NCBI GenBank assembly: GCA_000708835.1
Contig: DF237183.1
Coordinates: 68,791-132,790 of the forward strand
Source of the DNA: Klebsormidium nitens
Lineage: Eukaryota; Plantae; Klebsormidiophyceae
Reading direction: 5' to 3'
Length of the DNA stretch: 64,000 nucleotides
Below, in pieces: positions 1-64,000 of this stretch. The notes beneath the pieces were generated by a model. It worked only from the letters and a program-made list of their open reading frames with translations. It made no database searches and had not been told where the DNA came from. Every line of letters begins with the position of its first letter. The first letter of the stretch is position 1. The position numbers were made by a program, and so were the translations under genes.

Positions 1-3000
1 ATTCCCCTCTGTCGCGCTTATCGTCTCAACAATGTTCTTAAATTCGGCATAGCTGATCTTCCCATCTGCATCCAAATCTCCCTCCTCGAAGATATCATCG
101 ACCGACCCCTTTATCCCCAGCTCCTTCCGGATCTCTTCCGGTTCCAGGTATCCGTTTTGGTCCTTATCCAGATACTCGAACGCTTTCCGCACACGCCGCT
201 CGAACGCTTTAGCGTCCGCCTCCTCTAGTTGGTGAACATGCATCGCCGCCGACACAAACTCTCGGAAGTCAATCACGCCGTTCTTATCCGTGTCCAACTG
301 CAGAGTACGGCACAGCAGCGACGTCAGCAAAGCGATGCTGTAGTGCCAGCCTGACGTCACGCGCATGGAAGCGCAGTCCGACTAGAACATGTTTCAAGCA
401 GCTTCGGGTTCCATAACACTCGGTCGTCCCAGAGAAAAGGCGCGGATGTGAAGAGAGACAGAGGCCTCCAAGAACTTCAGTCAGGGATTGGGAAAGTGGT
501 CTTGAGATGTTTGGCGAGGCTACAGGGCAACACCCAAATACAATCTCGACCGGAAGGGCCACAAACGCAAGCTGAGCGGCGACCAAGCAAAGTGCACTTC
601 GTCAACACAAGTCTCTGAGTATTCTGAGGTTGCCGCCTGTAAGACGAGACTATTGGTCTTTGCTGTCTTCGCTGAGACAGCGAAAGGCTGAGCGGAATGC
701 GCTTGATAAGGACGTCGGTGTGACCGCATCTTTCAGAGCCGCAACGAAATACGAGTAAGCACGTCGACTAGTGCCGCACAACCCGCACATAGTGGCCGAA
801 GTTTTGAATCGAGATGAGCGAAGAAACACTTTGGCGCTCACCCCCGTAAGCCGATCGAGCAGTGTGGAGTCTTTCCGCTGAAGGATCTTGTAGGGCTTGT
901 TTTTCACTAGCACCTGAAAAAGGAGACTTACAGTGAGCAAACGCAAACGAAAATTCTCGTATCGGAACAAAAGCACAGTATCTTCTCCTCGGAAGCCCTC
1001 TCTCAAGTAGAGATGCGCAAGCTGCATTGGAGCCTTTAGCACGGGCAAGCCTTGCGTTTGCAAAAGCGGACTCTGAAGCCGGATCATGAAGGGTCAATCG
1101 GCGTTATCAGGTTTCAAAAAACAACCTTCATAAGAGAAGATACGCTCGTACCAACATTCAGCAGCAGCCAACGACCCTGAGATAGATGATGCTACGCTAC
1201 ACGTTTCATCAGCGAAGTGGCTTTGGAGTCTGCACGAGCATCTCAGCACGTTGCAGAAGCCCAACGACTTGATAACACGAACAGACGCAGACAAGTAGCA
1301 GCGAATCCGTGACTCAAGAGCACGAGCAGTAGCAATGCAGGGATCCACCTAAGTACAGTTGCGAAACAAACACGCGTGGATGCAAGCCAGTGGCTTAGAC
1401 ACCCGAGCAGAAGTAACATAGGGCAGCACTCACTGGCTACAACGTGACCAGAAACAGACACGCTGCGATGAGCCAATGTGCTGGATAAACGAGCACAAGT
1501 GAACACGTGGCAGCAAGCCAGTGCTTCCAAAAACGAGGAGAACAAACACGTGGCGGCAGCCAATCGACTCACCTTTTTCAGCTCCTCTATCGTGATGGTC
1601 CCCCGCTGCTCTAGATCGATCGCTTCGAATTGGTCCTTCAAGTCCACCAACTCATCGTCTTCCAAAGTTGTCGCCAGCGCCTGCAAAAAGTCCGGGTTAG
1701 GAGTTACTTCAGGTAACGAAAAGATAGGTCAGGTCGCACATGGCTTCTTCTGCCATCATTCTTGAACCACTTTTCGGTTGAATCGGCTTACGTCTGCAAT
1801 ACAAGCTAAAGGGCGCTAAAGACAAAGCGGTCCTTTTGCATTTGTCCGCCAGCGGCTGCGACAAGAGGTCAGCGTGTTCATCGGGACAAAAACGTTGACC
1901 ACTATCCAGGCAACATCAATTTAGTGTTGACTACGAGCTTTCCAACTGACGGCACGGGACCGAAGGAACTCATAGAATCAAGCTCTGAGTGTCAGCCAAG
2001 TTGATGACAAAACGACGGCGATCGTGGGCAACAAACAACCGTTCCGCCATCTAATCCAAAACTGGAAGGTTTTCCTCGCGAACTTTGGAGGAAGAAAGGA
2101 TTTGGAAAGGGGCGACGCCTGACCCGCATGGCGAGCTGCTTGAGCCGGCTGTAGCGCACAAAGGAGCGCAGATTGCTCAGCACGGAGATGTCCAGCGGAA
2201 TGTCGCTCGCCTTGCCGTTCACGCGCACCCACGGATGTGCTGCAGGGGAAAAATGAAGTCGTGTTAAGAACGACGATAACGCAGCTTTTCGGGATCCGGA
2301 ACAGAGCGTTATAAAGTTCACTGCAAACGACAACCCCGAGTGAGGGCATGCTTTGAAACTCCAACTGACACTATTGAGTTGTCAACAGTCGCGCTGCGCC
2401 AGATGATTGTATAATGGGAGGCAGGATCTGAAAACCGGTCGAGGTCCGGACATGAGAAGAATGCATCGTCTTCAGTGGTGCTAAGAAAACCTCTGCCGAG
2501 TTCTCAGGTTACAGGCAACTTGCCCTGGTTTTAAGCTGTCAGCTTGTTACTGATTCATCTAGGATTTAGGTCGGTGCCTTGGAGGCATCAAAAGTCCAAG
2601 TCTGTGGGATAATTGCTGCAATGTCAGGAGGTAATTCAAACGCTGGACGAGAGACTGTGGACTTCTATGATTCAGGACCAAAAGCTGTGCAACTTCAAAG
2701 CGACAGTGCTTCTGTGCAGCTCAGCCTTAGCGCTACGGAGGAGAGATCAAAGCCGTAACGACGTGTTCTTTTATCAGACTCGACCTGCTAAAAGCGAACT
2801 CGACGAAGCAGGCGGTAAGATCGGCGAGGTCTGGTTGCCCCTTGAAGCAGCAAGTGGCGAATGTCGCCAGAAGCGGAGCAATCCCTATTGTCGAGAACAA
2901 CTCAGTACTCAAACTGCCGGACCCAAACGTCCAAATGATCACATGCTTCACTTAAATGAAACGTCACTGCAGGCGAGCAGGAGCGTCCTCCACCGAGGTG

Positions 3001-6000
3001 TAAACAAAGACTCCAGAAGGAATTGTCAAGCTGATGTAGCATGCCTCGAATGGGACAACTCTGGATGCAGGACTGGAACCCTTGTTACCTAGTCCTGTTA
3101 CCAGCGACCGGGGCGCATTTCATACCGTCCCGCCAACGTCGTCCAGCCGTATACAAAGGTGATATAACCAGCGCGGCTCTCTCTGAAAAGGCGAAAGACT
3201 CAAATGTAAGTAAAGCAGAGACCGGGTTCACTCACAGAGCGCCTGCGCGGCGGTGAGGCGCGCCTTGGGGTCCTTTTTGAGCAGCTTCTTGACGAACTGG
3301 ATGGCCAGCGGGGACACCTGCGGCCACGGGTGGTCGCGGAAGTCGGGCTTTCCCTTGAGCACCTGAATAAAGGAACGAGATGCAAAAGCAGGGTTAAAAG
3401 AGGGATTAGTCACTCACGAGTCGGACGCTCTCTTGGGTTGCTTAAACGCGATCAACAGCAAATGGAGGAAGCAAACGGCAGTGTCAGCAGGACTTCGGGC
3501 TTGCCATTCCGAACCTGAAGAAACGGGCGAGGCGCATAATCCGCGTGAAATACAGGATCGCTGAATCAGGAACCCAACGCTCTTTCGATTGTTAGTGAAC
3601 GCGGTCAACAAGACTTGGAGGAAGCAAAGGTCGGTCAGCAGCAACTCGGGCTTGCCCTTGAGCGCCTGAAGGAAGGGGCGAGATGCAGGATCAGCAACAA
3701 ACACAAGGTTATCAACTTTTGAACGCATCGCTTTCTCGGCTGATAGCGGACCAAATCAAAGGAAGCAAACACCGGAGATTTGGGCCTGCCCGTCATACCC
3801 GGAGCGACGGAACAACACCAGGTTTTAAACGGGCAGAATCGCGTGTTGCGAGGAGCGGTTTTGCGCACTTCGCATGCGTCCAAGCGACGCGACTTAGACA
3901 CAAACCGTCAACGCATTGGGACGTCAAAGCAGCCATTATCAGGGGTGCTAAAATTCGGAGTTCTGAAGGATGAACTCCAGCTTTCGAATATTATGTAGCA
4001 TGTTAAATAGCGCCGTAATAAGACTCCAGGTTCCGGATGTTGCGTAGAGCCATGATTCCTCCAAGACTTTCGCTGACCAGCGCCGCACAGGTAGGACCTG
4101 ACTGTTGTAAACACCATCCTTGACTGTGCGCTTGCCGTCATCTTCAGCATCTCCAGAGTGTTTCGATCTCCGGAGGATGAAACCGACCGGCCATTCTAAC
4201 CCGTCTCCTTAACGGGTCTTCCCGGTTACTCATGCCCTTGCTGGAAATGCATAATTGAGAGCTTTTCAAACTTCAGCTGCAGCGAGCAAAGGCCCGAAAA
4301 AGGCGCACCTCCTTGAAGATGCCGTCTTCCGTCCTGTCCCAGAAGGGTCGCCGCCCGCACAGCAGAATGTACGTAATGACCCCGACGCTCCACACGTCCG
4401 CCTCCGGCCCCGACTTGCGCTTGAGCACCTCGGGGGCAACGTAGTAGGCGCTTCCCACCACGTTGCTGAACTTTTTGCCTGGCACAAAGAGGAGAAGAGA
4501 GAGTCAGCGTCTGGCAAATGATTTCTTTCGGAACCCGTGAGAGGAAAATGCGGATTCCTAGAAGCCTCTTGGCGGACCCCCTTCGCTGCCCAGCCTCTGA
4601 ATCGAATGTGGAACTCGATATCCTCACCCAATCTGAACCGTCGATTGGGGGGATAATAACCAGGGAGAACGTCGCTGAAAGCCCACGTTCTCCATCAAAC
4701 CATTCCGTCAGCGCTACACGACACCTGCTAGAGGCAGCTTTCTAGCTCCTTCACACAGAAGCTTTTCCAAGTAGTGGGCAGCACCTAGTAATGGACAGGC
4801 CCCCAGCTTGGTAGTCCAAACGATTGGTGGGGCGGCGTACTTCAGAACTGGCACGTTGCTGAAGGTTGTGCTCAGAGAAAGACAACAGTAGAAGCAAGTT
4901 TCTCAGGGTCTTCGAGTTTTACAAGTTTTAGAAACGGAAGAGAGAAGATAAGGGCTCGCTCATCGTGGGAAGACTTTGGGGAAGAGGACAGGTCAGTTTC
5001 TCGACTCCGCCAGCGTGTCCTCTGACTTCCTTCGAGTGGCCCCAGGAGCGAGAGCTCACAAAACGAAACGGATATCGTTCGGCGCAGATGATGGAGAGCC
5101 TCCAAACAGCGAGTCGGAGTCGCGGTAAGCTACTTAAGAAACTTCGCTGAGTTCGGAACTAGAGAAGGCCCAAAAAAGGTCAGAGGAATCCGCAGATGCC
5201 AACGGCGGACTCACCCGGCTTGTAAAATTCGGACAGCCCAAAATCGACGGCCTTGAGAGGCGCGTCTTCCGCCTTCGATTTGAAAAGAAAGTTCTGCAGA
5301 GCGAAGCACGACGGGTGAGTAGCAAAAGAAGCGTGCTTTAAGGAGATTCTAAGGACTCGGACCCCAGCAAAACGCAACGCATAAATGAAGCGGGAAGAAG
5401 CGGGAAGAGGGTCCGGGGCGTGGAACGGATACAAAGGCGGAGTGTTCAATCTTTGTGCGAGCGAATGTAAACACGCATTATTAGCGGGTGCAGGGGTTAT
5501 CTGCAGCTTGTTGCGGCTTGCAATTGCGGCTTGCTTCTGGAAGCGGGCACTCCCGTTTTTGCCACGAGGTCTCCTTCAACCTTTGCAGAGACAGAATCTA
5601 TAACCCAACTTTTACAGGTCTGGTCACTGGTGTTTGAGATAGGATCTCTCACCTCAGGCTTCAAGTCCCTGTAAACAAAAGACGTCAGCGGGCGTCAGCA
5701 AGAGGAAGAGACACCACCTTCTTGTAATAATGCAGAAACTCTCGTTTCCGAGCATACTCCTGATCCTCTCTTGCTAGGCGCACGTCAACCCCAGCACAGA
5801 AGATCCGTCAAAACACTGTGTCTTTCTTGACTTCCATAAGTCGTCAGCAAAAGCGCTTCACTATCTGCCCCACAATTCTCCAGACGTGAATTTGGGCGCA
5901 CTTGCGTCTATTGTACGCTCACTTATCTCAGAAACAGTTTCTGAAACACTGAAGTCCAGTTATGATCCACGCGGGGCAGCCGTAAGTGACGAGAGCAGAA

Positions 6001-7956
6001 TTGGCAGGACAATGCGACTGTTGCGGAGAGGTGAGATGCTAAAATGTCGGAAGTCTCACCTATGCACAACGCCAAAGAGGTGACACCGTGCCACCACGTT
6101 CAGCATCTGGCGCACCACCATGGCGGCATCCTTCTCACTGTAGTGCCGGCCGCGCCTGGACACACCAAAATGACACCAGAATTATCTGGACGTCCTGAAG
6201 GTTGATCATGGCGGTGACTACACAAGTGCTTCGTCTGTTACAAGCGAAGTGTTTCAATAGACGGTTTAGTGGTTTCTGGTTAACCCGTCCGACAGAACCT
6301 GGTCAATGATGGAGGGGGCTGCCTTCATCGGCTCTTCTTGATGAAGGAAAAGTGCTAGAGACTCAAGGAAAAAGACGAAGTCCAACCCACGGAAAGCTTT
6401 CAACAAATCCTACTAGACTGCCAGAACGGATTGACGGCCAATGAAATGATTTGTTATTCGCAATCGCAACAAAGCTATTCACTCGGCAACAAAGCTATTC
6501 ACTCGGCCGTGTACCTCGCATATGGAAAAACAAGCATCGCTGCCTCTGGCTTTTGGCAGCGCGCATTTCTTCAGTACAAGAATTCTGCCTGCGCACCCAA
6601 AAGACTGCATTCCGCCACCGTCAAAGATTTCAAGTTCGCGTGACCCGAACCTCAACGCAGAACAGCAGTTGAGCATGCTTGACTGCGGAGAGCCTGCGAT
6701 TCGATGACACCGCAGCGGCCACGGCCCCACGAAACATATCACTTACTTTGCCAGTATTCTGTCGAGCAACTCGCCCCCCTCGCACAACCTGCGCCAATGA
6801 GGGAAAACAAGGTCACACCTTGGGTAGCACGGAGCAAGTTGGATGCACAAGAATCTTCTCTGATGAAGGTTTGAGGACTGTAGATCACAGTACCAGGAAT
6901 CACTTGTCAAAGAGTATCGCTCGGCGCTCCTTCCAACAGCAAGGTGGCAAGCAGAAGTCTGAAGATTCTCCTTCTTGGACTTTCACAGGCCTTGCAGATG
7001 GCAGCAATTGGTGTGTGAGATCTGCCAAGATGGGGTCAGTTTCTTCTCCGGACACTTCCGGACATCTATCCTGGCCTACAAAAGGGTCTGCGCAAAGCGC
7101 CCTCCAGCCAAGAGCGGCTGCAAAGAGCGCGCGGAGCTCACTCCATGACAATGAAAACCCGCTCCGCGTCCTCAAATGCGTCGATGTACTGTACCACATT
7201 CTCGTGGCCCTTGAGAAGGCTTAGAATCTGGACCTCGCGCTTCGTGTCCTCTACGTCCACAGGCGTGGTGAGCTGCGGGGCAAAGGGGCCATTTTAACGT
7301 TTAGGGTTTCCACGAGGGTTTGTATTCTGGGTTGCGGATAAGCGGGGTGCGAAGATGGGAAGAGAAGCCCCCTTGATGGTCTGGCATCTCTGGCAGGTTG
7401 GCATGGTAAAACGCTGAGACGAGTTTCGGAAGGACTGCACACAACAGCTGTTTCATAAACACTGATACGCTTCTATGACATAGGGCAAGAGCATCTGAAA
7501 TGTTGAAGCGTCGGCGCCTAGAAACCGAAAGCTCACTCGATCAAGAAGGGTGTGTCCCGGTCGGAGAAATTACATTAAGCTGGCGCACATACCCGGCAAT
7601 GACTCCTCATGTCAACAACAAGTGCATCTCAGAAATTCAATTTTGGTAAGTTTTGCCACACTCAAGTGTGCTAAGTTCAGAACGTTCTTGTGAGTACCAA
7701 AAACGGGCACACCGCTCACCGTCTTCTTGAGGATCATCTTCACGGCCACCTGTTCCTGCGTCTCCAAATTCCTGGCGGCGTATGTGACTCCAAATTGCCC
7801 CCGCCCCAGTTCCTTCCCCCGCACATAATGCGCTTCAAAGTTGCGCTTGTACCCAAACTCAACATTTATGGGGAGCGCCTGGGGGGCCTTCTTCAGGTTG
7901 GCGACATGGGCGGTCACGCCTGACACCGCATCTTCGTGGCTCAGGCACTGGCCCAT
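1..7956 (-). CDS. CPK: Calcium-dependent protein kinase, group IV (CPK16/18/28-like); 12 coding exons, 3' end runs off the window edge
   Basis: Phase-consistent exons: 7956-7720, 7272-7142, 6788-6747, 6155-6060, 5668-5653, 5293-5215, 4478-4309, 3362-3236, 2239-2124, 1680-1573, 913-842, 297-<1. Kinase motifs GRGQFG, VAVK, HRDLKPEN, DFG, YYVAPE. Junction region [25 protein letters not shown] hands [40 protein letters not shown]...Y..GKELG and [16 protein letters not shown] match group IV CDPKs as I recall them. N-terminal MGQC suggests acylation. Confidence 0.95.
3330..3700 (-). repeat. Three tandem ~151-bp units, each with a 3' splice site plus the start of CDPK exon 8
   Basis: CAG|GTGCTCAAGGGAAAGCCCGAC at 3362 (functional), CAG|GTTCGGAATGGCAAGCCCGAA at 3514 and CAG|GCGCTCAAGGGCAAGCCCGAG at 3665. 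The intronic flanks are also similar. Confidence 0.85.
6466..6505. repeat. Perfect 20-bp tandem duplication in a CDPK intron
   Basis: GCAACAAAGCTATTCACTCG occurs twice in tandem. Confidence 0.9.
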
Positions 7957-10900
7957 TGCGACAGCCGCCCAGTGTCAAGCGGCCTGGTGGCCGCCTGTTT
8001 TCGGTTCTTGACGGTTCGGGCTTTCTTGCTGAAAATCCTTTGCCTCAGGAATCAGCCACAATGCTGACACCTAAAAACTTTTCGACGCGTAGTTGTTGAT
8101 TCCCACGCTAAAACTTCTCTAAGTCTCCTGTCAGAGATCAACCCTCCAAATTGAAGAATTCACTAGCTTCGTTTAGACACGATTCCCCGCCCAAAGCGTT
8201 AAACAGAGCTAATTCACCAACTTCCGGAGCTAGTTTACCAACTCTGGGCTCCAATGTCTTCCCCAAACTTTGCCTCTACTGTCGCATTCTCCTTCTGGGG
8301 GAATACAGGTCGTCAAGCGAACATAAAATGTGACCGGTCCTGCAGCAAGCGAGGCTGGTCAGGCTTGATTGACAACTGACCTCGCTATGTATGGCTCCAT
8401 GAGTCAAAATCTGGTACACTTTGGAAGCTCAGCTTTCCGAAGCTGAAACATTCCCAAGCTGAAACAAAGTACTGCATTGCTAACCTAATGTTTCAATCTA
8501 AATTCGTACATTCAAGTGCATTAAACAAACATAGGTTTCAGATCGGTCCCAAGCAGTAGCCTCTTTCCATGGAGCTGCACTCTTACGGAGCACAAGGAGG
8601 CAGAGCTAAGAACTTTGCACAGAGGTATCTGGCTAGACGGCAGGCATCTTTACACTGAAAGTCACGTGTCCTGAGCGAATTTTACCCCAAAGAATTTTTC
8701 TAGCTGCTGTTGCGTGGTGATCATCAAGGGAGAGGTTGCAAAAATGCAGCTGTGAGAAGTCTCAGAAGATACTAACAATCTCCTAAGATTGGGGAAGACC
8801 AGCTCAAGAAAAGTTGAGGCCCAGATGTAAATCAGTGTCAACTTATGTCCATTGCTAGACAGGCAAGTAAGCGAAGGGAGCCAAGCACTCACCACAAATG
8901 CTGCACCTTCAACAGTACGGTTCCTCGACAGGTCAACGCTGCCGCAGCGGCCAAAGCAGAAGTCAACCTCTCGTGACTGAAAATGTGCCCTCTCAGATAA
9001 CACAAAAAGCACCTGACCCTTCAATACAATAAGAAAAGTTTCCCCAACAGGCGTGCCACACTATATCAGGAAATCTGAGCGCTTAACCTCTGCAGAGCAT
9101 TGAACTCTCCTCCCAACATGCTAGTGTAGAAGTTGGCTCCACACAGCAACTAATAAAACATTGTTTGAACAATGAAAATAGGTACCCCCTTATTAAGGCT
9201 ACAGCACTGATCAGCTAGGAAGGACGGCCGTAAACTCCATGATGGCACCATTGGCATGGCCCTCGAATGTTCAGCTGTGGAGGAAGCAGCTGCGAAGCCC
9301 TGCATGTGGAGAGGGGTGCGTACTACACGCGTCTGGGCTGTGCTTCACTTCACAGTCACTGCTGCTGACGTCATCCACACGGACCGGAAGATGAGTGCCT
9401 TGAAAGTAGGGAGCCCCCCCGGCAAATAATTTTTGCTAACAGACTCGCATGCAACTTGTGCTTCTCCTTACACCTGAAGGCTGACACCCACGAGAAGTCC
9501 ACGTGGCTCTTCGATCAAATGTGGGCCTGTACGTACTGCAAGTTCAACTTGCCTACCGCGGACCCTAGAGGCTAGTCCTACTGCTTAAATCTGCTAATAG
9601 ACGTAATAGCAATGTCGCTGATTCGCCAGCTAAGTACTACTACCTTTGACGAGCTTGGAGTCACCTCTCAGGATCTCTGCGTCGATCACGTCTTAGCTTG
9701 GAAAAGCGAAAATCTTGTCAGAGCGCAGCCTGCTTGAATGCTGATGAAGCTTGCCGATCGCGTGCAACGTGCTGCAAATCAGAAGAGTGGTTGCTGGGGG
9801 CCCTCAGTGCAGGGCCATCCTTAGAGAGCCTGAAAGATTGAAGAGCGGCACCTACGGAGGTAGCAAGGAGATAGCCGCATGAGCCTCATGCTTGGTTGAA
9901 TTCGATTGAGGGACTTCAGACAGCCGAAATGCAGACCCAATGCAGCAGATTTCAGCGCATATCAGATTCAATTGACTTTTAAAGGTATATAGGTATATGG
10001 ATTTGAGTCATATGATGTTTCAGCCGACGCGGGCAGCTAGGGTCATGGCATAGTAACCTCTCATGGCGTTTCTGATGCATAATTCTCAGTCTCTTAAGTA
10101 CCCCTTTCAGATCCTAGAATTGGTGCGTATCGTGCTCTCGTGCTCGGCATTGAATATGGTTTGACATGTTGGGCACAGTGCATGCATGACCAATATCTCG
10201 GAGGCTCAGACGAGGCTGATGCATTTTACAATTACGTCCATATCCGATAATCCAACGTTCTCGTGCCGACGGCGCGGTTTACCGCCTGCGCAAGGTTCAC
10301 GAATCGAAGCTTCTCAACGATTCATAGGCTTCAATCCGATGTACATCATTTCGTGAAGCTTGCAGGCGGCCCTTAGATCTGTTGTTTGTGTCCTGTGCAC
10401 CTTTGCACCATGGTCTACTGAGTGACTCAGCGCAGATCGAAGCAAAAGTTTGGCACAGTCCGGATTTTTCTGGGCGAGTCACAGTCGCGTCGCGCCAGCG
10501 GCCAATGGCTGCTCAGTGACTGGTCCTTGAGTCGTCCGAAAACTTCGTTGCTTCACAGGCCATATATAGTGGGCTTTGGCACTGCATTTTGAACGGATGA
10601 ACGGTCGGCAACTGAATGTCGGTCATGTCGACGTTGGAGCCGTTCGAGGAGTAAATTGCTGATCGGCAACAGGATCTGACAACAATGGTTGAGGACGAGA
10701 GGAGGGCCGATCATCCGTTCAAAGTTGTCAACAATCGCGTTCATGGTTCATAGTCGACTCAGAGGGCAAGGGATTCATATATACAATTTATCGTTACCTT
10801 TGAAATGAGTGGCCCCTTGCGAAGACCCCTCTACGAGAGTCTCTGCAAAAGATAAAGGTTGATGGACGACTAAGCTTGGCATCCTTTGAAGTCTTGCATC

Positions 10901-11474
10901 TCTTGAAGCGTACCTGCGCAACTGGATCCAAGAAAGACAAAATTAGTGCCTCAAATTCCGGTTCCTGCCAGATTTCGACTCCCCCACGATTGTAGCGACT
11001 CCTCAAAATTGACCAGGCATTAAGAAATAAGCATCGACGAGCAACTTGTAAACGGTTTGAACAGACGACTGCTTGCCGACCTGAAAACACTTGCTAGACA
11101 ATTATAGAATTCCAGGAAAATCTCCATTTCATACTCGAACATCGTCTCCTGAACATCTCCCCACACTTGCAAAGATAGCCTCAGCGCAAGATTCGAGGTC
11201 TCCGTTCAGTCTCGTGGCTAACATTCAAAAGCTTGCCGATTACACAATCCAGTCAATAAGGTCAGATGCAGGATCGCCAACGCTGCTGATCGCACCACGT
11301 ACCATGTTACGGAAAGAAGTGACCCTCAGAATTCAAACATGGTTCAACGACAATCAAAAACCTGAGTCCGTTGGAGCATTCAGTGGAACTTAACCTCAGC
11401 CGCAGACCACCGTGCCTCCAACCTAAAAGACTCTCACCTCAGATCTCACTGTTAATCGTATTCCGGCCCGTAAC

Positions 11475-11936
11475 TCATGCTTTCCCACCATGAACACTCG
11501 ACCTTGCTGGTCGGCTGTCCTCTGTCCCCTTCCCTTCTCCAGTCAGCCCCTGCATAAACTTCGCCTTCCCCCCAGGGGTGTTGCCCTCTTGGGTGACGTC
11601 ATTCAAGCCCCCAACCTCGCCACCAGAAAGATTGCGGAAACCCCCCCCCTGCTTTCCGTCGTCGCCCTCCGTCAACTCCTGCACTTCCCCCGTCTCCCCC
11701 CCTCGGATACCACTGAAAATGCCCCCCTCATTTCCCTTGTCTGCGCCATCGTTCTCTTTACCTACCAGGTCTTTGACGCCCCCCGTCTGGCCGCCGGTGA
11801 TTCCGCTGAACAGGCCCCCCTCATTCTGCTTTTTCTTCTCAGTAAGATCGTTGAACCCCCCAGTGCGCCCACCCGTTAGACCGTCAAAAATACCACCCTT
11901 AGAACCGGACTCCTCGCTTTGACGTTGCTGGTCCAT
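11475..11936 (-). CDS. Gly-rich hydrophilic repeat protein, 153 aa (hydrophilin/LEA-like by composition only)
   Basis: ATG sits just after an acceptor (TTCTCAG|AAAAATG), with a probable 5'UTR intron from a GTGAG donor near 12592. Four to five imperfect repeats GG[IL]F.G[LI]TGG.TGG..DL; no Cys or Trp. Confidence 0.75.
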   Translation of the reverse strand: MDQQRQSEESGSKGGIFDGLTGGRTGGFNDLTEKKKQNEGGLFSGITGGQTGGVKDLVGKENDGADKGNEGGIFSGIRGGETGEVQELTEGDDGKQGGGFRNLSGGEVGGLNDVTQEGNTPGGKAKFMQGLTGEGKGTEDSRPARSSVHGGKA

Positions 11937-13247
11937 TTTTCTGAGAAGCGATGAACAGAGATTGTCAGACTATAGGGGCCAAAACAACAAGAAAAAAAGA
12001 CGTACAGTAGTTGGGTTGGGCGGATCACATATCAAAATCAATGGGAGATAAAGAGAGCTGTTGCACCAATCAAGTTTGGTAGCTCGATGGCGGCAATCCA
12101 TTGTACTACAATCTGCTGCCGACCAAATGTGCAGAGAAACTTGTAACTAGGCAGGTCCTTAGAAGATGTCAGAGCTGCTTAGCTGGTGTGGAACCTGGCA
12201 TTAATGGCAGGCCCCCTGTACTAAACCCTTTCGACAGCACACTCAAAAGAGGCATAGATTTAAAGCTTCAACACAGCTCTTGAATATGGATAAGAATCGA
12301 ACCAAACCACCAAGTGGTCAGCTGCATGCACACAGAAAACGGTGATGTGGCATGCTGGCACGCTTGCACAGCTGCAGGAGAACAGGTAATCTGTGCCTTC
12401 GAGTGGATTATGCTTATTCACCAATGGTCGCTCCACAAACTTAGCTGAAGGTATCATCACAAGTGCCATGACATAACGTCTGTAATGAACAAATAATCGG
12501 CTGGCCACGTTAGCGGCACTGCATGCAATCAAAACCTCCTCGCTTCACCCTTCAAGCAGCTTGCTGCTGAAAGGTAGAATCTATGCAGCTCACCTTCCAA
12601 GCCTTCCCTTCCGAGTTGCTGAGGGAGCCGGCTAGCAACAAAGCTCAGCTGCTCAGATAGCGGTAGCCTGTTATGGCCGCTGGCGTCTGAAACTTCAACG
12701 CGGATTGAAGCCGGGTGCTTTGCCCAGCGCTTTCCAAACCTTGTCAATCAGATTGGTTGACTTGTGCCATCTGCAGTGACATGTGGCCGGGTGACATGTG
12801 CAGCTTTCTCCGCAGGATTTGTCCACAGCAGACCAGCAGCCAGTACGATACGGTATCCCTGAAGTTGATGTTGGGGCAGATGCGCTCTCGCACTCATGCA
12901 CAATCGACTCTTTCAAGTCCGAGCCGGGACTCAATGCGCCTCGGCCGGCCGGCCTGGCCAGATGGCATCTGCATGCACATGAACGGCACGCCGCACGGTC
13001 ACGCATGTGGCTGGCCGCGGGCCGGGCCCGCCAAACCCCCCTCGTTGCACGATAAAAACCTCAAACCGGTCGATCCGGCTGTGGCCTACCGGTCGGGTCT
13101 TGGCCACGTAGGTCGGAGCGATCTAGCTGTGCACGTGAACTGCACGCCCGGGCCGCACGCGGAAGCAGGCGCCCATTGTTGCCGGCCGGGCAACATGAGA
13201 TTGAAGCCTCCGGAGTCCGCAGCCCGGGGGCCGATACTTGGTAACTC

Positions 13248-13388
13248 CGGGGTGACTTAAGATTCACGAGTCCCGGCCAAACAAACTAAAAACCCTAACC
13301 CACATTATCACCCGCTCCGCACCCGAACCCACCCTAACCACCATGCTAACCCCACCCGTCCCCCGGGTGCCTATCTTAAGTCACCCCG
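13248..13388. repeat. Small inverted-repeat element (16-bp perfect IR) with a telomere-like core
   Basis: CGGGGTGACTTAAGAT (13248-13263) and ATCTTAAGTCACCCCG (13373-13388). The core has AACCCTAACCC and CCCTAACC. A weaker outer IR spans 13241-13260 and 13392-13411. Confidence 0.7.
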
Positions 13389-13711
13389 CTGTTAAGTCAC
13401 TCTGTAGTTACCAGAGTCGGGGGCCGCTGAGGCACGCCGACGTAAATCCCGTTCTGACACGGGCCATGTGGCCCTCGTACCAGTTGGCAGTCGTGGAGAT
13501 CCGTGGCAGCCCATGATTTAATTACCGGAACGGGCAATTGATCGGAGCGTGCACATGCAATGCAGTGAGGCTGTGGGCTGACGTCACCGTCAACTCCTGT
13601 GCGCCGGGTCGGCGCCGACCAGCTAGCGGCGGGTGCTGCCGCCGAAGCAACTGCATGTGCACATGGGCTTCCTGTTTTGGCAGTTGTTAACAGTATTTCC
13701 AGAGGTCAGTA

Positions 13712-13977
13712 CCGTACCGCCAAGGGAAATCACACTAAAATAATTATTTTGAGGCCTGTGTGAAAAAGCTGAAACTCAATGGGTCCCCGACTGTGAAAAG
13801 GTGAAAGCTTAAAATCGACGAAAAACGGTGATTTTGGCGACTTTCACTGGGGAAAAGGGTGAAAAAAGCTCTTGTGTGAAATGAAGAAAAATATGTTCAG
13901 GGTGTCGGGTGAAACCTCAGGATGACCAAAATTAAGTTTTTACACCAACAGTAGTGTGATTTCCCTTGGCGGTACGG
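13712..13977. mobile_element. MITE, 266 bp, Tc1/mariner superfamily (Tc2/pogo-like CCGTA ends)
   Basis: Perfect 26-bp TIRs CCGTACCGCCAAGGGAAATCACACTA (13712-13737) and its reverse complement (13952-13977). TA on both sides (13710-13711, 13978-13979). AT-rich non-coding interior. Confidence 0.88.
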
Positions 13978-16400
13978 TACATAGACAGGTCTACCGTCTG
14001 TAATATGACACAGAATGCGGCACAGCATGATGGATTGCATAAAGTGGGGTTTCCTATTGGTTAAGAGGTCACCTTCTCTCCCGGGGCTCGTGCAAGGAAG
14101 TAGGTAGTCCAGAGAAACTCAGAAAGTCCAGAGAAACTCCTTGAGGAAGAGGGTGTCGATCAGTCTAGCTCCATGTCCGGCACCTTTCGAACACACTTGC
14201 AAAACGGTTTCTGTGGAGTTGGGCCAAAGCTCAGCAATTGAGAGCCCCTTAGCAATGAGAGATTTCTAGTTGGACAGCTACACTTCACCTGTATCTAGGC
14301 GGAATTCATCACCCATTGCTCCTGTGCAAGCAGCACACCATATTGCCACATGTTCACGCAACTTGTCACGTATGCAGTCCTGCCACAACAACAGCCGCGC
14401 CTCGTAAGCAAAAGACAATTACGTATAGAGACATAGCTCCTTTTGTGGGGGATGGTGGCACAGGGCCACGCTTCTCAAAGGAACTGAGCAGACATGATTG
14501 CTGCTGGCCCCCACACCGAGCTGGGTTTGTCAAGCCAAAATGGTGGGTGCTTGGACAGCGGGGAATCTCCCCTGCTTTTGAAGCCGCAGGAGAGCCTCAC
14601 TCCGACATCGCAGCTGGGAGGGGTGTCTCTACTGGGGGGGGAGCTGAACAGGTTGAGCATCCAGTCATTGGGGGAACATGAGCGAGGGGACGGCGCAGTG
14701 AGTGCGAAGGAATCCTGAATTGCTCACTATTTGCAGTACATGGATGATGCTATTGCCTTTAGGATATGCCAGAATGTGTGAGCAAGGAGACAAGAAACAG
14801 CCCATGGTTCATTCAGCACCGATGCATCGTTGGAAACAAAGCCGACTGGCGAAGAGGGATCAGAGCATCATGATGTCAAAGAGCATGGTTCAGCAGTCCT
14901 ACTTGGGCTCTCAATGATGGATTTTACACTTCTGAGTGTGGCTCTACTTTGCACTTTGCTTTGCGGGCACAATATGGAGCAAGTTCGTTCAAGTGGAGCT
15001 CAACTTTGGCCTTTCAACTTTTATCCATGAGTCAATGCTAGCAGCCCCTGTGGGCAAGGGGCTGGGTTAAGCTGGGGTGCAATACTGTCCTTAACCGTGT
15101 TTCAAGCAAAGCAGTGTATTCTTCAACCCCAAGGCAATGTAAGGCTAAGCAGCTTAAGGTTAAACAAACCCACTGATTCTCACCATCCTTGCCCCCAAAA
15201 GCCCCTGGTTTCAAGACTTTCAAATTCTAGTGTTAAGCGATGAATTGAGGGGGAAATTACGTTACTTATGCAAGACCAAAGGTTCAGTCCAAGCTTGCCG
15301 CAGCTTTATGATTTTGAGCAAGCCCTCTGTTCTCTTTCCGTCTGCTCATTACCAATCTTTGTGTGCAGGAGGTCTGCAAAGAGCAAGAAGCACAGCGACT
15401 GGCTGAGCCCAACGGTAGCGCTGCTGCTGCTGCGTGCGGCAAAGCCGGCAGGAAGGAGGCGGGGACCGCAAGGCTCGAGTGGGCTCTATCTCCTCGGCAG
15501 CACAACGGCAAGCTGGAAAACAGCAAGGCAAGCCTTTTGATCTGGATGATTCAGCTTGGTCAGAAAATTGGTTAAGCTCGGACATGAGTTACACAGTAAG
15601 TAGAGCTTGTTTTAAATCTATGGTTAGCTTGGCTTCACTTTAGAAATGTGAAGTGACTTTGAGTCAGACGACTACCGCATTGTTCTTTCGACAGCTGGCG
15701 TCCAGTTCGCTGCTCCCTAAAGTCCATATACAAGTTTTTCGCCTTTTACCTCATGCATGCAATGATGGGTAAGGGGTTTGAACCCAGGTGTTGTGATGCG
15801 ACACTTCGAAAGGTAGGACCTTCTGAGACACCGGCAGGCTGTCAAGCGAAAAGAGATTGTTGGGCTCAGATCTATGTGCATCTAAGTGGAGCTTCTTACT
15901 GGATTTCTGCTGCACTCTTTTAGAGACAGGGCATTGCAGGGGACCCAACATTGACCCTGGTAACAACATCTGCTTGGGTTCTGGTGTGCTAGAGAAGCAG
16001 CGCACAAAAACAACCTCGACGAATCTACTGATGTAGACACTTGCGTTGCTCCTCGATCAGGTTGTCAGGGTTCTCTCAGGGCAAGCTTACCCACAAAATC
16101 AGGAGCTGTCTCAAGCCGCACAGCATCTGCCCCGCTGACAGTCTGCATTAGAAGCTGCGCACCTCATGAGTCCAAAGCACGAGGTTGCCAGTATTGGCAG
16201 TAGATCAAGCTTAGATCATAGTCGTATACTCGATGCAAAGACCTGAAAGCACCCATCATAAAGCATCCCTCCGCATTCGTCCGCGCCGATTTGACGGTGC
16301 GACTTTGCTGTTGCAGGGCTGTAAGAGGGCTAGCGTGCCGCAGGAATTCGATCCGTCCAAAGAGAACGTACAGCAAAAGCAGACGCTGCAAAAGGCCGCC

Positions 16401-23418
<7,018 letters not shown>

Positions 23419-23560
23419 ACCCTCCACGTGGCAGCCGCAAGCGTAGTTACGCGCAGCCGTGTTGTGTGACTCGGGGCTACTTACTGGTAACGGGACAAAC
23501 TGATCGATGCGCGCGAATGAAGGGCACGCAGCAGTGTAACAAACTAACCTTGCCGGGTCG

Positions 23561-23706
23561 GGTTATCTTGTGAGTTAAGTAGTCAAAAGCTGGTTATATT
23601 GTGGGTTAATTGGTCAAAAGCTGGTTATATTGTGGGTTGAGTAGTCAAAAGCTGGTTATCTTGTGGGTTACAAGTCGATTATCTTGAGGGTTAATTAGTC
23701 AAAAGC
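23561..23706. repeat. 31-bp minisatellite, about 4 units, downstream of the kinase gene
   Basis: GTCAAAAGCTGGTTAT[AC]TTGTGGGTT units start at 23582, 23613 and 23644, with partial copies on each side. Confidence 0.85.
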
Positions 23707-25367
23707 ACCTCTGTGGTCTAGTAGCCAAAAGCAGTGCGTGTACAAATTCTGATGTGTAATACAAAGAAGGCGTTTCAGCATAAAGGTCTGGGGCGTAAAG
23801 AAACTTAGGTTGCTTATGGGATGGATATGGACGGTGCTTGGAGGAACCGAGTCGGCAAGGCGCCTTAAGCGAGCCGCTGTAGTTGGAGGTTGTCTCTGCA
23901 ATCAGCTTAAATGGCTCTATCAAGAGCCATCCCTCCTTGGAAGGAAGGTGAAACATACATTAGGTGGGCATCTCTCATTGTCGTCAAAATGCGGTGGTCT
24001 TGCGGTGCGGGCGGCCGCGCTTGGCTGCCCTTGGTACTAAACCTAGACTTGGCTTAACGCAGTTTAATGCTTTACTTGACGCTTATTCTCTGTGCTTTGC
24101 TAGCTAGCTGTGTAAACCGGCTTTTATCTTTTAAGAGTTGGCCCTTCCCCAAGCTGGTTTTCAATATACTTCGTTTTTCATTCACTTTGGATTTGGGTAT
24201 GAGCCGCCATTGTGTTGTGAAGGAACTTTTTGATTTTAACAAGTATGGCCGCGCGCTGAAGCTGTTTGCACAAGTAGCGGGATCCCGGACTTCGACTCTG
24301 CGTATACAAGGCTCTGCAGACGTAGACGTCGTTTGATGCCATGCCAATGTGCGTGTAGCCGTAGGCTTTAAGCAAGGGTCGATCTTCTTGGACCGCGTGT
24401 AGACGAGCGTATATGGACCGTGAACGTAAATCTCCCCGCGTCCCTGCTTAATCATGCAATTTTTTGTGAGAGGGTGGGACTGTCTTCATAAGGCGCTGCT
24501 CTTACGAACCACTCAAGCTTGTTCCATTCAATCTATGACGGTCGCGGTCGCGGGCGGCCCGCCTTTGGGAAGAAGTATTGCGCGTGGAGTTAGCTCAAGA
24601 TCAGGCACTGTGTTGTGCCAATGATGGGCGACCGTTATGCTGAAGTCTGATTGAATTAGCATTAAGCCAGCCACTGCAAATGCGCAGGCTAAGTTTGCAC
24701 ACAGCCTGCCGTACGGATCGGCTTATTTATTGCAAAAAGCCATTTGCAAAGAGAAAAAAAAAAATTCTCTTTGTCAAAATCAAATGGGCATCTCGTCCGT
24801 AACATCGATACCACTTTATACTTGCAACGCCATGGCCACGTGCAAATATGCAGCCTACTTCGCGGGCTTGTCCGGCATATGTGGCACTTATAAATCGTTG
24901 AAGTTGATACAGTAGGCCGATGCGGCGCCCGCGGCAGCATGACCCGGTCGACGCGCTGCTTGAGATCACTATCTGTAGGATCTGCATGGATACAGTGACG
25001 CTAACTTCACTTCCGAACTTTGATGATTTCAGAACGTGCGCCGCATCCTGTGAATTGGACCAAAGGTTCAGAGGATGAACATCATTGCATACAAACAATT
25101 CACAGAAGTAGGGTAGGTAACATCCGGGTTGGCAGCTACTGTTACAAGAAAGATCTTTCTGCGCAACTGTCAGAGCGCCGTGTCAACCATCTGCAGTACG
25201 TATACTCACGTGTGGGCATCCGCGAAAGTCCGAGACACGAAACAATATGTTCGGCCACATCATGCAGAGATAGTCCGACACTGCTCTTGTGCCGAGTATA
25301 ACTCCACTCCAAGAACTCAGCCCAACCTTTCGGCAGCATTTACTGCTTCACGAGATGTAGAGCTGGA

Positions 25368-28300
25368 TTACTGACCTACGGACCCATCTAATATAGCATT
25401 GCTCAACTGCGCTAACTTGTTCAAGCGGAGCATCAGATCGTGCCCGCTTTCGTCGAGCACCTCGGACACCCTCCTCCGCTGAGCAGGGCCTCCGGGTGTC
25501 TCCAGACTCTCTTCCTCCTTATGTGGCGGCGTGGTAATCCCCGGGTCATTCAAACCAACGCCGCCCGTCTCTTTCATGTTAAGCGGCCGCTTGCCCCCCA
25601 GGAACAACGACTCCAACTCCCTATCCTTTTCAGAGCCCTCTTCAGAGCTCTCAGCAAAGCTCTCTTTAAGGCCTCCGTCAAGCCCCGGGCTACCCACCTG
25701 CTTGCTCATCGCTACACCTGCTGCAACTGTCAAAAGCGACTTCTTCGCCGGCCAGCCATATTCGCCGGGGGATCCCCCCCGGGTTCCGCCCACAGCGCCG
25801 TTCCGCTCGCTTTCAACGAGCGGCTTCCGCTCGCTGCGCGGGGCCGGCGTGCGCACCACCTCCGCGTGCAGCCCCCCCTCCCCGATGCCGCGCTTCCGCG
25901 CGTGCGCGTCCCGCTCTAGTTTGCGCAGCTGTGCCAGTAGCACGCTGCGCTCGCGCCGCACGCTGCGCAGGTCCGCGTCCTGCCGCTCCAACCGACACTC
26001 CAGCTCGCTGCGGGGAAGGCACCGGCCATTTCAGTACATGCCACGGCTTCGCAGTAGGTCTCTAAAGTGACCAGGGATCTGCTTCACATAGCCTCAGAAT
26101 ATATATCTGTTCAAGCTGATTATGAGGTAAAGTTCTGAGCAGCGAGTCGTGGTAGGCCCTCAGCTTTGGCACGCAAGACCTCAAGGCCAAAAAGTTGAAT
26201 TCCGGCACGGCTTCTGTGCACTTCGTGTCGCACTCACACCCAGAATTTCTGCAATCGCGGACGTTTCACGGGCGAAAAGGCTGGGTGGTCTACTCAAGCC
26301 TTCAGATCGGCTTCAGCTTTATGCTTCGCTCATGGATCTCTGAGCCAAGAGGCGATCGGTTGCAGGCTTGCGGGCTGACAGCCTCCTCAACCTCACGTCT
26401 TAAAACGCGGCAAGGTCGCCCATGCATTTACAAGTCAGGAAATTGTTCGACAAAGAGACTGAGCCTAAGGAACATAGCGCCCCACCTGATGCGCGCATCC
26501 CGCTCGTGCGTCTTCTGCTCCTTGACCTGCGCCGCCTGCCGCTCCAGCTGCAATGCCATGGTGTGCGCTCAATCAGAAACACAAACCTGCAATTGTTTGG
26601 CGAGAAGACGAAGCCGAGGCAGCTTCCATGGCTTCGTGCAATGTCCTTTGAACCTTTTTTCTGCTTCTTTACCTCCTTAACCAGTGCCAAACCTTGGCAA
26701 CGCGCCGTGACAAGGCCCGGGCTTCGCTCGGCTTATGGCGAGGGTAGCTCTAGGTTCATTCAAAAAGAAACGAAGTGGAGGCTATTTTCTTAAAATAGTC
26801 CAAGCGATATGTACGCCGGCCACGCAGCAAATACTTGTAGCCGGCCACACAAAGTGGCAGAGATCTGGACATTCTGCTGCAACGTGAGCGTGAAGCTGTA
26901 TATTACTCAGACCAGCACAGCCGCCAACGGCAAAGTCCATGAAAGCACTGTCTTTGTTCCTCGGAACACTCTAAAGGATCCTCGTCCATGTCTGAGTCGC
27001 CTTAGGAGGAACCCCGAATGTCTTTGTTGAATGCCCCAGATGGCAGTGGCGTTTAAAGCCCCGAAAGGCGACAACTTGCCCGTAACTTCACTGGGGGGAT
27101 ACTCTTTCACCTGACACTTTAGACCGTCACTCTGCAAATTCGACGGCTGTGCATAGTTTAACATAGATCAACTGCACGCCTTTATCCACAACTCCGGGTG
27201 ACACTCACGTAGTAACACAAGTCCGCTAGGATACCTCTCAGGCACTCCCCGCCTCACCTGCCTCAGGTTCACCGCCGCTTTCGCATTCTCCCTCTCGAGC
27301 GCCGCCACGCGAGCCCGCAGTGCCGCAGACTCGGTTTCGTGCGCCTCTGCCGCGGCCGCCAGATCGGCACGTGCCTGCTCCTCAGCGCGCCGCAGTTCAC
27401 GCGCTAACGCCTTCTTGCTGGACGACTCGAGGTCACGCACCCGGGCCAGCGCAGGGGCAGACGACGAATAACGTCATCAGCATGTAGAGAGATTGCATTC
27501 CGTGCGCACGCACTGCCTCCAAGGAAGGATGGCAGAGTATAGGAGCTCAAACACAGCCGGACACAAACGCTTGAAAATTGAGGATCTTTGGGGCTCAAGC
27601 TGCGGGAGATGAGGGGTTGGACAAAAACGTTCGACAAACTTATCACCAGGGGAGAGTTCTTCTGGCAGCTTAAGCGAGGCTGCAGGGGCCTCCTCGTTGC
27701 GGAGCGAAAGAACAGTGCTGCCCAACGAGCCCCGGCGGTCTCACCTGCAGTTGCTCCACGGTCTCACCCTCCCGTGCCAGGCTGGCCCTCGCGGACGCCA
27801 GCAACTCCTGCCACAACCCGACGTCACCCGTGGGTCAAGAACGGGCCATTGACGTCAGCCCCTTAGTGAACTTTAAAGAAGGTGTTTGCCAGCATGGCTC
27901 GGGCGCCTTGAGATCCTCATACAAACATCAACAGTTGATGATAAGGCGATTCAAACCGTGCATCTAAGCCATTCGTTGCAGTATCCAAACCGCTGATTCC
28001 ACCTTTGGGCGCAGGCCAGATGTCCCCGCATACAATATCTCGGCGAGCGGACCGTCCTCAAAAACTGATGAAAATCTGCTTCGGAACAGCACCTCGCCTC
28101 TTCACCTCACCTCCAAGTTGGCTGCTCGTTCTGCTGCCGTGTCGGCCCTTTCTCTGCACCCCGTCAACTGCGCCTCCAGTTCTTCGCGTCTGGCTGTCAA
28201 TGACGTCAGCTCGGCACCGCCTGCGTCAAAGGAAAGAGGGTTTTGTCAAAGCGGATTGCACGACCCAGCGCCGGATGGGACACAAAAAAGTGCTCGTTCC

Positions 28301-31300
28301 TGCTTAAGTTTTCACTGAAAGACTTGGGGATCGGTCTCAGTCTAAACAACTAGATTTGTGGCTTCTCTTTTGAGCAAGACCAGTTCTGTGATCGAGACGC
28401 CAACGCATGTCCACCAAAGTCCGACGGCAACTTCATGAAACCAGCGCCCGTCTTGAGATACCTGTTTCTCCACTCTGTCCCTTTCGTTCTTCTACTTGAA
28501 CTTGGGGCTGCTCTTATTAGGCGCCGCCTCACCTTCCAGCTGCCGCACCCGCCCCACCAGCATGGCCCTCTCCCGCTGTAATCGCTCGACCTCCGCTTCG
28601 AGTTCCGACTCCCCTTCAATGCTTCTCCGCGCGTCCCCTCGGCTCTGCTCTACCTGGCCCCGTTCAACCAGCGGCCACTCCGCTCTTTCAACCTTTCTGC
28701 CAGTGACTGTGCAGTCAGTGCGAGACATTTCGTTCTCTCGATTTTTGACTCCAGTCATTCTCCCTGGATCCCGCCCGCTCGCCTCCCCTTCCGTCAACCG
28801 CATTGCACTGTCCCCTATCCTCATCCTACATGGTTGAACCTCAGTCACCGCCTGCCCTTCTTTATTATGTTGCAAATGGCTCTGCCCGCTACTCCCTACG
28901 GCTAACACTCCTTGCAAACTGAACTCCGACCGGTTGACACTCGGCCCTTCTGTACCCGCGTTTCCCGCTTCCCGCCCCCTCCCTTCCCGTTTCCCCCGCC
29001 CCAACTCCCGCCCGAATACCAGCCGCTCCTCCGCAAACCGCAACCGCCGCGCAAATCCGTCCAGCAGTCTCTCACTCTCCGCCAGTTTCTGCAGTCCCGC
29101 GTCCTCTTTCCGCTGCCACTGCTGCACCGCCGTCCAAAGCAAACGTATCGCGCTGTCAGCCTGGGTGAGGGCGGCTTTTGCGGTAGCATGCTCTTTTTGC
29201 AAGGTGGAGAGGGACTGCGCGCCGCGCTCGGCAGCGTCTCGCTGGATCTGCAGCTCCGCCGTCAGGCTGATGGCGCGCTGCTCCAGGACCTGCAACGGAG
29301 GGAAAGGCGGCTGACGTCATCAGCCTTTGAAGACCAGTTGGCTAGCTTTGGAAGAGGAAAGCAGAGCGACACAGTGACGTAGGAAGAGGAGCACAACGAC
29401 CGTAACAAGCTAAAAAGGAAAAGAATAAACCGGTTGAATAGAGACTGGGATTGTGTGACGACTTCAGGCTTGTTGAAGATATGAACTTGAACTCTGGCAG
29501 TGGCACTGATGCTCTAAGTGGCTGGGAGGACTGTCAAAAACTGTCAAAACAATCACTCGTTCTTCGCGCTTCATATGTTCAAGCCGGTTCTGACATCTGA
29601 AGGCTTTCAAAATCACCGAGACGTGAACGACGGCAGTCTGACGACGGCAGTCTGAAGCAACTTCTTAAAGAGAGAATTGGGAACAGTTTATGAGTTGGCT
29701 TCGACTTTACCCTAAACTCGTCCAGCTTCAAGACCTTCTCCCACCACACCGTCTGCAAGAACCAATCACAATCTTTCGCTTCCGATTCAGAGTTCGACAT
29801 TGTGGGCTTCCCTCACCTTGCACCTGGTGTTCTTCTCTTCCCGCAGCCCCCTCTCTGTGTCCAACTCCCGGCCAACCTTCGCTGCCTCCCGAACCACCTC
29901 CCACTCCCGCTCCTTGCTTTCCAGCACCAACGCATACACCTCTTCCCGCCACCGCCCCAGGAGCGCCTTCACATACTGAATGCCCCCCACCGTTTTCTCA
30001 TCTTCACCCCCCACATCATCGTCCCCACGGCAACCGCCAATGTCTGCTTGACTGGGGTCCTTCTCAGATGGACCACCCGCCGCATCTTGCCGTTCCGAAG
30101 ACTCGCTTTGTTTACCCATGTTTCTATTTTCCAAGTCGGGCTCCCGTCCTGGTTTATCCTCTTTCAGCGCACCCCCCCCTCGTTGCGCCTTCCTGAGGAC
30201 CCCCTCCTCCTGGATGCTCACGATCTCTTTCAGGGCGGCCACCTGTACCCGCAACAAATCCACCTCGCTCGCCGCTGGCCCCCCAGGCACCCCTCGTTGA
30301 TCCCCCCGTAACTCCACCCCTCCGCCAGAGGGGAGCGCCGTTTCCGCTTTAGCCTCTGCCAGCTGTAAGGTAAGCTGGGCAATCTGTTCGACCTGCCTCT
30401 TAATAGTTGCTTTCAGCTCCGTGACCTCACGCTGAGCCCTTTCCAAAGGTTCCGAATCTGCCGTGTTGTGGGCCCCGCTTTCTGGCCCCTTCAAATTCTC
30501 TCTTCCACAGCCGTAGTAGTGCCGCAGGTTTTCGCTGGCAGCCTGAGGAAGGGACAAAAGACCCGCTAAGACTTACAAGTAGAGTGGAATAGGAAGTTGG
30601 ACTGTGACGTTATCGGTGAGATTCGACGCATCTTACTCATGCCGAGTCCCGTTACTTCTAAAATAGCGGTTTTAGGAGGTTTTCCGATTTGAAAAGGATT
30701 GCAGCAGAAGAGTTGATTGAAACCTTGCCACTTGAAACAGAGCAGTGCTATGAATGATCGATTTCTCCTCAAGCAAAAATGTGCAGTAGCAATGACAGTC
30801 TTAACACCATATATCTATGGAATGGTTGTTTGGCGGGGCACACAATATGCACACCATAGACACAAGACGAATTGAAGCAATTGTCACAGACTGTAAGTAA
30901 AAAGCGGGGGGGGCCAAAGAGATGGAAAGCAGATAAGGGAAGAAGTGTTCCTTCGAGGGGGCAAGGGGCAAGGAAGAGGAGAATGGGAAGATGACAAGGA
31001 AAAGAGAAGAGAAAGGCGACTTGGAAAAGCATCACTGAGGCACGGTTCAATCATGACGACCCTGAGGCATCTTTTTGACGCTCACTTTTTCCTTGGCAAG
31101 CTCCTCTCTGCATTGCGCCAGCATTGCTCGCACTGCCCCTTCAGAGTCCCCGCTCGCCCCACAAGCTCCTACAATGATTTGAACTTCCCTTAACTTCGCC
31201 ACCTCCGCCTGGAGCTGCACGTTGCTGCATTGAGCCGCCTCTAGTTCTTTCCGGATGGTGTTCGTCCACTGCCATGCGAGACTGGCAGCCTGCGTCCACT

Positions 31301-31637
31301 GCCCCAGGTCCATGCTGACATCACTCATTGGAGACTGAAACCGAGCACTAACCCCCCCTGCACCTGGTGGTTGAAGTTGACCCCCAATTCCTAGTTGGGA
31401 ATTTACGGGCATGAGCTTAGCCAGAGGAAAGCCTTTTCTGCTGGGCTCTAGTGTCGAGCCCTGCGGTGCAGAAGGCTCTGGTGAAACTTGATCGTCTGAT
31501 TGACTATCCCCTGACGAGGTGAGTCTCTTGTCTGCAGCTGCCATTTGGTTCATGGACTTCTCAGCTGCCAAAGATATGGCAGCTCTGCTGATGGCCTCTT
31601 CATAGACTGCAGCAGTCTCATCAAATGAAGTCCTCAT
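25368..31637 (-). CDS. CCHCR1: CCHCR1/HCR-like alpha-helical coiled-coil rod protein, about 1030 aa, 8 exons; start uncertain
   Basis: Exons 31637-31086, 30542-29817, 29289-28533, 28220-28111, 27807-27745, 27449(or 27425)-27258, 26547-26486, 26007-25368. Blocks resemble recalled human CCHCR1 in the same order: DLLRVQVAALKEIVSIQEE vs ELLQVRVQSLTHILALQEE; LLGRWREEVYALVL vs LLNRWREKVFALMV; FARRLRFAEERL vs LNNRLSYAVRKV; RENAKAAVNLRQLERQAAQVKE vs REHAKAVVSLRQIQRRAAQEKE. Confidence 0.8.
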
Positions 31638-32050
31638 CAATGGGGGCGCCCCATCTTCTTGATTTGTTCCTAAACGTGATTGAAGCGCGTGAGATTTACA
31701 TTGAGAGGACTGCTTTCACCAGGATGCCAGTCAGTCAGGCTCAAAAGGTTGCCAGAGAGCACGGACGTCTCGGCAGACTCGCTGGCTGCATTGGGGCCTT
31801 CTTGTCCTGCAACCCCCAAATTTTCACTATCTTCAACAAGATACGCTGTGTGAGAGGGTTCCTCCTTCTCAGTGGGGGAATTGGAGCTCGTGCTGGCCCA
31901 GCCCCCTGCTCCAGCATTCTCCTCCATTGCAAGGCGCCCTAGCTGGCCTCGAGCAAGCAAGCTCCTCCAGCCTCCAGGCCACTCCAGGCTCCAGCGAATG
32001 CACTGTTCTGGCAAGGCCAACACCCCAGGCTGGTCCCCAGCTACAGTCTG

Positions 32051-32332
32051 ATTGGATGGAATCCGTCGGTGAAAATGCGCCTGATAGATCATCGACGGCA
32101 CCAATAAAGTCCTTCCTTCTCTCTAAAAGCTAATAGCGGTCCGATGAGATTGGCAGCGGTTCAACGGCAGACTCAGCACTCTGCTTGGCTGCCCTTGGCA
32201 AATTGCAGCCTGCAAACATTTGAATTGCATCTCAGAACACATTCTACAGGGCCTTCCCCCGTGTGGGTTGTTTGTTGTGGAAATGGGGCCGTGGTGCGAG
32301 GCCCTGTTCTATGGCGCGGCGCACTGCATTGG
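32051..32332. promoter_or_regulatory. Candidate bidirectional promoter with four CCAAT boxes
   Basis: ATTGG/CCAAT at 32051, 32101, 32149 and 32328, between two divergent genes; TTTGAA near 32220. Confidence 0.4.
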
Positions 32333-32564
32333 CGGGAGGCAATCGGTTCACAAGCTCGCTGGCTCAGACTCGCACTGCCAGTGCACTTCTCCTTCAAGCT
32401 GCTTTTGATCAGAGCGTTTTGTGCTGCGTTCCAGGAGCCTTTTCTGCTGCTGATGGCCGAAGCTACCGACGAGGCAGTGTGATTGAGTTGGAATACTTGA
32501 CACTGATCAGAGCAACCTGCTGACGTGCATTGGTAGACTTGGAGCTGGAAGGCGGGCAGCCGGC

Positions 32565-35500
32565 ATGGACGTCCTGAACATGCTGCGCTCCAAGGCCTCC
32601 TGGGGCTTTCGGAGCGGACGGTGTGAAATGCAAGAGCTGCAGGAGTTGCATGGAGTTCCTGGGCTCAAGCAGACGGTGGTTCCTGAAGATAGCAGTCTTA
32701 GTGATGCCAGCACGCTGGTGTCATATGGGGCCAGCGTAGAAAGAGAGCGCTCTCCGTTGGCCGACTGTGTTCCCAACCACCCTCGCTTCGGGGCAATGCA
32801 TTTGCAATCCAATGACGACGCTAGCATGATGTCCGCAGATGTTGAGAGCTTGAGCAATTGCAGCAGTGGCCAAAAGGGGCCCCGTGCTGCACCGTCAGAG
32901 CTGGGGGGTGACAAAGAAGCGGAGAATGGAGAAAGGGGCCGAAGGGCAAAGGATGAAAGGGAACAGGAGGAAAATGGATTTGCGGATCCTAGTCAGCAGG
33001 AGTGGTCGGACGGTTTGTCAGATGATGCATCAGATGATGCCTTTAAGGAAGAAGAACCACTCAAGCTTCCAGTTCTTGATGAAAGCCCCAATGGTCTTTT
33101 CTCACTACGCATTGCAACCAACCTCCTGCCTAAAGACATGCACGCGCCTACTACTACATCAGTGCACGACGTCACACATGAAACACCGCTGGCGGGCATC
33201 AAAGCCGAACCTAGTTGTGGGGGCCACAGCGATGAGGAGCACGAGGTCGCCGACACAGCCTTTTCGCCCCCCCTAGCGCAAGCAATAGACCGGAATGATG
33301 CCTTTGTCGAACCCGCAGCATATCCAAGGATCCTCTCAATGTTGTCAACAGGGACTCCAGCTCAGGAAGAGAGGCAGGAGGAGGCACATGGGGATGGGGT
33401 AGTGAGAACAATCAGAGCCGCACAGTCTGACAACGAACATCAAGTCGATACTGACATGAGGGTGAGGGTTGGGAGCGCAGCTGACCACAGTGGTATGAGT
33501 CCTGAGATCAGGGGGGTGGAGAGCAGTCCTCAGGCAACACTGCGGCGGGAGCGGCTGAGGAAGCAGAAAGAAGCAGCGGAGAAGGTGCAGCAGGAGATGC
33601 AGGAGATGCAGGCGCTTATGGAGGCCCTGCTGGCTCAGGTGAGGGTGCAACTTCAGGTTTTTGACCGAAACCCACCCAGGAAAAGTTCCTGAAGCCTCGT
33701 ACGAAAAATCCCTGTAAGTCTTCTAGACACTGCGCGCCTTGGAGGAGTGATCATGCAGCAAGTTGACTGGAAGTCGATCTATTCTGTGCGCCCATTCTTG
33801 TCAATCAAATATCGTAAACTTCATTATAGCTCCAACAAATATAGTTTTTGGCAGTTGCCTTGGAAAAGGATGCACGGCGCCTCCCTTTCAATTTGCCTTT
33901 GCGACCATCATTGGAGGGTCCCTTACGATCATCGTGGCAGAATTCTAGGTTGAAAACTTCCATCGGTATATGGTATAGACCTCTGCCCTTGTGGGTCCTG
34001 AGCTGTCCTTTCTTCTTACCACCTTCTACCAACAGATTGCTCCATTCTTGCTCAATCGACAACTTATTGTTGGCAAGAAGGTGGAACTACTGTGAAAAGG
34101 TGTCTGGTTGAACTTTGAGGGAAGCAACAGACTGATTCATTCTGATTGGCAGTGGTTCACTTCAGTCTGGTTTGGAATGGTTCATTCTTGTCTGATTGGC
34201 TGCTCATGTCCAGTTTCGAGACCATTTTGCAGAACCCCGCCCTTGTGCATCCTGAGCTTTCCTTCTTCTTTTAACCTCCACTGACTTCATTCTCCTCAAA
34301 AACCACAGTATCAACACGATTTTCCAATTCTTCTTCTTTTACCTGCAGAACCCCGCCCTCGTGCATTCTGAGCTGGCTGCCCCCCTGGAGCCCAGCGAGC
34401 TCGAGCGCCTGCGGGCGCGGTGCTCCCAGCAGGAGGAAGAGTTGTCCGCCTTCAGAGGAAAGCTGGAAGATATTCAGGTGGGAGTGGTCTCTTGACCAAA
34501 GGCAATTTGCAATATCAGCCTCCTAAACAGTAGCCGATCTGCACCTCTAAACGAACTAAGGGGTTGTTGAAAGTTGGACACGCTATCTTTGTCAGCAGTG
34601 GGTGTGTACAATGATGCTGTGCGCTGGCAGGCGACGCGGGTTATGCGAGCCTTAGGAGATGGTGCCAAGGTCAAGTACACAAGCCTCTCAACATGAGTTG
34701 TTTGTGGGCCTTGTATCCACTTGATCTACCAAACTTCGAAGCGCCCCCTCTGACATAAGTTGCAAGCCAGAAGCGGAGTCGCAGGGAATTGTCTCATGAT
34801 ATCGCTCCCAGGGTTTTCTTCTTTGGACTGGCTATTCCAAGAATTCTCGTTCTGGATCGGAAGTAGTGTGTGGGGACGCAAAGCAGACAGTTTCGGCCTG
34901 CTCTGATCCCCCTTGCTATGTTGGTATGAAGGCCCAACAGATTCGCAACCAAGGCACACAATCTATGCAAACTGTCCTCTAACCCAGTGCCTCATTCCAT
35001 TCATCATACACACAGCCCCTTGTGGTGCATCTCTAAGCCTCTCCGGCGGCCTCCCCCGATCTGGCCAGCACTGCATACCACTCGCCAGGAACGAGGTCTT
35101 GAGGGCGGCGTCTTGCAGAGCGGACGGAGCTGCCAAAGCTCAGGCTAAGAATCCTTGTCACGCCTACCATCACAACCCGATCAAAGTGAAGCGCCCAGCT
35201 GCCAACCCAAAGTGGAAAGATGATTCAGATACTCCTGCGTGCAGGCGCTGTGCGGTGCGGCGCAGGATCGGTGCGCGTCGCTGGAGCAGGAGAACCAGCA
35301 GATGCAGACGCAGGTGGCCACCCTCAAGTGGCAGCTCAACCTGCAGGTAATGCGCACGACCAGCTTGGGGCGTCAAGCCGCCTGATTGCATTGTCAGCTT
35401 TCGACAGCCTCCAAAATTGCCAAGTGCTCTTTTTGTGCAAGGAATACCCCGCTCGTTTGAGCATGGTCTGTTCTTTGACGAGTCTGCAAAGATTTCTGGT

Positions 35501-37421
35501 CAGATGGTTTGATGCGTTTGTTGTCACTAAGACCGCTGTTCTTTGGGTTGATTTCAGAGGTTCTAGGACCCCTCGCACCAATCCGTTGGGAGGGAAACTC
35601 TTCTCCTGTTTGCCTAAGATCCTATGAAAAGACCTTGACAGGCAGCAGATGGGCTATGATAAGCTCTGCCACCCCACGAAGCCGAGTTTGCCCCGATACG
35701 TCTAACCCTCACATTCAACTCGTTGGAACTTGGCCCGCTCTCTGGCAGGCTCGCCATTGTTAAAAGTCGGAGGCAAACATTGGGGCCTCAGCGCTCCACA
35801 GCATGCGGCCAGACTGCCTGTCCCTGGCGGCTTGAATGAGAAAGCTAAGAACGAGCTTCAGTGGGGGTGCAAATAGCCATTGCTTTTTTGAGCCGGCCGG
35901 AACAACTGATACGGGTTCCTTGAATAGCCTCATATTGATTTTTCATATTCCTGAAGATCATTTACAGATCGATATAAACCGTTTCTTCGCTGCAGAGTCA
36001 GGCCGTTTGCTGTCTTTCTCCTTAGGTGACCTTTCAAACCTTTTGCCTTCATTTTGCGGGTGTGTCCACAAGATTTCCGTGTCCGCTCGGCTGCAGGAGG
36101 AGTTCCGCTTCCTGACCCCCCCGCCCCACCTGAGCTGCGAGGAGCGCGAGCTGTGGCGCAGGAAGCTGCTCCAGGACAGGCTGCTGCCGCCGCCCGACAA
36201 GGTGACGCCGTAACGCGGGGCGCCGCATCCCCTCTTTCGATGGTAGCTTTGACCCTGGTAGCAGCAAAGCGGGTAGTTGCGTATACAGAGTTGCAATCGA
36301 AACGATGAAGGGCTTTGTCGTTTGAGCCTCCTTGCCGGATCTTCCCTGAGCTATAAGGTCGAGAGCTGTCAGGTCGCCAGAGCTCGTCATCTATTTGTTC
36401 GAAGCCAGTACTCGTACCAGTAAATCTGGACGTCTTATTGTCCTACTTCGATGAGGTGCCAGCGGCCAGATCGGCAAACTAAAATCATTTCAGTGTCTGC
36501 CTCGACTTCTAAGCTTTCGTATCTTTTCGCACTTTTCCGCTCGAGACTGAAGTATCTATATTGTATTAAGCGTCTCTTCAAGAAAAGCATCGGCAGGCAC
36601 AGAAAGTAAGGTGTGTTTCTGCCAACCCACTTGTCACTGCACAAGCATTAGCAGACACTTTCAAGTGCTTGAATTCGTCCGGTAATCTGCGCCCTTACAT
36701 AAAGGTTTCTGTCCGACCCGCTTGAACTCTTCTGTCGGCCTGCTCGATGGCAAGGCAATAAAGTTGCTTACCTTTCAAGAAATTATTGCAGCTACAATTC
36801 GAGTCGGACGGGCTTGCTGTCGACCTCCCAGTACACTGGAAACGCATTTCACCCTTCCTCACGGCTCTTGCTTTTCCTTTGTACCAGGCGACAGTGACTG
36901 CCCGCAAGCTGGCACTAGATGAGCCCCAGGGGGTGCACTCCGACCCCGCATCCCGACCCCCCCGTTCCGTGACCCCAGACGCTAGCGCTGCATACCTGGC
37001 GGCTGTCGCGGACGCTCGCAGGAATCCGACGCCCGAGAAACTCGCGTTTGCTGCAAAGGCGAGGGGCGACCTGGGGTGGCTGCTGGGGGGGCGCACAGCC
37101 AAGGCGCAAGGCGGGCCGTTTGTTGGGGGGGGAAGCGAGGGTGACTTGGAGGGTTTCTCGAAAGTGCACACGAGATCGTCGTCTCCAGACTGCGAGGCCC
37201 AGTCGCCCCGCAGCTTGATTCGGAACCTGTCCGCAAGCGCTGAGTATGCAATGAGAGAGCCCAACGTGAGAGCGCCCGTTTCGGTTGATGAGCCTGGTGT
37301 TGAGGAGAGCGTCAGAGGCTTACGGGCGAGTCTTCACACCCCACTCGCCCGTGACGCAGCAACCCTCGGGACGCCAGTGGCGCAATCGCCGCTTTTATCC
37401 TTGGAGTCTCCACTTGAGTAA
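32565..37421 (+). CDS. Unidentified protein: long acidic, low-complexity N-terminus plus coiled coil, 5 exons, about 650 aa
   Basis: Exons 32565-33638, 34349-34477, 35245-35346, 36097-36201, 36888-37421, all phase 0 with GT-AG ends. Heptad-rich segments EKVQQEMQEMQALMEALLAQ and CASLEQENQQMQTQVATLKWQL. No family recognised. Confidence 0.75.
33970..34380 (+). repeat. Three copies of the 3' splice site plus exon-2 start of the coiled-coil gene
   Basis: TAG|ACCTCTGCCCTTGTGGGTCCTGAGCT at 33979, CAG|AACCCCGCCCTTGTGCATCCTGAGCT at 34233 and CAG|AACCCCGCCCTCGTGCATTCTGAGCT at 34349 (functional). Confidence 0.85.
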
Positions 37422-38599
37422 TCTAAAACGCAGTATGATTGCTCGTCACTGTTCACTGGCGCACAGCTGTACTCTAAGACAGATCACAGCCTAGAAACAA
37501 TTTCAAACTGTACGACAGGGTGTTGCATAAAAAGGACGGCAGGCAGGAACAGGAGGACATTGAATGAACGGGGGTCTGGTCGAACTACCAACACCTTGCG
37601 CCCTGCTTCATGGGAGTGGATCGATTGTCATTTTGACCGGCCCATGAATTGTCTTCGTGATTCACAAAATCTGGGTGACGTTTACGGAGCTTCTTCTCGT
37701 CCTCCTGCCTGCTTATCAAGCAATTCTGGCCGCTCTCAGGCTGAATGGACTCGGCGATTTCCTTACCTGGTTGATGAGTAGGTTATGCAACATCAAACCT
37801 CAGAATGACCAAGCAGATGCCTCAGTTGCCAAGCGTGCAGAGTGCACACAAGACGGCCTGGAACGGTCAGGCCACCTTGCCATCATTCAGTGAATGCGGA
37901 GACTCGATTCTTAGATGTACTCAAGCACTGGCTTTCCGATACTAAATGTGGATACAAAGTGTGCATCTGAATTGTGTGACTTTTTAATCCCGCTTGGTAA
38001 ATTGAGGCTGGGTTCTCGCTGGGTTGTTATGCAATTGCGTCCTCAATGCAGGCGCCATTAGGGAGTGAGGCATGATTCAATAAATCACTATGTCAGAACC
38101 ACATCATCAAGACATGGTGTGCATAATAACTCGAAGATCACACCGATTCACTGCAGATCCAGACATAACATCAAGGATCTCCGAGTCGGCATGTTTCAGC
38201 ATTGTTGTCGAGATTTTGCACATAGCTCCTGCCCAAATTATCCGACCATGGTGATTGCGGATGTGTTTGGCGTCCCGACTCCTGACGCATCAGAATCATT
38301 CCTATGCGGTATCCCAATGCAGGCTCGTCTACCTTGCAAGGGAAGAATCGACTTAACAGTAGTATTAGTAGTAGAGATCCAGAAAGAGCGCTCATGAAAG
38401 CAAGTCATGAGTAATCAATCCAACTTAGGCAGCTACACGATCGACGGCTCTGGCGCATGGCCTGTAAACACCTTCAACTTTGAACCGTAGATCCAAGATA
38501 TTTCGCGGCAATAAAGCTTGATATATCTGCAAATCAAAACTTCCCCTTACGACTTTAGCAATTATCCGCCACTGAAATTCAAGAAGAGTTCAAACTTTA

Positions 38600-40009
38600 C
38601 AAAAGCCTTGTGACGCGACGCTTCCGGAGTTCTTGCTGTGCGTCTTGAATGTTCCTCACAGCAGGTCCAGAATGCTCTTCTGACATCCCTGAACTTCAAC
38701 AGGTCAAGGTCAAGGATTTGGAAGGGAGCGGTTCCTCTTTCCTTCCGAAGTTCTTGAACCCCTGTCCTGACTCCTGACTCTCGAGGCTGATCCTAGAAGC
38801 GACTTGGGAATTTTCACCCTGGGCACTTCTAATATTTAGCCTCAGCATTTCTAGCTACTTGACGCACTGAGTGACCGTTTGACGGAAAGCTTCCATTTAG
38901 AGCTGGTAAAGGCAACAGCGAACAATGGCTTCCGCGGCGGCAATGTCCGCCACAGCCTGCTCCAGAATTTTCTCATCCACGTTGGTGTCCTGCAAGGCCT
39001 GCAATGACAGGCTGTTGATGGAGAGCCCCGCCATGCCTGGCATGCAACTGCACAGGCGCCATTCTCAAAATGCAGGTCAGCGGCAAAGCTGTGGGATATT
39101 GCCAAGCCTGTATTAGCTCCTCTGTTGTCAAACTCAAGTGTGGTTGAACAGCCAGGGTTACTGTCTTTCATACAAACTTGGTAAAAGGCCCGCAATTAAG
39201 ATGTGAGCTCACAAGGTTTCAAAGGCAATTCTATCTGACATTCTAGGGCTTTGGAAGGGTTACGTTTGGGCATATTTAGATGCCATTCTTCGACACTTCT
39301 GTTAGAAGTTGAGTTGATATAATCTCGCTCACTCCATTCCTTCCTGTTCTGGAAGTGAGTGCCAATTATGTTTCAGAACCCTAAGCAGAGTTTCTGGAGG
39401 GCAACCGAAATCCAAGCGTTTGGAAATTTGTAATGAGCTGGGCTTTCTGATCTCTATCTTGGTCCATATCTCTTTCATATGATTTTGAGTATGGTGCTCC
39501 AACTGTGACTTGCAGAATGCTGGCTGGCTTTCTAATCGTCTCAGCTCCGAATGCACAGTTTTGTGAGATGTTGCATCCTAAAGATAATACACTTGTCAGC
39601 AATGTTGGCGCCCGTCCTGCTTCGGGCGCTCTGCAATACCTAACTTTGCTGGTCTATTCCATGATCCAATTTGCACCTGGTATTCTATGCTCAGTCAACC
39701 ACCAGGTTCTTGTTGAAATCACTTGCCTCCGGCAATTCCTGGTGGCACAGGGCTGCTTTTGCACATGTGCACCTTATTGCTGTTCTTGGAAAGGATAAGC
39801 TCCGAGGCTTGAACAAGCCCTTACATTCTGATTTCTCACCTGTGGAGTATGGTCACAGATACATTGCAGTGCCCTTGGACACAAACTTTCAAACTCAAGA
39901 CTCTCCGTCTGCATTTTCTCGGACCCAAATCTGGATGTTGTTGACGAACTTTGGCAGCCAGTGCCCGAAGTTGTACTTTTGACAGATCAGCGGATGCATA
40001 GTGTGACAT
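38600..40009 (-). other. Possible unidentified coding exons, divergent from PIFI
   Basis: Protein-like stretches MSHYASADLSKVQLRALAAKVRQQHPDL (GTGAG donor near 39839), DTNVDEKILEQAVADIAAAEAIVR and ILDLDLLKFRDVRRAFWTCCEEH. I could not build a phase-consistent model. Confidence 0.3.
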
Positions 40010-40266
40010 CTCAACAAATCTTCTAGGTCCCTCTTGGCACTCCCCACTCTTCAATTGACTATTTAGATTGGTTCAGTTTGTATGTCCAGTCATTGATCCT
40101 GGGGGATCAAAGCGAAGGGGCCACCGGGAGTCCACCGGGAGTCTCGTCTTTCTCTCACAGGTTTTCAGACCACTTAAGGTTGCTTGCATCCCAGTTCACA
40201 GCTTACCAATCTTCAACAAGAAAGGTTTTCTGCAGGTTGTTGATATTCTTTTGTTGATTCCTGCAG

Positions 40267-43200
40267 GGCTTCCAGCAATCTTCCGGTATGGCAGCACAAA
40301 CTCCCGGCAAGGATACCGGCGTGCCATTGAAGCAACAGTCGCGTCGCCCAGCAAGTCGGCTGCCACGCTCATCAGCCCCACGGGCACCACAGAGTGAGCG
40401 CGTAATGATAGTCTGTTTTCTCGACACGGCAGAATGCGTAGGCTGGATTGTTTACTTGATCACCAGAGTTTTATCATTTGGTGGCTTTTCAAACGTGGTC
40501 CTTATCTGCTGATAAGTCGATCACCGGAGTTTTATCATTTGGTGGCTTTTCAAACGTGGTCCTTATCTGCTGATAAGTCGATGATATCTGCGGGGCTGGG
40601 GCAATGTCTCTTGGATCTCCTTACCTCGCCTTCCGCTCATACATCTCGAGCAAGAAGACTGGCCCGGCCTTGTCGTTGGACCCCTTGTTTTGCTTATAGC
40701 CACAAGGGCATCAACCGCTTTCGTTTTGTACCCCCAGTTCTGGTCTTAAAGCCAAGCCCATGCATTTATTTTGTTGCCAGGCTGTTTCCACTTTGCTGCT
40801 TTTCAATGTTTTCAAACTAGTTGAGAATCGTCTCGGTTGGGAGCGTCTCATGGTCTCATCTCCTGCCAACTGGATTATTGTTGCTTACGAGCACATGCCA
40901 AACTTGGCAGTAATGAACTATGATGGAAATATCAATGGGTGAAGGGTCCTTTACAGAGGCTGCTTGCCGATGAAGCAGTCTGGTGCACTTAATTATCTTC
41001 TGTATTTGATGTCCTTGTCTGCTTCTTGGATTGGCTAGATTTGAAGCAAGAGTTAGACGGCCGTCCGCCAGAGTCTGAGGTACGCTTTATTCAACCACTT
41101 TCAAGAAAAGGCCAGTAAGCGGACAAACTTTGAATCTCTTCTTTTAACTGCCCTCACACTTTGTGTTGTCAAAAGGTGCCTAAGTCTAATGACAGTTTCT
41201 GTTGTGCCTGCAGGTATCCCCTTCCCTCATGGTCAAAGTTTGAGAGCGGGGAATGTGCTGTCTTCTGGGAAACCACCTTCGGGCGGCCCCCAGCTTCGGT
41301 GAGCTTCCCGGACTTATCTTTGGTAATCTGCTAGTCTTCATGCTAATCTCTGGATTCGAAAAGCCTGTTTGAGTTTGATTCATGGTTGGGCGATTTTTGT
41401 GGGGCAACTCTTGCTGTTTTCGTTGTTGTCCTTTCATTTCCTCAAGGAACTGTTTCCTGTACTTGTCCGCTAGTCCTTTCTTGAAATGAGATGTCTGCTT
41501 GTGTTGCTCTTACTGTCTTTCAATCTTGCATGCCGGCACAAGCTTCTGGGTCGTTCGTGATGAGCCTTTCCGATTCAAGCCCAAACAACTTGGAATATTG
41601 GCCCTCCACGCTACTTTTCCTGGACATCACAAGCAGCTCCTGAACACCCCTTCAAGGTTATGGAAAGTCACTTCCACCCACAGGAAGCGTAACCTGCCAG
41701 GAAAACCCCAATTTTTTTTTTCAGAGAAAGCCGAGTTCCCTCAGTGAATCCCCGCTGGCCTTTTCTTCGGCCTCTCGCTGAAGGCCCACTCAAACGCTCA
41801 AGCCGCGGATAATCTGGAGGCAGTTGTCGATCTTTTTGCCAAACTCGACCTCTCAGCGGAATCGTATATGTGGATATGTTTTCTGGATGTTAGTCTGCCC
41901 ATGTTTCCGCTGTTCAGTGAGCTGTTACGAAAAGCCGCTGAGATCCTCTTCAATGCTCATTTTGCGTCACACAAAACGAGCTGGCAATCCGCTCTGCAGT
42001 GAGCCGTCATGAAAAGCTGCTGAGATCCTCAACGAATTGACAAGGGCGTGGCAGCATCCTACTGCTCCAATCTTCCTGTCAAGCAGAAGCCTCACTCTGC
42101 AGCAAACTCTTTTGTGCATTCCAGGGAGAGCCGCTGAAGATTTACTTCAACGCACGCGGCGCAACCGAGTTGAATATCGTGGACGACTACGTTGCGTTCA
42201 ACGGGGGCTTCAATCAGCCCATCATGTGCGGGGGGACTCCGAGGTCGATGACCAAGAACGAGCGCGGCCCGCACTGCGACCCGTTCTACAGCATCCGGAT
42301 CAATGTGCCCGTGCACGGTAAGGGTGGTGTTCAGTGTTGGAGGATTGTAGGCTTCTAGGGTTTCTTGTTGTTGCTCTGGAGGTTGAGGTCTCTTTGCTAT
42401 GGTGAGAGAACAAGTTGATCGAGTTGTTACGCAGGTTTCGTCAGATCAACATGGGCTGAAGGCTCCTTGGTCAGTGTTCAAAGTGGTACAGCATTGGATT
42501 TGTGTGCCGATACTTGGCGAGCTCGCTTGCGTTCGGCACTAGGTTCTGAAGGGATTGAAATTTTCTACCAAGATACTTGGACAAGCCTGGATAGTGCAAC
42601 AGAAGATCAGTAAAATTTTGAACATGCTTTCCCTTGTTCGCCACGTCTGTATGTAGATTCCTTGGTTTAGCTTCTTAAGCTATGTCTTTTCATATCGTGT
42701 AATTTGAGTTGAGCACATCGGTTTCCCAGGTCGTTGATGGCCTGCAGTTTTCGGGCAGTCACAGAATATCTGCTCTCGGAATTTTCTTTTCATGATTGAG
42801 AAGGCGTAAGCAGCGGTGAAGGAGCTTTGGTATCCTGTTCAGCTCCGTAAGCCCTCGTCAACAGTTTAGGCTCTTGTCGGGGCCACTGGTTCCTGTTGTG
42901 GACTACAGGTGTTGAGCAGGGGGCAAAGTTCTATGTTTATACTCAAATCTGAATGGAGTCTACCACAGGGGTCGTGGGGTCACGTCATGCAAGACGGCAT
43001 CCACTTTCTGTCCGAGTCTTCTGTTAACGACGTGGAGACGGAAGCATCGTGACATTCAGTCTTTCGATTTCTTTCTTGTCATCCTGGTTGCACGCTTGAG
43101 AGTTGTCCTCGATTCTCTTGCCTTCCTTTTTGCCTGCATCAGGCGTCGTGAGGGTAACATTATCTTAACTTTACACAGATTGTTCTACTTACCGCGTATT

Positions 43201-44649
43201 CTTGCAAATCGTGCCAGCTCTTAGTCTTGCAAAACGCGCCAGCTCTTATCGATCGCCCTTACGAGTCCTTTCGGAATGTAATTGTTGTCGACCTGGCAAA
43301 CCTCCCACTCAACCACCGCTTCCAACTCCTTCAATCTTTTGGCTCGCTTCTTTTTAAACGCTCTTCTTTCTGAGTCCCTAAGACTTTGGTACTGATCTAA
43401 TCCTTTCTCCTGCAGCGCAAACGCTCGAGTTCTCGTTCACCGACGGCAAGGAGTGGCACGGGTCGTACAAGCTGTCGTTCGAGATGCCCACGCGGTTTAG
43501 AAACCAGCCCCAGTCCTTCTTTGACCAGGTAAGCGGCGTTCCACAATACTTGTAACCATCTCAGGCACACTTCGGCACTCTTGATTCCTTTTAGTCTGTA
43601 GGACTCGTCCTTTAAAATGGTTTTCCGGGTTGAAGCGACTTTCAATGACAGGGGTGTTAAAGGTGCAGACAGTAATCGACCTTTCCCCTTTCGACAGAGA
43701 CTTTTGAAGTAGGATCGGAGAAGTTGACGAAAGTGGGGTTAAGAAGTGGCCAGGTTTGGAAATAGCCTTGACGCTTGTCTGTGCAGGGCTTGGCTGCGGA
43801 GCTGTCTGCGGAAGACGGGTGCGAGACCGCCATCTTCCCGGACTCTGTCATCATCCAGGACCGCTGCATGATGCCGGGCGGGATGGGGCTCGAGGGGGTG
43901 GGCGCTGCTCTCTCACACTTCGCTTGTCATCTGCATTCACCTGTGTTTCATAACGTCGTCCTCGTTTTCTCTTCATCTTCTTCGCCTCACTTGTACTCTT
44001 GCATTGCTTTTGCTTCTTCCCCTTCTGTCTTTGTGTCTAATGATCCTTCGGGGCTTGCGTACTTTCCTCGGCAGATACTGTACTTGTTGTGCCTCACTTT
44101 TCACTGTTGCGGCTACTTATTGGGAGCTGTTAGGGCGGCGTCTTTCATTGTTTCTTCTGTTCGACCTCTACCAACCGGTCCTGGCGTCGAAGTCGTTTGG
44201 TAAGAGTGTAAATGTTTCTCACGTCAAGGAGATCGACTTTCCCGGGAGCATGAGGATCGGCGACGATTCTGCCCACCAGCTCTAGTTTTCTGTCCTGAAC
44301 CTGAATTCTGCACAGCAATTCTGTTCGTAAGACGCGCTGTCAAGTGCTGACTTTGAAAACCACAAATTCTTGAAATATGGTCGAAGGCAGCAAAACTCGT
44401 CGGGTTATAGGGTTTGGAGGCGTTTGCCAGCTTTAGCTAAGGGAGCTCCCCATATGGGATTTAGCAGAGCTTTTCAAACTCCATTACTAGCGCTTTGGCC
44501 TGCTTTGCATGAATGGCGTGTTGCCCTTCGCTTTGCAGGGAGACAGGTGCATGCTGGATATCAACCCGGGTTGCATGGACCCTGCCTCGCCTTTCTATGA
44601 CCCTCTGGCCAACGTTGATGACGGCTCGTGCGACCTGGACGGCTTCTAA
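40267..44649 (+). CDS. PIFI: Post-illumination chlorophyll fluorescence increase protein (chloroplast, NDH-related); the first ATG-bearing exon is not resolved
   Basis: Exons 40267-40393, 41214-41298, 42125-42317, 43416-43528, 43787-43897, 44539-44649. They give LPSWSKFE...[45 protein letters not shown]...CETAIFPDS and [15 protein letters not shown]...ANVDDGSC, matching recalled plant PIFI. The N-terminal exon is Ser/Thr/Ala-rich, like a transit peptide. Confidence 0.9.
40458..40582. repeat. 61-bp tandem duplication (1 mismatch) in a PIFI intron
   Basis: GATCACC[A/G]GAGTTTTATCATTTGGTGGC...GATAAGTC occurs at 40458 and 40519. Confidence 0.9.
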
Positions 44650-45247
44650 GCGGCCTAGAAGCGGTGGGCATGTTTGAAAACTGGATTGGGCTGTTTGTAT
44701 AGTGGTGGGCGCGAGCGGTGGCCTTGAAATCGTCCTCACAGCGGTCCAGGAAATCAGGTTGATGTTGATGCTAACGCTCCAAAGGACCTCTACAAGTACG
44801 GGTGGCTCAAAGAGAAAGCACTTGGGGGCCCACCTTGGCAGTCGTCAGATGATCCCTCACACAGGTCTTCTCATAGGAAGCCTAGGAGCGTCATATTCTA
44901 GGACCCATTCATTCAATTGATAAGTAAGTTCACGTCAAGTGGCTTGGAGATCTGCTAGCTCGTACAAGATTGTGGGACGTACGGCACCATACGTCGGGCA
45001 ACACAAGCAGTCCTCTTTGCATATAATATTCGTGTCAATGGTCATCATCGTTACTGTATGTTGCCATCAATTCGGAGCTCCTGATTGCTTGGGACAATCC
45101 GGTCTAGCTCAGCCTAATTGCCAGTGCAGCGGCGAACTTACAAGAGGCTAGCAGTCCGCATGGTCCTTGGAAGGTTTTTGTGGGACAAGTGGCATTGAGA
45201 TGACTAGATCGATCATTGGTTCTACAATTGCACACCGACAGGTGATG

Positions 45248-45606
45248 CAGCGCTTGCCGAGCAGCGAACTTGACGGAATTTCAACAGTATACAGGCGATA
45301 CTTCATATAGTTATTGTCATTGTTGGATCAACGTCGTTTCGGAGCCGTGATCGGCTAAGTCGACGATTGTCCTATAACATGCTAGCTCTTTATTGCTCCA
45401 ATAGCAGATGTAAGATTTACCTCGGCAGCGCTTGCCGAGCAGCGAACTTGATGGAATTTCAAGAGTATACAAGCGATGCTTCATATAGTTATTGTTACTG
45501 TTGGATCAACGTCGTTTCGGAGCCGTGATCGGCTAAGTCGACGATTGTCCTATAACATGCTAGCTATAGCTCTTTATTGCTCCAAAAGCAGATGTAAGAT
45601 TTACCT
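45248..45606. repeat. About 178-bp tandem duplication, intergenic
   Basis: CAGCGCTTGCCGAGCAGCGAACTTGA...GATGTAAGATTTACCT occurs at 45248 and 45426, with a few substitutions and a small indel. Confidence 0.9.
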
Positions 45607-47532
45607 ACTGCAAACTTGTCCTATAGATTGTGTAAAGCTTTCAACTCCTAATCTCCCCTATCTCCGAGTACGAATTAAAGGAATGATCATACGAATGTTG
45701 CTATAAGCCGAGCACTCAAAAACAGTGTCTTTCCGAAACCGTCCATTGCGACCTTCAGACAAGGCAGGTCCCTCAATCCCTTTCCGGTTCAGAGCAAGCT
45801 ATATCACGGGTTCAAGTTTGATCATGCTTAAGCACATGATCATGTCGCGTATGTCAAATCAACCTGAGCGCGCACTATGCATCATGGTGAGCTTTGCGCA
45901 ATCAATGATTTCTGATCTATTTGATCGATGGCGCATTAAAGTTCAATTTTTCTGAGTTGCCGTGCATATGACTCGTGTCATGCTCACATTGAAAAGAAGC
46001 TTGACCGGTGTCACTAATGTCATGCGGTTGATGTTTCAGGAGATCGGTCCCTCGAACGCATCGCTCACTCCAATCCTCTCACGGCCCACGCCCTTTCATA
46101 GTATATATCAAGCAACAGTGCTTGTTGACAAGCTGCATCTGGATGAGCTACGAGCTGCCACTAGCACCTCGGGCCCCCCGTTTCGCGTCCCAATTGCTCT
46201 CGGCGTTGCAATTTGCGGCTGCATAATGTGGGAGCCCGCACGCATCTTCGGATGCTCAAAAGGCTCGCGTCTGCTACGATCCAACAGAGGTGACCTGAGG
46301 GATGGCTTCGGAATGATGCACAACCAAGGCCGGAGCGCAGGCCAACTGGTCGACGATTTGTTGCATAGGTAAAGCGAGGGCGACGCGGCCCCTTGGAGGG
46401 TATTTAAAGAGTGCAAACGGGATCGCCGTTCCGAATCGGGAGCCACAAGCGCTGGATATGGAACCTGTTTGCGAGCGTCGGAGAGTATGCAACGAACTCA
46501 AGAGCCGACCTTGTGAAACCGCACGAAAATAGAGAGCTGAGTGTGAATTAAGGCGCGCCTCTTGCCCGGAACGTCAAAAGACTCACATGCAAGCCTTCAC
46601 ACTCCCTTGCCCGGCAAGGTCTGCAACCACAGCAACGCTATGCTCGTATCATCACCACTGTCGTACACACCTTTCGTGTACCCAGCTAGCGGTACACGCT
46701 AGTTTTATTTCACCACGGATTAACTAGGCATGTTGTATGATAGGGAACTCGCACAACGGCAAGCAGGTATATACTATACTTCGGTAGGTAATGTACGAAA
46801 GGCCGCGCTCGTAGAGCCTTGTACGTTGTACACTACGACCACAATTTGTTTTAGCCCAATAAGCATGAATCCGACTGTTTAGACATAAGATGCGAACTTA
46901 GTGGACGCAGTCGATACTGATTTTGCTGACAACCAACCAAACAGTCAGTACTTTAGTGCTACCTCTCTCTAGTATACATGCCCAAACCGGTTTGGGATGC
47001 GCATAACTGTACTGACATGGTGCAAAACATTTCCAAGATTTTAGGTTGACAACTGATTCGTCATTCTCGCCACATCAACGCCATGGAGAGCGTTGTTAGA
47101 AAACAAGGGAAGTGTTTATTGGTCACTTTGTGCAAACTGGATTCAACTTTCAGCTTTGATATGGTGGTACACCACTCAACGTTTCTCTACCTTCAGCTTT
47201 TTCACTCCTGTTCTCTAGACTTACACAACGTTTCAACTCTCTCCGTCACTTGTGGTATAAGTATAATCGACTCTCGGCCTCGCTGGCTTTAATTTATACT
47301 GAAAAGACTTTTCAACTGAGAAACCATTAGCCTTTGGACGCCACGGCAGGTGCGGATAAGTAACTTCTGAGCATCAATTTGCCGATTTCCATTAGTCCAG
47401 GCTTCCTTACAGGGTTTCAAGTCCTCGTTTAAATACTGAAAAGAAAAAGTTGGCTACACGAAATTTTCCCCACTGGCAGCCTTCTAAGCCTTGACCAAGG
47501 TGCTGCAGCAAAGACAAAACGACAGAAATATC

Positions 47533-50500
47533 TCAGTTCGAGTTCATCTGCAGTCTTCTGCAAACGGCTGCGACATGTTACAAAGCAGACATGATGCACA
47601 AGCAACTTGCTCTTTTCACACGTGTAATGAAACATCCGGAAGGAGCTATCCTCGAAAATTATGCATTCTCGACAATCCAATTAGCAGGTATCCCCGCCTT
47701 CGAATCCTTCCCAAACTCAGCCACCACAAGTGTTCGCTGGATACAGACAGTGCCGGGAGTAGAGACGCGCTCACCTGTTGTAGAGGGCGAAGGTGGCGTT
47801 GTGGGCAGCGACGTAGTCGTACGGGTGCTTGATGTTGTTCTTCACAATGGCGTTGATGGTCTTGCTCAGACTCTGCAGCACGCAAGATGGGAAATCAGAC
47901 TCGCCTCGACGAAAAGGCAGAATATCCAGCTCAACTCGTTATATACATCGCGTCAGTCGGTCAGCCCAAGGGTCGGCTACTGAGGATGGTCCCGAGTAGG
48001 CCGGCTACTGGCACAGAGATTGTCAGCACTACGGAAAGGCCAACAGAAGACACCGAATGTCGTCGTCCCGGACGCCTCAGAAGACATGCTGGATCACGAT
48101 AAGACAACGTTGTGGAGAAGTTCACGTATGCTTCTGAGGATATGCAGCCGTACTAAGGAAGCTCTTTTGATCGGCCGCAATGACAGGCGTTCGAGGAGGA
48201 TCACATCGAGACTGAGCTTCTGCCGCAACGTGCGCGCGCGCTCACGTTGAGGGTGGCCCGGACGGGGAGCCCGTTGGCGCTGGTGTTCATCTGGCGGATC
48301 ATGGCGAGGCCCTGGTTGTCCAGGTACTTGGCGACGTAGTTGTTGTCGTCAGCGTACACCTTGCTGGGGGAGTAGACCGCGAACGACGTGATGGCCGCCG
48401 AGATGAGCGCCGCCACCAAGATCGTCAGAATCCACCCGCCGAACGTCTGCAAAAAGAGGGAGCACAAACTCGCGGGTCAGCACAGATAACAAGGGACATT
48501 CTAGAAGGTCAGAAACAAGGTGCAAAGTGTGGAAGGTTGGGAGGGGCAGAACTGGACGCGTCCAAAGAAAGATGGAAACAGTACAGGAGACAACATCGGA
48601 CCAAAGCTCAAGCTTTGATGGAGAATCACTGTTCGTTCCAGATGTTGCAACTGAAATAGTTCGACCGAGAACTCTTCTCTCCCAAAAGAACTTAGCGGAA
48701 TCGACCTTTGAAGACAAAACAGGCATGTGCCGCGAAGCAAGAGCGGTGCAGCCCGTACCCTGAACATGACCCTCCAGTTGACGCCCTTGGAACCCTCGAA
48801 CAGCCCCATCGCGATGATGGCTCCCGTCAGCACCTGCGTCGTCGACACGGGCAGGCCTGCGCAAGCAACCAAGACAACCCGGGGTGAGCGCGGGGCGCAC
48901 GACAGTCGACCAGGCGCAAAGGGCGCGGTTTTGTTGCAGGAAGTCTTCAAACGAAATACCCAAGGCGGAGGTGACCACCCCGTGTCTCCGCGGGGAAGGG
49001 CCACCCAGGATGAGAGGAACGAGCGTTGAGAAACACGGAAGCAAAGTCATCGGCAGATCCCCTAGAAAGGACGTGATCAGAGGCCGGAGCCTAAGAAGGA
49101 GACGGGTGGGAGGTCGCACCATAACGCGAGGAGAGGATGACAATGGCGGCGGTGGACAACTCGCAGCAGAAGCCGCGCGAGTTGGTCAGCTTGACGGACT
49201 TGACGCCGAACACCTGCATGATCTTGTACCCGTACGTCGCGAGGCCAACCACGATACCCGCACCACCTGCAGTGAGACAAGCACGGCAATCAGCAAAGAG
49301 CTTGTGGCTTCAGTGCACAGAGCCTTTCATGACAAGGAGTTTTCATATTAGCGGAAAAGTACATACCAAGCAGGAACAACCGTGTCGAACATGAGAATCT
49401 GATTCGAAGGCCGCGAGTGTGCGACGAGCTGAGCAGGCCCTGACCATACGCCAGAATCCACTTCTCGACGCTGGACTTGGAGGGGACCTTGCTCGTGTTC
49501 CTGCAAGTACAGTCAGAACATGAGAAGAGGGACAATCTGTAGAGAGTAGAGGTGGAGGGGAGAGGGCGACAGGACCGGCACTGGACATTAAGGTCCCACG
49601 GTCTTAGGACGAAACACGAAGCACGAGAATCTGAAAGGAAACTTCTTGCCGAAGGCTGACGTGGGCTGTGAAAACCTCACAGCTGCGCATCATTCACTAA
49701 CGAAGCAAGCTGAACGCCTCACTCGAGGACACAAGCTGACTCGAGGCAGCTTGAGAAGCGCCCTGAGGAAAGGATTTCTTTGTTGAGCTCACCAGATGGT
49801 GTAGATGGCGGAGTAGGGGCCCATGGCGTTGGCAACGTCGTTGGAGCCGTGCGCGAAGGACATGACCATGGCGGAGAAAACCTGCGCAAGCACGTGCCGA
49901 GGATGAGGACGGCCGCAGCAAAAAAGATACCGAGCAAGTGCAGTGCACGTCCGACTGACTGACACGAGAGATTCACCGGATACAAAGCACCCAAACTAGT
50001 GAGCTTCCCAACGCAGTCACAAGCCCAATACAAACTGGCGTTGCAGTTTCAAATTTTGACACCCTGATGAAACGCCCGGCACAGTTACGGGCATGTCTGG
50101 TGCGCGTGCCGTTACCTGGAGGTAGCGGAAGAGGCGCTCCGTCTTGAAGTCGAACACCTCGGCGCCCTCCCACATCTCGGCCACGTGGTCGTCCTTGGCG
50201 ATGGCGTCGTGGATGTCGTAGTTGGCGCCGTACATGACAGTGCGCACCAGCGAGTTGCCGAAGATGACCTTGCCCGCACCCGTCTCCGCGAACTTGTTCA
50301 CGCCCATCTTCTCCATTGAACGGTTCCACATCGTGTTCTTCGCTGCTCGAGGAGACAAGGCGGGAGCGTCGTTGAAAGCACTGCTTATGCCGACATTCTT
50401 TGAAACAGGTGTATTTCATGCTCGAAAGAAGCCAAGGTGCCGTGCGCGTCTGAAAAGCCTTGAAGCATGCACAGAACCATTTCGAAGTGGTAACATCCTG

Positions 50501-53500
50501 GCCACAAGCGCATGACACAGGTCTGGCTGCCCCTCACCATCCGCGGCAGCCTCCACATCCGCCAGTGCGCGCAGGCGGGCGGCCTCCTTGGGGTCCAGCT
50601 CGCCAGCCTCGATCTTAGCCTCCTCCAGCTTGCGCGCCTCGTTCACGCTGCAAAGATAAGCAAGGGGGGCTAAGGAGAGGGAGAGGAGGAACGTCAAAAG
50701 TGCTTCGAACCACTGACAAATCTGATAAAACGAAAAAAATCTGGTATTGATGCTAGGAAATCTTCACGAAACGAGGCTTAGTGCCAACCAATCTCACCAC
50801 TTCCCGACAGAAAATCTCACTTGTGATCCCAACCAGAAAAGAACTGCCACGAGTAAAAATGGCAGTTTTTCTTACAATCCCTTTAACACCTGTCCCAGTG
50901 GACGATATTGCTTCGCCTGCTTCGCCTAGACTGGGCGAACTCTCGTGACTACCTCTCAGGTTAGATGGCAGCTGTGGCTGCATGTGGCGGTGAGCAGAGC
51001 GTGCTCACCGGTTGTTCTCGTCGCTCTGCGCATGCACGGCCTTGTACAGGAAGGGCATGACGAGGACGATGGTGAGAAGTCCCATGCCGACAGCCACCAC
51101 GACGCTGACCCACACCAGCTTGTCGTCGTGCACCTGCACACACAGCGCGCAACAAGTGTCAGCACGGAACACTTGAACCGCAGAAAATGGCAAACGCAGA
51201 AGGAGATAGTGGTCAAAGGCAGGCAACAAACAGCGGGGATGAACTTCTGTATCGTTTGTGTGATCTTCCTCCTGTAAATAACCTCCACACAGCAAGCTCA
51301 AAGCCAGGCTCTTCTCATGTCAATCCTTGAGCCTCAGGAAGGGCGGCCCTGGCAAGGTTGCAAGTGAAGACAAAGAGAGCGCGGGACTAAGGAGGCAAGG
51401 CGGGTGCATGCACACTGACCCTGTCCCAGCTGGCGTTCTTGTTGCCGGTCTGGATGATGAAGATGACCACCACGAAGAAGGTGCAGGCCACCAGGAGGGG
51501 GAAGAGCTGCAAGACACAAGCAGACACGCTGTCACCTACTTGCGTGGGTGCAAACAGCGCAGATACAGGGTAGAAACAAAGAGGGCAGATTTTAGGCTGA
51601 CGCTATTAACTATTAACTAGACTGGGTGAAGAACTTTGCAGGCAGAGAAAAGGCTTGTTCGTTCATCTCTGCTTGAGGCTGCACAGCAACGACTGCACTG
51701 GAATCGCAACAGGCAGACCACGAAGGGGAGTTATCCTGCGAGATCTCGAGCTTGCTCACATAGAAGGCGCGGGTGAAGGAGTGAGGGGAGCGGAGGACAA
51801 AGGTGCGCAGCAGGCCGAACAGGATGGCCACTAGGGCGCCAGAGCACAGCGGAGAGATGACCCACTGCAGGGCACACAGACCAGGGTTAGCGCACAACCA
51901 CAGACATGTGGCACCGCAGAGGGAAAGATGGACTTGGCTTCAGCAGACTTCAGGCAGAGAAGGTAGCGGATAACCAGACAGCATAAAAAACATACACGAC
52001 ACATAACCAGTCTCGAAGCAGATTCATGGCAATGACTGTTTTTTTAAGGTCTACTCAACGATGTTGCGCACAAGGTGGCAGCCACTTTCTCAACTCTAGT
52101 AGGCGCGAACCAACCAGCACCCCAACGAGTTGTGGGGGGGTGTTGCAGAAACTGAGATAGTAGCAGTGGCAGTGCCGTACCTGGAGGAAGATGATGCTCA
52201 TGCCCTTGAGGTAGGGGAAGTCGTTGTCGCGCGTCGCAGGGTTGATGTTCAACTTGCTCCACACCACAGCGTACCGCCCGCGGATCACCCACGCCATGCC
52301 AACCACAGCACCAACTGCGGCCAGCAGAGGGAAAACAGTTATTAAGCTTGGCAAGAATCCAGCGGCAGAGAACGTACCAAGCAAAGAATCCAGAGGCAAA
52401 GCACCTATCGAACAAAGGACGCCATTCATTATATGCAGTCAACAGGGATAGACTGAAATGTACATTCCTGGAAAAATCCTTGCTCTGATGAACGGATCCG
52501 CCAGACCAAACACTTCGTCTAAAGATGTTGTCCATGTTGTATTTTGGACTGGGAAGTGATTGTGCTCTCACGCTGCTAAGGCTGGCAAAGTACCTGTCGC
52601 ACATGATAGGCCAGTGAAGAGAGACAATTGGTGTGCCGAAGCGGCGGCTGACCTGTGGTATGGGTAGTGGAGACGGGCAGCTCGAGGTGGCACGCGAAGT
52701 TGTCCCAGAAGGCAGCCGTGATCATCACCGCCAGCATGCCCATCATCAGCAGGTCTGCAACAGGGAAATGAGGAGTTATCACTCTCTGATCCTTCTTGAT
52801 TTACAATGCTTTTCCGGAAACATCCAGGGGAGACTGCACTTATAGACTGACAGGCAGACGGCCCGTGCACGACGTGGATACTGGAACCCTGGGGCACTAC
52901 TTGCTTGGTGGGAAGCATACCTCTCATGAGCACTTCCATCTATCCCTATTCAAAAGGAAAGTGTGAGCCTAAAGCAAGGACGAGTACTTAAGCCAGACTT
53001 CCTAGAAGGAGGGGAGCTATTGGAAGGCCAGATTCTCTTAGCCTTATGCTGCCTTTCCTCCTCTGCCAGACGCATGTGCCAGCAGTTGCCTACCTGGGGT
53101 GTTTGTGAAGAGGGATACGTTGGCAATCTTGGAGCGGATGGCTGCACACAGAGTGAAGGGGCCAGTCAGCAGTGACGATATCAGGCAGTAAACAGCCACA
53201 GAATTAGGTGCAGATAAGCACAGCCATGCCCATTCTTAAGCAGAGGATAGTAACTGTCTAATCAGGGGCTCTCAAACTAGGAATGATTGAAAGTGCTTCC
53301 TTCTCAACAACACATAAGTTAGCGCTGTGTTCGTGCTTAACGAGCAGACCAAGATTCCCTTCATTGTGAATCACGCTATAATCGGCGTCTGCAAACCAGC
53401 TTGCAACAAGCCTCCCATGTTATACAGTGCAGAACAACCAATTGAACGGCTTTGTAGAGAGGAAGCACAATGGCTTGTTAACTGAGCCTTAGTGCAGCTT

Positions 53501-54112
53501 GACCCCAGAAGAAAAGGCCCAAGAGGCGCTTACTGTCAGTCACCCCCGCTCCGAGCAGCAGCGCCCCCAGGAACTCGCAAACAGCCGCCACCAGGAGCGC
53601 CTGGGGCATAGTCAGGGCCTTGGACCCCACAGACGTGGCAAAAGAGTTGGCCTACAAGCAGGGGGCAAAGGGAGCAAAAGCAGTTTAGAGAGAGGGTCCC
53701 ATGAGGAAAGATACCAAAGTGCTGAGGGGACAGAGATCACACCCAAGGTACCGCGAACAAGAACATGCAAGAGGTTACCAAAGCTGGTCACTCCCAGTCC
53801 TATCCAGGATGCCTGACTGCTTTTCGGTCCCATATACATGCGGTGTTGCTCCAGGCAACTCTGAGAGAGAGACTGCTCTGGGACACTGTGTGACTATGCA
53901 AAGATGAGGAGTGAGAAGGAAACTTGCGAGAAGACCATACTCTGCGAAGGAAGTTACTCTTGCACAATCCTCTTGGCAACAGGGCGATGTTGCAGTACAA
54001 ATACAGACTTGGCAGGTTAACTCACCAAGTCATTGGCTCCAATGCCAAAGGCGCAGATGAAACTGAAGATGGTAGCGATCACAAAGATCCATGTGTACTC
54101 CGTGTACTGCAT
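47533..54112 (-). CDS. PTB: PiT/PHO4-family phosphate symporter (PTB/PHO89-like, no plastid transit peptide), about 17 exons; last exon uncertain
   Basis: Starts MQYTEYTWIFVIATIFSFICAFGIGANDL|ANSFATSVG (54112-54026, then 53651-53534). Has LPVSTTH, a second signature FAHGSNDVANA, GLPVSTTQ and SRGFCCELSTA. A C-terminal extension follows in exons 48446-48246 and 47872-47775. The stop position near 47533 is a guess. Confidence 0.93.
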
Positions 54113-56301
54113 CTTGGCGGCTGGCCCTCACAATAGGGGGAGGGGTAGTGGGAGCGGCAGCTGATAGGCTGGAGGAGAGCAGAAAACAAGACGAGTCAGA
54201 AGCAAGAGCCACTCCTATCCCACTAACCATCTGGAGTACTTGGAATGAGTGTTGCCCTCGGTGCAAACCTACCTGATACAGGAACTAGGACCAGGCTACA
54301 TTGTGGTCTATGACCTGGACAAAGTGCTGGTGCAGTCTTGCAGATAACTCTCCCGCTCCTGTCTCCTGCCGCAGTTTTTTATCATCTGGGATGACAGTTC
54401 CACCTGATTGTGGCACCCTTCCAGCCTCTCAAGAACGAAAGTGAGTGGCACACTGTGAGGAACAAACAACACGTGCGGAACAGACCTGATGAGTAAAGGG
54501 GTAAATGTTACCTTACCTGCAGGGGCTGTGCAGAGGTGCGGCGGCGGCGGAAAGCTGGCTAGCTGCAGATGGCTAAGCAAACCGTGGAAAGGTGCCAGCT
54601 TCAGTGACTTGCAGGAATACCGTGCACTAAAGACGAGCTCGGTGGTAAGGAGTCTCGGTGCACTTAAAACTTGGAAGGCGAGCTTGAATGCGAAATGGCC
54701 TTGATTGCGCCGAGTCGTCAAACTTTATTGCTGCTGCCTTGTGGATCCAAGAAATGCTGAGAACTGCAGCAGGGAATCCGATCTTTGAATGCCAGCGAAG
54801 TTGTTACGAAGATGTTCTCCACTTCCCAGAGAGCGGCTTGGAGGGGATCTTTGATTGACGTCCTACATATGGGCTGCATACCGTCAGCCTGACTTGAGCT
54901 CCGCTTCGGTTTGTGTGGCCGTACCAGTTTCAGGTTGCTACCCAGTTATGGCATAGGATGTCGTCGACGGCATAATATATGCAGAGTAAGTGGTCTGACT
55001 CGGGAGGCATGTGTGAAATATGTGGTCATCCCCTGTGAAATTTCACTGCAAAGATGAAGTCATTTTGATATCTCCGAATATATCATTTCTCTCATTTCAT
55101 GCTGCGTCATGGGGTTAATGACTCAGAATGGAGGACCAAGAATTATCGTGCCGTTCTCAATCTTGGCTGCTTATGGGCATTGAAAACCCAGGAAGAGCTC
55201 AAGTGCTAGGAGGTTATGCCCAGAACACATGCCAATTTCCAGCCTGGTACAAGCGGTCAGGTCCGCCAAATGTGTGACCTTCGTCAGCATTTACGTTGAT
55301 ACATATGGTCATAGCGAGCCCTCTGCTATGTCTCTCTGCTTGGCTTTTGAATCTTTATCGGGACCCACCTGCCATTGTCAGACAGAGGCTGCGCGCATTC
55401 CCACTCCACCGCTAGGCTCACCTCCCGGCATGCCGCATACCTACTACCGGTACATACTAAAGGTACTAAGCCAGTACTAGGTAGCTTGATCGACTCCTGA
55501 CGACTCAGCCGGCTGGGACCCAACTTGCGAGGAGGGAGTGTTAAATGCCCGGCCAGGGCCCTCGGGGCATGTGAAGCAATATCTGGCATACGGCAATGCC
55601 CTCTCCGGGACGAAAGCGCAATCCCATCGGCCATGCGATTGCAGTGATGATGCCGAGCATTGCCGACTCTGAAGTAAGTGGCGGTACCCACCACCTCGAT
55701 CTGGTTCAGACCACGGCATCTAGGTCAAGACCTCGTGTGGATCTTCACCGTTTGCAAGCACTGACCTAATGCTCAAAAACCACATGCTTATAATGGACCA
55801 ACCGACTCCCTACCAGGCCACCGCGCAAGGTACTCCAGTCCTTTTGATCGAGACCGACGGTGCCCGGAGGAGAAATTCAAAACTCGGCAGGATATCCGGA
55901 TTCTGATGCCAAGCTTCTCACCATATGTACGGTTAGCTGTCTGACATCGTGTCACGGTACTCGAGGTAGGTAAACGAACTGGTACCGTCGGTGGGATCCG
56001 GCCAGGCCGAAAGGAATCTTTTGCCACCAGCCTGGAAGGAATCTTTTTCACTATGTCGCCATTTTTGTGACAAGAACCCACTCCTACCAAAGGGGCCAGT
56101 AGGATGTCCCGGGAAGATGGATGACTAGCGACTCTCAGAATCACCCAACCTTGGAAGATGTGCAGAAACACAATTTGGACCCTCTAAAGGACCCGAGCAA
56201 AATTGGTATTGGACGTTTTCTAGTGTTGGCTTTCAGAGGGAGACAAATCCGGCAAATTCGCTAAAGGGACTTGACAGCCACAGTGTCGGGACTCGGGAGG
56301 A

Positions 56302-56621
56302 TTAATTGATTATAGAGTTAGACGGTATAATCAAAGGCTCACGATAAACGGAGCCAAATAAATGCGCGAGCGAATTGCTCGCGACATCAATTCCTATCTA
56401 CAGGTCCCCGGTACTGCACCCCGTGCGTACCGCGCCAGCTGTTGCCAACACGACGCCACGCCCAGTGCACTTCCCCAGCTGTCCCGCCAGCGCGACCGCG
56501 AGCATCCATTGCATGCACGCGCAAATCAAGGCGGGATCGGCCGACGTCGCATCAGCCAGGCGAAGATTGAAGACCTAGCGAGCATAACGTAGTGCAGATT
56601 GCAATGTAGTGAATGACTAAG
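56302..56621 (+). repeat. Left terminal direct repeat A1 (320 bp)
   Basis: TTAATTGATTATAGAG...GAATGACTAAG; differs from A2 by 2 single-base indels and 3 substitutions. Confidence 0.95.
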
Positions 56622-56715
56622 GGCAAGGGCCCCATTTGTAGCTCATTCACAAATTCTCTTGCAAGCGAAATTGCTTGCGCAGTGACTTTTTCCCTCAAGA
56701 CGCTCGGTCGCCACC

Positions 56716-58279
56716 ATGTCTAAGATACCTCGCCCGGATATTTCCCCAACAGCCTTTCAGGACGGGGATGAGGTGCTCGACTATGGGTCGGACAATGACC
56801 CGGAGAGCATCGAGGTTCCTCTGGTGCGACACGACTCGGAGCGCCAAGCTGCTGCCGGTGGGGCCATCCAAGCAGGAGCCCAGCACACCGGACGCACCGA
56901 TTCGGCATGCACGAGGTGCTGAGGAGTCGACTCTCCCCCGGTTGGGGGGGAGAGGTCGCCCGCGCATGCGCGCCTTGATTCCACTTGGTGAGGACAATCC
57001 TCCAGCGAGTGGCCCCGTCAATCTTGGCATGCATGCAAGGGGGGGTCCCCCCATGGTATCTCGCGGGGGTGTATCGTTCAATGCTCGTATTCCCGGATTG
57101 GGTCAGGTTGTGTCCGATACTCGCCCTTCCCCTGCATCGGTCGAAGATTCGACCCTCATGCTTCAGTTGGCTCAGGCCCAGGCTCAGTTGGCAGCCAAGG
57201 AGGCCGAGCTTCGACAGCTTAGGGGGGCAGCCCAGCGTCACACTGCGTTGCCTAACCCCCCCGTTTCGTTATGGGAGCCCCCTGAGGGCCCCCCCCTTTC
57301 TCGCCCGTCCGTATTGGACCGGCTTGAGCCGCGCCCCTCGGCTTTCGACCGCCTCAGCGCGCCACCCCCCAGCATGCCCACCAACGCCACCATGGGACGT
57401 CAGCCCGGTATGGACCGGGCCATGCATGACTTCTTCATGGCGGGGGGCGAATCTTGGCAGGGGCCGCGCACGGGGCAGCCACCCAGGGGCTCCTTCGATC
57501 CGTCTGCGCCCTTGGGCGCAGACCCAGGTACCATGTTTCCTGGCTCGGTTGCTCCCCCAATTCGTTTCAGACCCCCACGGGCTCTCTTGGTTGATGATTT
57601 TCTCCCTCGGTTCCTGTTGGATTCTCCCGGTTACTCTGATTTTGGGTCACAACAGTTAACTGTTGACCCAGATACTCATGCCATTTTGGTTGTTCCCGAC
57701 ACCAGAGACGGGAAGCCCCGACCGTCTAAAACCCGCTGCCCGAATTTGGCAGTGTGGATACAGGCTAACACGACGATCGGAGATCAGTTGATTGAGGCAG
57801 GGGCTACGAACCGGTTCGAATATCAGCGTCACACAGGTCATATCCTTCGGTTAGCTCAGAAGTGGCCCTTCTCTGTGGTCCGAGATTTGGACCGGGAGGT
57901 TCGCTATCGTCAGTGGGAGGAGAATGATGCATTTGGCATAATTGACCCAATTATTCTTGCGTCACATGCATCCACTGCAGTTGCCGCGTCATCGAAGGGC
58001 GCTTCGAGCATTTCGAGCGCCCACGACGATTCATTTCGGGGCGGGCCACCCCACCGGGCGCCTCGCTTGAGCCGTGCGTCGCCCTCTTCTTCCCCGGCGT
58101 CTTTCACCTGGGGCGTCGACAAGTGGCCCCGGAAGTACTGCTTTAACTGGCAGAGCAACAAGCCCTGCTCTACCGACCCCTGCCATTGGCCCCACACCCA
58201 CGTGTGCCGCTGGTGCGGCGACCCCAACCGCTCTCCCGAGCATGGCAACGCCTGCAACCAGCGCCCTCAGAAGGAGTAA
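56716..58279 (+). CDS. gag: Gag-like ORF1, with one apparent +1 frameshift near 56900
   Basis: The ATG at 56716 (MSKIPRPDISP...) stops at 56922 while the +1 frame stays open to 58279. C-terminal finger YCFNWQSNKPCSTDPCHWPHTHVCRWCGDPNRSPEHGNAC is typical of DIRS/Ngaro gag. Confidence 0.8.
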
Positions 58280-59908
58280 TCCCGGTGCATGGCGAGTCAT
58301 TCTTCCCCCCGACCACGTCGCTTGGGTTGACTCGCTGTTACCTTTTCGACCGTTAAAAGTCGAAAAGTGGGATAGGTGGTTAGGCGCAGACTTAGATAGG
58401 GACTTTCTATTATATCTCGTCGAACACGGATTGTGTCTTTTAGACGAGTCGGTTCGAATTGAACCGTACAGATGTCGAAATTATAGTTCGGTGACGCAGT
58501 TTAGATCCCAGGTCTTGTCCGCATTGGAACCAGACTTGATTAATCACCGGATTTTTCGCCCCCCGATTGGGATTTTCGTCGAACTTCGTGCATGCGATCG
58601 GTGCAGTCCCGAAAACTGTGGATTCCGTACGAGTTATTCATGACCTGAGCCGCCTGATTGGCCGGTCCCTTAATGATCACATGACGCAGGTCGGTTTCAA
58701 ATTTCAGACATTAGACGACGCCATCGAATTGATGGCGCCAGGGTGCTATATGGCGAAGGTAGATATCGAGGGGGCTTATCGACATGTACCAATCGACCCC
58801 CTCGATTGGGATAAGCTTGCTTTCATGCACCCAGACGGCTACGAAGTTTTCGACGGATTTTTGGCTTTTGGAGCGAATTTTGCGTGCGAAGTGTTCAACC
58901 GCATTGGTTTGGCTGTTAAACGGATTATGGCACGCCTGGGGATTCGCTGTATCGTACAGTACGTTGATGACTTTTTGATTGTCGCATCTTCTGAAAGCGA
59001 TGCATGGCGCGCATATTTTGCGCTTCGTGCATTGCTCCGTTCTTTAGGCCCATTTGCGGTGAATATGAAGGTGCATAAGTCGGTTCCTCCTGCTCAGATT
59101 TGCACCTTCTTGGGTATTTGCTTAGATTCGGTGCGCATGGAAGCCCGTTTGGACGACGCCAAATTGGCGTCCACCATAGATTTACTGCAGCGCGCATTGC
59201 GCAAAAAGGCGATTAAACGCAGAGACTTAGAAAGCATAGCGGGCAAACTGAATTGGATTGCCCAGGTCGTTTACGGGGGTCGGACCTTTCTTCGTCGAAT
59301 CATTGATTCACTGAATTCACAGTGTCCGGCACCCCTCTCATTTTATCCAAATCTCGGGGGGCCTTCGTCAGGATTTAGAATGGTACCGGGATTTTTTGCC
59401 TACTTTTAACGGTTGCACCGCGTTGGTTTCAGCCAGGCCACTTTCCCCGTTACAATTTTCTACTGACGCGTCTTCGTCGTATGGGTATGGGGCTTTCTTA
59501 CAGGGCGGATATGTGTCTTTGTCATTTCAGGCTGCCGCCCGGTTATATCCGGACGCCCCCCCTCCTTCGGCTCCTATTCATGTTCACGAAGTATTTGCGC
59601 TGTTAATTGCATGTCGCACTTGGCCCGATGCATTATCGGGGCTTTTTCTCTGCTGTCGCATTGACAACCGGGTCGTCGTTTCAGCTGTTAACAAGGGTAC
59701 AGCCAAGGGGGAGTTCGGGCCTTTGATGATGGGTTATCTTCGTGAGTTGTTTTGGTTATCGGCGACTTTTGATTTTCGATTGACTGCCCGGTACATTTCC
59801 TCGAAGGATAATATTCTGTCTGACGCATTAAGTCGAAATGACTGGGCCGTTTTTAACATGCAGCTTCGTCGATACATTGTCGACCGTGCCGGAGCGCTGC
59901 ATAATTGA
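58242..59908 (+). CDS. pol: Reverse transcriptase-RNase H ORF2, with two apparent +1 frameshifts (about 58560 and about 59323)
   Basis: In-frame ATG at 58242 overlaps the gag end. RT motifs RVIHDLS, AKVDIEGAYRHVP, FGANFA, YVDD and FLG. RNase H motifs TDAS..GYGA, HEVFA, IDN and NILSDALSR. Confidence 0.92.
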
Positions 59909-60940
59909 GTGCTTCTCTGCATCATTTTCCGTGCAGCGCGCGTGTCAGAGTACCAGGCCACGTTGGACGCGCACACCCACGTGTACCTGACGCAGTGGTT
60001 GGCGCAATCCAGTGACGTGGCGTACAGTTCGTATGTACGCTACTGGGTACAATTCTGCGCGTACTTTGGAGTACCGGCCATCAACCCGTCGGAATTCGAC
60101 TTATGCCGGTACGTATCCTATCTGGCGCTTACTTGCGCTTATAAAACAATCAAAAATTACCTACAGGGTGTGCGCATTGTGCACCGGGAGCTGAATCTTC
60201 CTAACCCGGTCCAGGATAAATTTAACCTGGACCGGTGCCTGCGCGGAATTCGTAGGGTGAAAGGCGACTCGGTTAACCGCAAATTCGCGGTCACCCCTGG
60301 GATGCTTGCCCGGTTTGCAGGCTTGATGGATTTTTCAGTATCGGCCGAATTGGCCATCTTTTCTGCGATGCTTGTTGCCTTTTTTGGAACTTTTCGAAAG
60401 GGCAACGTCACGATTGATGCTCGGCAGTTGTCAGAAAATGTGACCTTTTTTCGCCGTTGCGACATGCACCTCGCGCCCGACGATTCAGTGGCCTGGGTCG
60501 TCGTACGGCAGACAAAAACTATTCAATATTTTGAGCGCGAATTGCGCATTCCGTTGGTCGCAATCCCGGGCTCCGATTTGTGCCCGGTTCGCGCGTTGCG
60601 GCGTCTGTTCGCCGCGGTACCCGCCCCACCGGTCGCCCACGCGTTCAGCTACATGTCTCCGCGCGGCGCCCGGCTTCATCTCACGCACCAGGTGTTCGTC
60701 GCGCGCTTCAAATCTTTGGTGAGCCAAATTGGCCTGAACGCGGCTTTATATTCTGGCCATAGTTTTCGACGGGGGGGGGCGACATTTGCGTTTTCACTTG
60801 GCGTCCCTGCCGAGTTGATTCAGCTTCAGGGTGACTGGCGCTCTGACGCATACTTGATATATTTAGTCATTTCGTCTCGGCAGAAATCTCAGGTCACGTC
60901 GTCCATGTCCGCCGCCATTTTAAACGGTTGCTTGGGGTAG
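59909..60940 (+). CDS. Tyrosine recombinase ORF3 (no AUG before residue 132)
   Basis: N-terminal core-binding-like segment LAQSSDVAYSSYVRYWVQFC. Catalytic set FRKG (R), TKT (K), GHSFRRG (H-x-x-R), GDWRSDAYLIY (W, Y). Uninterrupted for 343 codons. Confidence 0.93.
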   Translation: MLLCIIFRAARVSEYQATLDAHTHVYLTQWLAQSSDVAYSSYVRYWVQFCAYFGVPAINPSEFDLCRYVSYLALTCAYKTIKNYLQGVRIVHRELNLPNPVQDKFNLDRCLRGIRRVKGDSVNRKFAVTPGMLARFAGLMDFSVSAELAIFSAMLVAFFGTFRKGNVTIDARQLSENVTFFRRCDMHLAPDDSVAWVVVRQTKTIQYFERELRIPLVAIPGSDLCPVRALRRLFAAVPAPPVAHAFSYMSPRGARLHLTHQVFVARFKSLVSQIGLNAALYSGHSFRRGGATFAFSLGVPAELIQLQGDWRSDAYLIYLVISSRQKSQVTSSMSAAILNGCLG

Positions 60941-61151
60941 GCTTAGGGGTGCATATTGCGCCCCTTTCGCTTTGAGGCATTGGACAGAGCTTAGAAATTA
61001 ACCTAGTGTAGTTAGTCGAATTGACTCAAATATCATCTAGGTTAATTACGCGGCTCAGCCCACGATTTCCACCAAGCCCCGTCCCACTCATCTCATCCAG
61101 TCAGTATGATGTTGTTGTGTCATATGATTCATGCGTAGTGCAATCCATGAG

Positions 61152-61473
61152 TTAATTGATTATAGAGTTAGACGGTATAATCAAAGGCTCACGATAAACG
61201 GAGCCAAATAAATGCGCGAGCGAATTGCTCGCGACATCAATTCCTATCTACAGGTCCCCAGGTACTGCACCCCGTGCGTATCGCGCCAGCTGTTGCCAAC
61301 ACGACGCCACGCCCAGTGCACTTCCCCCAGCTGTCCCGCCAGCGCGACCGCGAGCATCCATTGCATGCACGCGCAAATCAAGGCGGGATCGGCCGACGTC
61401 GCATCAGCCAGGCGAAGATTGAAGACCGGGCGAGCATAACGTAGTGCAGATTGCAATGTAGTGAATGACTAAG
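61152..61473 (+). repeat. Right terminal direct repeat A2 (322 bp)
   Basis: Near-identical to 56302-56621; similarity ends after GACTAAG. Confidence 0.95.
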
Positions 61474-63144
61474 AGATCACAAAATCTGGAATATTAGGTA
61501 CCACAGTAGTACCTAGATGGTTCTTATGTGTTAGTTCCCCGGCCGGGGCCTGTGATGGGTACTTTCAAATGCCCTGTGTTGTCATCCATTGCGATACCTC
61601 TGGGTCCCGGGGTAGGTTACTGGTACCTAAAATCCATTTTAACCGTAGTACAGCAGTATATCGGCTGCCCTACACCGGACCATCACCTCAGTGCTAATTC
61701 AAGGACACAGGGAGTCCTGACACGACAATTGAAGTGTCAAATATCCGCGGCAAGTTTTCCGTAGGTACCTAACCCGCTTCATCCTGCAGACTGCAGATAA
61801 CCCGCTTCATCCCGTTCTGAGGCCGTTCTGTTGGGCGGCACTGTAACATTCCGTTACCGGTATACCGTTGAGCGGACTGAGTGCAGTTTTCCCTAGGACT
61901 ACTACTAGTGCCTACGGGAAATTGGCTTTCCGACGCGAACGGCTTGAAGTTTAACGGTAGGTATGACTACCCTACTACGTAAGCACAGAAGCTCGTAAGT
62001 TAGAGTACTAGAGAGTCACTGGTCGACCGGGGGCCGGGACAGCCGGGAGTTGTTGAGGCAATCCGAAACCGTCTAGCACCTATCAGTGGTCCTGCATCTC
62101 GAATACTCTCAGTCTGCCAGGGCCGCATCCGACGATGCCAATCTGGCCAATGCCGCATGTGAGCACTCAGTGGTGCGGGCCGCGGCATGCCTCTAAGTTG
62201 AGTCTGGCATTGCCATATTTCAAAATCAAGTCATGAAGCCTGATAGAGAGATGAATCGATAAAGCATCATCATGTACCTTAGATCCATGCAAGTTGACTT
62301 CAGCGGCAAGTATTGACGCGCTATAATACGCGTGACGTCTATGAGTTGACTTGGAGCGGGCCGCCGCCTCAATCATGATGCGATCAACCGCAATATTATA
62401 TCCAATGATGTACTTTTGGTAGTGACCGGGCAGTGACCATTTTCACTGTGGTGCTTGACTTCAGGTCCCGGCCCATGTGCTGTTACGATCCGTGTGGCAT
62501 ATCCATTCGGACGGCCTCGTATCAATTCTGTTCGGCAAGACTTATCCAATAGGGTAGTTGAATATCTGTTGTGAACCGCTGTTCTGAAGATTCTGAGCTA
62601 CATTCATTTGTTGCCTCAGTCTACTAGTTGTCACCCGTACCCATGTGCACTACCGGACACGTGGTATATCTGGATGTACACGTATCAGTCGGCGCGCGCA
62701 TTGGACGCGACGACTCACACGTGACACAAATGCATATCATTGGATGATGATGTATGACGGGATGACTCGACTCAGCTCTGTCTAGACTTAACAATGCGGC
62801 CAAGTCTCATGTACTGATTACTGTGTTCGACTAAGTACCTGATAGGAATGCCAACCTGGGTGTGTAGTACGTTCTGTACGTATTGAACCAGAAAGGATGG
62901 CCTTGAGGGAGAAGGTCAAGGAACAAGGTCACACTTCTGTGCTGATCTGAAGTAAGCAGTTTTTACGAGAGCGCAGCTGGTGAGCGAGACAAGGGCTTCC
63001 GCAAGTGCATTCTGATCCGCTATAGGGCCAGCGTAGCCTTATAGGCCTGTAGCGTATCACTGGTATCAGAGGTTTTTCTTTTTCCTTCTTCCTGAGGAAA
63101 GGGCCCCTTTTCCTTGCTTCCAGCTTAGAAAAAGCTCCTACTGC

Positions 63145-63618
63145 ATGTCTGAGCACTCCGCTTCTGAAAGCGAGGGTGGGTCTGGTTGGTCTGCACCGCC
63201 TTCCCCCGGTGACGAGGAAGAGAAATGGTATAGGATTTCAAACTGCAACTGGGAGCAAACCCTCTCTGGTGGGTTTAGGGCCATCAGGCCAGAAGGGCCT
63301 CCCTCCTTCCCCGTCTGTGTATACCTGCTTATGTGGAATATCACTACCCACCAGCAGGAGATAGATACGTGTGCTGCGGTTAACAAGGAAGGTACGATCT
63401 TCGACGTGGAGTGGAAGCTGGGGCTGCATAGGTCGGGCGTCTGCTTGGGGAGGCTGGCCTGCCCGGTCAGCAGGGAGGACCTGATCTCTTGGGGAGAGGA
63501 TCCGGACCAGCCGGGCCGGAACGACGGGGACAGGGTCTTCCGGAAGCCGGACCTTAGGGTGGCAGACCTCCAGGAGTACTTCATTGATAACCAGCTCTTT
63601 AGGATAGTCTGGTTGTAG
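63145..63618 (+). CDS. Hypothetical intronless protein, 157 aa
   Basis: ATG-initiated ORF with globular-looking composition (WYRISNCNW...IFDVEWKLG). No family recognised. Confidence 0.5.
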   Translation: MSEHSASESEGGSGWSAPPSPGDEEEKWYRISNCNWEQTLSGGFRAIRPEGPPSFPVCVYLLMWNITTHQQEIDTCAAVNKEGTIFDVEWKLGLHRSGVCLGRLACPVSREDLISWGEDPDQPGRNDGDRVFRKPDLRVADLQEYFIDNQLFRIVWL

Positions 63619-63697
63619 ATAGGAACATTCATACATTGTGTATAGCATACACATTGTAATTAGACCATTCCCCCATCCTGTTGTTTCTCTCTCACCC

Positions 63698-64000
63698 ATG
63701 AGCGCTGGCAAAGATTTTGAGACTGCATTGTCCTCATTAATCTCGCGGGTTGCTCTTCTGGAGATTGAAACGGGGGTAAAGAAAAAGGCCCAGTCTTTCT
63801 CTGTTGGGTCTGTCTCGGTTCGTATCGCTGCTGGTCATGAGAGTTCTGTTGCTGTTTACGTCACGCCTATGCAATTGCGTTCAGCTTCTGTTGAAGCATC
63901 TGTACAAACACAGCCAGCTTCTGAGGCGATGGCACCTTCTGCTGCTGTTACCGCTTTCCTGACTGAGTGGGCTTCTGCTGATGGTGAAGATGCTCGCATT
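63698..64000 (+). CDS. Hypothetical intronless ORF, truncated by the window edge
   Basis: MSAGKDFETALSSLISRVALLEIETG... is open to base 64000. Many codons end in T, unlike the GC3-rich host exons. Confidence 0.5.
   Translation, partial: MSAGKDFETALSSLISRVALLEIETGVKKKAQSFSVGSVSVRIAAGHESSVAVYVTPMQLRSASVEASVQTQPASEAMAPSAAVTAFLTEWASADGEDARI

Follow-up and report, generated by a model that had tools for sequence, protein, structure and literature searches.

Does a tyrosine-recombinase (YR) retrotransposon in the alga Klebsormidium nitens truly end in two plain direct repeats, or has a copy from a split-repeat family lost its last repeat? The locus that raises this question lies in the 64,000-nt (64-kb) stretch of K. 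nitens DNA analysed here, which we call the window. It is a decayed, non-autonomous YR retrotransposon copy with the order A1-gag-RT-RNase H-YR-211-bp spacer-A2 (RT, reverse transcriptase; RH, RNase H), all genes lying on the + strand. A single decayed copy cannot tell a two-repeat family design from loss of the last repeat, and the argument has to draw on the ends of the element, its genes and its relatives together.

Self-comparison of the window gave the two terminal repeats, A1 (56302..56621, + strand, 320 nt) and A2 (61152..61473, + strand, 322 nt), the latter followed by unrelated sequence and no B2. They are 98.4% identical, differing by three substitutions and two 1-nt indels, and they start and end cleanly at identical bases. 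Because A begins with TTAATTG and finishes with GACTAAG, there is no TG...CA, and because the 5' flank (ending in GGGAGGA) and the 3' flank (beginning with AGATCAC) differ, there is no target-site duplication (TSD). Nor does TGG stand directly after A1, as in a primer-binding site (PBS), and the 20 nt upstream of A2 are not rich in purines and form no polypurine tract (PPT). The element thus has none of these four features of an LTR retrotransposon, and with PBS, PPT and TG...CA all missing we see no signals of an LTR-type replication cycle. Since the ORFs in the flanks match no Pfam family and there is no match to Rfam, the boundaries of the insertion are not defined by an interrupted gene or element; both flanks are unique within the 64-kb window.

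The segment between YR and A2, which occupies the position of a B1 repeat (60941..61151, + strand, 211 bp), is where the copy departs from expectation. It has no second copy in the whole window, and a sensitive search of the 1.5 kb outside the repeats, downstream of A2 or upstream of A1, returned scores equal to those of shuffled sequence. A sequence-only reading of the same DNA had proposed the layout given above, with a spacer that is not repeated after A2 and with ends lacking TSD, TG...CA, PBS and polypurine tract; the repeats, gene order and spacer were all recovered here, and its statements on the missing features hold on inspection of the ends and flanks. The spacer finishes in ~17 nt that look like the final ~16 nt of A (12/16 matches with one gap, end-anchored), with P about 0.004 against random 25-mers from the window in a post hoc test and P = 0.016 by local alignment. 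The hexamer GTAGTG is present twice within the final 35 nt of A and once within the final 20 nt of the spacer, against a window background of about one occurrence in 4300 nt on each strand.

What kind of element lies between these repeats? A leader (56622..56715, + strand) runs from A1 to the first ATG, whose context is GCCACCATGTC, and is followed by a gag-like ORF (56716..58279, + strand) whose product contains a coiled-coil-like stretch, is rich in Cys/His at its C-terminus and matches no Pfam family. Gag probably carries a frameshift, since the ATG at 56716 opens a frame of 68 codons while the long ORF (56675-58279) sits in the next frame. The N-terminal part of pol (58410..58574, + strand, frame position mod 3 = 0) aligns by tblastn with residues 1-55 of P0125, a relative with 82% identity. 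RT (58555..59319, + strand, frame position mod 3 = 1) has a YVDD motif, matches Pfam RVT_1 with E=1.3e-9 and is 81% identical to residues 49-302 of P0125, and RNase H (59282..59908, + strand, frame position mod 3 = 2) is 74% identical to residues 289-481 and ends with a TGA at 59906-59908, the same place at which P0125 stops. Since P0125 reads through the pol N-terminus, RT and RH in one uninterrupted ORF, while the K. nitens copy needs three frames, two frameshifts in pol are indicated: one in a T5/C6 run at ~58555-58574, which separates the N-terminal part from RT, and one at ~59282-59319, the sole route to the RNase H frame. Judged from these frames the copy is decayed, and with two indels between A1 and A2 over 320 nt, it appears to have accumulated indels, unless these are homopolymer sequencing errors.

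The YR (59909..60940, + strand) follows directly on the stop codon, in frame with RNase H and without an ATG, its similarity to relatives beginning at ~59933. It carries the motifs HSFRRGGAT and GDWRSDAYLIY (HxxR...Y; RHR-Y region), matches Pfam Phage_integrase weakly (E=0.055) and has 638 homologues, the top two being 80% (P0001) and 72% (P0002) identical. With RNase H stopping at 59906-59908 and YR starting at 59909, a methyltransferase has no place between them; a Pfam scan of the element yields no such family, and P0125 too ends where RNase H does. The combination of RT/RNase H with a tyrosine recombinase instead of a DDE integrase, and the insertion without a TSD, are those of the order DIRS, and the absence of a methyltransferase domain 3' of RNase H is that of Ngaro-like elements; PAT-like and DIRS1-like elements are a poor match in that domain, absent from the Pfam scan and the P0125 alignment, and DIRS1-like elements also in the repeats, which here are direct and not inverted. 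Gene content and the architecture of relatives support an Ngaro-like YR retrotransposon, an assignment by architecture, the YR tree placing the element among relatives built in the same way. The sequence-only reading had likewise called the element Ngaro-like for want of a methyltransferase, which agrees with RNase H abutting YR and with the gag-RT-RH-YR architecture that relatives share. Its hint that such an element would be unusual in a streptophyte alga has been overtaken, DIRS and Ngaro families being already on record for K. nitens and Chara braunii (Penium genome preprint, 10.1101/835561), and our copy is one more such element from this alga. Of the split-repeat layout that characterises Ngaro-like elements, A1-[ORFs]-B1-A2-B2, A1 and A2 were found in it and B2 was not.

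The relatives give a broader view of how such elements end. All 80 metagenomic relatives, with 30-51% YR identity in the metagenome scan, have the order RT-RH-YR, with a gap of about 100-250 nt between RH and YR. Three full-length loci (L008, L017 and L044) show the canonical arrangement A1 < RT/RH < YR < B1 < A2 < B2, and a B1/B2 pair 3' of YR, two direct repeats on either side of a short segment, is seen in about eight further relatives (L010, L047, L055, L057, L058, L060 and L073/74/76). Among the 42 relatives whose sequence continues for at least 600 nt beyond YR, 27 have no B pair, so either the end design is not uniform among relatives or contigs break at repeats. In the YR tree the window element falls within a 16-member clade and the split-repeat loci in several separate surrounding clades, so the readable ends are those of other clades. 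Neither a search of genome contigs and viral contigs with the YR alignment nor one with a 29-mer from A gave a match.

How, then, could two clean direct repeats come to stand alone at this locus? On balance we favour a split-repeat, Ngaro-like family and loss of B2 from the K. nitens copy, because the copy is decayed, the readable relatives have B1-A2-B2 and LTR-type priming signals are missing. An internal junction that guides the joining of the ends is the model put forward for PAT, Ngaro and VIPER elements; in DIRS-1 the ICR has been shown to be essential. In active members of the family, transcription would start inside A1, RT/RH would reverse-transcribe the transcript, the cDNA ends would be rebuilt and joined with the internal junction before A2 as a guide, and YR would insert the joined form by site-specific recombination, leaving no duplication. 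The 211-bp spacer, or its 3' part, would be B1, and the family would normally end in A2-B2, a deletion or rearrangement after insertion having removed B2, and perhaps also the 3' end of A2, from the K. nitens copy. Since no trace of B2 lies within 2.5 kb downstream of A2, the truncation would have to lie no further downstream than the A2/B2 border. For a long time VIPER was depicted with borders resembling LTRs, until aligned complete copies gave A1...B1-A2-B2 (PMC6681497). Counting against the loss of B2 are the missing trace itself, the clean matching ends of A1 and A2, and the 27/42 relatives without a B pair.

Alternatively, the family could have a true two-repeat design, A-internal-A with no B2, in which cDNA closed from A-end to A-start would be recombined at that junction with the target by YR. 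The clean repeat ends with no B2 present and the missing TSD, which fits YR integration, are what this design would give, and the reverse mismatch is published for Klebsormidium, in a Gypsy element that carries DIRS-type repeats (PMC5890265), so that repeat design and integrase type are separable. However, only one decayed copy stands behind this reading, there is no PBS or PPT for making two LTRs by strand transfers, significant palindromes are absent from every element junction and from the hypothetical A-end/A-start junction, relatives with readable ends are split-repeat, and the surveyed YR-element literature (including PMC6681497) contains no plain-LTR YR retrotransposon group. With nothing positive in its support, we consider it unlikely; unlikely to the same degree is that a Klebsormidium YR lineage gave up B2 for plain LTR-like repeats and integrates a closed form, with nothing but a short motif at the spacer end to imitate its A-end/A-start junction. 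The tail likeness could instead mean that B is cryptic, merely ~16-19 nt long and identical with the tail of A, so that the spacer/A2 border would mimic A-end/A-start as a joining guide or putative recombinase-binding motif. The end-anchored match and the enrichment of GTAGTG in both tails speak for this, as does the wide variation in A/B proportions, L057 and L047 lying at the opposite extreme, where long paired repeats (372-856 nt) enclose a middle segment of 58-59 nt. Yet the tail test is post hoc and the local alignment reaches just P = 0.016, and because the tails are 75% alike against 98.4% for A1/A2, the spacer tail is not recopied in each cycle as expected of B1/B2 (PMC6681497), which makes a short B quite improbable. 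We regard as very improbable that the 3' end is an assembly artefact (a collapsed or mis-joined repeat) or a later rearrangement in which ectopic recombination exchanged B2 along with the original flank: assemblies frequently break or are wrongly joined at repeats, and frameshifts and A1/A2 indels lying partly in homopolymer runs hint at imperfect sequence, but the window contains zero N, both flanks are unique in it and no mark of a join is seen at 61473/61474.

Among known systems, the closest are the Ngaro-like elements (Goodwin & Poulter 2004, as described in PMC4157794, PMC3783388 and PMC8547959), which likewise have gag, RT/RH and YR on one strand, no methyltransferase, no TSD and an internal repeat downstream of YR, an architecture that the YR and RT relatives share. 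The K. nitens copy differs in that A1...B1-A2-B2 is incomplete, the segment before A2 being unrepeated after it, and in that its YR lies in frame after the RNase H stop without an ATG. VIPER/TATE of kinetoplastids, depicted with SIRE-derived LTR-like borders (PMC7192593), are similar by architecture as YR retroelements without methyltransferase, but complete VIPER copies have split repeats (PMC6681497) and the host group is distant. PAT-like and DIRS1-like elements (TOC3, kangaroo, DIRS-1) share YR integration and have the circle junction copied internally (B1A2 or ICR), whereas they have a methyltransferase after RNase H and, in DIRS1-like elements, inverted terminal repeats plus an ICR, all absent here. 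KnitGypsy-Dnmt3 (PMC5890265) has the same host and likewise a mismatch of repeat design and integrase type, but is the mirror case, a DDE-integrase Gypsy with DIRS-type split repeats.

If plain two-repeat ends were real, some YR retrotransposons would do without an internal copy of the circle junction, Klebsormidium would contain exchanges of repeat design and integrase type in both directions, and the plain-repeat lineage would mirror its Gypsy elements with DIRS-type split repeats. As it stands, the value of the copy lies mainly in being an annotated example and a prompt for a whole-genome look at the 3' ends of the family.

Some minor features of the repeats may be recorded here. An AATAAA within A was rejected as a polyadenylation site, Klebsormidium being without the AAUAAA signal (PMC1868727), and a trinucleotide reading of GAG before and after A2 was dropped as numerology, the pattern being absent at the 5' flank. 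A1 contains a perfect 9-bp inverted repeat at its nt 5-33 and a GC-rich palindrome at ~56363-56381, and folds as RNA with z = -4.2; the spacer, with two hairpins, folds with z = -2.4.

Our analysis suggests that the simplest reading of the window element is a standard split-repeat family, of the order A1...B1-A2-B2, whose B2 has been lost in this copy. The two direct repeats that bound the element, A1 (56302-56621) and A2 (61152-61473), are 98.4% identical, with 3 substitutions and 2 single-base indels, and every gene between them lies on the + strand: a gag-like ORF comes first, then a reverse transcriptase with a YVDD motif (Pfam RVT_1, E=1.3e-9), an RNase H ending at the TGA at 59906-59908 and, directly 3' of this TGA in the same frame, a tyrosine recombinase of 343 codons (motifs HSFRRGGAT and GDWRSDAYLIY). 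Between the recombinase stop and A2 lies a 211-bp spacer (60941-61151), in the position of B1. The repeat coordinates and gene order thus bear out the layout A1 - gag - RT/RH - YR - spacer - A2 given by the sequence-only reading, which had also reported that the spacer is not repeated 3' of A2 and that TSD, TG...CA, PBS and polypurine tract are absent. Both statements hold: local alignment of the spacer with A and with either flank gave scores not above those of shuffled sequence, and when 60300-61151 was searched at word size 7 against the 1.5 kb beyond A2, only chance matches and no second spacer came up, while A begins TTAATTG and ends GACTAAG, the flanking bases are ...GGGAGGA before A1 and AGATCAC... 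after A2, and neither a TGG directly 3' of A1 nor a purine-rich run just 5' of A2 was found. Neither A nor the internal region nor either flank has a further copy in the 64-kb window. Within A, a perfect 9-bp inverted repeat, TTGATTATA...TATAATCAA, with an 11-nt loop lies 4 nt inside the start (56306-56334), and the GC-rich palindrome CGCGAGC-GAATT-GCTCGCG follows at 60 nt (56363-56381); the whole of A, as RNA, has a folding z of -4.2.

The window copy is decayed. Its nearest reverse transcriptase relative, the protein P0125 (82% identical), is a single unbroken ORF of 482 residues that begins with the pol N-terminus, continues into the RT and closes with the RNase H end, but it aligns to the window as three pieces in three different frames (residues 1-55 at 58410-58574, 49-302 at 58555-59319 and 289-481 at 59282-59902), which implies two pol frameshifts, the first within a T5/C6 run. 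A third frameshift, in gag, is likely, since the well-placed ATG at 56716 opens only 68 codons and the long gag ORF lies in the next frame. The pair of indels by which A1 and A2 differ may reflect a similar indel load since insertion, or else homopolymer sequencing errors. Because P0125 ends where the window RNase H ends, the stop before the recombinase is native and no methyltransferase follows; this bears out the lack of a methyltransferase after RNase H, which the sequence-only reading had called Ngaro-like. The recombinase frame continues from that of RNase H past the TGA, without an ATG, and conservation with P0002, one of the two closest recombinase relatives, begins at about 59933, just 3' of a stretch rich in pyrimidines whose last bases are CAG; readthrough of the stop codon is conceivable here, and so is splicing. 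In three distant relatives (L008, L010 and L012) RNase H and recombinase occupy different frames.

Ngaro-like elements are YR retrotransposons that differ from DIRS1-like and PAT-like elements in lacking a methyltransferase and that carry an internal repeat 3' of the recombinase (PMC4157794, PMC3783388), and the gene content, as read from the sequence, matches this definition. Ngaro and DIRS families are already known from K. nitens and Chara braunii (10.1101/835561), and Ngaro elements also from brown algae and Cafeteria (PMC12477816, PMC8547959); the window element is a further member of a kind already reported in K. nitens. Among 638 recombinase homologues, the top two (80% and 72% identical) are encoded on short contigs, and the named matches, 36-40% identical, are "xerD homolog" proteins from animals. 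No close relative turned up in the genome and viral contig collections or in the metagenome collection, where 80 loci carry recombinase relatives at 30-51% identity. Nearly all of those extending 5' of the recombinase have the order RT, RNase H, recombinase, with an RNase H-to-recombinase gap of only ~100-250 nt.

How do the ends of these relatives look? Three full-length loci show the canonical A1...B1-A2-B2 order: L044 (A1 7214-7356, B1 10965-11050, A2 11044-11186, B2 11262-11347), L017 (1-55, 4221-4338, 4417-4471, 4505-4616) and L008 (1-146, 3801-3872, 3973-4119, 4260-4331). In L044 the RNase H (9359-9772) and recombinase (10001-10876) lie inside the A1-B1 interval, and L017 and L008 have the identical gene order; in all three, the A1/A2 homology stops 33-140 nt short of B2, and the intervening bases are unmatched. 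A direct-repeat pair around a short segment just 3' of the recombinase occurs in L010, L047, L055, L057, L058, L060 and L073/74/76. Of the 42 loci that have 600 nt or more 3' of the recombinase, 27 lack such a pair, an absence that weighs little, since metagenome contigs often break at repeats. The pairs in L047 (4658-6428) and L057 (1329-2130) are very long (856 and 372 nt) around a middle of only 58-59 nt, so that the relative lengths of A and B differ greatly from one member of this group to another. In the recombinase tree the window's sequence groups with P0001 and P0002 (support 100), adjoining a 13-member clade, and the split-repeat and repeat-pair loci, scattered over several separate clades, from which the end-design comparison is drawn, lie outside both. 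In another distant relative (L011, 661-3031), 611-bp direct repeats, 99.5% identical, surround the recombinase gene alone, and RT/RH lies 1.2 kb further 3'; either repeats and genes are arranged differently here, or two elements stand side by side.

Loss of B2 is thus favored by the decay of the window copy, by the split repeats of relatives with readable ends, by the absence of LTR-type strand-transfer signals and by the precedent of VIPER, whose apparent LTR-like borders, on alignment of complete copies, proved to be A1...B1-A2-B2 (PMC6681497; compare PMC7192593). Against it, B2 leaves no remaining fragment at the window element, so that any truncation point must lie at or inside the A2 end. 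A plain two-repeat design of the element's family strikes us as unlikely; if true it would be notable, given that Klebsormidium Gypsy elements bear DIRS-type repeats (PMC5890265). An internal junction copy is functionally important, as deletion of the ICR of DIRS-1, which abolishes retrotransposition, shows (PMC7192593). In a variant design, the junction of spacer and A2 could partly mimic the junction of A end and A start. The spacer ends in ~17 nt similar to the ~16 nt with which A ends (12/16 matches, one gap; end-anchored P ~0.004, post hoc) and GTAGTG is locally enriched, making partial mimicry possible. However, similarity between the two tails is only 75%, against 98.4% for A1 and A2, which argues that the tails are not recopied together each cycle, and no junction of the element bears a significant palindrome.

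Downstream of the element lie two ORFs, one at 63145-63618 (157 aa) and another opening at an ATG at 63698 and extending past the window's end. No Pfam family was matched by either ORF, and the region (63145-64000) may represent a gene of the host or a further mobile element.
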